Positions 1 to 64,000 of a DNA stretch of 64,000 nucleotides are shown here, in pieces. A program made the position numbers and the translations under genes. Numbering within the stretch: position 1 is the first letter of the stretch; each line of letters opens with the position of its first letter. The notes below the pieces were generated by a model. It saw nothing but the letters and a program-made list of their open reading frames with translations, was not told the DNA's origin and made no database searches. The DNA comes from Phallusia mammillata (taxonomy: Eukaryota). The DNA lies in the NCBI GenBank assembly GCA_965637545.1, contig OZ281500.1:5518001-5582000 (forward strand), written 5' to 3'.

Positions 1-2
1 GG

Positions 3-380
3 GACACATTTCCATTGTTGTGCTCGTTTAAAAAAATGATGGACGAATCGCCGCACCGTCATTCAGAAAGCAAGTGGTATATTTCAAAAGAGCTATACGG
101 GTGGCATTCGTGGCCTTCGTCTTGTTACGGCGGCTTTTATATAACGACTGTAGACGTTGCTAGTCGACTTTACGATGAATCCAGGGCAGTGCCCATGCTC
201 CATTTAGACGACGTATGGATAACAGGCGTTTTGCGGCAGCGGATTGGCATGCCCGAGGAGATGCTTTTTAAACCAGGGAATACAAACACAGTGAAACATT
301 TGAATAATAAAGTTAATAAACTCTTAACATGGACTAAAATGAAACCAACAATAATCAATAACAACGTTTGTTTATGCTAG
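3..380 (+). CDS. Beta-1,3-galactosyltransferase-like (GT31) gene 1, 3' part of last exon; 5' end lies outside the window
   Basis: Frame reads DTFPLLCSF...PHRHSESKWYISKELY...WPSSCYGGFY...LHLDDVWITG...NVCLC*. It has the GT31 motifs KW-x-I, P-x-x-C-x-GGFY and DDV-x-x-TG and aligns with the last exons at 10149 and 14995. AATAAA at 585-590. Confidence 0.9.
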   Translation, partial: DTFPLLCSFKKMMDESPHRHSESKWYISKELYGWHSWPSSCYGGFYITTVDVASRLYDESRAVPMLHLDDVWITGVLRQRIGMPEEMLFKPGNTNTVKHLNNKVNKLLTWTKMKPTIINNNVCLC

Positions 381-2090
381 TTCTTTTTATTGTTACTGCA
401 ATTACTGTTGAACAATCGCATACGTATGAAATATTTGTGCAGTGTTTGTACACATTGTTTTTTGTGAGCAATTTGACAGACAACCAAATCAGATGATTTA
501 CGGATAAATCTCCAAAATAAGTACCGTTTATCCGAACCTTCAGCAAGCGAGTAAAAACCAGTGTAATATAAACATTGTTTGCTAAATAAAAGCCCAAAAT
601 ACTGTCAGTAAATCTAATTCTAAAGGTATTCCCGGAAAACTGCTATTAAAGCTTTTACTTACGAACAGTGATTTGAAACTTGCTTCCTGCGTATGTTTAA
701 TTACAAGGCCTTATTGCTGCTGGTGGATGACATATATCCTGTGTATGCGACGGACGTGAGAAACAATGGAGCGAAGAAAGCAATTAGCAGAGACAGTGTA
801 TGGGCGGTAGCTATAATAAAAGCAGGTTTTGTATTTTGAAAAATGTTAAACAACTAGCGTGAACCGGCAAACGATCTTTTGAAATGTTAGTGCCAATGAC
901 TTTTGTTACTCAGCATTTGTCGGGGTTTAATTTGCTGATACGAACTACTACCAGTATAGGATACAACTGCAGATGTGCTGATGATGTAACAGTTTTTCGC
1001 AAAGCCTACTCAGCGTCCAGTAACGTGCGCTGGCAAAAAAACCACATAGCGTTTTCTCCGACATATAGCGTTAGTATCGAGTTTAGTGCGTTCGTGAGAG
1101 CACAAATGCTTCACCATTTTCTACAAAGCTATGTCACCTTTTTATAATGCTTGAAGGAAAAAGCAAAATGTTACATAAAATTCGATCAAATTTTTACCGT
1201 TATTGATTGAATAACACGGGGTCTTTTATTCAGGATAGTTGACAAGAGAGGGGTACGTTAACGTATGTGGATATTTGATAATCAAAATTGTTTGTGTCTC
1301 AAAGAAAAGGCAACCGAGTGTTTGCTGACGTCTAGTAAGCAGTGTACACCTTCAATGCCCAACGCAACAACACGTAAATTATCGGTTTCGTTTGGTAAAA
1401 CAAATGAGGTTATTAGCCGACTAGAAACATCGTCAAAGCCAGAATGTCTCATCAGGAAGTAAATCTGATATTCTTTATAAGTTAGCAAGGCCATTAAATT
1501 AGTGTTTGAAAGGAATATTTTAGAAATCAGTTATGGGGTAAAACGGTTGAGAGCCTCTGGTCTTAGTTCTCACAGCTGTTGCATGCATAATCTGTAGATA
1601 TTTGCAAAGAAGGACTGATATGTGGAAGTTGGCATTTATCAACTTCCTTAGTAGTGATGACCACACTGTTTTGCCTTTATGACTATTATTAACTGTGACG
1701 TCGTATTGTTTACTTTCAAGCATATGTGACCAAGCAGGATGTTTTCATCATACTCAAAGAGGAAAATCATTTCTCTGTGAATATAAGATGTAGGGTACGT
1801 CATTTTGTGTTTTTCGAAACCAATGACAAATATAGGTCATGTTAGCCAATATCCTTCTCATCAACGAACGCTGAAATTAATCACCAGTCAACCGGTACAA
1901 AAGTGAGATAGATACAACTTCCTTTTAGTAAGGTTAGGGTAAGAAAAAGATAAAAGCCAGTATTTGAGTGTGAAACGTCACAACGTTTTGACAGTTTCCA
2001 TTGTCATCGTCCGGTGAAATAAACCAACAGAAGGGATGTAACTTGTTTTTAGTGCAATTGTGTCGCTATGTGTTCTTTCACCAAGCGCAA

Positions 2091-2111
2091 TCAACTCAAC
2101 TCAACTCAACT
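2091..2111 (+). repeat. (TCAAC)4 pentamer microsatellite
   Basis: TCAACTCAACTCAACTCAACT. The same unit occurs inverted at 50200-50219. Confidence 0.8.
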
Positions 2112-5100
2112 GGCGCCGCACAACAGTAAAAAGGGGACGACGGGAAGTTGAAGATACAAAAAATAAGTGGTGATAAAAAGGCAAACGGATTCGTTACAAT
2201 CTGCTATACCTAAGGCATTGGTATAACCAATACAAATAGAGTGGTGTGGATTTTTCATCTTTGTTTAGTCCTGAACTGTCGACACGTTGCAATGTTTTAC
2301 ACTTAAATACTGGCTTATATCTTTATTTGTGTACTTAAGGATAGGGTAAGTTTTAATTCAAAAGGTGTCATGAAAGTTATAGGAAATAGCTGTCAGGCCT
2401 ATAGTATTTGTTTATTAGCAGTGACCACGCCTCAATAGCAAATATTTAAAGTCAAGGCGTCTGTAGATACGCATGACGTCTTGCTCGCTGAACCTAGTCC
2501 TAGACGAATGAAACTGAAATTTGCCAAAGGCATACTTGCAGATAGGCAGCGTTATTCACAGAAAAGTATTTCTCGAGCACAAGGGGGTGAAAAATTCATT
2601 TTTGCAGACCGCAACTTCATCAAATGTTTTGGGGTCAGCGACGAAATGCGGATATACATTAAACGCTAGAAGCTAATTTTGTACTATGCTTACTTGCAAC
2701 AGCAGTCTCATAATTTTTGAAGTTAGTTTCTCCAAACATCCCCAGCATTGTTACGAAAAATAGGTTTTGAGCTTGGGTGTGGTGCGACAAATGATTTCGC
2801 AAACTTAACGAAAATGAACTATTTATAAACGAAAATATACCCTTGTGGCAGCAACTGCGTTTTTTTCCTGCGTTATTTATCCACGCGTAACCGAACCGCA
2901 CAATACGTCACGTGCATTTTTTCCCTCTGCAACGTATTATTTCGCGACTTTCGTCCTGTCTGTCGTGAAACCCATTCGATGTTTGCACTTGCGCAAATCA
3001 ACAGCGCTACACCCTTTTCACTCACAAAAAACTGTAGCATATTCGAAACACCATTGGCAAACAGTTGTAGTATCAATGGATTAGTTTAATAGACTACTCG
3101 GACTGTTTTGTTTACTTAGATTGCTGAAATCAATTACGTACACAATGCGCTCAACATTTTTAAAATCAAGTTACTTGAACTTTAATAAACAGGGATGTTG
3201 AATTGATCAAACGTGTAACATGTGTCTCAGTCTTGTGTCAGTATTTTTTAAGTACCAAACTAAAGATCTATAACTATAACATAACATTTCTACCACTGAA
3301 GAAGTTAAAACAATGTGAACGCTAATCCAGCATCATTCCATCAAACCACACAAACTTGCCGATTGCTGGCCAGCTACTGAGTTGTCACCAATCTGGAAGT
3401 CATTAATGTTATTTAATGCCAACCCGCGGCAGAGGGAAACCGAGGAACACAACACAGTGACCTGGGTAAATTCTCTCATAACAACTCAACCAAAACCGAC
3501 TATTCCTTGAGTCAAGCTGTGACCAGCCAGCTAGAAAACTGGATTTTGACAGGACTGGATAAACTAGTTCGAAATGTGCGCACAGGCTCAACATCTATTA
3601 TATATATATAGAAATCATTTGGTCAGTATTACCTTTGTAAGTTTTTTGATCTGTACTTAACACTGGATAAAGTTTCGTTAAATTAAATTGTATAAGTGTC
3701 TTTTTAGTTTGTGCATTGGCAATTTTACTTGAAATAGTACGTTGATCAGTATTAAGAAGTGGCTACGAATTGCGGTGTAGTACAACAGTATGAATCACCG
3801 GTTTGAAAAGGGCTTGGTTCGAACAATGCCGTAAAGAATTGGCATGTCCTCGTCCTGCATATCAACATTATTCAGATTTGATTCGCTATTTGTTCAGGAA
3901 AGTTATTTGCTTTTTAATAAGTTGCCTTACTGGTCAGAGACAGGATTCACTGGAGATAAAACCAAAGATTCCATTATAACACAGGTCCAAAAATATAGGT
4001 ACAATAGTAAGAGGTTGTTGTTAGAGGTAACCTGGTGACAGGAAATACGCCCGTTTCTGGAGTGCAGTCAACTGCAACCATTGCAGGAAAAAGATTTTTT
4101 TAATGTTGATGATAGTGACTCTAAGAACTTATTACAAGGTGGTCCTTTGACGTTGTTGCAGAGTTATTTCGACTGACAAACGCGAGGACAACTGTAAGAG
4201 ATCGTAAACAATTGTAAAATTTATTAAGATGTAGGTTTTTTATAACTTTCGCTTTTACTGTTTAGCTAAGAGCAAAAAGAATGTCCACATAGTAACAGGT
4301 CGTCGAAATAACAGTTATGCGTTTTCTTTTTTAGTATTTTGTAGTCAGTAATACAGTTTAACTGTATGTAGAACATCTATCACATTTCAATGGTGTTTAC
4401 TTTACTTGATAAACGAAAACGCGGACCAAGGTAAAAACACTTTTTTTCGTTATTTTACATTTAGACTCAGAAAAGCTTGAAAAGTTATGGCACAAAAGAG
4501 CCGTATTGCTTTGATTGAGGTTCCCTAAAAAGTTCAGTGGTTTAGAAAATACGTTTCATATTTTCCTCGCGATATTCTTTTATAGCATCGAAATACAAAG
4601 AAAAGGGCACCGCGTCAGTCGTACTGGGAACACCTACATTAACTGTGCCACGTACTTTAATTGCTTATTAAACAGCGTTAAAATGAGAGAAAGCCACACA
4701 ATAGATCGATTTACTAACCGAAATTGCAGCAATTAAACTTCAGCAACAAAAAGCTGAAAAGATATAAATCCATTTTTAGGAGCCAGGTTCAAATCGTTTC
4801 CTGGCACAACGAGGTTTGTTTACAAGCCCTGGTTTCAATCAAGCTTTTTAAACAAATCTCAGGCAGATAAGAGTAGGGGTGTTGGAGGAAATATATTAAC
4901 TTGGCAAAGAACTCCTGAAGCTGTACTCTCAATACCAAGAATGTTTCGACATAGTATATAGGTTTCTTTTTAGACAAGGTTAGACAAGTGTGGACAAGAT
5001 TTGATAGGCTTTCTTTTTAGCTTTGCAGTGGTAAGCGAAGAAGTTACTCCTGTAGGAAGCATATGAAACAAAACTTCTATGTCGTGTCTGACCACAAGAT

Positions 5101-7586
5101 AGGTCGCACGTTTAAACTAAACACCGAGGCTTTTGATGTCCGTATGACCGTGAGTGGGTTCCACAGCTTAAGATTTTGAGTGTGTGGAATCAAGTACAGT
5201 AAAAAAGCAAATAAACAGAAGGTCTATGGGCTCTAGGCTTGCTTGTCTAGTCACCCAAAGCAAGCAAGTGACACGACTTATCCGTTGCTCTAAAGTTTAA
5301 ACAAACCTACGGTTTGACCTTATATGCAAAAAGTTATCCGTGGCCTGATCGAATATTATCTTACAATGCATTGTCAACATGATGTATGGAAGAAAGGTTA
5401 ACACGGAAGTTTGAACCGTTAGCGCTGGCTGTAGACTTTAGGGTCGTCCAAAATGAGACATGAAGAGTTGACAAATGTTGAGCTATAGGCATCCAAGACA
5501 TGTTTATCCAATACGTGATTATTATTAAATGCATGAGTAAATAGACCGAGGAAAATTACTAGTGAGACTGAATAGAGCAAGTACATTTTTGTGACCAGAC
5601 AGGGACTGGAAGAAAATAGAGGTAAACCACGCCTTTTAAAACTTGTCTTATACATTTGCGAAGAAACTATTAAACGAGTGTCTTATCGCCTGGGTATACA
5701 CGAAATAATATCTTATGAAGATACGACCTACGAGTATTATTGCAGTTATTTTTTACTGCTGTACTGCTTGACAAAACACTAGAGATGAAGTTGACTAGAG
5801 GTAACAGTCTTGTGTTTATTTAAGGTTAAGACAAAAAACTTACGAATGATTAACTAAGTCTGGGTTCTCAGCCCTGAGTAAATTATTTGCGAGGAAAAAA
5901 AACGCAACATCATTCAACATTATAACAAAGTTAATTAGGTAACTGACATACATGTCTAGACTTTGTTTGTCTAAACAATTTTGCGAGATGATTTTGTAAT
6001 GAAAAAAATTGATGGAATTTTTTTTCTACATAGCAGTCAAGAGACAAACAAAATATGTTCTTGATGGTCTAAGACTCATCTATTGTCTTTCAGATTGAAA
6101 CATTTTTTCCGAATGGCAGGGGTTAGGACAGAGCAGCGTATTTAAACCAAACTTCTCACACATTCAAAAATGTCGTTTGCATTAGTTTTACAATATTTGA
6201 AACCTGCACAATTGTATGCATCACGTTACACTACACTTAAGAAGATAACAAACACCGCAGTCACGACTTCGTGTTATCGCCAACGCCTCTGCCAATATCC
6301 AGGAAACTTAATTTGCAAATTAGCGGCAAATGCGCAGGCGATTTTAGGTAAACCCAACACCTATTAAGATGATCAATCAACGCGTAATAGGCAATCAACA
6401 ACAAACGCGCGAAATAATAATGGCGTTTTCCACCCTAAAGGCCAGTATAATGATCTTCACCAACCGCAGACAAGTGTATGTTTATGCTGTTTAATACAGA
6501 GACAAAATTTTGAGAGGAAAAGGGATTACCATAAACCTCTGGTTTGTTTTATTGTTAACCTTTTATCTTTGTTGAAAGAGCGAATGTGTCGCATCTGTTG
6601 GTGTACGTAATCGTTCAAATTGCATTGCTAACCACTAAACCTCTATAATGTACTATAAACACATTAGTTTGTCTAACAAAACAAAACGTAGAGCTTAAAG
6701 CAACAATAAAGTTGGCATTACCAGCTTAACCTTTTGAAAGCAGACTAACGGGTTGAGTTTTAAAGCAAGTGTTACAATCAAACTTCGATATACAACATTT
6801 CATATCAAACATAGAAATGAAGCGGTGTGTGGCAATTCACAACAGGTAAACCAATAAACCGGTTTGGGATTACAGTCCATAAGGAGTGCTTTAAAAGCGT
6901 TCTTATGTTACACAGCGACAAATAGTATCACGTAACAATCTGAAAACACTTTCACTATAACGTTCCTGTTTTACAGTTTGCGCGTTAAACCAGCAGAGAA
7001 TTTAGCTTACCTGAGTAGTCTTATATGTGGACTAAGTCAATGGGACTAACGTTTTTTGCAAACATTTAAGAGGGTTGTTGTTACGCATGCTTTGAAGAAA
7101 CCTATTGTTTTTTGCGGTGCTAAAATTATGTTTACTCTGCTTACTTGAGAGTTCATGGGGCGATGTTTGCTGTCATACACAAATATTAACTTTATGATAG
7201 TTGATGTGCTCAGACACGAAAAAGCGGTTAGATGACATGCTTGCGCTATGTATTACAGTATGCTCTACCTGAGACCAGCTCTATATTGATGTCAAGCCTT
7301 TTGTTGTGGTATACTGATGTATGTAATGCACTGGTATATTGAAATAGCAGGTTGCCGAATATGCGAAGTAAAAAAACTTGCTGAAAATGTCTAAATAAAT
7401 ACTGGAAGCTTATTTAAATAGCACCACTGTACATTAACCGTGATTTTTCCGTGATTGAATTTCAAAACCTGCAGTTTCATCACGCCTAAACTTGTGTATT
7501 ATTTTAGGTGCTGAATTAACTTTGTAGGAAAGAAATGAAATGACAAATGAAACTGTGCAGGGTAAAATAAGTGAGGGTTTTGTACA

Positions 7587-10500
7587 ATGTCAAAGGGTGA
7601 TGTTGTTCGAGTGGCTTTTGCGTTGTTGGTGTGTCAATGCCTGCTTGGGATGTACGGATTTGTCCATTACCAACAATGTGTTCAGAATAAAAACAAGTAA
7701 GTACATTCGAAATCACAATTCAATGTTTCTATACATTGTTTTCGACAGAAACTTTGCCTGATTTGATTCGAGTCGTCCCGACTGTGCGACAGTCTTTGAC
7801 TAAAAAATGCATAAACGTGTCTTCAAAACGTTAGACAAATTCGTTTTCATTTTATTGGGCCAATTTATTTCACATTTTATGAGTAAAACCAATGGTATAG
7901 CAATAAAAATCGCGAAATGCTTTTTTCTCGAATGTTTTGATATAACCTCGTGACTTAATCAGTGGTTAATTAAGCCGTCACTTTTACATCTATTTCAGCC
8001 AATGTGTTTGCTAAAAAGCACGAACAATGGAGTATAAAAAATCTCATGTGGACCTTAACATCCTTTGCGTAAATCTAAACTCAAATTCCAATTCATTTTT
8101 AGAACTCGCATTGAAATAACACAGCGGGAGAACACAACAAGACAACTGACACAAACACAAGCGCCAACGCCTCAAGTAATAAAGAAAGACGTAGAGTTGA
8201 AGTCGAAACTTCGAAACAAAATGAGTTTTTTGTTGGAACCGAAAAAAGAACTTGACGACGCATGTTCAAAGAATAAGTGTAACGATTCAAAGGGTAAGTC
8301 TATGGTTGGAAAATCTACCAACACCATAACTCACGACGTCGGGCGCACATTTAGCTAATTTTAGATAGGTGGTGTAAAGAGCACTAAACCTATTTAAAAT
8401 GGTAAATGTCCAAAAAATGCTGACGGTTAGGGTTAGTATTATCATTAAAAATTTAATACAACGAACTATACAATGTAGATCTTAATGCAAAATTTTCAAA
8501 AACTCCTTTACCGTCCCCAACCCAAAAGTTAGTTAATAGTTGAGTTCTATGCGGCACCAATAAAAAATTACCTAAAAGTGCGGCCGACATGAGTTACTGT
8601 GTTACTAGCTGTACCTAAGTTTGTGAAGAGAATCGGCAATTAAATAGCTCTTCTTGTTGCTTACTTATGACACTTATGACGTAACAAGAGTACGTTTAAG
8701 CTACTTATGACATTTGATAATTCCAAAGGACACAGTCAAAATATCTTTTTATCAGTGCGGCCAGACCTAGTGGACTGGAAAGCCAACTAAAATAGACTCT
8801 TGTTATTCTCCGACATACGTATTATTTAGTTTCTAAACTGTCAAAACACGAATTTGGTCAATCCAAATCAGGTTGCAAATACCGTTTTATTGTAGACTGA
8901 ATCCTAAAATACTTCGTTTACTTAAAAAAGAGTAGCGGCTAATAATCAGAATCGTCACCAATAACACACCGAAAGCAGGTTTCAATTTGGCCAACGAACA
9001 TGTAACTAAATAAGACTTCTATGCTATAATGACCCAAAGTAATGTTCCTTTTTGTATAGATATCCGTTGGAAAATGGTGTCGTTTGTCAAATCAAAGTCA
9101 GACCATTTTGCTCAGCGAGAGGCACTTCGTCGCACGTGGGCGTCCGTGCGCATTGTCAACAACTCACTGTTCAGAACCATCTTCGTTGTTGGAAAAGCTC
9201 CATCAACGCAAAATAACAATTTGTTGAAGAATGAGCAGCAGCGATATGGCGATATACTACAGTACGACGGATCAGATGATTACAAGTAAGAACATTTTTC
9301 TCGTTTGTCCAGTTACCTCTAGAAACCAAAGAGTAAAAATACCACAATTCAAGTTTTGGGTTAAAGATTAAGGCTCCGGCATGTGTTTCAGTGATTGCAT
9401 TTGAAACGCGCCTGCTTTTGTACGTGTAAACTTGTACAGCTCGTAATACAAGAAAGGGATGTTTAAGGGTATATTACTTAGCCAGACAACCAAAATGCTT
9501 TTGTCGCTCTATGAATAAGTAAATAGTTTATCCACTAATCTACGAAAAGATAGTCAACAGCAACCAACTCGCAGAAAAAGTGACCTTTTGCCCAATTTGG
9601 AAAATATACGTATCGTCACCATTACTGCTAAGTTATGTCCTTGGTTATGTGCCGAAGTCTCATCCCTTTTCGGGCACACATATTTGTGTGAAGCAGTCAA
9701 AGCAATTTTTACTTTTATACTGGAGATACAGAAGATACAATAACAAATCTTTGTAATTAAAAAATTCACTGCAATAACAACAGCAGCAGCATTCAGCACA
9801 ACTATAGGCAAACATGCGAATAAATCATCCTAAAACTGTTTTTAAGCAACTTTAAGCACGCTCCCATCAACGAAATATCAAAAACGATTGGCTGCCACCC
9901 GCTTGCAAACATACCACGCCGGTTTATTGTCATTTGACAAAATTCAGCTGAATTGATTGCCCCATCCCTGATAGAATGAACGTCCAAACACATAAAACAT
10001 GGAAACGGCATACAAGATATGTGACTTCAATAAAACAAAGGATGAGCGTTACTCTGTGTTGTGTGTGATGCCATGCGGTGATCTTTCTGCAACACCTTTG
10101 CGGCCATTGATAATAATGTAACATTTACTGTTATGCGTTTATTTCTAGGAATATAATGCTGAAAACACTAGCAGGTATGCAGTGGGCCAGTGACAACCTG
10201 CCAAGCAATTTATTCTACTCATCAGCCGACGATGACGTCATAGTCAACTTGAGTGCCCTACAGAGACAAATAGATGCTGCACAGGCGAAAATGAACAAAG
10301 GCGGATGGAGCGAATTTCCACTCGTTTGTGCTTACAACATAATGCCACACGACAAGCCGCATAGAGAAAAAGGCAGCAAGTGGCTGATTGACAAAAACGA
10401 ATATCCTTGGCATGTATGGCCGCCATCTTGTTTTGGTGGATTTTACAGCACACGAGTCAGCCTCGTTGCTCGTCTTTACGAAGAGTCGAGAGCGTTACCT

Positions 10501-10689
10501 CTGCTGCGTTTTGACGACGTCTGGATAACGGGCATAGTACGCCAGAAGGTTGGAATGCCAAGCGATATGGTGCTACCACCAGGTGACGCTAACACGGTGC
10601 ATCATTTGGACAGAAAAGAAAACATGAATGTTTTGTGGGGAAAAATGTTACCTGAGCTAAAGTCTCACAACATTTGCCTTTGTAAATGA
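7587..10689 (+). CDS. Beta-1,3-galactosyltransferase-like (GT31) gene 2, type II membrane protein, 355 aa
   Basis: Exons 7587-7696, 8103-8293, 9060-9285, 10149-10689, all GT-AG with consistent phases 2/1/2 (1068 nt). N-terminal TM segment VVRVAFALLVCQCLLGMYGFV. GT31 motifs FVKS...R-x-x-LRRTW, EQQRYGDILQYD, LKT, ADDD (DxD), CFGGFY and FDDVWITG. Confidence 0.92.
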
Positions 10690-10712
10690 GTGCCAATGTC
10701 AGATTTCCGCCT

Positions 10713-11077
10713 CAGAGTTATAAGTCGGCCGGGCTTTTCGGGTCGGGTTCCGGCCGGGTTAGGGCTTTGTGTTTTGGTTTTTGTAACAAACGGGCTTAAT
10801 TCGGGCCAGACTTTCGGGTACGTTCTGCGTCCGTAATTTTTTTTTAATGTAAATTACCGAGCTAATACTTAGTTGCCGGATATAACCTAATGCCCAGCCT
10901 CAAAACGTATTGTTTAAGCCATTGTCTACTATTGTCCATTGGACATGTCTTCTTTCTAATAAGTCTTTCAAACAAACTTTCGGGCCTCAACAGGCTTCTC
11001 CAAAACGATTCGCTTAGCCGGGCTTCGGGCTTATACTTTCAAGTTCGGGCTCAAATTTTGGGCCCGCTTACAACCCG
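10713..11077 (+). mobile_element. Degenerate copy of hAT-type MITE family A
   Basis: Left end CAGAGTTATAAGTCGGCCGGG and decayed right end GGGCCCGCTTACAACCCG. Interior aligns with the 11993-12451 copy (ACCTAATGCCC...AAAACGTATTGTTT...CCATTGTCTACTATTGT). No TSD is recognisable. Confidence 0.75.
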
Positions 11078-11992
11078 CGAGTATAGGGACACTGTAGTTT
11101 GCTGTTCTTCGAAATTGTCTTTTTTTTCTTCGAAAACTCAACGCGTTAGTGCAATAAAAAGAGTTCTTTACAAAGGAAACGTGATTAGGTGAACAATTGC
11201 AGGGTAAACAATATCAGTGGCAAAAAATCAGCATACGGCAGAAGGTGGTTTAAATATAAAACGATGAATTTAATTGAGTTCAGTTTTTGCTTTTCACAAT
11301 TAAATACACAATATAAAGTTAGAACACACTGTCGGTTTTGGTAAACAGTTTCATTTAATTGCAAAAAGGTAAGACTTTTCAATCACGAAATTAACATAGC
11401 TACGCTATTTACCGTAGATTTTTGTGGGATGGAATGCAAACCAACGGCTACCACATACCGTTACAATGTACAATACCGTATTAAGTTACGGTTCGCGAGG
11501 TGCGTTTAGAAAGCGACAGAACAATGAACAGTGTCACATATCATCATGTGTGAGTCATACAATTAAGCACAAGTTGTGTGGGTGTTTATTCGTTACCGAC
11601 AAAAAAAAATTAATAGGTTTTCTTGCGACTCCAAAAGTGTGTTGTTTAATTTGGTGGAAGCATAAGGTATGCCGTATTACTTTGACGAACCGGGTCTATG
11701 TGCACTGCTTGAGAAATAAAAGATGAGAAAATATCAGTTTCAGTTTAATATCACTTTCTTTTGTAGAAATCTTAGTGTTGCGAAGGCATTGTAGACTGTG
11801 ATATTTCAAATTTAGTTAAGATTAAAGTCATTGTGATTTCGTGAATAAAAAAAAACAGGATCAGAAATAACATATTATTTAGTGTTCCGTAAAAGATCGT
11901 CAGTTGTTTCGCGAGAAATTCGCTGGTTTGAATATAGGATTGTAATGTTTATACTTTTATGGGGTAGTGTTTTCTAGTGTTTCATGTCGAAC

Positions 11993-12451
11993 CAGAGTTG
12001 CAAGTCGGGCCGGGCTTTTCGGGCCGGGTTCGGGTTCGGGCCGGGTTCGGGCCGGGTTCGGACTTAGGTATTTGTGAGAAAACGGGCTCAAAACGGGCCT
12101 GACTTAACGTTCCCTGTCCGCCACTGTTTTTTAAATAAAATCACTCAGCTAAGTAACAAATCTCTGGCTTTGACCTAATGCCCACCCTCCTCTAAAACGT
12201 ATTGTTTACCCCATTGTCTACTATTGTTCATTGTGTTTGTTGTCTTTATCTGTTTTCTTTCTCATCCTTTGTTGCAAGGCTTTCGTGGATAGGCCTGTCA
12301 ATCAAAATTTCGGGCCTAAACGGGCTTTGCAAAAACGTTTCGGGTTCGGGCCGGGCTTATACTTTCGGGTTCGGGCCGGGTTCGGGCCGGGCTTATACTT
12401 TCGGGTTCGGGCCGGGTTCGGGCTCAAATTTCGGGCCCGCTTGCAACTCTG
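11993..12451 (+). mobile_element. Non-autonomous hAT-type MITE family A (459 bp) with CGGG-rich subterminal arrays
   Basis: TIRs CAGAGTTGCAAG...CTTGCAACTCTG. Perfect 8-bp TSD TGTCGAAC at 11985-11992 and 12452-12459. Confidence 0.92.
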
Positions 12452-12729
12452 TGTCGAACACCGGTCGAAAATCACTGGTTTAACACAATGGGCGGAAATG
12501 TTTTTTTGTTTATGAAAGTATTTATCCTCCACCACCAGTTCGAATGTTCTATAAAAACTGGCTTCATTTATTGTTGTGTCATAATGTCTAATAATGAAAT
12601 AGCTGAATCGTGGGTAAATTGCTGACAGTTAGTGCAATTTAGCTTTGCGTAAGCTTTAAGAATAATATAACATTTAAACCTTGTCTCACCCGAAATTAAA
12701 TCAACAAGACTTCTGACGTTCAGCTAAAC

Positions 12730-12944
12730 CAGTGGTTCTCAAACTTTTTTTGTAGCGACGCCTCTGGAAAAGTTTTCTGGACTTGCGACGCACCAGCAAA
12801 TAAAAGTCAATGAGAAAACTTATTATTAAAGTTGTGTTTATTGATACAACAACAAAAGGCCACGACACGGCATTATTCTGCGACGCCCTTGGAAAGTTGA
12901 AACGACGCACCAGGGCGTCGCGACGCACAGTTTGAGAACTACTG
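12730..12944 (-). mobile_element. hAT (Buster/Charlie-like) MITE family B, 215 bp
   Basis: TIRs CAGTGGTTCTCAAACT / AGTTTGAGAACTACTG. Perfect TSD AGCTAAAC at 12722-12729 and 12945-12952. Reverse complement of the 38040 copy. Confidence 0.92.
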
Positions 12945-13480
12945 AGCTAAACCGATTGCGCAGGAAACGGGGTGAATCACGGAACAGCCAGTGCTAGGCG
13001 AATATTGTATTAAGGTACAATACTAGTTTTAATAATACGTTTTTTAAAAACCTTCCCCCAAATTCAATAGCGCTGTATGAGCGTTTTCGTCCATTTTAGT
13101 GACTACGTGATATGCGATTAAGCAGTTACCGCGATTTCGCGTTTCAGTGTCAGAGTCTATGGTTGTTTCATTGCATCAAAATTTGGTTTGGTGTTCCGCA
13201 AAATTATTTTAAGGCGTAAAGTGTTTCGTGGCGTAAAAAGGTTGAAAAACCGTGTTATACTGATTGGAAAGATAGTTAAACATAAGCGCTGAAAACTTTC
13301 TGGAAATGATTGGGACAAAGTAGTTTGGTACATAACTTACCTTGTTTTTGAAAAAGCAGAGAAGAATCGATGGTTATAATTTGTCCCTTAGTTGGTATGT
13401 TTAGTACACAGGGAGAATCAAAATGACAAATGTTGGTGAAACGAACAGTACAGGCTCAAAAAAAACGTACACGATTTTCT

Positions 13481-15538
13481 ATGACCACTAAGGAAGATAT
13501 AATTCAAGTGGCTTTGGTTTTGTTGATCATTCAATGCTTACTGGCCATGTACGGATTTATTTATTACCAAGAATGTGTTAAGATGAAAAAAATGTAAGTA
13601 GAGTTATACTAAATAACAGTACACTATTATATTGTCTTGCGCTTGTTACGAATATGTGAAAGCTGTGCCCATTTGTCAAAGCAATTATGGGCAATCGCTA
13701 AGCTTCATGTTTTAGATCTCGCATTGTAGTGCTGCAGCCGACAAACATAACAAGACAGCGTACACAAACTTACGTGACTACGTCTCGGCCAAACAAAACA
13801 GAAGTGGATTTGAAACCACGACTTCGAGAAAAAATCAGATTTTTGATAGAACCGAAAAAAGACCTCAACGACACATGTTCACTTGATAAGTGTAACAGTA
13901 CAAATGGTAAGCAGTAGACATGACAATTAATTCAGAAAACTAACTTAATTAAAAGAATTTTGGACAAAAATGTTGTTTGAGGCACTTTATACTAATAATT
14001 TCCCGAAGTTACATTTTGTGTTCACGACTCACGGTTATTAAGAAATACAACGATAGAAATAGTTAGCTGCACTCATGGTAAATGTGACTTAAAGGATTTG
14101 TTTGAGTTACGTAAAGTTCAGACAGCGGAAATTAAAACACGGACACATGGAAAAATAATTTTGTGTACAAAAAACTTTGGTGTTCAAGGAACATTATTCA
14201 CAGATCCGTTAATAAATTAAAACATTTTGGCAGGTTTTCGATGGAGTATGGTTACGTTTGTCAAATCAAAGTCAGACCACTTTGCTCAGCGAGAAACGCT
14301 TCGCCGCACGTGGGCGTCCGTGCGCATTATCAATAACGCACAATTTAGAACAATCTTCGTTGTTGGAACAAATCCATCAACACAAAACACCAACGCGTTG
14401 AAGAACGAACAAAAGCAATATGGCGATATACTGCAGTACGACGGACCAGATGACTACAAGTATACACTTTTTTCTTGCTTTGTAAAATTGTTTAATACAA
14501 TATACACTTTTATCTGGGTTTTCTGGGCCTCATTAACTGTTGGTGACGCCTTAAAACAAAGCAGTGCCAAAACTACATACATTACTACAAACCTAAATGG
14601 CTTACACAACAACAACATCCAGTGCAACGATGTACGTCTGGCCCAAACGCTAATGCATAACAAGTGTTTTTACAACAACAACATTCAGTACAACAATATA
14701 TTCCTGACCTAAGCCGTGATGCTGCAGCAATATTTAATCTCAACATCATTATAAAAAGAAAAAAAAAACTGTTTAATAAACATTATATACTGCTTTCGAA
14801 AGTCAGTGCCTTACCCATTACAACCATGCTTGACTGACAACTGATACCAAATATACAAGACAAATTTTGTTTTTCAGTTATATTTTTTTGTTTTGTATCT
14901 TATGAAGGCATAGACATTACCTTTCCCACTAAGGAAGAGAACCCCATAACGAAGTACTTTAGTCCGCATCAATTTTTTGTACTTTTCTTTTAAGGAATAT
15001 AATGTTGAAGACACTAGCGGGTATGCAGTGGGCCAGTGACAACCTGCCAAGCAATTTCTTCTACTCATCAGCCGACGATGACGTCATAGTCAACTTGAGT
15101 GCCCTACAGAGACAAATTGTTGCTGCGCACGCGAAAATGAACAAAGACGGATGGAGCGAATTTCCACTCGTTTGTGCTTACAACATAATGCCACACGATA
15201 AGCCGCATAGGGAAAGAGGAAGCAAGTGGCTGATAGACAAAAACGAATATCCTTGGCATGTATGGCCGCCATCTTGTTTTGGTGGATTTTACAGCACACG
15301 AGTCAGTCTAATTGCTCGTTTTTACGAAGAGTCAAGAGCATTGCCTCTGCTGCGTTTTGACGACGTGTGGATAACCGGCATAGTACGCCAGCACGTAGGA
15401 ATGCCAAGCGATATGGTGCTACCACCAGGTGACGCTAACACGGTGCATCATTTAGAAAAGAATGAGAACATGACATTACTATGGGAAAAAATGTTACCAC
15501 AATTAGAGACCCAGCACAATATATGTCTTTGTGCATAA
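13481..15538 (+). CDS. Beta-1,3-galactosyltransferase-like (GT31) gene 3, type II membrane protein, 357 aa
   Basis: Exons 13481-13593, 13716-13906, 14234-14459, 14995-15538 (1074 nt). Same phases as gene 2, and exons 2 and 3 have identical lengths (191 and 226 nt). TM segment IIQVALVLLIIQCLLAMYGFIY and the same GT31 motifs. Confidence 0.92.
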
Positions 15539-17272
15539 GTGTTTGTTACATTCTTAATAAATATTGTCAATTTTATAATACAATATCATGGCTTTGTTTA
15601 ATTTTTTTACGTGTTATGGGCTTAAAACTTCAAAAGGACATAAAAATACTCAAAAAAGGAGGGTAAAATTTTAAAACAATGTTACGCTTTCACTTGCTTC
15701 TGTCATCTCAGACTAGACAGTCACAGCATTATCGCAGTTCATCCTTTCAATAAGATAAAAGTTATGAAGATCTTGGGAGCATCAAATATATATCAACTTT
15801 TATACACTAATCTATGGTTGAAGCAAACACATTAGTTTCTTCGATTGATAAGTAGAACAAATGATGAATAAATTGACCTTACGAACCATTCACAAAAAAC
15901 GTTTGCCAATAATTTTCTAACAGTCAAGAATTTGCATTTAAATTGCCGCCTGGTAGAGTAAGAGTGCAACTGCTGTAAGCGATACGGTTTACCATCAAAC
16001 CTCATCCGATTGCTGTACAGCTCGTTTCAGTGAATTGGCCAATACCAGTCGATACAGCCGAAGGCAACTTAGGTTCAAAATGTGAATTACTGTGACGTTC
16101 AGGACGTAATATATTGCAGCGACTTCCGCAGTTCGATGTTTCTTTATTATATATGTGAGCAAGTAGGAAATTGCATTTCAGGTCAGAACGTACGGAAGAA
16201 CGTTGAACATGTTAAAGTTATCCGGAAAAGTAACAGATTATACAAGGTTAACTAGTTCGTACGAGAACACAGAATAGACATGCATGTCAATGATTTTGCG
16301 ATTGCCCTATAACTGTAAGCTACAATACTTTAGTTAGTTTCATTTGTTTTATAAAATTCCTAACCGACTTTGCATACCTTTCTTATGTTTGACACAATTT
16401 CTAAAGCCAGTTTGTGCAGACCCAATAGTAAAATATGTAAGAAGGTCACGTTTGTTGGTACCTACTGGACAAGCTTAGGTTATGTAAATATACTAAATAA
16501 AACTAAAACCAAGTCCCCAAACACGGTTTTACATAGCATGTCACGGTTTTACTTATTAGCGGATTTTGTTGTTGTCTGTTAAACCCTTTTGTTAAGTGAT
16601 GTGTACCTAACCTTTATAGTGTTGTCCAGCATAGAGTGCAAAGGCCTGTCCTGCGCTCAAAGTATTTGATCTGCGAAGCGATGAAAAGCGAGTTACTTAA
16701 TCACGCAACGCTGGAGCGGAAAGCGGGTTGTTATAAAAGGGAAATGCTGGACTGGACCCATTCAACTTGTAGGGGCTTCTCTAGTGCAACTTTAGGTAGA
16801 TGATAGAGTTAAATACAGTCAACTGTCTGTTTCAGTTAACTGTAACGTTTTTGATTTTATAAATAGCATAAACCAGCACAAAATACAAAGTAAGCGTAAT
16901 ATTTTTAAATTAAACTGTCTGTAATGCGTTTCGCAACGTCCAGCTATTACAAGAAAGGGTAGCTAAATCGGTAAGGTCTCTAAAATTTCAATAAAAAATG
17001 AATTTAGTTTTCAAGCGTTACCTCAGCTTTGTGTTCAATTCAAAAAAATATCAACATGTTTTAAGCAGTTTCCACTCAGCAATAGCACTGTGCGTCGAGT
17101 GGTATGTTTTACATCAAGTTACACCTTTGTCCAGAGGCCAGACAAAGGCGATAATAATACGTGGAATGTCAGATAGGGGCATACTGCAAGCTACTATCGA
17201 TTACTGTGGACAACAATAGCAAGAATCGTTGATCACAACGTAAGCTTTGTCCAATAGTTTTTTAATGTACTA

Positions 17273-17314
17273 TTATGGACAGAAGGACATATATTTATGG
17301 ACAGAAGGACATAT
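17273..17314. repeat. 22-bp tandem duplication
   Basis: TTATGGACAGAAGGACATAT(AT) occurs twice in tandem. Confidence 0.75.
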
Positions 17315-18275
17315 GAAAGCATACATTTCACAAACCACCCAAAATTTTAGGGTTATTATCAAAATGTCTTCTGTAATTTTACTAGGAGGTTTTTGTGAAA
17401 CAACACCGTTGCTGGAATAAATTATTAATGGCTGGATCAGGTCAGCCAAGACTCATTCAAGCTCTGTTTTCTTTTCAGTAGAAATATACGCAAGTATTTT
17501 AGTGACAAAAAATATCTTTTTATACGTCTATGTTGTTAGTAAAAAAAGTGTATTTTGGTGCACTTACAGAAATCATGTGGAAAATGCATTTTGTTTATGT
17601 TAAGCCTTAATTTTTTTTAGTTAGACACAGTATAAACATACTGTGCTGTGTTGTGTGGTAGGTCATTAGAGTGTCACACAGTAGCTAGCCTATTAATAAC
17701 CCTGCTTTTTACTGTTTGCCTTTTCGTTATCATGGAGGTTTGCGTTATCGTACGTAACAGTGACTGCTTCTCAGTAGCAGTAACTGGGTCTGTTAACCAA
17801 GCATGAAAGACTATACAATCGCCTTTTCCGTGTGCAATATCCCAACCAGACCACTAACCCAGCATTTGTACGAACCATTAATCCCGACAAAATATTTTCA
17901 CAACGAAAATGCCCTTGGTTGTTAAGTGATTTGGTCAGTAAAATATCTCAAGAACTTTCGAATTTGTAGCTTTTTCGCTTCAAATAATGTGAGGTTTTTA
18001 TCCGTTAAAATATTTCAGTGCTGAGACAGCGTAAAATCCTGGACCTGTACTAAACGACATAGGAAAATGTTCAATCGTATGTAAGGGACCGTCAAGTCAC
18101 ACCATTGCATTTATACTATATGACTGTAAATGCTAATCCAGTAACTTTACGTATGTTTCAGCGACGAATAGAAACACTCGATGCTTAAAAAACATACGAT
18201 TTAGGCCATATGTTAATCAACAATATGCATGCCATATGGAATTTTCTGTGAGCTTTGGGATAGGAATAAAAGAAG

Positions 18276-21200
18276 ATGAAAAAATCAACATGGTATCCGA
18301 CTGCTTTGTTCGTTGTGATGTGTGTTGGACTTGTAGTCACATTACACCTATGTTTGCGACTTGACATGACGCCGATTTACGCAGTCAAACCACGCAATAC
18401 CAATACGAAAAACGAGAGCCGCAATTTTGATGACACCAAAAATACAGGTATGCATATTTTGAAAATTCTAAGGGTTAATAACGACGTTTGCTTGCCGAAA
18501 AAAAAGCTTTATAAATGTTAAAATAAAATCAGTTTAACAGGTAGAATGTTCTAAGCTTGGCTGCAGTCTATCAAAATCAAATATATATAACAAGTTTGTG
18601 AAAATCCTGAGCTTGCTTACTATTCCATGGCCAAGTAAGAACCAACTAAAAGTTAGTTTATTTAGTTAAAAATATAGTGTTTGAAAGTTCGGAAATGTTT
18701 CATCCCCTTAAATTTTGTAATCATTTGTAAACTTTACAGTAAACAAATCAGCAAATATTTTACACTCTACTGTGAACCAGATACTATGGTTTAGCAACTC
18801 AAGTTTAGCAAACTATAAATTTAACGGATAAACGCTTTTTGTTAGAATAGATACTAGATAAATTTGCACTTTGTCATTATAGTTATTGACGTTTTCACGT
18901 TGAAATTAGTTTTTCGATTTTGATTTGGGAATTATAACGGCATTTCATATGGTGGTCAAGTTGAAACTTGCAGTTAATCTCAGTCATATATTGCAGGTTT
19001 AACAGCTGATCCATATTCGGTCCGTTTTTTTATCATTTTAAATTTATGTGTTGTAGCCCATTATTCAGATCCAATAGTCGCTGTTAAAGGCCACTGTTAC
19101 GTCGTGGTAATACAGGTTTGCACAATTCAAAATCGGCCGAGGGCCAAAACTTAACAAACAATTTCATCATTTATCCGTAAACGATTGTCAATGAGAAATG
19201 CATATTAACGCATAAAAATATTTTTTTGCCATTTCAATGTTAAATCCACTTCACAGCCACAGAACATGCGTATTCAGAAACAAAGTTATGAAGCACATGC
19301 TTCTTTAGCAGCAGCTAGACGTTTGTTTTGCGCCCAGTGGGTACGCTCAAAGCTGTTGGTAAAATACAATCTAGTGTTCCCGCCAACAAAAGCGAAAAGG
19401 ATGAGCCCCCGTGCCCTGGAATTATCGTAAAAACTTTTTAGTTCCATAGTAAACTTACAGCACGTATTTCGCGACAAGATTCAAAGGAATTCGAAAGCTT
19501 AAAACAATAAATTGGTTAAAAATAAGTGAATTGATGTAAAACGCAAATGTTTTGAAAAAGTGCACTATATCTTTGTGAGGTAAAGCATTGTTGTTAAAAA
19601 CTGATATATATCAAAAATGCCTAGCACTAAATTGAGAACAGAGTCTCAGTTTACCGACGTTGACCGACCATAATGTAATTGATTTCTTATATCGCAGGAG
19701 CAAACAAGACGGAGTTTCCGTCACAGTCCATTGGTGAATTATTGATTAGAGAGGAAAAAGATTTAACTTCGGAGTACACAAGGGTAGGAATTTTTACGCC
19801 TTTGTTGATTTTTCTGCCTAAAGTAGGTTTACGTTTTAACTGTTGTCTGTGTTGTTTTTGATGCATGATGCTCTTACTTTTATGCAAAACAACTTATCAA
19901 GATGAATTGAAGGCTAGTTTCAAAAGGCTACTTTTGCGTCTAGAAAGCTATCAATACTCTGTTAAAAGGACCGGATCCAGTAAAACTCTCGTATTTGTAA
20001 CTTATTTGGAACAAAAGTACGCTTTTTGTCTCTGCGATAGCAATGCTATTTTACCAAAAGTAAAACCGTTGGGTTGGTAACATGTAACAATATGCTATAT
20101 AATGCATTATAAGGAATGTTAGGTGTCGCCTAAGATGTTTAGTAAAACAGTCCGGAGTTTTGCTCATACGGATATGGTAACCCTACCCTAAATTTACATT
20201 CGATTATCGAATTTTTTGACTCTCTTATGCTAGGCAACGTCGTATCTTAAATAGGCAACTTAACAGCTACTGAGTGTATGACATACCTTGTAACTAAACC
20301 GATAACGCAAATAAAATACATTGTTGAAGTTATTACTTTGTGTAAGCAAGTATAAACAATTACTGTTCGGACACTTCTATCTCAAATACACATTACCTAT
20401 TATTCGCTTGGAAACAAACAAGTTTCAGTTATGGTAAGTAAAAAGTAAACCCAAGTTAAGTAAAACAATTTATGACAATGATGAAAACTACATACCTCAA
20501 CTATTAATCTGAGATATTAATCTAAAATTATCTTACAATGACAATCTGGTGGTTTTAATGTTGGATTACCTTAGATTAGACTTTAAACAGAACCCCCGAG
20601 GCAAAATTGTATTGCATAGTTAATGTTGTCTTTAAACGCATCAATTTACCTCAACACAACATATCTTATCTCACTACTTTAGAAAAGCTTCATTATAACA
20701 TGACCGGACGCGTAGGCGTTTAATCTAAACATTTGGAGGGAAACCGATACACTTTGTCGACTACCATTGTGTGCATTCCGTTTGGATGACTTTCTATAGA
20801 AGTCTTATTGTGGGAATATTGGGTTTGTTAAAAGTGCTCCAAACCAGTCGTGTAGAAATAACCTAAACATTTCGCGGGGAACCGTTACATTTTTTCAGCT
20901 ACCATTGTGTACATTCCGTTTAGATTACTTTGTATAAAAGTCTTATTGCGGAAATATTCGGTTTGTTGGAAGTGTTCAAAACCAGCCATGTAGAAAAAAA
21001 CGAAAATGTACAGAGGCTTGTGGTTTCCGAATGTCAATGGGAGTAAAAGCGGTTAAGGTTTTTACATTTTCTTCTCACCATGCAAATTTCTTTTTGAAAT
21101 GCTGTTGAGTGCGCCGAAAACTTGTAACTTGTAAAGAGAATAGTTAATAACGGTTGCAAGCATTAAACGTGAAGATTATTGTTTGAAGCAATAATATACT

Positions 21201-24200
21201 ATTGGAAAATACAAAGCATTTTTAACTGCATTGGCTTAAAACTTTAGTTCGTCATACATGGTCCTTTCAATTATATAACTTCCTATATTCCGAAATCTTT
21301 CGGTAGAGCAACAGAAAAAGGGCTGACAGTATAGGAAAGCTAAATATTACATTGAAATTAACCATGTTTTTTTTTACAAAGGAATGCAACATTGGCTCCC
21401 TTGCGGACTTGGAAGACAGCAAACCACGTGTACAGTTAGACCCGGAACGGATTCTGTATCCAGCTTTACTATGGGGCCCAAACAACCAACTTGAAGGATT
21501 TAAGGAGTCAATACTAGTCGCCATTAAGCTTAACAGGTAAGCATGTATTTCATCCAGCTCAATCAGCAGAAAGTGACAAGAAAATCCGTAAGTAAATATT
21601 GACTATATGTGGTACAAAATGGCGTGATTTATTGTAGCTTACTGCAGGGGTGTCAAACTCAAACTTGTATGTTAATCGAGGGCCGCACTATCGAAACATT
21701 TGTTACAGTGTAACATGACAACAACAAAAAGCCATGATCAAAAAGTTAAATCTGAAAGTAAACTCCAAAGAGAAAGTAGACGACCTTTTTGGGGGAATTT
21801 TTATTTTTTAAATTAATTTTTAGTTTTTTAAATTAATTTTAGTTATTTTAAATTTTTTAATTTTTTAGTGTATGCTGGTGTAGCAGAAAAGATACATATG
21901 GGGATAATTTTAAATCAATATCCGCCGAATAAGAAACGCGATAAAAGAACGCTAGATCAAAGAGTGTACAGCAGTTGGCCCACAGAGATTTGGTCACAAA
22001 AACAGTAGGCAACCAAACACACGTTCAACATCTCTCATTCACACCCACTGCCTCTATATACAAAAAAGGGAAACTCTTAAGTCACAACCGACATTGAACA
22101 GGGCTCGTTTGTGTGTAAGCTAGACCTACAAGTCATATACTCAATATCTAAAGTTAGTTAGACCAACACTTTAGGTCCGTACAACCAATGTGGGAATAAC
22201 AAAGAAGTGGAAGACATTAAACTTTCATATCTATATTATTAGAACTCTTGTCATTCCGCACTTCTTTCCCCAACACAACGACCGGAGCGGCCCAAGAATA
22301 CATCTGGTGTCGGCGTTCAACCGAATCGATGTGAAAAAGCTTTCAGAGTTTGTGTCAGTGATTTCGATGGAACAAATGCGAAAGCATTGCAATTCGTCTT
22401 TTGACATTGCTTTTCAGGTATGCAAAGTACTGAATCACACTTGTACACAAAAAGCTGTAGTGCTTACAAAAGCTATGCCTTAAACACGTGTGCAACCGAT
22501 TAAGGAAGTAATTTATGGCACAATACCACAAAAAAGACCGTTACAAATAAAACATGCTGTGTAACCGTTCAAAAATTACTTTGGGTAAGGTACATTTTGA
22601 CATTTACGCAGAAGCCTCGCGCCCTGTTTAAAGAAATCACTCGTGTTCAACTCCATTGTACACCGCGGTTTTATTTACGCAATGTCAATAGATGTTGATT
22701 GACCGGCGGGCTTGGAATGTTATCAGAGAGAGGCAAGAAAGTAAAACTACGCCTCACAAATTATTTCCTTCCTCTATAGAATCGACCACGGTGGTGCGAG
22801 GCTGTCAAAGAAGCTCAAATCGATACAGGAATGGAAATACTCAACGTAACAAAGCTTAATGGATACAACGGAAACTTTACTATGACGAAGCATGGCCCGA
22901 AATGCTGGCAGCCCAAAATATCTGCGCTGCCAGAATCGGTAGATCACCACACTAAGCACAACACGAACAAATTAAAAGAGATTTTCAAGTATGCTGTTAT
23001 ACTGTCTTTAAGGAGGTTTCAAGTGTACGCTGTGCTATGTCATGAATTTTTAAACCGCGAATGGTGCTGTGTGAGTACATGGAAATTGGAAAACTATCCC
23101 TTGGGAATGTATGATGTACAAAAGTACATTTGAGTGCGTTAAACAACAGTGGTGTTGTAACGCAGCGCGCAGTCACACAGTAAACACAAAATATTCAAAA
23201 AAATATGATAAAGACATTTAAACCGTAACAAAAGAAATTATAATGCACAAAACCGGACAGACAAAAAAGGAAGTTGTGTAAGGCACGTTTTAAGCAGCGG
23301 TTACGTCGTGCGAGGCCTGCACTCTAACAAACTGACGAGCGTTCCATTTTGTTTCGATTAAGGAAACCGCACGCAGCCTCAAGGTGTAGAGGCTTGCTGT
23401 ACAGTAACCATGTCATTACAATATAACGCGCCATGGCGACACCTAGCAGAAAGTGTAACTATTCTTCCGACGAGATATTTGCAACGACGTACTTAATTTT
23501 GTGTGTCAGTAGCGTCATCTTGTGTCGGATCTCAGGCAATAAAAAACGCGTTTTGAGATATAATTTACCTGTATACAACCTATACAAAAATAAGAGTATT
23601 TCACTTTCACAAACTGTCAGTGTTATGAAAAGACTGGTTCAAATAGCAAAAACTTCAAGAGTATGATTTTACAGATGCTCTCTTGAACACAATATAATCG
23701 ATGTTTTAGAAGGCATTGCGAAATCTACACAAACCCGAAAAGCGCTTAGAAACTGAAATTTGAGCAGTCAACTCATAATGTCAAGCCGTTAAGTCTTAAA
23801 GAAACGCGTTACACTACCTAACATCTTTACTATGCGTGTAAGTTTGACAAACTCACGTACGAAGCTATCGTCAATACATGATTTTCTACATCTCGTGCAA
23901 AGCATGTATCAACTACAGCTACCACTGGACTAAAAGCACCCAACAAAACGTACCTACCAATGAAATGCAATATTTTAAAGATTTTCGCTCAAAAATAGTG
24001 CAAATGTGCAATATCTTGTAGCGAAAAAATAGTGTATGATGTTTGCAAGTAATGTTATTCGAGGTGCGCAAGCACGTACCGCGAAAGACATTATTTAGTC
24101 AAATCACATAACGCAACTCTAACAGACTTTAGGATTAGGCAATATAAACTTAAAACAAAAAAGCCAATATATTTTTGAAGAGCACTTTACCATTGCTTGT

Positions 24201-25190
24201 TTTGTTGTTGTTTTTTCAGTACGACGGCACGATGTGCAGTTTTTCTATTTCCATTCCTTTCCCTCTCAGTCACTACAATAGGAGGATACCGACCTGTGGA
24301 ATACAGTGAGGAGATAAACATAAGAAATATCACAATGACTGAAAGCATTGCAGATGCATCAAAGGCACTTCTGCTAGCTGCTATTGAACATGCAACCGGT
24401 CGGCCACCGTACATAGTAAAAATAGTGGAGAGATTTTTGCGCGAGGTTGTCAACTCAACATTTTATGTTGCTGTACATTGGAGGTTGGTAATAATGTTTT
24501 TTATTTTTTTGCTCATTTAAGTTAAACTAAATCTTAGATCTGTGTTTTTATGCTCGAAAGTACACACATCCGCAACAGTGTTCAGATTTGCTCTAAAACA
24601 AAACAATGCTTTTATATTAAATAATAATTAGTTTTTCAAATGCTTGCAGATTTGATCCTGAAATGATGAATAGTGTTTGCAAACAGAAATCGGGATTTTG
24701 CAAATCAGAACCGACGCCGCTAGAGGTCGCCAAATGCATAGCATCGGTGCAAGGCCAAGTCTCGGAAAGTCACAAACAAAAAATTCCTGTGTACATCGCT
24801 GCCCCGCCAACCATTGATGCCTTTATAGACAAAGTGAAGTTTTACCTTGAAAACCCGCAAGAACTAACTAATACCAGCCAATCAAATACGACGTCCAACG
24901 CCACAACAGTGAAATCACCCGACGTTGCTAGGGTTTTCACAGCAAGAGATATGAGACTGTTTTTAGATCAGCGCTACCCGCCAAAGGTGTGTCCAGATAT
25001 ACGGCCAACTCCAAACGAACTGTTGTCGTTACTGGAGATGGAGATAGGCCAAAAAAGTCGCTCATTTTTGTATTCTAGCGGATCAACGTGGTCTGCTATG
25101 ATACTTCGTCTTCGGCCGCCAAAACTTTTTCCATTTGACCGCTCAACTATGCATATGATTATTAAGCAGAGAAAGAAAGAAAAGAGGTAG
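18276..25190 (+). CDS. O-fucosyltransferase-family (GDP-fucose GT-B, PF10250-like) type II membrane protein, about 533 aa
   Basis: Exons 18276-18447, 19698-19783 (less certain; supplies the needed phase 1->0 link), 21382-21536, 22243-22417, 22780-22988, 24220-24483, 24650-25190 (1602 nt). N-terminal TM segment ALFVVMCVGLVVTLHLCL. Motifs ILYPALLWGPNNQ...AIKLNRTLVIP, YVAVHWR, VYIAAP and SLLEMEIGQKSRSFLYSSGSTWS match the POFUT/O-FucT family pattern. Confidence 0.8.
20725..21000. repeat. Diverged two-copy tandem duplication, period 138 bp, intronic
   Basis: CTAAACATTT...CTACCATTGTGT(G/A)CATTCCGTTT...AAGTCTTATTG...AAACCAG...TGTAGAAA begins at 20725 and again at 20863. Confidence 0.8.
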
Positions 25191-28100
25191 CAAGTATTAG
25201 AAAACTGTGTTACTTTTATAACGTGCAAGGCTATCTTCGCTTGAAAGTGACAAGTATGTTGCTAAAATGTGTATTTGTTTTCTTTCCCTGTATTTTTTTT
25301 CATTTAAAATTTATTTCATGATAGATGGAACTTAAAAACCTTTTCAAAAACGTTTTTTTCCCTACAGTTATATGTAATGACGATCACAAGGATATATTAC
25401 ATAACTTTAAACGCATCTTTTGGTCAAAGGTCTAGGAAAACTTTATTCAAGAAAACTACAACCTAAATGTGTTACGCGTATGGTTCCAATTGATTTCGGC
25501 ACTGTTTTTGTATGCATTGCATAGCGATCCAGTTTTTTTATTGTTGTTACATTTTTAACAAGTTTAGGCAATCGTGTGTATCATTGTGATTACGAAGCAA
25601 ATACCTTTGCTGCAGCTTTGGATATCAATAAAGTTGATTATTGAGTGCTACATTAGATCGGGGATATTCAAAAGTATCAACAAAATGCAGTTATATGCGC
25701 TGAAAGGTAGTGTTACTACCAGAAGTGGTTACTGCTGGTTGCCTCATTTCCTAGAAAATCGTGAATAAACTACTTGTTGTTAGTGTGATTGCGGCATATA
25801 TTAAAAAGCGCATCTAACAAAAGTCGCTGATTTATGCAAGATTGCCATGCCTATAGGCGCAAAAGTTGCGGTTTTAAAAATGCATGGTTTAATGAAAAAA
25901 ACAGAACTAGATTATGTGCAAATTACAGTACAGCAAATTAGATGTAACAGTACGTTGTCGAAGTAAAATCATAAGTTTGTTAGATGTATGTACTTTCGCC
26001 ACACACACGAAGCAGGACTTGAAACTGAAAATCTAAATTGATATCTCAATGATAACTTGTGCAATCTGAGTGCAGAACTGTGTCTGTGAGTTGACTTATA
26101 TATACAGCAACGATATATGAAATCAATGTATTGGCACAGCTAAAACACAGTTTTTCGGTCCTAGGATTTAAATGCAGGCTTGATGTTTATGGCCTACGTT
26201 CTTACGCGATTTTAAGTGTACGGCGTCACAAGAAAAAAAATGTAAACAGGGATGTTGGAAATCAGCAGTTTCAACTACTTTGAAAACAGAAAATAAAAAA
26301 CTGAATCAGGTACTGCTATTTTTTACTGTTATTTAATCCTAAAGTGTGACCTAAACCGACAGTGTTTTAAACCTCGTTTAGATTTTAGAAGCCCAATTTA
26401 CCACATATGAGTGCCGACTTGTTATTCTTCAACTACAATGCGAATACAAAACCGAAAATAACAGTGGAAGATTACAATTGGGTATTTTCAAAAACACGTA
26501 TTTTAAATTGACGTCAGCACTCGAACTCACGAATTTATCAAAACTTCGGCACGACGTGACTCACGAAATGGAATTCTTACGTTGACTTACACAGGAAACA
26601 CAGCAGCCGAATCGTTTAGGGCAAATATGGAAAGAGCTTTAATGATCTCCGACGTATGCATTGTAATAGCCTTTAATCGACTGCTTTTCACACAAAGCCT
26701 ATTACGTGGGGGCTTTAAGTTTAATCATTAACTCATTTCGAATACAAACACCCCACAAGTGCGACGCATTTGGGCGGGATATTCAGACAGTAAAGTTGGG
26801 AAAATGTGCTCACATACGTTCAACACGTTCTAGTTAGTGTTTTCTTGTGACTTATACATTCAGGAGAGGCAGAAATTGGGTGTTATGTTTCAGTTTTTTT
26901 AAATCAGAATAGATTTAAATCCAAAGAAATGTAACAGTTGATATAAAACTGAGCTACTTTGAACCAAACGTTACTTTATGATCAAGCTTGATGTCAAGTT
27001 CAGGTCTACTGTTTCTAGGGTTGCTACAGCCTCGTAAAAAAGGTAATGAAAAGTACAGCAGCTCAAATGAGATCGGTCGTCCTATCACGTAACACGCACT
27101 GTCAAATGCTATCGATTCGTTTTTGCTACAGTTATTTCGAGTTTTCCAGTCGATAAAGCTTGTTTATGTGTACGGCTTTGTATTCTTAGATAGGATTTCC
27201 AAACGAGCCTCGCGCGGCCAGCCTCGTACATCCCGTGCATTGATGTTGACATTAAATTTGTCTTTTACAATGTGTACCTTTATTTTTCAAGTGTAAATGT
27301 AGACCCTTGTTACGTGTGTTTGCTTAACTAGTTTTAAACTATCTTTGGTACTAGAAAGGGTTGGTTTTTACATTGACAGCAGTATTTTACAGTTGGCAAC
27401 GTACTTCATGTACAGCCAGGATTAAGCTGCTTTAGATGTAAAAATCGGATGTAGTAAGACCGATGCTGCCATTTGCCACATTAGCTATACTGAGTCGATT
27501 CATAAAAATCGATTTGCGCTGGAAAAGGCTCTGATCATTTCGATTTGACAGCGTTCGCCAGCTCACCAATGCAAATCGATGCATAATTCATAACATCGTC
27601 GTTTCGCATTACGAATGGACGATTACACTGCGATATGAGTTTGTTGGAATGGGTCAACCTTTTAGTAACCACAGCTGACAAACATACTGGGAGATAGCGA
27701 TGTGTCAGGAGAAATTGAGTTTCACTGTGTATTCTCTACCCAAGGTCTGCTATTGTTAGGCTTGTTGTAAAATACAGATTCATCGTTTCAGAAATGCTTT
27801 ATATGTGGGCCAAGTCTATAAAAACAGGCAGTAAAGCTACTTAAATTAAAAGTACCTGCGAACAAGCGTGGAGTGAGTGGTTGTCATAATAGATTAAATA
27901 GAACGATAACCTCAGTTATCGGTGATTGAAGTGGTTTAGGTATTACAGTATGGAAAGGATTTGATGTATGGCTAAAAATGTAGTGTGTGTGTATGTTTGA
28001 TCGATTGAAAAGTCCGTAAATATAAGTACACGACTTTCACTAGATTGTAACATGGTGGGGGAAACGAGCACTTATACACCACATCCGTTGGGAAACAAGT

Positions 28101-30258
28101 GTTACAAAGAAACATGTAATTGTTTGCCTAGATGTGTAAGATCCCTATTCTGATGAAACCCAGCCTTAAAAGATATAAAAATGAACTGAAGAAGCTTAAT
28201 GAGATCACAGGCACCGACAAATTGGTGATAAAAAAGCAAATTAGTCTTGAAATTAAAACTCCAAGATTCTTAACTATCAAAAGGGACACGACCTAGTCCT
28301 ATTAAACTGAACAAAACCAATTGCCCTTTGTAACAACACGGGCCCTTCTGAAGTGTCTTAAAGCCCAACTTGAGTGCTTTCAGGGAGAGAAACTGTGAAA
28401 ACAACCGGTCGTTTAGCAATTGATGACTGGCTTTGCATGCGACCGAGTACCTTGAGTGGAGGCTTAGTCGAGTCTCGATGGTGGAGATCAATCCTGGCTG
28501 ACGCTGGGCAGAACAGGAAACGATAGTCCAGTGTTTGAATTGTATTGGCACTAAGGCAGTGTAGATGTCAGTAAAGTGTGCAATTGGTTTGGGCTTAGTA
28601 TGTATAAGGATAGGACTTCTTGAATGGATTGGCGGTTTCACATTTGATGAAATACTCACAAAAGCAAATGTTGGTACAGCACCGAGCTTCGTGCTGTAAA
28701 CGGCAAAGAATAGGGTAAAAGTTATTATTATATCGACATTGCGTCAAAAAATGTAGATATTGTTCGTGAGCAAATCAACAACCCTTTTTCATGCGTTTTC
28801 CCAGGTTACAGACAAAAGCATACCTCGCAGTATTGGGTTGTGTAGCATTGTGCTGGTATAGTTGGAATAAAATTGTATCAAAACACACGCAATGAATGTC
28901 AAACCTCTGAGCATACAGTCAGTGCCAACACGTGAGGCAGATGTAGTCACGAACCGACAGACAACAAATAGGTCCACCCTTTTGCAGCCAAAAGTTAATG
29001 TAGGTGATGTCCAAAAAATACATGTCATCGAGACAAAGTTAAGGTTTTTATGCTACACAGAATTAAGTAAGAAAAGACTATATTGAGGCTTTTATACTAT
29101 ATTGAATTTAAGAAAAAAAATACAAAGTTGAGGGTGTTTTGCTACACAGAAAAAGGTAAGAATGGAAAAACATAAGACAAGCAAAATGATCCTTAAAGTG
29201 GAACTATATGAACAAACTGCAATCTGTACATTTACCTTTCAAAAACAGTTACAGTTTGCGTTGGAAAAGTGGTGAAAGGGCGACTTTTCGCAACAGTTTT
29301 GCCCATACCACAAACTATTGTTGTGTTCTTTTCAGTTAAACGCCTTTCAATCATTGCCCAAGCGTTTAGCCGCGAAGAGTTTGTTTGACTACCAATGAAC
29401 AAACATTTGCAATTATGCCGAAGCTGTTAAGTTAACACTGGTTCCATTGCTGGATGTGACCACAAGCAGTGGGGCGCAAAAAATTGCCTTTTATGGTATT
29501 GTTGGTGACTTTAGGTATTTGGCAAGGGAGTACGACAGGATAAAAGCAAGTGTGTTCATTGAAGTGCGTTTCTTAAACCGTTTATTTGTGTTAGGGTAAA
29601 GTTTAAATCACAAACAGTATTTGATTTGGGTTGTCATGGCAGTAAAGATTAATCGTCACGTGGATAATCATACGTGTTATGCTTGTACTTATTTTAAACG
29701 GGTTGTTGTTGTTTTTTTGATAAGGAAAGACACAGATAAATTGTGACAAGTTGTCAACAAATAAAGTCTCTTGTTTGCAAGTGTGAAAAAGCCTTAAACG
29801 CGAACGCCTGTCGTATTACGAAAGGATACCAGTAAAAGTTGTACGCCAGTTGAAGCACTCGTCTAAAACCAATTCTATATTTTTACAATTTAAAAAAATT
29901 AACTACTACTTTAGTAGCCATGCGATTTTCGCATTAAAAGTGTATCGGAATGCGGCAAAGTAAATAGCTGTTAAAAACGCATAAAAAGCAGAATCGCTAA
30001 CTACAATACAGGCTTTTTCTACATTTTACATTTACGTCAAGCCAAACAAACACGCAGTCCATTAAAAAGGGAGAACGTATTAATCCTATGCTACGCAATG
30101 AAGGTCGCACTTGTCTAGCCTAAGCTGTGGTTTAAATAACATTTTCATCTTATTTGCAGATATAAGTGCTATATTAAACATGGCTTATTAGTTATTAAAA
30201 TAATATTGACAATCTCTTACCTTCAACTCCTGGTGGAAAACAAATTGTTTATCACAAG

Positions 30259-33200
30259 ATGGCGTCATCGAGCTTTGATCTAACAGATCCAGGAGATGGT
30301 GACCAAGGTATTTTCCTTTTTGCAAGCTATGTAGGCTATGTATCAACCATGAAGGTGAAGTGTCGCATCTACAAAGAGTCGTAACAATTTAGAAGCAGGC
30401 TTTTGAAGGCATGTGTACGCAATTTAGGTCTTCTATGCTCCTCACAAAGATATGATTTAGTGTTTTGATACAAATTTGTTCTATTGGTTAAAACAAATGT
30501 ACTATGTCATGCTAGAGATAAATAACTGCATAGTGTGGTCATGTGCACATGTACCTATAGTTAAAAAAACGAATCAATAAACTACTACATGGATAGTTCT
30601 GTTTAATACTGATTTTTACCAACGTACTAAGGAAATATATGAAGGGTCGAAAATCTAGCTATTCTCAGACAATCTTCAATGTGTGTCCAAAACCATTCCA
30701 AACACATTTTACCTAAAAGGTTACATCTTTAATTGTCAACAGTATAAATTTACCTGTGCATATTAAAGCTACTTTGAATATATCATATTACACCATCCAC
30801 TGTGTTTCTTATTACCTTTTAGGCAAAGGAAAAACAAGATTATACTAACTGACTAACTAAATATTACTAATGACTCTAAATTCATTGTAAGTTACACAAC
30901 TCTATGACACTGCCACTCATACTTCTAAAAAGCCGGGTAAAGGTTTATCCTGGCGTCATGCTAATTGATTTATTTGATAAACTGTAATGCTAGTAGCACA
31001 AAACGCACATTGCCTTGAGCACAAAGCGCCGAAAAAGAATTGGAATAGTATGTAATCTCGGTCCCTGTTTATTTTCCAAAAAAGAGTTTTACGATTTTTA
31101 GTTGATAATTTGTTTATTTTGGTAGTATTTTAGCATTGACACGAAGTACAATTTTTTCATTATGTTTTTACCCATTACCTTGCAAGGATTTAGTAAAGTG
31201 TTTACATTAATGTCCAATATCCGAAAAAAAATCATGAATGAATTTTTTTTAGGTGAACGAAAAAAATTCAAGCCCTTTCGTGCGATCAAGCGAATGTTTC
31301 GGGAGGGGAAAAAAGGTGCAAAGTTAAGCAAATCAAGAGGAAACCTGACTGATTTGTCCGATGATGAAGGACCACCTGGGGGATACAGGTAAGCGACACA
31401 AGCAGCCAATTCACCTCAACACACCAAAAACAAACACAATTTATTCTGTCAGATATAAAGGTCCGTACGCAGCCAGTCCGATGAACCGCCGAATCAGTTT
31501 ATCCCATGACAGCATATTTACTCCCGAAGTGGCCAAACTCTCAACCGATTTTCTCCGATCAAATCCGAAAATTGCCGACACGTATCTGGAAAGTTCGGAA
31601 AACAAGCAACAGAACAATGAGTCAACCGAAGTAAAGTCTTCAGTGACGGTAAGTAATTTATTCAGCCCCAATATTTGCGACAAAACTATACTAATACCAA
31701 TCAGAAATAGAAAAAAATATCAACAATCCTTTTCCTATGTAAGAACAAAGGTTTAAAAATTGCATTGACCCTTTGAAAGTGAAACAATGCAGAAACTAAT
31801 AAAATTTAAAGCCAAACAAATTCAAGTTTTGTCATACTGTGGTGTTTTAGAAATTCGATCAAAACTCTGCAATTGCGCAACAGCTGACAATTCTGATCAA
31901 TGGAAATAAAGAGCCGGACGAACAACCCAAATCATCAAAAGATGTAAGTGTTTTAATAGTTTGATTATGGTTTCCTTAAATAGAAAGATATGCGTGACAC
32001 CCACCCACACAACAGTTCAGTATTATCTCAAACATATACAAATGTATGTGTTAAATTGGAAAAACCTTAGTCGGAGTGTTGTTGATTTGGGTCGGTGAAG
32101 AAAAAAAAGAAAAAATGCCATGTAGCATCCCGAGACGGAAATAACAGCACAACTGTACGAAGTTATAAAGCACATACAAGTACAACTAGGTTACAAGTGT
32201 TATGTTACTTGCACTTACAAGAGAGTAAACTAGATGTATTTCACTTACATCGGTCAAGTAATGTGAACGTGCACTGTCCCTTACACAAGAAAAAATGGGT
32301 TTTATGATATTCATGCAGAAAAAAAAATCTATTCTGTTTTGTGCTGTTCAGCTGCTACATGACAAAAAGGCACAGCATTACCGAAAATAGGAAGTTATGG
32401 AGTTAAAAAAAGATTCACAGCAGTGAAAAACGTTTTGTTGAGGTTTCATACCGATTCGGTAGGTTGGGAAATGAGTCTTCGCAGTACACAACCACATAAG
32501 ATTGTTGTGGCATTTAGGCCGAAGTACGTGGCAAACACAAGCCGTTCAGACAAACAACATCGTTCCAAATCCAAGTAAACAACAACTGCGTTTAAGCCTA
32601 AATTTATTTCCGGGACCGAAGTTTACATACGAGCGTATGCATAGTCATACTATAGCAGTAAATATTATGACGTGTGACATCGAGGGATCGTGGCCAACTA
32701 AACCACTGCAGTGTTTCCAAAACAAAAAATGCCGAACAACGTTTGTTTTAGCTGAGCGTATGCGACTTTGAGTTTACCTTTTCGTGCAAACGCATTAAGC
32801 AGTGTTTTTCAACCTCTACCAAAGGTCAACACCTGTTGGAATATTTGACTAATCATTTAAAAACGAACAAGCTACCAAAGGACATAAACGAAAGGAAAAT
32901 GCGATTTGGACAAAACAAAGTTAAAGTTTTGAACAACACCTCAATTGACCCCTTGATTTTCTAATTGCTCCCTTTTGCGGCTTTAGGAAGCACTGGGGTA
33001 GACGGAACTGCAGCAATGCAACAACAGCCAGTCTTATATTTTCTGCAAGAATTTAAACACTTAACGCAGCCAGTGGGACTGTTTTTAGTTTTCACATTAT
33101 GTCTTTAAATTTTATAACAAGGGGAATGGTTTCGGGATGCTTTACAGTTGGTTTAAAACGCTGATAGTCTCGATTATGTTTCTTTAGCACTGGAAATATG

Positions 33201-36200
33201 CTATTAAGGAATACTTTAGGCACAATCAGGTTTAACCTGAGCTTCGTTCTGCTTATTCCTCCATTAACGGATGGCAAATGCGCCTTGGTACGACTTAACG
33301 CTAAAATCGATAGCAATAAACCCGATTAACGTGTCTGGAACGGGCGAATGGTCCAATGCAGCGATGAACTGCGCTGAGGTTGAATGCACTAACGGAAAAC
33401 GGCTGAAGAAATGCAAAGAATACGCAAATGGCTATGTGTGTATCAACCTATTTATTGGCCTGCAACCGCGGTCTTCCGGTTGACGTCAGATGTATTTACT
33501 TGTAAGACATTCAGCGTCTGGTTTTCTGGATAAATCAGCATGAGCGATATGTGTCGTATATAAACAGTCAAGCCAGTATATAAGGAGACAGCAACTTAAA
33601 AAACGATTCCTACACTGCTTTTATATGTGGAAAGGGTCAGAACCTTTACGACATCAAGCAGAGTTCAATAGACTTCCAAAGTTACTTTCAGTTTAGTGTT
33701 TTACAGTGACCAGCGATATTGTGTGTTAATTGGATAAAGTATGCCCACAAACTAACACCGTAACAAGAAGCCGTTTTAAACACACATGTAAGCATTCATG
33801 CGCTTTTAAGGATATTTTTTATAAAATTACCAAGAGTTAGATAGTTTGCATTGACTTAAAAGGCCGGGGTCAATAAAAATGATTTAGATTAAGTTGTTTC
33901 TTCAATGCAAACCTAGTGCTCAGCGGACATAGGTTTCAGTCTTGAGTTCGGTCTTATTGTTCTCTGTGTACACGTGCATACACATCAGCAATGTTGCGTT
34001 CGGTTATGGTCGCTACGATGTGGCAGACTATATTGACCGCAATGATATTTTCGGCTCACTTCACAGTTGTTAGACAAAGATTATAGGAGTCTGCCAGGCG
34101 GAAATCTTTGTTTTCCTAACGTCACAGATAAGTTAAATAGGGTATCGTCAAACAATGTGGCATATGCAGTATATGTCCGATTTGTACCACATATGGTCAA
34201 CGTCGGTGATAAGGCTACAAAAGTAGAAGGGTCAACAAATGTACATGTAACGCCAGATTGCGGTACAGATTTGGGAGTGAGGTTAAACTGTCCAAAAGTC
34301 GGTCATGCCTTGGGGCTAGGTTGTAGCCTCAATAGCTATTTGAATCCGCCTGAAATGTTTCTCTGACGAGGTGTAAGGCGATTATGCTTCAAGCAAGCCT
34401 TATACTGCGGTACACACGGGAAGCACTGCTTTACGAGCAAAGTTGGTAAACAATAAAGGAAGTAATGAATTCAGTTTTGCTTTAAGACGATTTTAGATTC
34501 GTTTATAAGTCAGACGAAGGCATGTGATTATGAAGGCACCAAATTGGGACTTTAAAACGGACATACCTTATCATTAGAATTCCGCCCACCTTAACCGCAC
34601 AGACAGATTTGACCTTGACGTTATGCCACGGTGAAGGGCGGCAGACGCACAATGGATAATTGCTTGAGATTATATTTTGAGATCAATGCATCTGTTTTGG
34701 TCTGGATTTAAAGCGTATACCCAACGTATGAGCTAGCATGCCGTGCACAAAATTGTTTGCTGTTTAATCTGTAGTAACATACGTTATTGCAATAATCGAA
34801 ATGGAATTGCCAGTTGGGCTTTTAACGCCAGAGATATAAGTCCTAAGTCAGTTTGATGCAGTGAAGTTTAATTGAGGAATAAAAAGAGTAAAACAACGGT
34901 ACTTCTAGTCAAGAATTTGGCTTTGTGTATATACACGGGGACTTTAGACAGGTTTAGACAAGGAGTCACTAAACAAACAACACAATGATCTACGTATTTT
35001 CATAAGTTTAAATTATCTTAAAATCATTTTCCTTGTTTATGCGTCACTTGCCATTAAGTTATCTGGCTATGAGGAAAGTTTGGTGACCCCTGATTTATAC
35101 AATAGGCCAAACTTTTCCAGAAATAGCGTGTGCGGCATCATAACTCTCTTGTTATTGTTGTGTGGCCGGTCATATTGACAAACTCCATATACCTATAGGT
35201 CGTTTGTCCACCTCGCTTAGTGACCATGTTGTTTACAGAGCAAGCATCAATCATAACCATACTCTGTTTGCAAAACTATAAAATCCATGTTTTAATGTTT
35301 GTTTTGGCAAAGAGAAAGTACTGAAAAGTTAGGACCGACAACAAGAAAGTTATTTCGTTTGTAAAAAGGAGGTTCTAAATGAGTTCCTAGTTTCTACTAT
35401 CTAACTTAATTGATATAGGATGGTTTTCAATGCAGAAGACAATAAATTGCATCAGGGCGACATAATTTTAGCCATTATTTATTCATATTAATGAACAACA
35501 GGAAATCGCTTCTAAATGAACCTTGAGTATAGACTAGTAAAAGAAAGTACAGGCACCAGACCCTTCTTTTCGGAAAGCGAGCATAAGGAGTCGAATACAA
35601 TGATCTTTTAAGTAAAATAGCTCTGGAACCAAGTAACTTGATTTGATACGATCGCGCATTAAAAAAATGCTGTAGAAAATGCATGTGGGAAGTTGTTGGT
35701 ATCGGAGTTTCGAATTACTTTTATTAAGGTCGATTTTAAGCATCTACAAGGTCAATAAACCTTGAGGGGTAAACTATAGTCACAAGTCGTTATTTGTGTT
35801 GCAGCAAGTGTAAGTGTACGGTAGGCGTACGATTATTACAATGGGTTAGGCCCTGAAACCGTTAGTAAAATTATATTCATAATGCCTCCCAAACGAAGAC
35901 CAGGAAAAGACAAGCCTGCGTCAAAAGCCGAAAACAAATCCAAGAGTGGAATATTCTCGCGATGGCACATGAAGAAACCTCGAGTACCTTTGTCAACATC
36001 CGATCAAAATCTCAATATCCAATCCTCATCTGGATCCAAATCTCGATCCAGAGTTAAAAAGGAATCAATGACTGTAAATGATATCCATTCAAACAGTGAT
36101 GAGCCAAAGGAAAATGCGAGAGATTCTAAAGGCGACCAATCCGCTAAAATGGAAAGTTTGAATTCTAAGACAAAGCGTGGACGGTCTGGTTCAAAGACGT

Positions 36201-39200
36201 TTAAAATGTCGTTAGCCCCGCTTGGCGCTTTTCTTGCCTCGCAAGGCGATAGGTTAAGAGCGGGTATACGACGCAGCGATAGATCAAAGGTGAATGTGAG
36301 GACATGCATATACTTTAGAAATGAATTTGAATAACGACTTGGTACTTAAGCAAATTTTTCAATTAAATATAGTGCTTAAAATGGGGATGTCTATTGTAAA
36401 TCCGACAGCATATAAAATTGCTTAGTTGTTCACTAACGATCACGACAGTTTGTCATGTCTCAGAATACAAAGAAACTAGTATACAACATACACACGACCT
36501 ACAGAGAGTACAACTGTTGGCAAGCAGTTGGAAACTATCACGAACAAACCGTTATGACTCAACTAATATGCACTGCACCATAGATGGATAGAATGGCAGT
36601 ACTACATGTTATGTCGATTAGTTAAAGTGTGTCATTTAAAACTGTTCAAACAAAGTGTTGGGCGTTGAATAAATGTGTTTACTTCGCATTGCAGACAACG
36701 GAAGACACAAAGAAGTCTACAGAAGAGATTGGGACGTCGACAGTTAAAACCATCAACAACAACGAACAGCTTCTTGAAGGTAAATATCGTGTTTTAAAAC
36801 TGTTATTTTTTTGGTAGTATTGCATTGTACTTGTAAATTGATATAAATTAAAACTAAGCGAAACTACGTAGTAGGGAAAACTTTCTTTGTCTCTTCAACG
36901 TCTAATGTAAAAATAATACATGTTAGAAAGTTAGCTTTACGAAATACGTAGTACAAAATATCTCAGCTTTGTGACGGGAATATGCCATTTTAAGGGAAGC
37001 GTCTTTAAAACTCCTCAAAAACGATTATACAAAAAACTTTCAGACGAAATTTTCAGTCGAAAATATCACATAAACACATTTTAGTTTTGATAGTTTTAGA
37101 TAAACATTCGCAGATACAATAAAACGAATAAATTGAAAATAGACAACGGTTGCTATAAGAGTGAAGAATTCGTTTAAGTGAATGGAATTATCAATGGTTA
37201 TTGGCAGGATCATCTTGTATTTTTACGTGTAGGTCAATTAAAATTATTTTCTTACAAAAACCAACAATCGTGAATTATTGTCGGGAAGTCAAAAAGGTTA
37301 CGGTATAGGCCCGTATATGCCTCATATTGAAATACCGCGTTTACAGAATACGCCAAGCGTAGTAACCTCAGGTACTGTTTCTAAGTCAGATTTGTACAGG
37401 TGTGGTGTATATGTGGGCTCCTTTTTATGTTGGCTCGCGAAAGAGAGTCTAAAAAGTCAATTGGTTAGCAGTTCGGTACAAGAAGCATTGAAAACGGGGA
37501 TAGCAACGGGACACACGCAATCGAATCGTAGCAAATGCATTTAATATACAAGATTGCAGAACACGACATCAGTTTGGTTCGTTAAGCCTTTGCATGAAAA
37601 GTCTTCAGAAATAAATATATTTAGCTGTAATAAACGTGATTCTATGAATGTATTAGTCAGAAACAATGAAATGACGGTTCCTTTTATATTGTGGTTTCAA
37701 TCGTACGACGTATACGTTAACGGATATAACTTAAGACTTGAGAACCCTCAGTCAGCAATACGTATTTTTTGACTGCTTTGGTTGTACGATTCAATAAGCA
37801 GGCCATAATACGGCACAATTACCCAGCAACAGTGGGTTATGCGCAGGGCTACTTTCCCACTCATTAAAAGCTCACCGTCGAATTATCACATGATTGTGTG
37901 AACCTAATTGACTTCGCGCGCATTGTTTGGCCAACAGCAGATCGCCAACTACTTACTGCAGTGGTTCTCGACCAAGATTTTGACGTGCTTAGGTGGTACA
38001 TATAAAAGTAAGCAAAATGCCCAATGCATTAGCATAGTCCAGTAGTTCTCAAACTGTGCGTCGCGACGCCCTGGTGCGTCGTTTCAATTTTCCAAGGGCG
38101 TCGCAGAATAGTTCCGTTTCGTGGCTTTTTGTTGTTGTATCAATAAACACTACTTTAATAATATGTTTCCTGATTAACCTTTATTCGATGGTACGTCGCA
38201 AGTCCAGAAAACTTTTCCAGAGGCGTCGCAACAAAAAAAGTTTGAGAACCACTGGCATAGTCTATTATGTTACTAAAAAAGGTATGGGATAATCATATAA
38301 ATGCTTAGGTTTTCTTGGAAGTTTGCTGGTATATATCAGTGCATTACGTGAGTGTTTACGTAAAACTACATCAATTTGCGTGTTACGGTATGTTACTGAT
38401 ACAATTGTCCATGTTGTTCTACGAAGACCTTTGGGTTATCTTTTAGCGTTAAAATGGTTTCTACATTGAAGAGGAACATGAAGTCATTCGCGTTGCCAAC
38501 AGCCCTATCACAAACCCTTTTAAGTCTATACCCTTTAGTCTGATTTCGAAAATCGTGACATTGCTTACTTGCGTAAACTATTCATGACATTGCTGAAATA
38601 GCTCAGTTTTTGATTTCGATTGCCTGGTGGACACAGCCCACGCGACTTTAAACCTCCATGCTGTATTAGGCAAATTCACGATTTGAACAAAGTAATTAAA
38701 AATCAGCACAATAGTACGTCAAGCTAGAGCAGAAGCGCACTTATCGCGAATTTAAAACCCACCTTTGCCGTCCAAGGCCTCTCGATTTTATACAATGGCT
38801 TTTGCCACGGGTGGTGTCACGTGACATTTGACGTATAGGTCATGCGCGATGCGAAATTATGAAACACGATAGTTGGGAAATGCTTTGTTTCCGCACCGTC
38901 ATATTTGTTTCAGCAACAGTGCTCCGCCATTGTGTGAGGTCCCATTCTGTTTAGCGGAAAGCCCTTGTAGTAACCCAACGAGCGTTTGTAAAGTAGAGAT
39001 GGACAGTCCAAGAACAGAACACAGTTTAGTATTTTAAGATTAAGCGTTTGTAACAGGGCTTATGCGAGTAAGGCCAGACATAGGTCGTTTCTTACAAAAA
39101 GTGTCTACAGTCTAGATACCATTGCATTTTAGTATAGAATCGAGGAACGTTTAGCAATTTCGTCCAGTTTCATGCTATGTATTTCATTGAGTTTTTCGCA

Positions 39201-42200
39201 AATTACGCTATATTTTAGCACAACAGACTGCACTAACTAACCAATAACTGTATTCTGGTTTACCTGCAGAAAAGGGGAAGATAGAGTAACTTTTATGGTG
39301 CAGTTGTCGTTTTTACAGCAATTTTTCCCAGTATATTGTTCAGAACTTTGGACCAACGGCAAAGGTTTTACGAATATGCGTAATTTAAATACCTTTAGCA
39401 GAATGATGCGTGACAGAGTAAACGTCAAGTTCTTACAATATTGACCGTATTGTCCGCAGAAAGCAAATATTGCCAAATGAACTATACGTCTCAAATCGGC
39501 CTTACCCGTATGCATATAGTAGGCTACAGCAAGCTATATTAAAGTTCCCCATAGTTTTTACAACTTTAGTTGGACAAGTTTAAAATCGATGTTAGCATGT
39601 TGAAACACAAATGTCAAAAACATGTATTTTTATTATTTTAATAATCTCATAAAATACACTTGTGATGGAAAAGAGTGATGCGAAAACGAACTAAATTATA
39701 TTGAAATCTAATTTTAGTTCAGGTTATCGATTGTTAACGGAAAAGCGGATGTGATTGCAATTGTACGTAATGTGTAGAGTATATTTAGAATGTTGCCAGT
39801 GGTATTGGACCAACGACCTTACCACATTTCAGCAAATTAAGCTAACCTTTCCCTGCGCTGCAAATCACATTTTTACAAAATTCAATTTATTTCCTTTTTA
39901 GCTCGCCTAAGGTTGATAAACAAGTTTGATTTTTCATTATCCGCGAATTACAGGTACATTGTTTTCGTGCATTAAAACTTTACGGGCCATTTCACAATAC
40001 GATATAAATGCAATAGCTAGACATACACGAACAACACAATTTCGATACTAAACGACATTACATTTCCAAAGCCAATTCAAATCAATTATACACGATATAT
40101 ACGTGTCACTTTATTATTACACATATGTCATATATTGCATACATGTCCCAGCGGAAAAGAGACAGCACGCGAAGCACATTAATGCCAGTTTTCGATATAT
40201 TTGATTGACAACTAATCTTCCACTGTTCCCACAATACGTGCTACTGTTTATAGACCGAAACATACACGTTGTTCTGTCAATCATGCTTCGCGCCGTCCTC
40301 AAAATGACGTGTCGTTTCATGACATCACGCCAATACGTCATAATCCTGTTTAACAAGACAGCGAGAGAGCGTCAACATTTGCCATTGCCGCAGTTTCTAT
40401 CAACCAGCAGGGCAGCGAAATGTTTGCCGCACTAGTTCGCATGTGGTGTGAAATATGCATGATTGTGGGCTTTTTAGCTCAGCGTTGCGCCATAACACGA
40501 TTTAAGGGGCAGCGCCGTTTAGCGCGCGATGATAACAGGATATAGCAGCGCACAGTGTTAGGGCTTCTACAGTTATTGTTATTGCTGGCAAGGCGACCTT
40601 TTTTAGCCCCGCACGCCGAGTGCGCAGAAAACCGTGGGAAACGCAAGCATTGGAATGCCATTTGCCTGTTAATTTTATCGAATGCACATGTTGAGCGTTG
40701 ACAGTGGTTTGTGGGTTTGATTGTTGTCTACTTGCGTTGCGGTGTAGTATTGTGGCGAAGCCATTCTGCGCTTATCAAGACAGGAAGCGGCTGCTGTCAG
40801 CAGGACAAAGTCGACGCAACGGTTTGAAAGGAACCGTATGAGAATAAAGTAATGCGGGTCACTTAAAAACAATACAACATTGAGGTATGGTTGCTATGAG
40901 CTTCTTGTCAGACAGATTAGACGAGATAAAGTATGCGCCGTTGCTTGCAGCTCGACTTTCTAAAATTAGGTTTGAGTTGAGTTGCACGTAGTGTGAAGTG
41001 AGCTCATGACACTGTGTCAGTGGCAGTGCGTTCCTTTCTTTTACGACGACAAACTCGCCATGGAAGTAGATTAAACATTAGTACTATTGTTGAAAAACGT
41101 GCAAATATATATCCTAATATAAACGCATTCGCTCAACTGATACATGAATCAAAGAGATGAAATGGTCCTAATCTCCGTTTCGTTCGCTTTAAAACAAAAC
41201 TGTATCACGATTGCGTGCATGAAGCTGGTTCACAAACCCGTAACAGGCAAATACACATGTCACACACAGCTATAAGCAACGCCACCCCCATGTTGCATAC
41301 CTCAGTGTCGCACAGTACATTGGTTTTATTTGTTGACAAACGGCCGATTAATAAGTCGCTTGCCACAAATTGGTTCTTGCAGCGAACTAAGAGCTGCAAA
41401 ATTTAACAAGGGTTCAATAAGCCTGATTTTGCATTTGCAATTATTCTGTGTGATCAAGCGTTAACTAGACGGCCTTTAACGAGGAAAGCATGTTTGTGCA
41501 ATAAATGGGCTTTATTTCTTTAATGTGCTTTACACAGCAATAGGAAATGTTTTGAATGTTTTTTTTTTCATTTTTACAAACCTTTACAATATGTTTGCAT
41601 CATTTTGTGTACTAAAACAGTAGGAATGGATAGGGCTTTTTAGCAGTTCCACTTTTGAATATTTTTGTCCATTTATTTAGACATGGAAACCGTAGTAAGT
41701 GGAACAACGGGCCAGCCCTTTCTCAATAACACCGCCGCTTATGACAAAATCGCCGCACGACCGAAGAATCGAAAGACCAACCATCGCCGAAGCAAAGGCG
41801 TCAAGGTTTGTTAGTATTGTTATTGATGTTTTTGTTTTTTTTTGTAATTTTGTACAGCAATTTGATATTTGTTTTTACTGTATGTTTGAAGTGACAAAAA
41901 CCAAGACCTTTATATAGTAGTAAATGTTTTGTTTGTTGTGGTCACTCTTTTATGTCCCTTTGCTTGGTAACTCATGGTGTAATCAGTGGCTATTGTTATT
42001 GAAAAATATTTAAGCAACTACAGTTGTTGATTTTTCCTGTTGCAACACGACTACTGTCAATAAAATTATTGCTTTTGCCAATTTTCAGAGACCTGCTTCA
42101 GCTGGACCTGAACTTACAGAATCCATTAACTTTTGGGATGAAAGCAATGATGTTTTTGACAAAAAAGTGTTTTCCAGCAATGATATTGGTGAGTAGTAAC

Positions 42201-45200
42201 ATTTTAAATATGCTGCAGGATAACATGACAGCAAAATTATTCATCTTGACATTGCAATGGAATGTAATGGTGCAAAACGTCCTCTTTCATGCACTGCATT
42301 TTGTTAACCAATATACGTGATTGCAGTTTGTGTACACGGCATGTAATGTATGGATACAATGCAGCACATAGGATATGACATCAGCACACACATCCCTGCA
42401 TTAATTCTGAAAACATGTCATTGTGTGCTCATTTAAGCTAAAAATATATCCTAGCTGTTGCTAAGCCTGTTATGAGCACAAAAATTGTGTCATTTGGCAA
42501 GATGTACCCTACATTATTGAACAGTCACTGTGTATTAAACACAATAACCCAAAAAATGTTCCAATCATACAGCTGTCATAAAATGTTGTATTAAATACAA
42601 GTTAAAAATTGTTGAAAATATTGGGAATGGACAGTATATACACAAATCACACTTGTCAACTTAAATCTAGTTTAAGTATGACTATAATTAACTTTTATGA
42701 TGTAAACAAATATAGTAAATTAAATGTGAACATTTTTGCTGGCCAAAAAGGAAAAAAGGCACTTTCTTAATGTTACTGATATCCAAAAAATCCTGTTCTG
42801 ACTTAGCCTGGTAGTCTATAACAAATTACTTGACATAACATTTTTCATATATTTTGAAAATGTCTGTCTTGTTATAGGAACAAGACCAAAGTCAACCTCT
42901 CCAAGAAAGAAGCCCTTGGGGTCTGCAAAGGAAAATGAGGAACCAGAACAGCCAAAGTCTACAGTCAAAAAGTCCCACTCATTTAAAGGGCCTGGCCTTG
43001 TGCCAACATTACAAGACATGAAAGGTATAAAACTGAGAAAAACCCCAACAGACGAGAAAAATGATTTCTCCAAGTTTGGAGTAAATGGTGAAAACAAGGA
43101 ATCAGCTACAACACCAAAAGCTGCTCCGTCACCCAAACCGAGATGGACCAAAGTCAGCAAAACGACATCAAGTCCTGCTTATACTGAGCAGAAAAGTCCT
43201 AAATTAACCAAAGACACTTCAAAAACAAGCAAGTTTTCACCACCAAAGGTAAAAAAGCGCACAGAATCTTTGAATCAGAGCACTGAAAATGAAAGCCCTA
43301 AGAAATTAGATTTTAAACCAAGTTGGCTAAATGTCACACCAGCTAAAAAAGAAAATGAGGAGTCAGGAAAGGTTGTGACTACCCCTAGTGACATTAAGCC
43401 ATTCAAGTTGACACCTGTTAAACCTGAGATGGAAAAGGAAAAATCACCTAAAGAGGAGGTGAATTTTCTTGCAGTATTGGAAAAAAAAAAGAGCCTGAAG
43501 AGAGATAGCTTTAAGAAAGAAAAACCAATATTGTCTCCACTGGAAAACAAAACTGGAAAAGAGGATTCTAATGTAACCACAACTTCTGTTACTCCACTGG
43601 AAGAGGAGAGGCCTAAAAGTCCATTTGTACAACTAAGGAAAGTAAGAAATGACTCAGACAGCAGCACAGGGCATCCATCATCACCCGAGGAAAAATCTGT
43701 TGCAAACAAAAAGTCTGCAATAGTTGAAAAAATGGAAGTGGAAGAATCAAGTTCTGTATCTAAAGTGGCTTTGCTCAAAGCCAGAATGGATGGAGAAAAA
43801 ACGAATTCAACTTCAGTGCAAAGAAAACATTCAGGGCGACAAGTTGTCTCACCTAAACCAACAGTGGTTGAGAAGGAATCAACATCAAACCAAAAAGAAG
43901 ACAAGAGTGCAGACGAAAATAAACAACAACCACCATTACCCCAATTAAAGAACATTTCTCCAGTAACAGATGAAAAGCCTAAGATAGAAGAAGATGTCAA
44001 AGAGCAAAACAATGCACCCGTTTTTGCTGTTAAACTTAGAAAAACAAGGCCAAACAACCTACAAATCAAGGAGAATGAGTCTGTTGTTGAAAAAGATTTG
44101 GACAAAGAGAAAAGGCAATCTTCAGAATCAGAACCCACACCTAAAGAAACTACAAAAACGCCTTTAACAGAGGTAAAATTGCCTTTAGATGAGAAATTGA
44201 GCAAAAAAACTGAGAAGAAGGAAGTTGAAAAGTCACCAAAACATGCAGTGGAAAGTGGAAAATCACACCGGCAGTCAAATGGAGGTCGACACCAGTTCAG
44301 CAGCCCTGCTTTAAAAAGTGTGGAAAATAGTGAAAAAATCGTTCCAAAGTGGAACATTCCTAACAAGTCACAAACTGAAGTAAAGAAACTTGAAGTTGTG
44401 GACAATAGCCAAAAATCTGGTTTCAAGCCACCTGTTGCACCAAAGAGTCCATCAAAGTCTCCAACAAAGCTGAAGTCTCAGTTTGTGGCTGGAAACAACT
44501 TTAAAGCATCTTGGAATAAAAACAACAGCAATATAGCTATTAAAGAAGTAAACTCTGCTTTAGACTTGAGTGAAAACCCCAAGGTTAACATAAAAGAAAA
44601 CCCAGTGGTTATAGAAACAAAGCAAACTTCACCTCCAGCAGTGGCTAGAAAGCCAAAATCCCGCAGGGTTGCCACGAAAACACCTTCTGACCCTGCTACT
44701 GAAAAAGCACCAGAAACCAAAATTTCTAAGGATTCATCAAGTGATAAGACAAAAACTGAATTACCAGAAGTTGTTAAAGACCAGAATGAAAACGTGGCAC
44801 CCGGTAACGGACCATCATGGGTGTCGTTGGCCCGACGTCGATCTAAGAAGTGGGAAACTGCTATTGCCCCTAGTGCAGTTATTGATATCACAGAGACCAG
44901 TCAAAAGGTAACTGAAGTAATCAGTAGGCAACAGTTATTCATTTTGTTGGATACCAAAGTATTAATGTCACAAACATTGTGATAATTATGTAATTATCAG
45001 ATTTTGATTAGACATATTTTCACATACAATTCATTTTTAAACTGAATAAATTCATTTTGACAAACTAATAAAATCATTTGTTAAAACTTCAATCATTATT
45101 TTACAAAAAAAAACTATAATTAGTATTTTACAATCTTCCAATACCAACCACTTTTCAATTTGTTAAAATGATGTTCATTGTTTCTTTTTCTAGACAACAG

Positions 45201-45559
45201 AGAGCAAACCTGTAGAAGCAGAATCGAAACCAGCTCAAAAAGAAGACCAAAAACCCACAAGGAAGCCATCAATCACAGAAACAAGCAGGATATCATTTAA
45301 AAGCTCTTCCACTTTAGGACAGTACAAATCCAATCACAACAGCAAGAGTATGGAGGAAAGTAGACCAGCAGTGGAAAAAACTGCAGCCCTACGTTCCATC
45401 AGTTCAGACAATCATTCACAAGGCAAAGTACAGAAGATTAAAACTAACACTACCAAAAACCAAGCATCGCCCCCTGATGATGCAGTTAAGACAAACCCAC
45501 CTCCATGGTTTGCAATTGCCATGGCAAAGCAAAAGCGCTGGGTTGATGGCACTGTCTGA
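30259..45559 (+). CDS. CRACD: CRACD/KIAA1211/KIAA1210 family protein (DUF4592-type), about 1059 aa, mostly low-complexity K/E/S/P-rich
   Basis: Exons 30259-30307, 31253-31388, 31453-31648, 31851-31943, 36695-36779, 41681-41805, 42089-42188, 42878-44907, 45194-45559, all phase-consistent (3180 nt). Family motifs KKFKPFRAIKRMF, SLSHDSIFTPE, LNNTAAYDKIAARPKNRK and C-terminal PPWFAIAMAKQKRW. The symbol denotes the family; orthology to one vertebrate paralog is not established. Additional small exons in the long introns cannot be excluded. Confidence 0.8.
35882..36289 (+). CDS. Probable alternative first coding exon of the CRACD-like gene (136 codons)
   Basis: ATG-initiated K/R/S-rich ORF MPPKRRPGKDK...RRSDRSK ending at AAG|GTGAAT (phase 0), compatible with the acceptor at 36695. 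No phase-0 AG acceptor just upstream of the ATG, so it is unlikely to be an internal cassette exon. Confidence 0.6.
38040..38254 (+). mobile_element. hAT MITE family B, 215 bp, in a CRACD-like intron
   Basis: TIRs CAGTAGTTCTCAAACT / AGTTTGAGAACCACTG. Perfect TSD GCATAGTC at 38032-38039 and 38255-38262. Confidence 0.92.
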
Positions 45560-47464
45560 TTCATTTAATCAAATGCAATCCAATTTGTTTCTTTTTTTGT
45601 CTTTGTAGTACAATTTAGTGGTTGCAAATGTTAACTTTTTTGATGTTATTTGTCCTAAACAGCAGTTGCAACCACCCTTTCATCAAATTTTATGATGTTG
45701 CAATATTTATAGTATACATTTGTGATATTGTCGATCTATTGCGATGTGAGATTTTTTGTTTAAAGTGGTATAGTGTTTAATTTATCAACTCTACCTGTTA
45801 CTTTTTAATTGCAAACTTTGAAAGTTGATGCAACTACAACAGTAAAATCGTATGAGAGGGCCCCGTTACCTTGGCACCAGTGCCATTCATTGTTGTTGTT
45901 GTTGTTTGTCTTTGTCAAATGCAACATATTAAGTTGAATGTTGAACTGCGAAGCTATGTTAAAGTCTAATAGGTTTCAAATGTAGAAAAAAATTGGAGGA
46001 AAAATGTTACATATACCCTAAAATCTCACTTCCACTTCTACATGGAGAGATTTGATTACTCCTGTTCTACAAATAAAGATCCACAACCTTACAACTTACT
46101 TTGTAAACCCAAATCTTTATGAAGCCATAGTGCGGTTGTATTGTCTGCCTTTTCTGATATTCCCCTAATGTCAAATCTGATCAACTGCTGCAATTGCTTC
46201 ATTCATTTCTCACTACAATGCTCAAATTTGCTTGACTGATCTACAAAATATCCATAGATTTGTACGTTGTAGTGATTACAAAACACATTAACATTGTGAT
46301 AAAGTGAACAATGTGAGCCCATAAACTTCCTGATTTTCCATTTTGTACTTCTATCATCATTGGGCTGGAACATTGCCTGTTGCTTTAAACATGCATACTT
46401 GCAAGTGATATCTAATACAGTCCTACAGTTAAGATATGCTTTGCGTGAAATTTGCAGATCAAAACGATTTTGGGCCAGACAACTTGCCTTAGTTTTCTTG
46501 AGACTTTTTTCTTCCAATTAAAATAAATTCTTCCAAAATAAATTTGGTTCTACCTCCAATAATTTGAAGCTGGTATTTAGCATTTTAAAATTTTGTTACA
46601 AAACTGCATTACAAAAATGCCAAAAACAGAATAGAGTGGTTTAACTATGGCAAATGCAAAATCCCGTATCAGTATGGGCATTGAAAATATTGGCTGATTT
46701 ATCTCATCAACAATATCTAAAAAACTTATATCTGCCATAGATTGTGATAACTGACAGCAGGACTACAATAGAATTCAGAACAAATGCTCCATATCTATTT
46801 TGACATAGGTCTTCGTCAATACAAATTTTCATTGAATATATATTTGTTCATTGCACAGAATGATGAAACAACATAGTAAAATGAACACCACACCATGTAT
46901 TGAAAATACACAGCAATATGTAGCCGTTAATGAGACAAATGTTTTGAAAACTAAGGCATAAGGTGTTTTTTCCACGGTCACATAATTATTAAATATAGTG
47001 TATTTGTAAATATATCATGCTTTGTAAATTTATATGTCAACACATATATGTTGTTTGTATGTGATGCAGCACTCTACTGTTATTCCAGTCAGAGGCTAAA
47101 TCAAATATAAAACATGCAAATGGATTCTTATTGTTTGGATTTAAATTAAAGTAGTACCTTGATGCCACAAACAAATCAGAAAAAAATGAATAGGACCCCT
47201 TTTCAAAATGTATAAGGACAAGTATTTGCATGACAACATGTTGCTAATTAAAAGCAAAAGTGGTTTATAAATACTTGTGCAACACTAACTACAAATACAC
47301 ACTGCTGACTACCCACCAAGCTGGGTAGCATTTTTAGCAATATATATTGCAACGGGTTACTGACTACGTATTGGCACTTCTATGTATCTGACAGCCCAAG
47401 CCAGAAGAGCACCAACAGCCCAATGGGCCTTTTTCTGTGTACAATAAATGTGAAGCAATCCCTG

Positions 47465-50164
47465 CTAGGAATAGGTCACAACCATCCAAGCCAGAATAAA
47501 GTAAAACAGGCAAATTGGAAACACTGCTAGTGCTTTCCTCCCTTTTGGTTGACTATCGCCAAGAAATGCAACTGAAGCTGTAACAACAGTTATTGGTATC
47601 ATACACTGTAGGTGTGTTATGAGACACGGCCCTATAAAATAAACAGTTAAAAAATGGAAAAGCAACGCCAACATGTTAATATGGTGGAGGTAAACAAATA
47701 CTAAACTTACAATTTGGCCAGGTCTCTTAACATGGGCAGTAGTGCCCACCTCTAGGTATGTTGTTAAGTTAGGTGGTTGATATTCAATTTAGTTATACAA
47801 CACATAGAAACAGATTTTAGTAGATATAAGGCTCCTTAGTGTTAATAAATTTTAAAAGTACTGGAAAGTCTGGTATTGGCTGTTTAATGAAAGTTTTGCC
47901 CGTTGAACCTAACTTATCAATTCTTGAAACAATCTAAATTTAGCATAGCTATTTTGAATAAAATGCAAAACTGGAAAGAGTCACACTTACCAAAAATAGA
48001 CCATCCATATGCAGCTGCAACCAGGATAATGCGAATGACAACAAATACTATTGATTGTTCGAAAATTTTCACAAGAAACCAACAAATGATCATGGCAACG
48101 ACCAGGGGTAGTATGCAGTAGCCCAAAACACAAACACTTTGAAAGAATGAACTAAAACAATAAACAATGCAAATATGTAAAAAGATGGATTAATGTTTAT
48201 GCTTTGTGAAAACACATACATTTTACCACCCAGCAGTTGTGCATTAAGAGTCACAATTCCAGCACCAACCCAGACAACCACAAAAACCTCGGCAAACTGG
48301 GGTCCTTGTCCACCAGTAGTTTCATCTTTTGCACCTAAATAAGGGAATTTCTTGCCACAAATCTTATGTACTAACTAGAGATTGACTAAATCGATATTAA
48401 GGCAGGCACCAATCATGTCCTATTAAAAGCTCTGTGCTTGTAGAGTACAGTCAAAGTGCCAGATTATTTGCACACATGACATAACAATAAGTTTATCAGT
48501 ACATGAGTGTACCATGTTTTAAAAGTAAAACTCTGTTTATTCTTCCCATTTGAAATAAAATGTTTATAAAACTCAAAAAAATTTGTAAAAACTGACGTGT
48601 GTACAGTAGAGTAATTGTTTTTATTGTACATTAGACTTTGTTTACAGTTTATTGCGAATTTGTTAACTGTGTACATAAACCATTCAACGCTACCAGTGTT
48701 AGTAATTTATAGCAGATGTTTGACACAATTCTGACAGTGGCTTTAACTCCACCAATCTTATGTAATATAGCAAAACACACATTACTTACCATTCAAAAAA
48801 ACTGCAAGGATGACACAAAGAACTAATGGGCCCCATAAGTCCCCTGCAAAAAGTAAGTACTTTCATACAGCAAGCTTAAATATGTTTAAGGCAAAGTAGA
48901 TAAAAAAACAAATATAGTAAACTTCCAACATCATAATAAAGCCATTTCCGTAGTAAAAGTAGCAATACAATTGACTTAACAACATGTTTTTAAACAAGAG
49001 ATTTTTTATTAATCACTTACAGTCTCTCAATAGAAGTGAGTTGCTTCTTGGGTAGATAATGTGAGCAAACTTTGAACCAATAACTTTCATGTCACGGATC
49101 TGCAAACAAACGAATGATTTGAAACAACTATGAATTAGAGTTCCTTCTGGAGAAATTCTCGTCGAGAAATCTCGAAAAAATTGAGTCTCCAGTCTCGAGA
49201 AATAAATAAAAATTTCTCGAGAAAAATTACGTCATGTTTCATAAACAAACAGTAAATGTGACGCCTTTTTATTACGTGTATTTTTCGTTTCAACTTGCCC
49301 CTAGAGCGCACTGGGCACATTACTTTTTTCTTTTGCTCCCAAAACAGCGATTTTTAACGTGCGTTGCCATCAAACTTTCACCTTTCCCAGGCAGTAGTCA
49401 CACCTGGGTGCGTTATAACATGGATCTACAGTCGCTTTGTTTTTTTCCTGGTTTGCTAGCGGATTAGTACTCGCGATCGCTAATAGAAGCGAAAAAGCAT
49501 ATGATCGGAAATTTGTTTGTTTGTTTTTGTTAGAAAGTCGGCTTAAATAAAAATTTCGAGACTCTCGAGAAATGAATTTTTAATTTCTCATTTCTCGAGA
49601 AACGAAAAAGTCGAGAAATTGAGCAACCCTACTATGAATTAAACTGTGTGGAAATGGAAAATGTAATTGTCAGAACATGAAAAAGGATGGAACAATTTTG
49701 CAGCACACTTACAAATTCAATTTGAGAAAGGAAATTATTGTTTCTGTCGGAAATGTTATTTCAGTTTATAAAAAGCAGTCACAAATTTACCACAGCAAAA
49801 AAACAACTAAGTCAACAAGCTCAATTTTACAAAAAAAGTTGTCAAAAGCAACAGCGTGATTAGTTTAGCAAAATTTGTAAAAAGGTTGTAACTTGAGGCA
49901 AGTAAATCACTTTTCATACCCTGATGAAAACAATACAAAAATATGATGAACATAACCGATAACTTCAGCTATTTCTATAGACAGCTACACTACGGAGTAG
50001 CGAAACATAATTACAAATTAAGTCATACTCTTACTTACAAAAGTATCTTTAACAGGTTCATCAAGGGTTGAAAGTTCATCATCGTCTTCTTCTTCTGGAA
50101 CTTGAGGTTGTGCTATTTCTCCTTCTACTGGAACACTATAGGAGACATCTTGAAAATCAGCCAT
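47465..50164 (-). CDS. YIPF6: Yip1-domain family member 6, 215 aa
   Basis: Exons (-) 50164-50039, 49099-49021, 48843-48790, 48334-48220, 48151-47991, 47577-47465 (648 nt, phases consistent). Reads VPVEGEI...STLDEPVKDTFIRDMKVIGSKF...LLRDWDLWGPL...GPQFAEVF...LLGGKISFFQSVCVLGYCILPL...RKALAVFPICLFYF, hallmark YIPF6 sequence. Confidence 0.95.
49136..49631. mobile_element. hAT-type MITE (element G, 496 bp) in YIPF6 intron 1
   Basis: Ends TAGAGTTCCT / AGCAACCCTA (8/10 inverted match). Perfect TSD CTATGAAT at 49128-49135 and 49632-49639. Repeated CTCGAGA/TCGAGAAA subterminal motifs at both ends. Confidence 0.85.
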
Positions 50165-50432
50165 TTTTCAACAGCCAGCGGTTTGCCAAAAAACTGACTG
50201 AGTTGAGTTGAGTTGAGTTTATGGTAACACACATAAAAAAGGCAAATCAAAAAGTTAAAAAAAAAACGATTTTTGAGAATAAAATGTAAAAAAGAGCATC
50301 AAAAACTACTCTGCAGACAAACTGTTGCAAACCTAAAAATTGTTGACGAATTTTGCTCGCGTGATACGTCAAAGTTCACTAACAAGCAACTTTTACCTAA
50401 CCAGTGATGGTACACAGTTCGGTTTGCCAACG
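50165..50432. promoter_or_regulatory. Putative bidirectional promoter between YIPF6 and the esterase-like gene
   Basis: 268 bp between the YIPF6 ATG (50164, -) and a candidate signal-peptide ATG (50433, +). Contains (AACTC)4 followed by Inr-like TCAGTC/TCAGTT on the - strand. Depends on the uncertain esterase 5' exons. Confidence 0.3.
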
Positions 50433-51205
50433 ATGTTTTCTTTATTTCTATTTATTTTAATATTATGGTTTGTTTTGTATTTATATGTATGAACATATAT
50501 CTACCAATATATAATTTTACAGTTCGAGTCACGAGAACAAGAATCGTAGAGAACTTGTTTTTTCTTCAACGCTAACATGGCTGAGAAGCGGAGGTAACTG
50601 CCTTGTGTTCACAGTCACACAAAATGATTCAATTCGACCTACGAGTTTCCAGCAAATATAATGATTCTAACCCACAAGCTGACAACATTTTGATCGGAAT
50701 AGCGAATGAGTAGCGATAGGTCAATGTGTTTATTGGTTGGCGCGCAGTATTCAATGTCGTCGGAGACGGATTGGTGACATATGAACCCAGTTAAGCGAAC
50801 CGTATATAACAATGGGGATAGTTTTAAACACACAATTCTTTACCGATATAAATAAAATGCCTGACTAGATTGCCGAAGAGCCTGGATTACAAACCGACAA
50901 CACGTCACATATTTACTTGAAAAAGAAGAATGGTTTGTTTACATACAAATTTCGATACAAACCTTAGACTTTTTAACCAATTCAGTAGAATTTCTTACCT
51001 TGAGCTCTATTTTGCAATCGTGCGTAAAAAACCAAATAGAACATCTCAGTTATCTTGAAACCACACAGAAGCAAATCGTGTCGCAGCAAGAGACACAATA
51101 AGCGATCGCTGTTTTGATCGCCGCTTGGTTTTAAAATTTTGAAGCCAATTGAATTCTTGCTGCTAATGTATTGTATGTTACCTTAAAAAATGAAGATACA
51201 TCGAC

Positions 51206-54200
51206 ATGTTTGAGTTGCTTGGTTACCCTGCATCAATTGTCGAGCTTGCTAACTTACGAGGCTGGCTTCAGTTTGGTGTAATGAAGTTTCTTGGCGTTCC
51301 GTATGCCGAGCCACCAGTGGGACCTCTCAGATTTGAGAAACCTGTTCCTCATCCAGGGTGGCCAGGAATTCGAAATGCTACAAGTACAGGATCACAATGT
51401 CCTCAATTTTCTCCTGGTAAATTTGTTTGTTTAAAGAAAAAAGTATACCTTGTAATCCATTAAATGCCTCTCGGAAAATGTGTGTAAAAGTGGTAACAGC
51501 TGATTTTCGTCGGAACAAGGCAAAACAAATGGTGTTAAAGTTTAAAAGGAGCAAAAATGTGAGAGGCCCTGATAAGATTTTGCACACAGCCTTTCTCGTA
51601 AACCCTGGTACAGCCAACGAAGATTGCCTCCTTCTTGATATTTATGTTCCTGAACGACTTACTGATGACCCAACTACTTTTCCAGTCCTTGTCTACTTTC
51701 ATGGTGGAGCCTTGGTCTTTGGTTCAAGTGGGTTTTGACATTTTAGATTATATTGCAATCTTCCTTTGTGTTAATTCGCTTTTCCCTTCCAGAGGAATCC
51801 AGCGAGGGAAGCGTACTTGCCAAACAAGGAAGGATGATTGTCGTTGAAGCCAACTACAGATTAGGGCTGCTGGGTTTTATGGCGTCGGGTGATCAACGTT
51901 TAACAGGTGTGTTGCGTTAAATTGTATTCGCAAAGTCAACATCGTGAATAAAAAAGTACATATTTTAATTTAGGCAATCTCGGTCTTTACGATCAGAAGA
52001 TGGCAATCCAATGGGTAAAAGACAACATTGAAAAATATGGAGGAGATTCAAACTCTATCACTATTTCTGGTTTTGCTGCAGGAGGTCTTACAGTCATTGC
52101 CCAAGTAACTACTATAACCTTTTCCCATTCAGAGCAGAAATTAGAGCCTTTGTTTGCAGTTGCTGAGTCCACAAAACAATGCCAGTCTTTTTCAACGAGG
52201 AATTGCTTTGAGTCCTTCACCCAGACTAACTGAACCGATGGCTCGAAATTTGAATGACTTAAGACAAACAGAGCGGACAACATTTAATACCATACTTTGT
52301 AAGTAGTTGTGGATTGTGCACAGGTTTTTTGTGGGACTTTTCTTTTGCAACCAAAAGTTTGATCACATGGAACAGAGCATTACTGTTTTTTCCTTATTTG
52401 TTGCTAAAGGCCTGACAATTTTATTAGAAATGTAGACGTTACTGAAGGTTTAAAAATGAAACATATATATTTTAGCGTCATCCGGATGTGACAATTCTAC
52501 CGACATGATCACGTGTCTAAAAGCTCTTCCAACTGCAACTTTTGTGCAATTTTTGGCTGCTACCTCGCTGGCCAATCTTTTTAACACTTGACATCAGTTT
52601 TGGTGATGAATTTCTTCCAGGACTGCCTAAAGACGTTGAATCGTTAGCAGCCTCAAAGGACCAGTAAGAAAATTTTATGTTGATGAATAAAAAAAAAGGT
52701 TAAAACTAATCATGATGAAAAACTAAAGTACTGCTAAAGACCCAGCACGATTTTGACTTTAACAGGCACATAAAATTGTCTGTTCTATTTCGGATTTGGG
52801 TATAATAGGGTTATCGAATTGTTCTTTAGGTACAAGCTTATTTTGGGTCAAACGCAACAAGAAGGTGCTGCAAGTGTTGCTTTTACGACAACAGATCAAG
52901 ATCTTGTTGAGATAATGAATTTAGTCCTGGATTTCGCTGGTGAAAATAACACATCGCCACAAGCAAAGACAGTGCTGGAACATATTTACACGTGCGTACG
53001 GTTTTGTGGTTGTGCATTTCCAAACTAGCAATATGTTGTTTTCTTCGTATTTGCTGGAAAACTGTAGCCTACAACCACTTAAAAAATAATTTTGTATTTT
53101 AGAAACTTTATCGAAACCGATTCGGAGATAAAGCGACAGAGAGAACTGGCTCATTTCTTCAACGACTGGATTTACTTCGTTCCTGGAGCACAATTTGCAT
53201 CATTGGCAACTCGACAGAATGTTCCGACGTAAGTAAGCGAACAAAACTCAAAGTGACAAAATTTTGATACGTTTAAAAAGCTTGTTGTTAATTGTTATAG
53301 TATAAATAAACCTTAAATATGTAAGAGTAACATTTTGGTACGAATTTTTTACAAATAGGTTTTGGTGTTAAAGTTTTGGACATCTGCATTGCGCTGTTTA
53401 TGATTGCGATGTAAAGACTTCTTTCAAAGTTCTGTATTGTAAATTAAACTATTTTAACTTTACTCGACAAAATAACAACTTTAAATTTACTGAAAAGTAA
53501 GTCACACAACCTTATCTTTCAGATACTTCTTTCGTTTCACGGGACCGATTGGAAACAGCACATTTTCTCGAAATTCCCAATTCTTACGACCTGACACAAT
53601 GCACATTGACATGGCCGTATACCTGTTTGGACTTCCGCTTATACTAAACTTCTCTGCAAGCGATGCCACCAGAAGCCAAAATTTTATTGATTTGATGGCA
53701 AACTTTGTTCACAACGGGTAGAGCAACTAATTAGGCTTGTAGTTCGATTTAGTACACATCCGCACGTGTTACTGTTTTTCTTTCTTTAGTGCAAATATAG
53801 TTTTTGTTGAGTACAGATATATTTAACAGATAGATATTTGGTGTAAAATAATAAAAACAACACCAGTTGAGGTCTAAATTAACTGTTCCAAACTTTTGAA
53901 CAAAGTTCCTAATAATTTTTGCGAAAATCTAAAACAAATGATTTCAACTAAAATTTGATTTTTTTGTGATAGAGACCCTAACGTTGGAACCATCTTTGAT
54001 GAGAAATGGTCTGTCTATGACCCAATTCAGAAAAATACTTTCCAAATCTCCGAAGAACTTAACACGGAGTTTGGTGTGTATGCGAGAGCAGAGGATTTGT
54101 GGGCAAATGTGTTTGATGATCTTAATACTGACACATGCTCATCAACAACAATTGCACCTTGTCCGATGGCTACAACAAGTAGAAGTGCCTCTTTCATGGC

Positions 54201-54252
54201 CAGTTGGTTGATCGTCATTTTTTGGTTGATTGCGTGCCAGTTTCTGGCCTAA
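51206..54252 (+). CDS. Type-B carboxylesterase/cholinesterase-like protein with nucleophile Ser->Ala and GPI-signal-like tail; +1 frameshift as sequenced (pseudogene or assembly error)
   Basis: Exons ?-51416, 51590-51727, 51793-51906, 51974-52104, 52160-52298, 52476-52663 (one base too long), 52830-52991, 53103-53228, 53523-53717, 53973-54252. Motifs [72 protein letters not shown]-x-D...YLFG, NFV..GDPN. The 5' end is unresolved; candidate signal-peptide exons are 50433-50467 and 50523-50593. Confidence 0.82.
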
Positions 54253-54744
54253 AAGAAAATCATCGAGCTGTTTTGCTGATGCGTCCATGTTTATCTTTTA
54301 TTTGCTAGTAAATGGTTTGCACACAAGGAAAGCCGACAACAAGTTTCTCATCTTGCATTTTCTTAACGACGTTGTATAAATATTGTATAATAGTATACTT
54401 TTCGGAACGCTGCGTTATCGAACTTGTATGTGGCTATCACGTGTTAATTTAATGTAAGCGGCCCCCTGTGAAAAACGTTTTGTGATCTAAACATACTTTA
54501 CTTACGAAAGTAGTAGGCTGTCTATAATCAGGCCAACTCCATAATTTATGTGCATTTATTTTTTCGGCGACTGAATACATCTGATGCGTGAACGGGCGTA
54601 ACTAGCAAAAATATGCAAATGAGATGCAACAGCTAACAATAGATGCATGCAGATGAAAACGGATGTGAAAGAGGGATAACTACACATATGTGTCTTGGTG
54701 GACACATGTTGTATGGAATGCGAGTATATGAGCTTTTATGTAAA

Positions 54745-56016
54745 TTAGGGACCCGAGGGAGAGGGACAGCTATCAGTTTCCGCCCTTCCTGAAGCGTGGT
54801 GGGTCATGCTAGTGTATTTAACCACATTCATCTCAGAAATAGTGCAGCAAATCTTGCCTGATGTTCCAGGGAGATGAACCTGAAAAAACATGATTTTCTA
54901 TCACAAATGTTCACAATAACGCCAAACAGTTATCTTCTGTAAGAAACGCAAATAAAAATACCAATTTGTATTCCTGTCTTTGAGATAAATACTAGTTTCT
55001 TGATCCAAATACACTGACAACGACGTTGTACTCACCACCACAGTCTTGCCCATTATTGAGTGTGGGTCTGTAAGGGAGAGGCCGTCAATTTGGCGATTTT
55101 CTACAAAAATGTTGCAATGAGAGTTGGACGTGATTTCTCCAAGGTTGCCCTCTACGCTGTAAAACAACTCCGTAGTGAACAAAAGTAACTCATCGAAATA
55201 TTTATTATGTAGGCTTATAGTTTTGTGTAAACGCATTTCCGATACTGTGGACATAAATTGCTCTGCTATTTAATACAATGCAGCATTTTAAAAGCTTGCT
55301 AGTGTTTAGTGATTGCGTTCTCTAAATTGGGGTTCTATTGTCGAGATAAAAAATAAAATGTCAATGTGAAAAGTCGACTAACCCAGGTCCGGGAATATTA
55401 ACTTTTTTTCCAACTCCGCCACAATTTTCATTTGGTTTCTTTTTGTGGATGTGAACGTTGCTTGCCCGGTTAGCCTTTACCCCAGTTACGAAAATTTGGG
55501 CAGATAAATGGTTGTTCTGTGCACAAAACAAAATCCATTTAGGTGTAATCATCGAACACACAGGCATAGTAGTTTAACATAATACAAAACAACGTATCGA
55601 TATGAAATTCGAAATCAAAGACACAGGTATGTGCTATGTATTTAGGCGCACACACTATATGCATAAAAACAGTGATACCTCCTCTTTGAAACAAACATGA
55701 CCACTAGGACCAGATTCGTGACCATCAGCAGATCTTCCTAGCCCGCAGTGAGCGTACTTGACGCCACTAACCTGACCTGCAAAGCAAAACAAGCTTGAAA
55801 ACAAGCAATGGTTTGGCTTAGACAGTAAACCTTAAATAGTAAAATCAGATTTATATAAGTCTATCAAAACGAAGAAACATCAATTATAGGCTACACAACA
55901 ATTCTGATTTACGTATTATTATAAACATAAAATATTTGTAAGCCTAAAACAGAAAATGCTAACTTACCGACAGTAAATGCAGTTAAAAGCACGAAGATAA
56001 ATGCAACAGTCTTCAT
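54745..56016 (-). CDS. Secreted Cu/Zn-superoxide-dismutase-fold protein lacking Zn ligands and electrostatic loop, 178 aa
   Basis: Exons (-) 56016-55968, 55776-55679, 55516-55383, 55156-55036, 54879-54745, all GT-AG with phases 1/0/2/0 (537 nt). Protein: MKTVAFIFVLLTAFTVG QVSGVKYAHCGLGRSADGHESGPSGHVCFKEENNHLSAQIFVTGVKANRASNVHIHKKKPNENCGGVGKKVNIPGPGVEGNLGEITSNSHCNIFVENRQIDGLSLTDPHSIMGKTVVVHLPGTSGKICCTISEMN...GP*. SOD motifs H-x-H, C-x-x-x-G, G-x-LG, SL...SI-x-GK-x-VVVH and C-x-TI are present in order. Confidence 0.85.
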
Positions 56017-57039
56017 TTTTCTAGTTTCAAACTTAACTTTTTGAAACGAATCAACTTAACTGAGCTCCTATCTCGCGAAAAAAAGTTTTTAAATACGTAT
56101 ATCCAAGTAAAATCTATGTTAATAGGTCGTCTTTGTTGACACAGGTAGGAGCTTTTTGCGGTTAATCTTCACAGTTCCCTACTTGTATTAATTAATCTAT
56201 TTGCAAAACAAATGCTCTAAGCTGTATCACTTTGCAGAAAAACAAACAATACAAATGCCGACAAACTTTAACATTTTAACTTAAACTGGTCTGGCAGGCC
56301 GGCTTGTTGCTAGTCGCAACTTGCAAATACCTTGTTGTTTCAGGTTGCGTGCAAGGATCGGTGTATATGTTGAGCACGGTAGGGCAATCAAACTCTCAAT
56401 AATGTAGTGCATAACCTTAAACAGGAAGCTGATCAACTTCCGACAAGACCAAAGGTTGGTTACCACGGCAACAACGAGTTATTACGGTTCCTAAATTGTT
56501 GATTGGCACCTTTTTGACATTTTCGTGCAACATGCAAAGCATTTTTTGCAACATGCATTTCAGAGCTTGCATTTTTTTCGATCATTGCAACAGATTTTGC
56601 ATACCTAGCTTGAGATACCTCTAGCAATCCAAAAACGATTGTGTGTAAATCTGGGAACGTAACTATTAGTGTTTGCGACATTATAAAACATTGTTAAGAG
56701 CGAAGATCCGAAGATAAAAATGCGCGGAATTCAATATCACCATAGAGATCACCAATTTACACTGTGGTGTGTTACTTTAAATTGCGCCAAAAGTCGCACG
56801 CAAACAGTTCTCATAATAGCCAACGAAATAAATCGGGGCTCACCCTTTCGCTAATAGGTTCTCACCAAACAACGAACTTAGTACACATTTCCAGGTCTTT
56901 GTTGCATATATTTCAGCTATCTTCGCTCTCCGTAGTGGCATATATCCATAAAATATGCTGTTTTAAAAAAGGGGAAGCACCTTGAAAATCTATTGTGATC
57001 ACTTTTTATTCTAAATAGGGAAATCTACCTGGTTAGAAG

Positions 57040-57297
57040 CCAGTCTGCAGAACATGGCAGTTCCCGACGAGATCTCGTGCGTGCAGGACCTATATATGTC
57101 CCGCGTGCGCGCGTGCACGACCCGTAAATTCGCGTGCAAGACCAATTTTAGCAGGCGCAAAGCAAGCGATAGAGTTTAACACAGGACAATTAATGCTTTT
57201 GGTGCAAAATTTCCGCGTGCAACGCCGAAAATTCGGCGTGCCAAATTTTTTTTCCAAAACAAAATCGCGCGTGCAGCTGCCATACTCTGCAGACTGG
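57040..57297. mobile_element. TIR MITE (element H, 258 bp) with 8-bp TSD, hAT- or P-like
   Basis: TIRs CCAGTCTGCAGA-AC-ATGGCAG / CTGCCAT-AC-TCTGCAGACTGG. Perfect TSD GTTAGAAG at 57032-57039 and 57298-57305. Internal CGTGCA repeats. Confidence 0.88.
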
Positions 57298-57610
57298 GTT
57301 AGAAGTTAAACAAACGATCGTATGTTATTTAAAGTTTCGCACAATAAAGTTAATCTTAACTGTGACGTCACAAAATGTTTAATGTTTTTGCCTGGTCATG
57401 CCTGCAGCGATTCGATCCAAACAAGATACATTTAACAACACCGAGTATGGTTTGAGTGGACTTTGGGTATTGCCGTCTGCTGACTCAATGCAACTTGTGC
57501 AAAATTACAGGAGTTATTAGTTTGTAAATCACAGACCACCACCAGTAATCAATGAGGTGACTTTGTTGGACAGCTTGGCGAATTTAGAAACGAGATAAAA
57601 CGTTGAAAAC

Positions 57611-60600
57611 ATGCAAAAAGATTTAGACACAGACGTTCTTATCACCAACGAGATAAATGATGATGTAAGAGATAAGTATTTGTTATGACATAAATTAACT
57701 GTTTTTGCAATGAACACCAAGTTATCAAAAAAGGTCTGACATGATTTTATCAGTAAAATGTTTCCATCCAAATTACCTATCCAGTTATGTTAATCAATAA
57801 CAACAAAAGATTTCCTATTAAAAATACAAATAATAAGGTTGACTAAAACTTTTTTGTGTTAGGATAATACTTCTGAAAGCAACACACCAGTTTACAGACT
57901 GTATTGGTATCGATGGTACGTTATTCTGCTGTTTTCCTTTTTTGCTGCTGTCCAGACTGGAATTGCTAACACATGGGGTCCTATAAGTGTATCTGCAAAA
58001 GCTGCTCTGAACTTTACTGACTGTAAGAAACTATCTGTTTGTGAACACTTACTTACTATTGTAACACATTCCTTTCGTAGATTTGTCATGTGTTTAAGGT
58101 TTTTTTATATATATTTTCAGGTGATATTGAACTCTTTACAAGCTTACCAGCTGGTGTGTTATTGATTTGCACTCCATTCTTTATTTTCTATTTGGACAAG
58201 TGGGGATTGAGACTTCAATTTATTGCCGCCTCTCTATCTGTTTGTGTGGGGGCAGGTTTAAGATGCATTCCAGCTGATTACCTCACAACCAAAATGTATG
58301 TATAATACTAAATGACTGTGATCTGTACCACAATGTAGTGTCTTTACATCTTGCTGTGCTAACCCAAAATTTTACACAGTAGTATATTTTATAAACATGT
58401 TTTTGTACAAATATATGTTATACAATGTACTGGAAATATCATTTCCTTAGAATCGCCCAAATTGCCCAGTGCTTTGCGGGAATGGCATCATGTTTTGTAT
58501 TGTCAGTTCCCCCAATGCTTTCTAATGTTTGGTTCCCTCCAGGCCAAAGAATATCAGCTACGTCCTTTATGGTTTTATTTGGAAATGTTGGTATGCCTTT
58601 ATGTAACTATGTTGATAAACATAAAATTGGATCTTTTGACAAATAGATTACATAACTTAAAAGATGCTCCTTCTAATTTGCCTGTAGGTGCCGTTTTTAG
58701 CTTCTTTGTGGAGCCAAAAATGGTCACTGCCCCCACCAACTCTAGTCCTCACAACATATCACATCCATTACAAAATTCAAACATGACTGGAAACATTACT
58801 AATATTCCTGAAATGAGGTAATTGTATTTGAAATATGATTTACTTTTAAACAACAACTAAGTTTGATTGCAGTTTGAAAAGCTTTCAAAATACTTTTTGT
58901 TAACTTATTTTTTGTTTTAGAAAAGAGATCCACAATCTTTTGTACATGTATTGTGGAATGGCAGTTGCAATTTTTTTGTGTGTCCTAGCTTTTTTCCCCA
59001 ATAAACCTCCATTGCCACCAAGCCCTTCTGCTAAAGCTAGTCGCTTAGGTTTGAAGGTAAATTTTCAAAAAAGTCAGTGTTCAATTTCTAAAGGAGTGTT
59101 GATCACATTTGGCTTGTTTTGTGCATTTTAGGACTCCATCAAACATTTAGCAAAAGTGCGAGCATTCTGGGCAGTCAGTTTAACGCAAGCCTGTGTTATT
59201 GCTGCATATTATTCCTGGAGTGGGGTGTTTGCAGACCTGTACAGCTATTTCAATGTGCCACAAGTACTGTTTGCATGCTTTTATGTTTGGCACATATAGG
59301 CACCATGAATTTCTGTTATACATCTTTTTCTAGGCAGTATCAGGCAATATTGCAGCTATGATGAATGTTGCCGGGGTAACCATTGGGTTTTTGGTGGGTT
59401 GGTAAGTGCGACTTTGATATTAACCTACATGCAGTTTTGTTATTAAAAATTCTTTAGATTTATCCCAGTTTACAACTTTAAAATATTGTTTTACTTTTCA
59501 TTAGGTGTTCTGACCATATGAAAAAACGTTTAAAGGTCATAATTTCCCTTTTGCTTATTTTAATACTATTGGCATATGCCTATCTGGTAATCGCAACCAT
59601 GAAATGGATTGATTGGCCACCGTTCCATTTTACTACTGGTAAGTGAGCAGCATTTTATAAACATGCTTTTTGACTTGTGGTTACATAGTTGGTAAAGGTA
59701 ATGTTTGGAACAGTTGGGGATGGAAGTCCTGCCACAGTCTTGCACCATAAATGACCAATTGTCTTCACTTACAGTTTTTTTTTAGAACTATACATGTCTT
59801 TTTAGTGACACTTTGGGTTTGCTGTATTATAATCGGAATTGGAGTAAACTCTGTGCTACCACTAATCACTGAGATTTCTGTTGATCTTGCATACCCAGTC
59901 AGTGAAGGAACCACTAATGCAATTTTGATGTGGTTTGCAATGGTTGCACAAATTACCTTTGTGACTGTCTTATCCAGCCTTAATGGTGAGTCAGAATTGA
60001 AACAATTAGATGCTAAACACTTGTAAGAGTTTAAACAAATTTTGCTTGGTACCACATAATATAGGCCAGTGCTCTTCAACCTTTTTAGTGGCACGGAACC
60101 CTTGAAGTATTTTGTCAAATTTTGCGGATAATAAGCATGTAATACAATAGGCTCAATCATAGGCGCCGACATTTAATTTTTTCCGGGTATGCCGTATTAT
60201 ATGACGTCATATAATGCCAAATATATTTTCTGCGGATGCATATGGTAAGAATAAATTAAAGTTGCAGTATATAAGCTTTACACAACGTACTTCCACCGCC
60301 AGGCCCTTTTGCTACTGTTTCAATTTAACGACCCATTTGCCTAAATTACGGGGAGGCAAAACAATAAAGATAGAAAAGATTTAGTTCGACTGTCACCTAA
60401 CATACTTTGCCCTGCGTCGCAAATTACTTTAATGTTTAACATTTATCTTCTCTGTAATAACTATAACAAAAATGCTTGTTTTCACGCAACAAAGCGCACA
60501 CACTTCTGGCCTAGCAATAACAACAATCCTTTTTGTTCGTTTTAACGTCGCTTGTTTCGTTTACAACGTGTCGCATATTTAACGCAGTGAGTTGTATGTG

Positions 60601-63600
60601 ACGCATTATTAATTTTAAAGTTTAGTGTACTTTGTTTCAACGATGTTCTGACCTGCCTGAAACTTTCGACAACGTTAATTTTTGTAGGCTAAGTACCAAC
60701 CTTACGTTTGTGACGTAACATTAGGTGTTATTTGTTGTTGTTTTTTCGGTTGAAACTAACCAGTCGTTGTCCTTGTGGTGTAGGCCAGTAGTTCTCAAAC
60801 TGTGCGTGGCGACGCCCTGGTGCGGCTCTTTGTTGTTGTATCAATAAACACAACTTTAATAATAAGTTTCCTCATTAACTTTTATTTGCTGGTGCGTCGC
60901 ATGTCCAGAAAAACTTGTCCAGGGGCGTCGCAACAAAAAAAGTTTGAGAACCACTGGTGTAGGCAGTTACAACAAAGGTTGGGCTGTATTTTTATAATTT
61001 AGTTCACAAACGGTAAACTTTTTTATCACGTGGTTGTTGACAAAATACCTGGGGCAGCGGCGTTTCTACCATAGGACAGCGCCAATACCTTTGTTGTGCT
61101 ATTTACCACTTTTTAATGTCTAAATTCCAATGCTTCTTAATGTTTAAATTCCAACTGTAATGAACGCAAACAATTTAATGGTTGTGAAACAATAACCTCG
61201 ATTAAAATCTTTTGCGTATGTTACGTATTAGTCGAAATAATTTTTCAAAGCAATAACGCATGACTAAAGTTGGTCCGATTCTCGGGTATGCGGCATACCC
61301 GAGTTTTTCGTCCGGGTATGCCACGCATACCCGGCATACCGGTGTTCGGCGCCTATGGGCTCAATATAAATAGAAAATGTGTGCATTTTTAACCAGTGAC
61401 GTGGCCAAAGGGGTCGGAGTATACACATGTTAGTTATTAAATTGGCAAAAAAGGAAATATTTTTTAGATTTTTAGGAAATAATTATTAAAAAGACACTTG
61501 GTTTTTTATTAGATCTCTGAGCATAGCGATTTTTTACGCCTAGGGATTTTTTTTTTACGCCTAGGGAATTTTTTTTATTTTTTATTTTTTTTTTTACTTT
61601 TTACGCCTAGGGATGGGCTGAGCTGAGCCAGAACCCGAGACTCGGTTCCGAGCATCGCTGTTTTTGATGCTCCGTTGTTGCACAAACTGACCCGAACATT
61701 AAATTTGTATATTCATGCCCTCCTAACGTAGCTAGTGTTCAAAAGGGTGTCTATAAACAAAAACGAATGATTTTTCAAATGTACGTAAAAGACCTTGTAG
61801 AGCTGAAACTAACGTAGAATGGAGATTTTTGTGACGTCATAACGCACCGAGCATTAACGTGAGATACCATATGGTGCTCGACCAAATAGAGCATTTGCAG
61901 TTTTGGCACATCCCTAACATAGGGTTGCCATTCGTCAGGATTTTCCCTGACATGTCAGGGAATTTAGTGTTTAAATCTGCGTCAGGGAGAAATGTTAAAA
62001 TGTACCTAAAAGTCCGGAATTCAAGAAAAAATATTTGTATATTTTATGAAATTAATGTACCAACGGAGAAAGTTTCTAGTAGATAGCTACAACCGCGTCT
62101 ATACCATGAAACGTAATGAGGTAAACTGGCGGCGCGCAGGTTAGTTATACAGTTTACAATACCTGTTTGTTACTAGATGTTTAACAGTTAAATACACAAA
62201 TAAAAATCCGCATCTCAAGAAAACACAGCATTCGATGCTACATGAGAACGTGGGAAATTTCATTTCCTCAACTGTGTACCTATTATGCAGGGAACTAACT
62301 AACAACTAAAAGTCGAATGCGTGAGACATAACAACATTTTTACAGTGGCATTTTTCTTCAAATTTAAAAAGGTCCTTGTGACTCCCATCGTTTAATTTTT
62401 TTGGTTCAAAAAAAACTTAACTAAACAGAAGCCTGCGCAGAAAGTTAATTATCGTATGTAACGTTTTGAGTATCGCATGTAACGTTTTCTCGTGTCGCCG
62501 TCCGTGTGACTTCCCAATATTCTAATTTATTCCGGAATAGAAGTGTTTGGATCGCAAAAATGGTCAACGCAGCGGTTCTAGGACTGGGGTCCGCGGTCTT
62601 TAAGGGCATTTTGCGGGGACCTCGAGAAGGTGGAAGTAATTCTATATCCTTATTTGGCGTCAGTTTGTGCAACTGGATAAGTTGAAATCAAAGTGAAAGT
62701 GAGAATCGACCGTCTCCATTGTTAAACAATAGGCTTTATTGCATGACAACTAACAAAAATGCAATTGTTCGCGCACAATTGTAACGTTTTTTTGTTCTGT
62801 CTGTGATGTCAGATTTGGATCATTGTTATGCGCAATTTTGCATGTCTAGCTAAAATCCTGCAATCAACTTTCGTTTTTCTGAAATACACATTCAGACTTA
62901 CGTCAACACATTTGGACTTAAAGTTTGAGAAAAACTGGGTTCACGCAACCGAGATAAATTTTGTCAGGGATTGTGTTTCATAAAATATGGCAACCCTACC
63001 CTAACACCCAGTGTTACTCAGGAAACAGGAACAGCAGATGATCTTGGATCTATTATTCAACAAATTGTCAAAAGTCACAAAATATTTGGCACCCCCAAAA
63101 TGTTCTGTTGCCTACGACACTGTTTTTAGTAAACACACCCCAAGCACATAATATAAGTTGACTTCAATAAAAAGATTCACTGAAATGATTTGCCATGCTA
63201 CTTGGATTGGTCGTTTCTGTATTTGTCTTAAACTTCGGCCACAGAGCAGCAAAACTTGGTTTATTACGTCACAATTGATCAATGGGTTAACTAGATTTGG
63301 TAAACTAGATTGTACCGACGAGCGTTGCTGTTCGCCACAATGATATTATGAATCATTTTTGAAATGGTACAAGAAAGCTCAGGGAACCCCTGCGGAACCC
63401 TAAAAGTTCACGGAACCCCTGAGAGAGTTGTACGGAACTCTAGGGTTCCGCGGAACCCCGTTTGAAGAGCCCTGATATAGTCTAACCCACATATTAAACA
63501 AAACAAGTGTAAAATTTGTTTTTTACTCTTATATAATTTATTGAGTAAAAGGTCTTCTAAACAGAATTTTGTTGTTTTAGATCAAATCATTGCAAATTAC

Positions 63601-63693
63601 TTGTTACTGATCTTTAGTGGAATTGCTATTCCCTCTTTTGTGTTTTTTGTGCCACAGAGGAATATTCGTATGGAAATTGATACCAAAGCATAG
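57611..63693 (+). CDS. SLC49A4: MFS transporter of the SLC49 family, DIRC2/SLC49A4-like, 473 aa
   Basis: Exons 57611-57664, 57863-58022, 58121-58295, 58451-58590, 58688-58817, 58921-59056, 59132-59263, 59334-59401, 59505-59638, 59806-59985, 63581-63693 (1422 nt, phases consistent). Motifs VYRLYWYRWYVILLFS...NTWGPIS, LDKWGLR, WFPPGQRISAT, FPNKPPLPPSPSA and LAYPVSEG. Confidence 0.87.
60158..61357. mobile_element. Non-autonomous hAT-type element D (1200 bp) nested in C
   Basis: TIRs CATAGGCGCCGA / TCGGCGCCTATG. Perfect TSD GGCTCAAT at 60150-60157 and 61358-61365. GGGTATGC/GCATACCC subterminal motifs. Confidence 0.9.
60786..60956 (+). mobile_element. hAT MITE family B, internally deleted copy (171 bp), nested in D
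   Basis: Same TIRs as the other B copies. Perfect TSD GTGTAGGC at 60778-60785 and 60957-60964. Confidence 0.92.
61608..61916. mobile_element. Possible small hAT-type element (E2) inside E
   Basis: Ends TAGGGATGGGC / GCACATCCCTA (10/11 inverted match) with CCGAG/CTCGG subterminal motifs. No matching TSD found. Confidence 0.45.
61920..62998. mobile_element. Non-autonomous hAT-type element F (1079 bp) nested in E
   Basis: TIRs TAGGGTTGCCA / TGGCAACCCTA. Perfect TSD CCCTAACA at 61912-61919 and 62999-63006. GTCAGGGA subterminal motifs, including a 20-bp palindrome at 61943-61962. Confidence 0.9.
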
Positions 63694-64000
63694 CATTTTT
63701 TTCATTTTATTCTGTACAGTACAAATGTTCCATATCAGCATAAGCCTCTATGCATAGATCAATTGCAATATCAGTGTTAATACATGTGCAGTTTGTTTTT
63801 GTCAATCCGGTTTTGTTTGTAAATAAGCAAACATTATCATATGTGAATAGTATACTAATGATGCTGTCAAAGCAAAAAATGTGTATCTCCATCCCTAAAG
63901 GTGAATGGCAATAATTTTGTTGCCCATATAGATTTATGTCTGCATACTTATCCACACAATAAAATAGCCAAACTTATTTTTAGTCACAGCATTTAATAAA

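Follow-up and report, generated by a model that had tools for sequence, protein, structure and literature searches.

Does the window, the whole 64-kb stretch of DNA from the sea squirt Phallusia analysed here, contain an overlooked gene for a secreted protein of the superoxide dismutase (SOD) fold, and what could such a protein still do with an incomplete metal site? A preliminary description, made from the letters alone, had read a five-exon gene with a signal peptide on the minus strand, and proposed that its 178-aa product was a three-His copper protein rather than a dismutase.

The structure of the gene could be followed from end to end in RNA contigs. Exon 1 (56070-55968, minus strand, as for all features below), placed from RNA contigs and sequence, consists of a 5'UTR (56070-56017) and a coding part (56016-55968) that specifies residues 1-16 and the first base of Gly17, that is, most of the signal peptide; its donor is GTAAGT, in phase 1. 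Exon 2 (55776-55679) encodes residues 17-49, with the end of the signal peptide and then strands beta1-beta2, exon 3 (55516-55383) residues 50-94, up to the start of a shortened Zn loop, and exon 4 (55156-55036) residues 95-134. The coding part of exon 5 (54879-54263) covers residues 135-178 and the stop (54879-54745), and is followed by a 3'UTR that ends at about 54263-54276, as given by the ends of RNA contigs. When the five coding segments are joined, an open reading frame of 537 nt (178 aa and a stop) is obtained, and all four introns have GT..AG borders. The four exon joints were present at the exact model borders in contigs of three RNA-type runs (X1, X2 and X11) from three studies, and a single 1020-nt contig of run X11 spans the five exons, whereas in DNA run X10 the stretch was covered unspliced, with none of the four joints. 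Neither a base difference nor an indel showed up in the contigs. Upstream, a TATA-like box (TATTTAAAAA, 56095-56086) lies 25-29 nt from the 5' ends of the RNA contigs (56070 and 56066); downstream, a poly(A) signal AATAAA (54302-54297) precedes their 3' ends (54263-54276) by 21-34 nt. The five-exon gene is real, TATA-driven, polyadenylated, expressed and unannotated. It represents an annotation gain, because its protein was absent from the public protein collections searched. No paralogues were found by tblastn within the 64-kb window.

Two sources of error at the metal site were considered. A hidden exon restoring the Zn loop, which the preliminary description had named as a possible refutation, was looked for in intron 3 (55382-55157, 226 nt, phase 2); it is ruled out by the RNA contigs and by stops that are abundant in all three frames. 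Retention of this intron was low (depth 11-18, compared to 270-370), and the retained form truncates the protein. A sequencing slip in the seven-A run encoding Lys86-Lys87 (codons 55408-55403, exon 3) was also rejected, because RNA and DNA agree there, including at the Lys87 codon.

Judged by eye, the N-terminus of the product is signal-peptide-like, with a predicted cleavage site after Gly21, in exon 2. The C-terminus is not hydrophobic, and there is therefore no GPI signal. From its sequence, the product is a predicted secreted protein of about 16.5 kDa.

To which family does it belong? The query was the mature core, residues 22-156 (135 letters), which formed the first row of alignments A2 and A6. 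An exhaustive HMMER search of 1.84 billion representatives, slightly noisy owing to an N-terminal misalignment of the exon 5 row in A2, found only two relatives, one from Clavelina lepadiformis (P0001, E = 7.5e-10) and one from a marine metatranscriptome (P0002, E = 9e-4). Neither A2 nor the family alignment A3 brought up further relatives in word searches, and none came from a scan of the viral collection with the family alignment or from a metagenome scan; a genome-contig scan with a SodC query returned only near-identical enterobacterial genes, two of which were used. Among 24,736 families, Pfam Sod_Cu (PF00080) was the best for the Phallusia core (23.9 bits, E = 6.2e-5). The family check suggested earlier thus came out in favour of Sod_Cu, but with a score below the gathering score of 28.9 bits. 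The Clavelina and metatranscriptome proteins reached 36.7 and 32.5 bits, both above it, and since these two match the Phallusia protein at the E-values given, the latter can be placed in Sod_Cu by transitive homology. In a PDB profile search, affected by the same slight noise from A2, 15 of the 16 matches were Cu/Zn SODs, with HIH aligned to HVH, Cys to Cys57 and VVVH to VIH. An HMM built on 62 viral SODs gave 15.0 bits for the Phallusia protein, compared to 9.3 for the best of about 1,900 shuffles, and language-model features of exon 4 alone pointed to Sod_Cu clusters. With phmmer against E. coli SodC, p was 0.05, an uninformative value. Shorter or other queries were less productive: individual ORF pieces had no match in Pfam, the short exon 4 piece had none in a word search, NCBIfam gave no match, and in PDB phmmer searches with short single exons, exon 3 retrieved no SOD and exon 4 only human SOD1 (E = 0.21). 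A match to the CHRD domain (E = 0.019) was set aside as noise or a distant fold echo.

The SOD fold claimed at the outset was recovered by AlphaFold2 (pLDDT 89.9, pTM 0.84; eight main strands and a short ninth by DSSP). The model superposes on human SOD1 with Z = 18.3 and an rmsd of 1.9 A over 122 residues, and SODs occupied all of the top 50 structure matches, a result that is not independent of the homology claim because the underlying alignment was SOD-dominated. Without homologues, AlphaFold gave a pLDDT of 31. Independent of any SOD alignment is the alignment-free ESM Atlas model of the Clavelina relative, which resembles Sod_Cu clusters with TM 0.72-0.77. We conclude that the Phallusia protein is a remote Cu/Zn-SOD homologue, modelled as an eight-stranded Greek-key beta-barrel.

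Three independent profile alignments gave the same correspondence with SOD1 residues, and the codons named in the preliminary description were verified. His71 and His73 (codons 55453-55445, exon 3) are the equivalents of SOD1 His46 and His48, and His136 (codon 54876-54874, exon 5) that of His120; these three columns are invariant in all 67 rows of an alignment of the family with SODs, and lie on high-confidence strands of the AlphaFold2 model. Cys81 (codon 55423-55421, exon 3) is equivalent to Cys57, and the second residue of the pair Cys145-Cys146 (codons 54849-54844, exon 5) falls in the column of SOD1 Cys146. Both columns are 97-98% Cys among 64 SODs, and a disulfide is predicted. The reported loss of the Zn ligands was reproduced: His63, His71, His80 and Asp83 are represented by Lys87, which takes the place of the bridging His63, a deletion, Val95 and Asn98, respectively. 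Exon 4 encodes Val95, Glu96, Gly97, Asn98 (codon 55146-55144) and, further on, Cys108; Glu96 adjoins the former Zn site. The loop counts also held. Only 7 residues separate the equivalents of Asn65 and Gly82, compared to 16 in SOD1, so that the Zn loop is shortened, and 8-9 rather than 25 separate those of His120 and Cys146. From His136 to Lys143 there are 6 intervening residues, compared to 22 in SOD1, and loop VII is nearly absent. The statement that Arg143 is missing is literally true, but needs qualifying: Lys is found at this column in all three family members (in Phallusia Lys143, codon 54855-54853, three residues before the disulfide Cys). The seven cysteines counted before are Cys27, 45, 81, 108, 145, 146 and 172, the last within a His- and Cys-bearing tail encoded by exon 5; Cys27 and Cys45 are family-conserved, as is His43, and all three are encoded in exon 2. 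Across the three family members, Cys108 and Cys172 are either both present or both missing, from which a second disulfide, Cys108-Cys172, is predicted besides Cys81-Cys146, along with one free Cys. Histidines that might compensate for the lost ligand were looked for elsewhere in the protein and rejected: His43, His52, His107 and His125 align with SOD1 positions 17, 28, about 91 and 110, which, from the SOD1 structure and the alignment, would lie away from the Cu site.

The two relatives place this residue pattern in context. Both are equally loop-less and have a signal peptide, and both conserve the three His; they also keep the fourth, bridging Cu His (as GPHYN), Asp83 (as EGDLG) and the disulfide cysteines. 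At the positions of SOD1 His80 and Asp83 they carry Asp and Asp, flanked by Glu, where Phallusia has Val95 and Asn98. Throughout the family, the His120 equivalent is separated from the Cys-Cys pair by only 4-7 residues, and there are no Zn ligands. In the tree, the three proteins form one group (SH-aLRT 100), in which the Phallusia branch (1.43) is about 1.7 times longer than those of the relatives (0.78 and 0.87). Three introns are alike in position and phase between the Phallusia and Clavelina genes, with no microsynteny between them. Compared with human SOD1, whose intron positions were read from HGVS variant names, the introns flanking exon 4 correspond to introns 3 and 4, at the same codon and in the same phase, and a further Phallusia intron probably matches intron 1. 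Such agreement suggests an intron-bearing gene of the SOD1 type as the ancestor of the clade. Taken as a whole, the comparison inclines us to see a very small, very divergent and undescribed tunicate clade of single-domain, loop-less SOD homologues, of which Phallusia would be a member. The Clavelina and metatranscriptome proteins are, by their residues, probably extracellular copper-only dismutases.

Within this clade, the changes in Phallusia are concentrated. Six family-conserved positions of loop IV are altered in a cluster, Lys/Lys/Val standing in place of Pro/His/Tyr and neutral residues in place of acidic ones: GPHYN in the relatives corresponds to GKKVN, and the acidic E/D/D to G/V/N. 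The pI of the mature protein is 8.2, compared to 5.1 and 5.75 in the relatives. Because both relatives keep four His, the three-His state is derived. On the sequences compared, the three-His site is a lineage-specific loss and not a family design; the triad noticed in the preliminary description is there, and the Phallusia protein does not stand alone.

The triad could nevertheless be a working copper site, as in the Cu(I) state of SOD1; the protein would then bind or carry Cu(I) outside the cell, or be a redox enzyme of a new kind. The invariance of the three columns and their position on confident strands fit this idea, as do the conserved Lys at the Arg143 column and the retention of Glu96 beside the former Zn site; in the absence of loop VII, such a site would be open. 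With four His in the relatives, however, the triad looks like a remnant left after loss. Asp83 and the acidic residues that orient the Cu ligands in Cu-only SODs are gone (PMC13017621), and two Lys stand at the place of the fourth ligand, where molecular dynamics predicts copper release for the cationic replacement H63R but not for H63A (PMC8446448). Nor is the retention of all three His statistically telling, because 53% of the family-conserved positions are kept in Phallusia, which gives a chance of about 0.15 of keeping three out of three. We regard a working three-His site as possible but doubtful.

An active copper-only SOD, in which Lys87 and Lys143 would take over the positive charge and proton relay that SOD1 owes to its bridging His, its Arg143 and its electrostatic loop, appears distinctly improbable from the residues present. 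Fungal Cu-only SODs do work near diffusion limits with neither Zn nor loop VII (PMC13017621), superoxide would be drawn to a basic surface, and the protein still has the fold, both disulfide cysteines and three ligands. However, no natural active Cu/Zn or Cu-only SOD devoid of the bridging His was found in the literature searched, inactivity is predicted for an oyster extracellular SOD that lacks a single Cu ligand of the four (PMC9118643), and the second shell of the E110/D113 type is absent in Phallusia. At the other extreme, the longest branch of the family and the lost catalytic residues could denote a decaying gene, a transcribed duplicate without function on its way to becoming a pseudogene. 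This we consider very improbable indeed: the reading frame is unbroken by any frameshift or stop, its four introns are canonical, three studies yielded an assembled spliced mRNA, and the protein still has its fold-determining glycines and every family-specific cysteine. The intact gene and its spliced mRNA show constraint of some kind.

The reading that we favour, by a modest preference, is that the Phallusia protein is a degenerate, probably non-dismutase offshoot of a tunicate family of single-domain Cu-only-type SODs. The loop-IV half of the site would have been rebuilt in the Phallusia lineage, with removal of the bridging His and of the acidic second shell, and an acidic protein would have turned basic. 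The protein would no longer be an efficient dismutase; its most likely role may be that of an extracellular binding protein on a SOD scaffold, by analogy with oyster dominin/cavortin and the Cu-less repeats of CSRPs, and His71, His73 and His136 would provide at most weak residual metal binding. There are precedents for secreted SOD homologues that have neither an intact Cu site nor activity (PMC13017621, PMC9118643). A bolder version, which we consider improbable, holds that tunicates possess an undescribed lineage of minimal single-domain Cu-only SODs that lost the Zn site and electrostatic loop independently of SOD5 and CSRPs, and that one Phallusia copy was neo-functionalised. Two Lys beside the retained His triad would then make a new, positively charged site and not a dead enzyme; its ligand could be an anion or another metal, the candidates being Cu(I), vanadium species and polyanions of microbes or of the tunic. 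Phallusia is a vanadium-accumulating genus.

The relatives from Clavelina and the metatranscriptome resemble single-domain animal Cu-only SODs, and their active-site loops are the shortest among those compared. If they are such enzymes, they would form the first lineage of this kind beyond the fungi and oomycetes. The family may then provide a SOD scaffold reduced to about 135-155 residues, and may show whether the Zn site and the electrostatic loop were lost repeatedly. The Phallusia gene could serve as a natural experiment on the replacement of the bridging His and its acidic shell, the matched natural pair (four His, compared to three His and Lys) bearing on the contribution of the bridging His in an open Cu-only site. 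We consider the finding moderate rather than major, because the functional claims remain inferential.

Compared with known systems, the Phallusia protein shares with human SOD1 the fold, in the model, and the conserved His46, His48, His120, Cys57, Cys146, Gly82, Leu84 and Gly85; SOD3 is secreted, as predicted for Phallusia. Identity to SOD1 and SOD3 is about 22-24%, and the Phallusia protein differs from both in lacking the Zn ligands, the bridging His and the electrostatic loop, in having Lys for Arg143, and in the additional conserved Cys27, His43, Cys45 and Cys145.

The fungal and oomycete Cu-only SODs of the Candida albicans SOD5 type, compared here by description, likewise consist of a single secreted SOD barrel with disulfide cysteines, no Zn site, a truncated loop VII and an open site. 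Their four Cu His and Asp83 are common to the Clavelina and metatranscriptome proteins but not to Phallusia, in which both the E110/D113-type pair and the bridging His are missing. At about 25 kDa they are larger than the tunicate proteins, which have about 135-155 mature residues, no GPI signal and an even shorter loop VII, and at the His80 position they have Glu where the tunicate relatives have Asp. In the PDB, the Clavelina protein matched SOD1 and SOD3 best by sequence, and SOD5 was not among the best 60. According to Peterson and Culotta (2026, PMC13017621), single-domain open-site Cu-only SODs have been found in no groups other than fungi and oomycetes, and in animals the Cu-only design occurs only as multi-repeat CSRPs.

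CSRPs resemble the Phallusia protein in being animal, extracellular and built of SOD-like domains with neither a Zn site nor a long loop VII. By the published definition of Cu-only SODs and CSRPs (PMC13017621), Phallusia shows the missing Zn site, the truncated loop VII, the SOD barrel with disulfide cysteines and a predicted extracellular location; the intact four-His Cu site is present in both relatives and broken in Phallusia by Lys87. CSRPs are set apart, by description, as polypeptides of at least 100 kDa with 4-12 tandem repeats, whereas Phallusia has a single domain in 178 aa, its transcript ends being set by RNA contigs and no further copy lying in the 64-kb window. Among tunicates, Styela clava has a listed CSRP (XP_039259748.1).

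Oyster dominin/cavortin (Cg-EcSOD) and other bivalve extracellular SOD homologues deficient in the Cu site are, like the Phallusia protein, secreted and single-domain with an incomplete Cu site. They reportedly have no SOD activity and play roles in immunity and metal handling (PMC9118643, PMC13017621). According to the literature, by which the comparison was made, dominin/cavortin are homologues of extracellular Cu/Zn SOD; as they belong to a different phylum, their degeneration was presumably independent of that in Phallusia.

Joining the five predicted coding exons of the SOD-like gene in a script (minus strand, 56016-55968, 55776-55679, 55516-55383, 55156-55036 and 54879-54745) gave an open reading frame of 537 nt, or 178 aa, with GT..AG ends at all four introns and phases 1, 0, 2 and 0. 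Four public runs were mapped onto positions 53800-56800 of the window: X1, X2 and X11, from three studies, whose RNA kind was a tool's guess, and X10, a DNA run. All four joints were found at exactly the predicted borders in contigs of X1, X2 and X11, with ends reading CT..AC on the plus strand, and a single X11 contig of 1020 nt covers all five exons. In X10, the stretch was present unspliced, with zero joints. Because GT-AG joints are present in the RNA-type contigs and missing from the DNA run, these contigs are mRNA-derived. They start at 56070/56066, 25 to 29 nt downstream of TATTTAAAAA (56095-56086, minus strand), and end at 54263-54276, 21 to 34 nt beyond an AATAAA (54302-54297, minus strand). 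No base differences or indels between run contigs and window were reported at the gene. Given joints in three studies and defined transcript ends, we conclude that the gene is real, expressed, and spliced as the preliminary description had proposed.

Intron 3 gave the sole isoform signal, being retained at a low level (depth 11-18 versus 270-370 spliced): X1 and X2 contigs are unspliced across 55128-55412 (exon 4-intron 3-exon 3), at 4 to 7% of spliced depth. Retention leads to a stop, and the protein would be truncated 15 codons past Gly94. An alternative exon restoring the Zn loop had also been envisaged; none was found, intron 3 having no open frame able to supply that loop. Lys86-Lys87, which replace Pro62-His63 of human SOD1, are coded by a slippage-prone run of seven A (55403-55409). 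An assembly slip was ruled out, as this run is equally long in DNA and RNA contigs. About 180 nt upstream of the 5' end of the gene, a 220-nt X2 contig (56250-56469, depth 5.7) lies on no predicted exon; it may be a transcript or genomic carry-over.

The gene is alone on the minus strand, flanked by two plus-strand genes. Upstream in window coordinates, and convergent with it, are the exons of a carboxylesterase-family gene (51206-52233; Pfam COesterase, E 3.9e-17, 1.4e-11 and 2.4e-10 for three ORF pieces); no RNA contig of the three RNA-type runs was found at 53800-54200. Downstream, from 58 kb on, hydrophobic ORF pieces correspond to a multi-pass membrane protein gene (58090-60026), one piece matching MFS_1 below threshold (E 7.5e-4). 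They probably belong, as exons, to a transporter gene that has the hAT stack at 60067-63474 in an intron. A tblastn search with the product revealed no second copy within the 64-kb window.

The N-terminus of the product looks like a signal peptide, in agreement with the initial proposal: it opens with a short basic segment, continues with a hydrophobic core of 14 residues and has a motif of small residues, Val-Ser-Gly, ahead of Val22. The mature product would comprise 157 residues (about 16.5 kDa, pI 8.2), including 11 His, 11 Lys and 7 Cys, with His-His at residues 161-162. It has no N-x-S/T sequon, and no hydrophobic C-terminus, hence no GPI signal.

Homology to Cu/Zn SODs was examined by profile searches, using the mature core (residues 22-156) as first alignment row. 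Sod_Cu (PF00080) was the best Pfam family (E 6.2e-5), over core residues 20-115 and profile positions 2-108 of 133, with a score of 23.9 bits, under the gathering score of 28.9. Among the 16 PDB sequences matched at E <= 10, 15 were Cu/Zn SODs (best E 0.004). The alignment placed HIH on HVH, Cys81 on Cys57 and VVVH on VIH, as in the by-eye alignment to SOD1 made beforehand. An HMM built from 62 viral SODs, collected by a DNA motif scan, gave the Phallusia protein 15.0 bits, compared to at most 9.3 for about 1,900 shuffles; its alignment agreed in the ligand map and showed the Zn loop to lack nine residues. Exon 4 alone, a short query as single exons are, had one PDB match at E <= 10, to residues 83-119 of human SOD1, and this match was colinear with the by-eye alignment. 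The three nearest named neighbours of exon 4 in language-model features were Sod_Cu clusters (0.86-0.89), a lead only.

With essentially one sequence, AlphaFold2 gave a pLDDT of 31. With a 67-row alignment (core, two relatives, 62 viral SODs and two SodCs), pLDDT rose to 89.9 and pTM to 0.84, the model having eight main beta-strands and a short ninth. The best 50 PDB matches listed by Foldseek were all Cu/Zn SODs. VIA-align (Z 18.3, rmsd 1.9 A over 122 residues) paired the model best with SOD1 chains that are apo or have disordered loops, in other words SOD1 stripped of both long loops. The predicted SOD fold is thus borne out as compatible with the protein, not independently proven, since SODs dominate the alignment. 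For the Clavelina relative, the alignment-free ESM Atlas model (pTM 0.73) resembled Sod_Cu clusters at TM 0.72-0.77.

The Phallusia protein was absent from word-based searches of 5.8 billion proteins and gave no self-match in an exhaustive HMMER search of 1.84 billion representatives; it was therefore not found in the collections searched. The HMMER search returned two proteins: P0001 from Clavelina lepadiformis (170 aa, E 7.5e-10; CAK8683635.1 / XP_076811175.1), to which UniProt assigns a SOD copper/zinc binding domain, and P0002 from a marine metatranscriptome catalogue (172 aa, E 9e-4). Both exceed the Sod_Cu threshold (36.7 and 32.5 bits). Word search with the family alignment gave no further relatives, and none were found in viral and JGI metagenome contigs. 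In P0002, a Met and typical signal peptide follow 16 residues that probably represent translated 5'UTR, and the end of the tail is rich in His. When placed in a quick maximum-likelihood tree alongside E. coli SodC and the 62 viral SODs, the Phallusia protein and its two relatives fell on one side of a branch (SH-aLRT 100) with a very long stem.

All three appear, by eye, to carry an N-terminal signal peptide. As anticipated for homologs, all keep the equivalents of His46, His48 and His120, together with both disulfide cysteines and the equivalents of Gly82, Leu84 and Gly85. In all, the Zn loop is about nine residues shorter, without His71 or His80, and only 4 to 7 residues separate the His120 equivalent from a conserved Lys-Ile-Cys-Cys. 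In the 67-row alignment, the Lys of this motif sits in the Arg143 column (98% Arg in canonical SODs), and its second Cys in the Cys146 column. Cys27, His43, Cys45 and an extra Cys145 are conserved specifically in the family. Cys108 and Cys172 occur as a set, Phallusia and Clavelina having both and P0002 neither, which suggests that they pair; each member would then have one unpaired cysteine.

The Clavelina gene (L002:10001-11027) has four exons. Its three introns correspond to Phallusia introns 1, 3 and 4 in alignment column and phase, and it is without intron 2. It is flanked by a Yip1 gene and a large WD40 gene, neither of which adjoins the Phallusia gene, and microsynteny is thus absent. 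Human SOD1 introns lie after coding bases 72, 169, 239 and 357, as deduced from the HGVS names of intronic variants (c.72+19, c.169+50, c.239+34, c.240-7 and c.358-10; PMC11138100, PMC11537459). Two match exactly: intron 3 (phase 2 in both; within the codon preceding His80 in human, within that of Gly94, preceding Val95, the His80 equivalent, in Phallusia) and intron 4 (phase 0 in both; Val118/Val119 in human, Val134/Val135 in Phallusia, where His136 is His120). Phallusia intron 2 (phase 0, beta2-beta3 turn) approximates human intron 1 (phase 0, Lys23/Glu24), within a two-residue indel. The best PDB matches of the Clavelina protein were SOD1 and SOD3 (E about 1e-6), and SOD5 was not in the best 60. 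Matching introns and closest sequences favour vertical descent of the family from an intron-bearing Cu/Zn SOD gene. Loop loss may be shared with SOD5 and CSRPs (animal multi-repeat Cu-only SOD-like proteins; a CSRP exists in the tunicate Styela clava), or it may be convergent.

In Phallusia, GKKVN and GVEGNLG stand in place of the two relatives' GPHYN, which contains the bridging His63, and EDEGDLG, which contains Asp83 as well as an Asp at the His80 position. The relatives are identical to each other in 53 columns. Phallusia matches them in 28 of these (53%) and has changed in 25, with six of the changes lying in residues 86-98: Lys, Lys and Val replace Pro, His and Tyr, and Gly, Val and Asn replace Glu, Asp and Asp. 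The net charge shift is about +5 in the loop forming the fourth-ligand side of the copper site, and the mature pI is 8.2 versus 5.1 and 5.75. Tip length is about 1.7 times longer in Phallusia (1.43 versus 0.78 and 0.87). Judged from sequence, these relatives, clustered changes and longer branch indicate that the three-His site is derived, by concerted remodelling on an accelerated branch. With an intact frame and a spliced transcript, decay of the gene is highly improbable. At 53% retention, the chance of keeping three of three histidines is about 0.15, so their retention alone is not enough to demonstrate selection for metal binding; that they form a functional three-His metal site is a rather doubtful prospect.

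Loss of the bridging His and Asp83, with two lysines there instead, speaks against efficient dismutation and points to weaker copper binding. So do a simulation predicting copper release for H63R, not H63A (PMC8446448), and precedents: invertebrates are already known to have secreted, degenerate SOD homologues, namely the inactive oyster dominin/cavortin and Cu-less CSRPs (PMC13017621, PMC9118643), and inactivity was predicted for an oyster ecSOD without one Cu ligand (PMC9118643). A dismutase still active with three histidines and both disulfide cysteines is accordingly an unlikely reading. We lean towards a degenerate SOD scaffold that may have been reused as an extracellular binding protein.

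According to a 2026 review, Cu-only SODs with a single domain and an open site are confined to fungi and oomycetes (PMC13017621), and our literature search found no paper linking Cu-only SODs to tunicates; from this we infer that the tunicate family is an undescribed version of a known type, with the Phallusia gene as a degenerate member. The gene is a useful annotation and a natural contrast for bridging-histidine studies. The Clavelina protein and P0002 are probably extracellular Cu-only dismutases: on one small domain, they correspond to the description of Cu-only SODs (PMC13017621), from which they differ by an Asp, not a Glu, at the His80 position.
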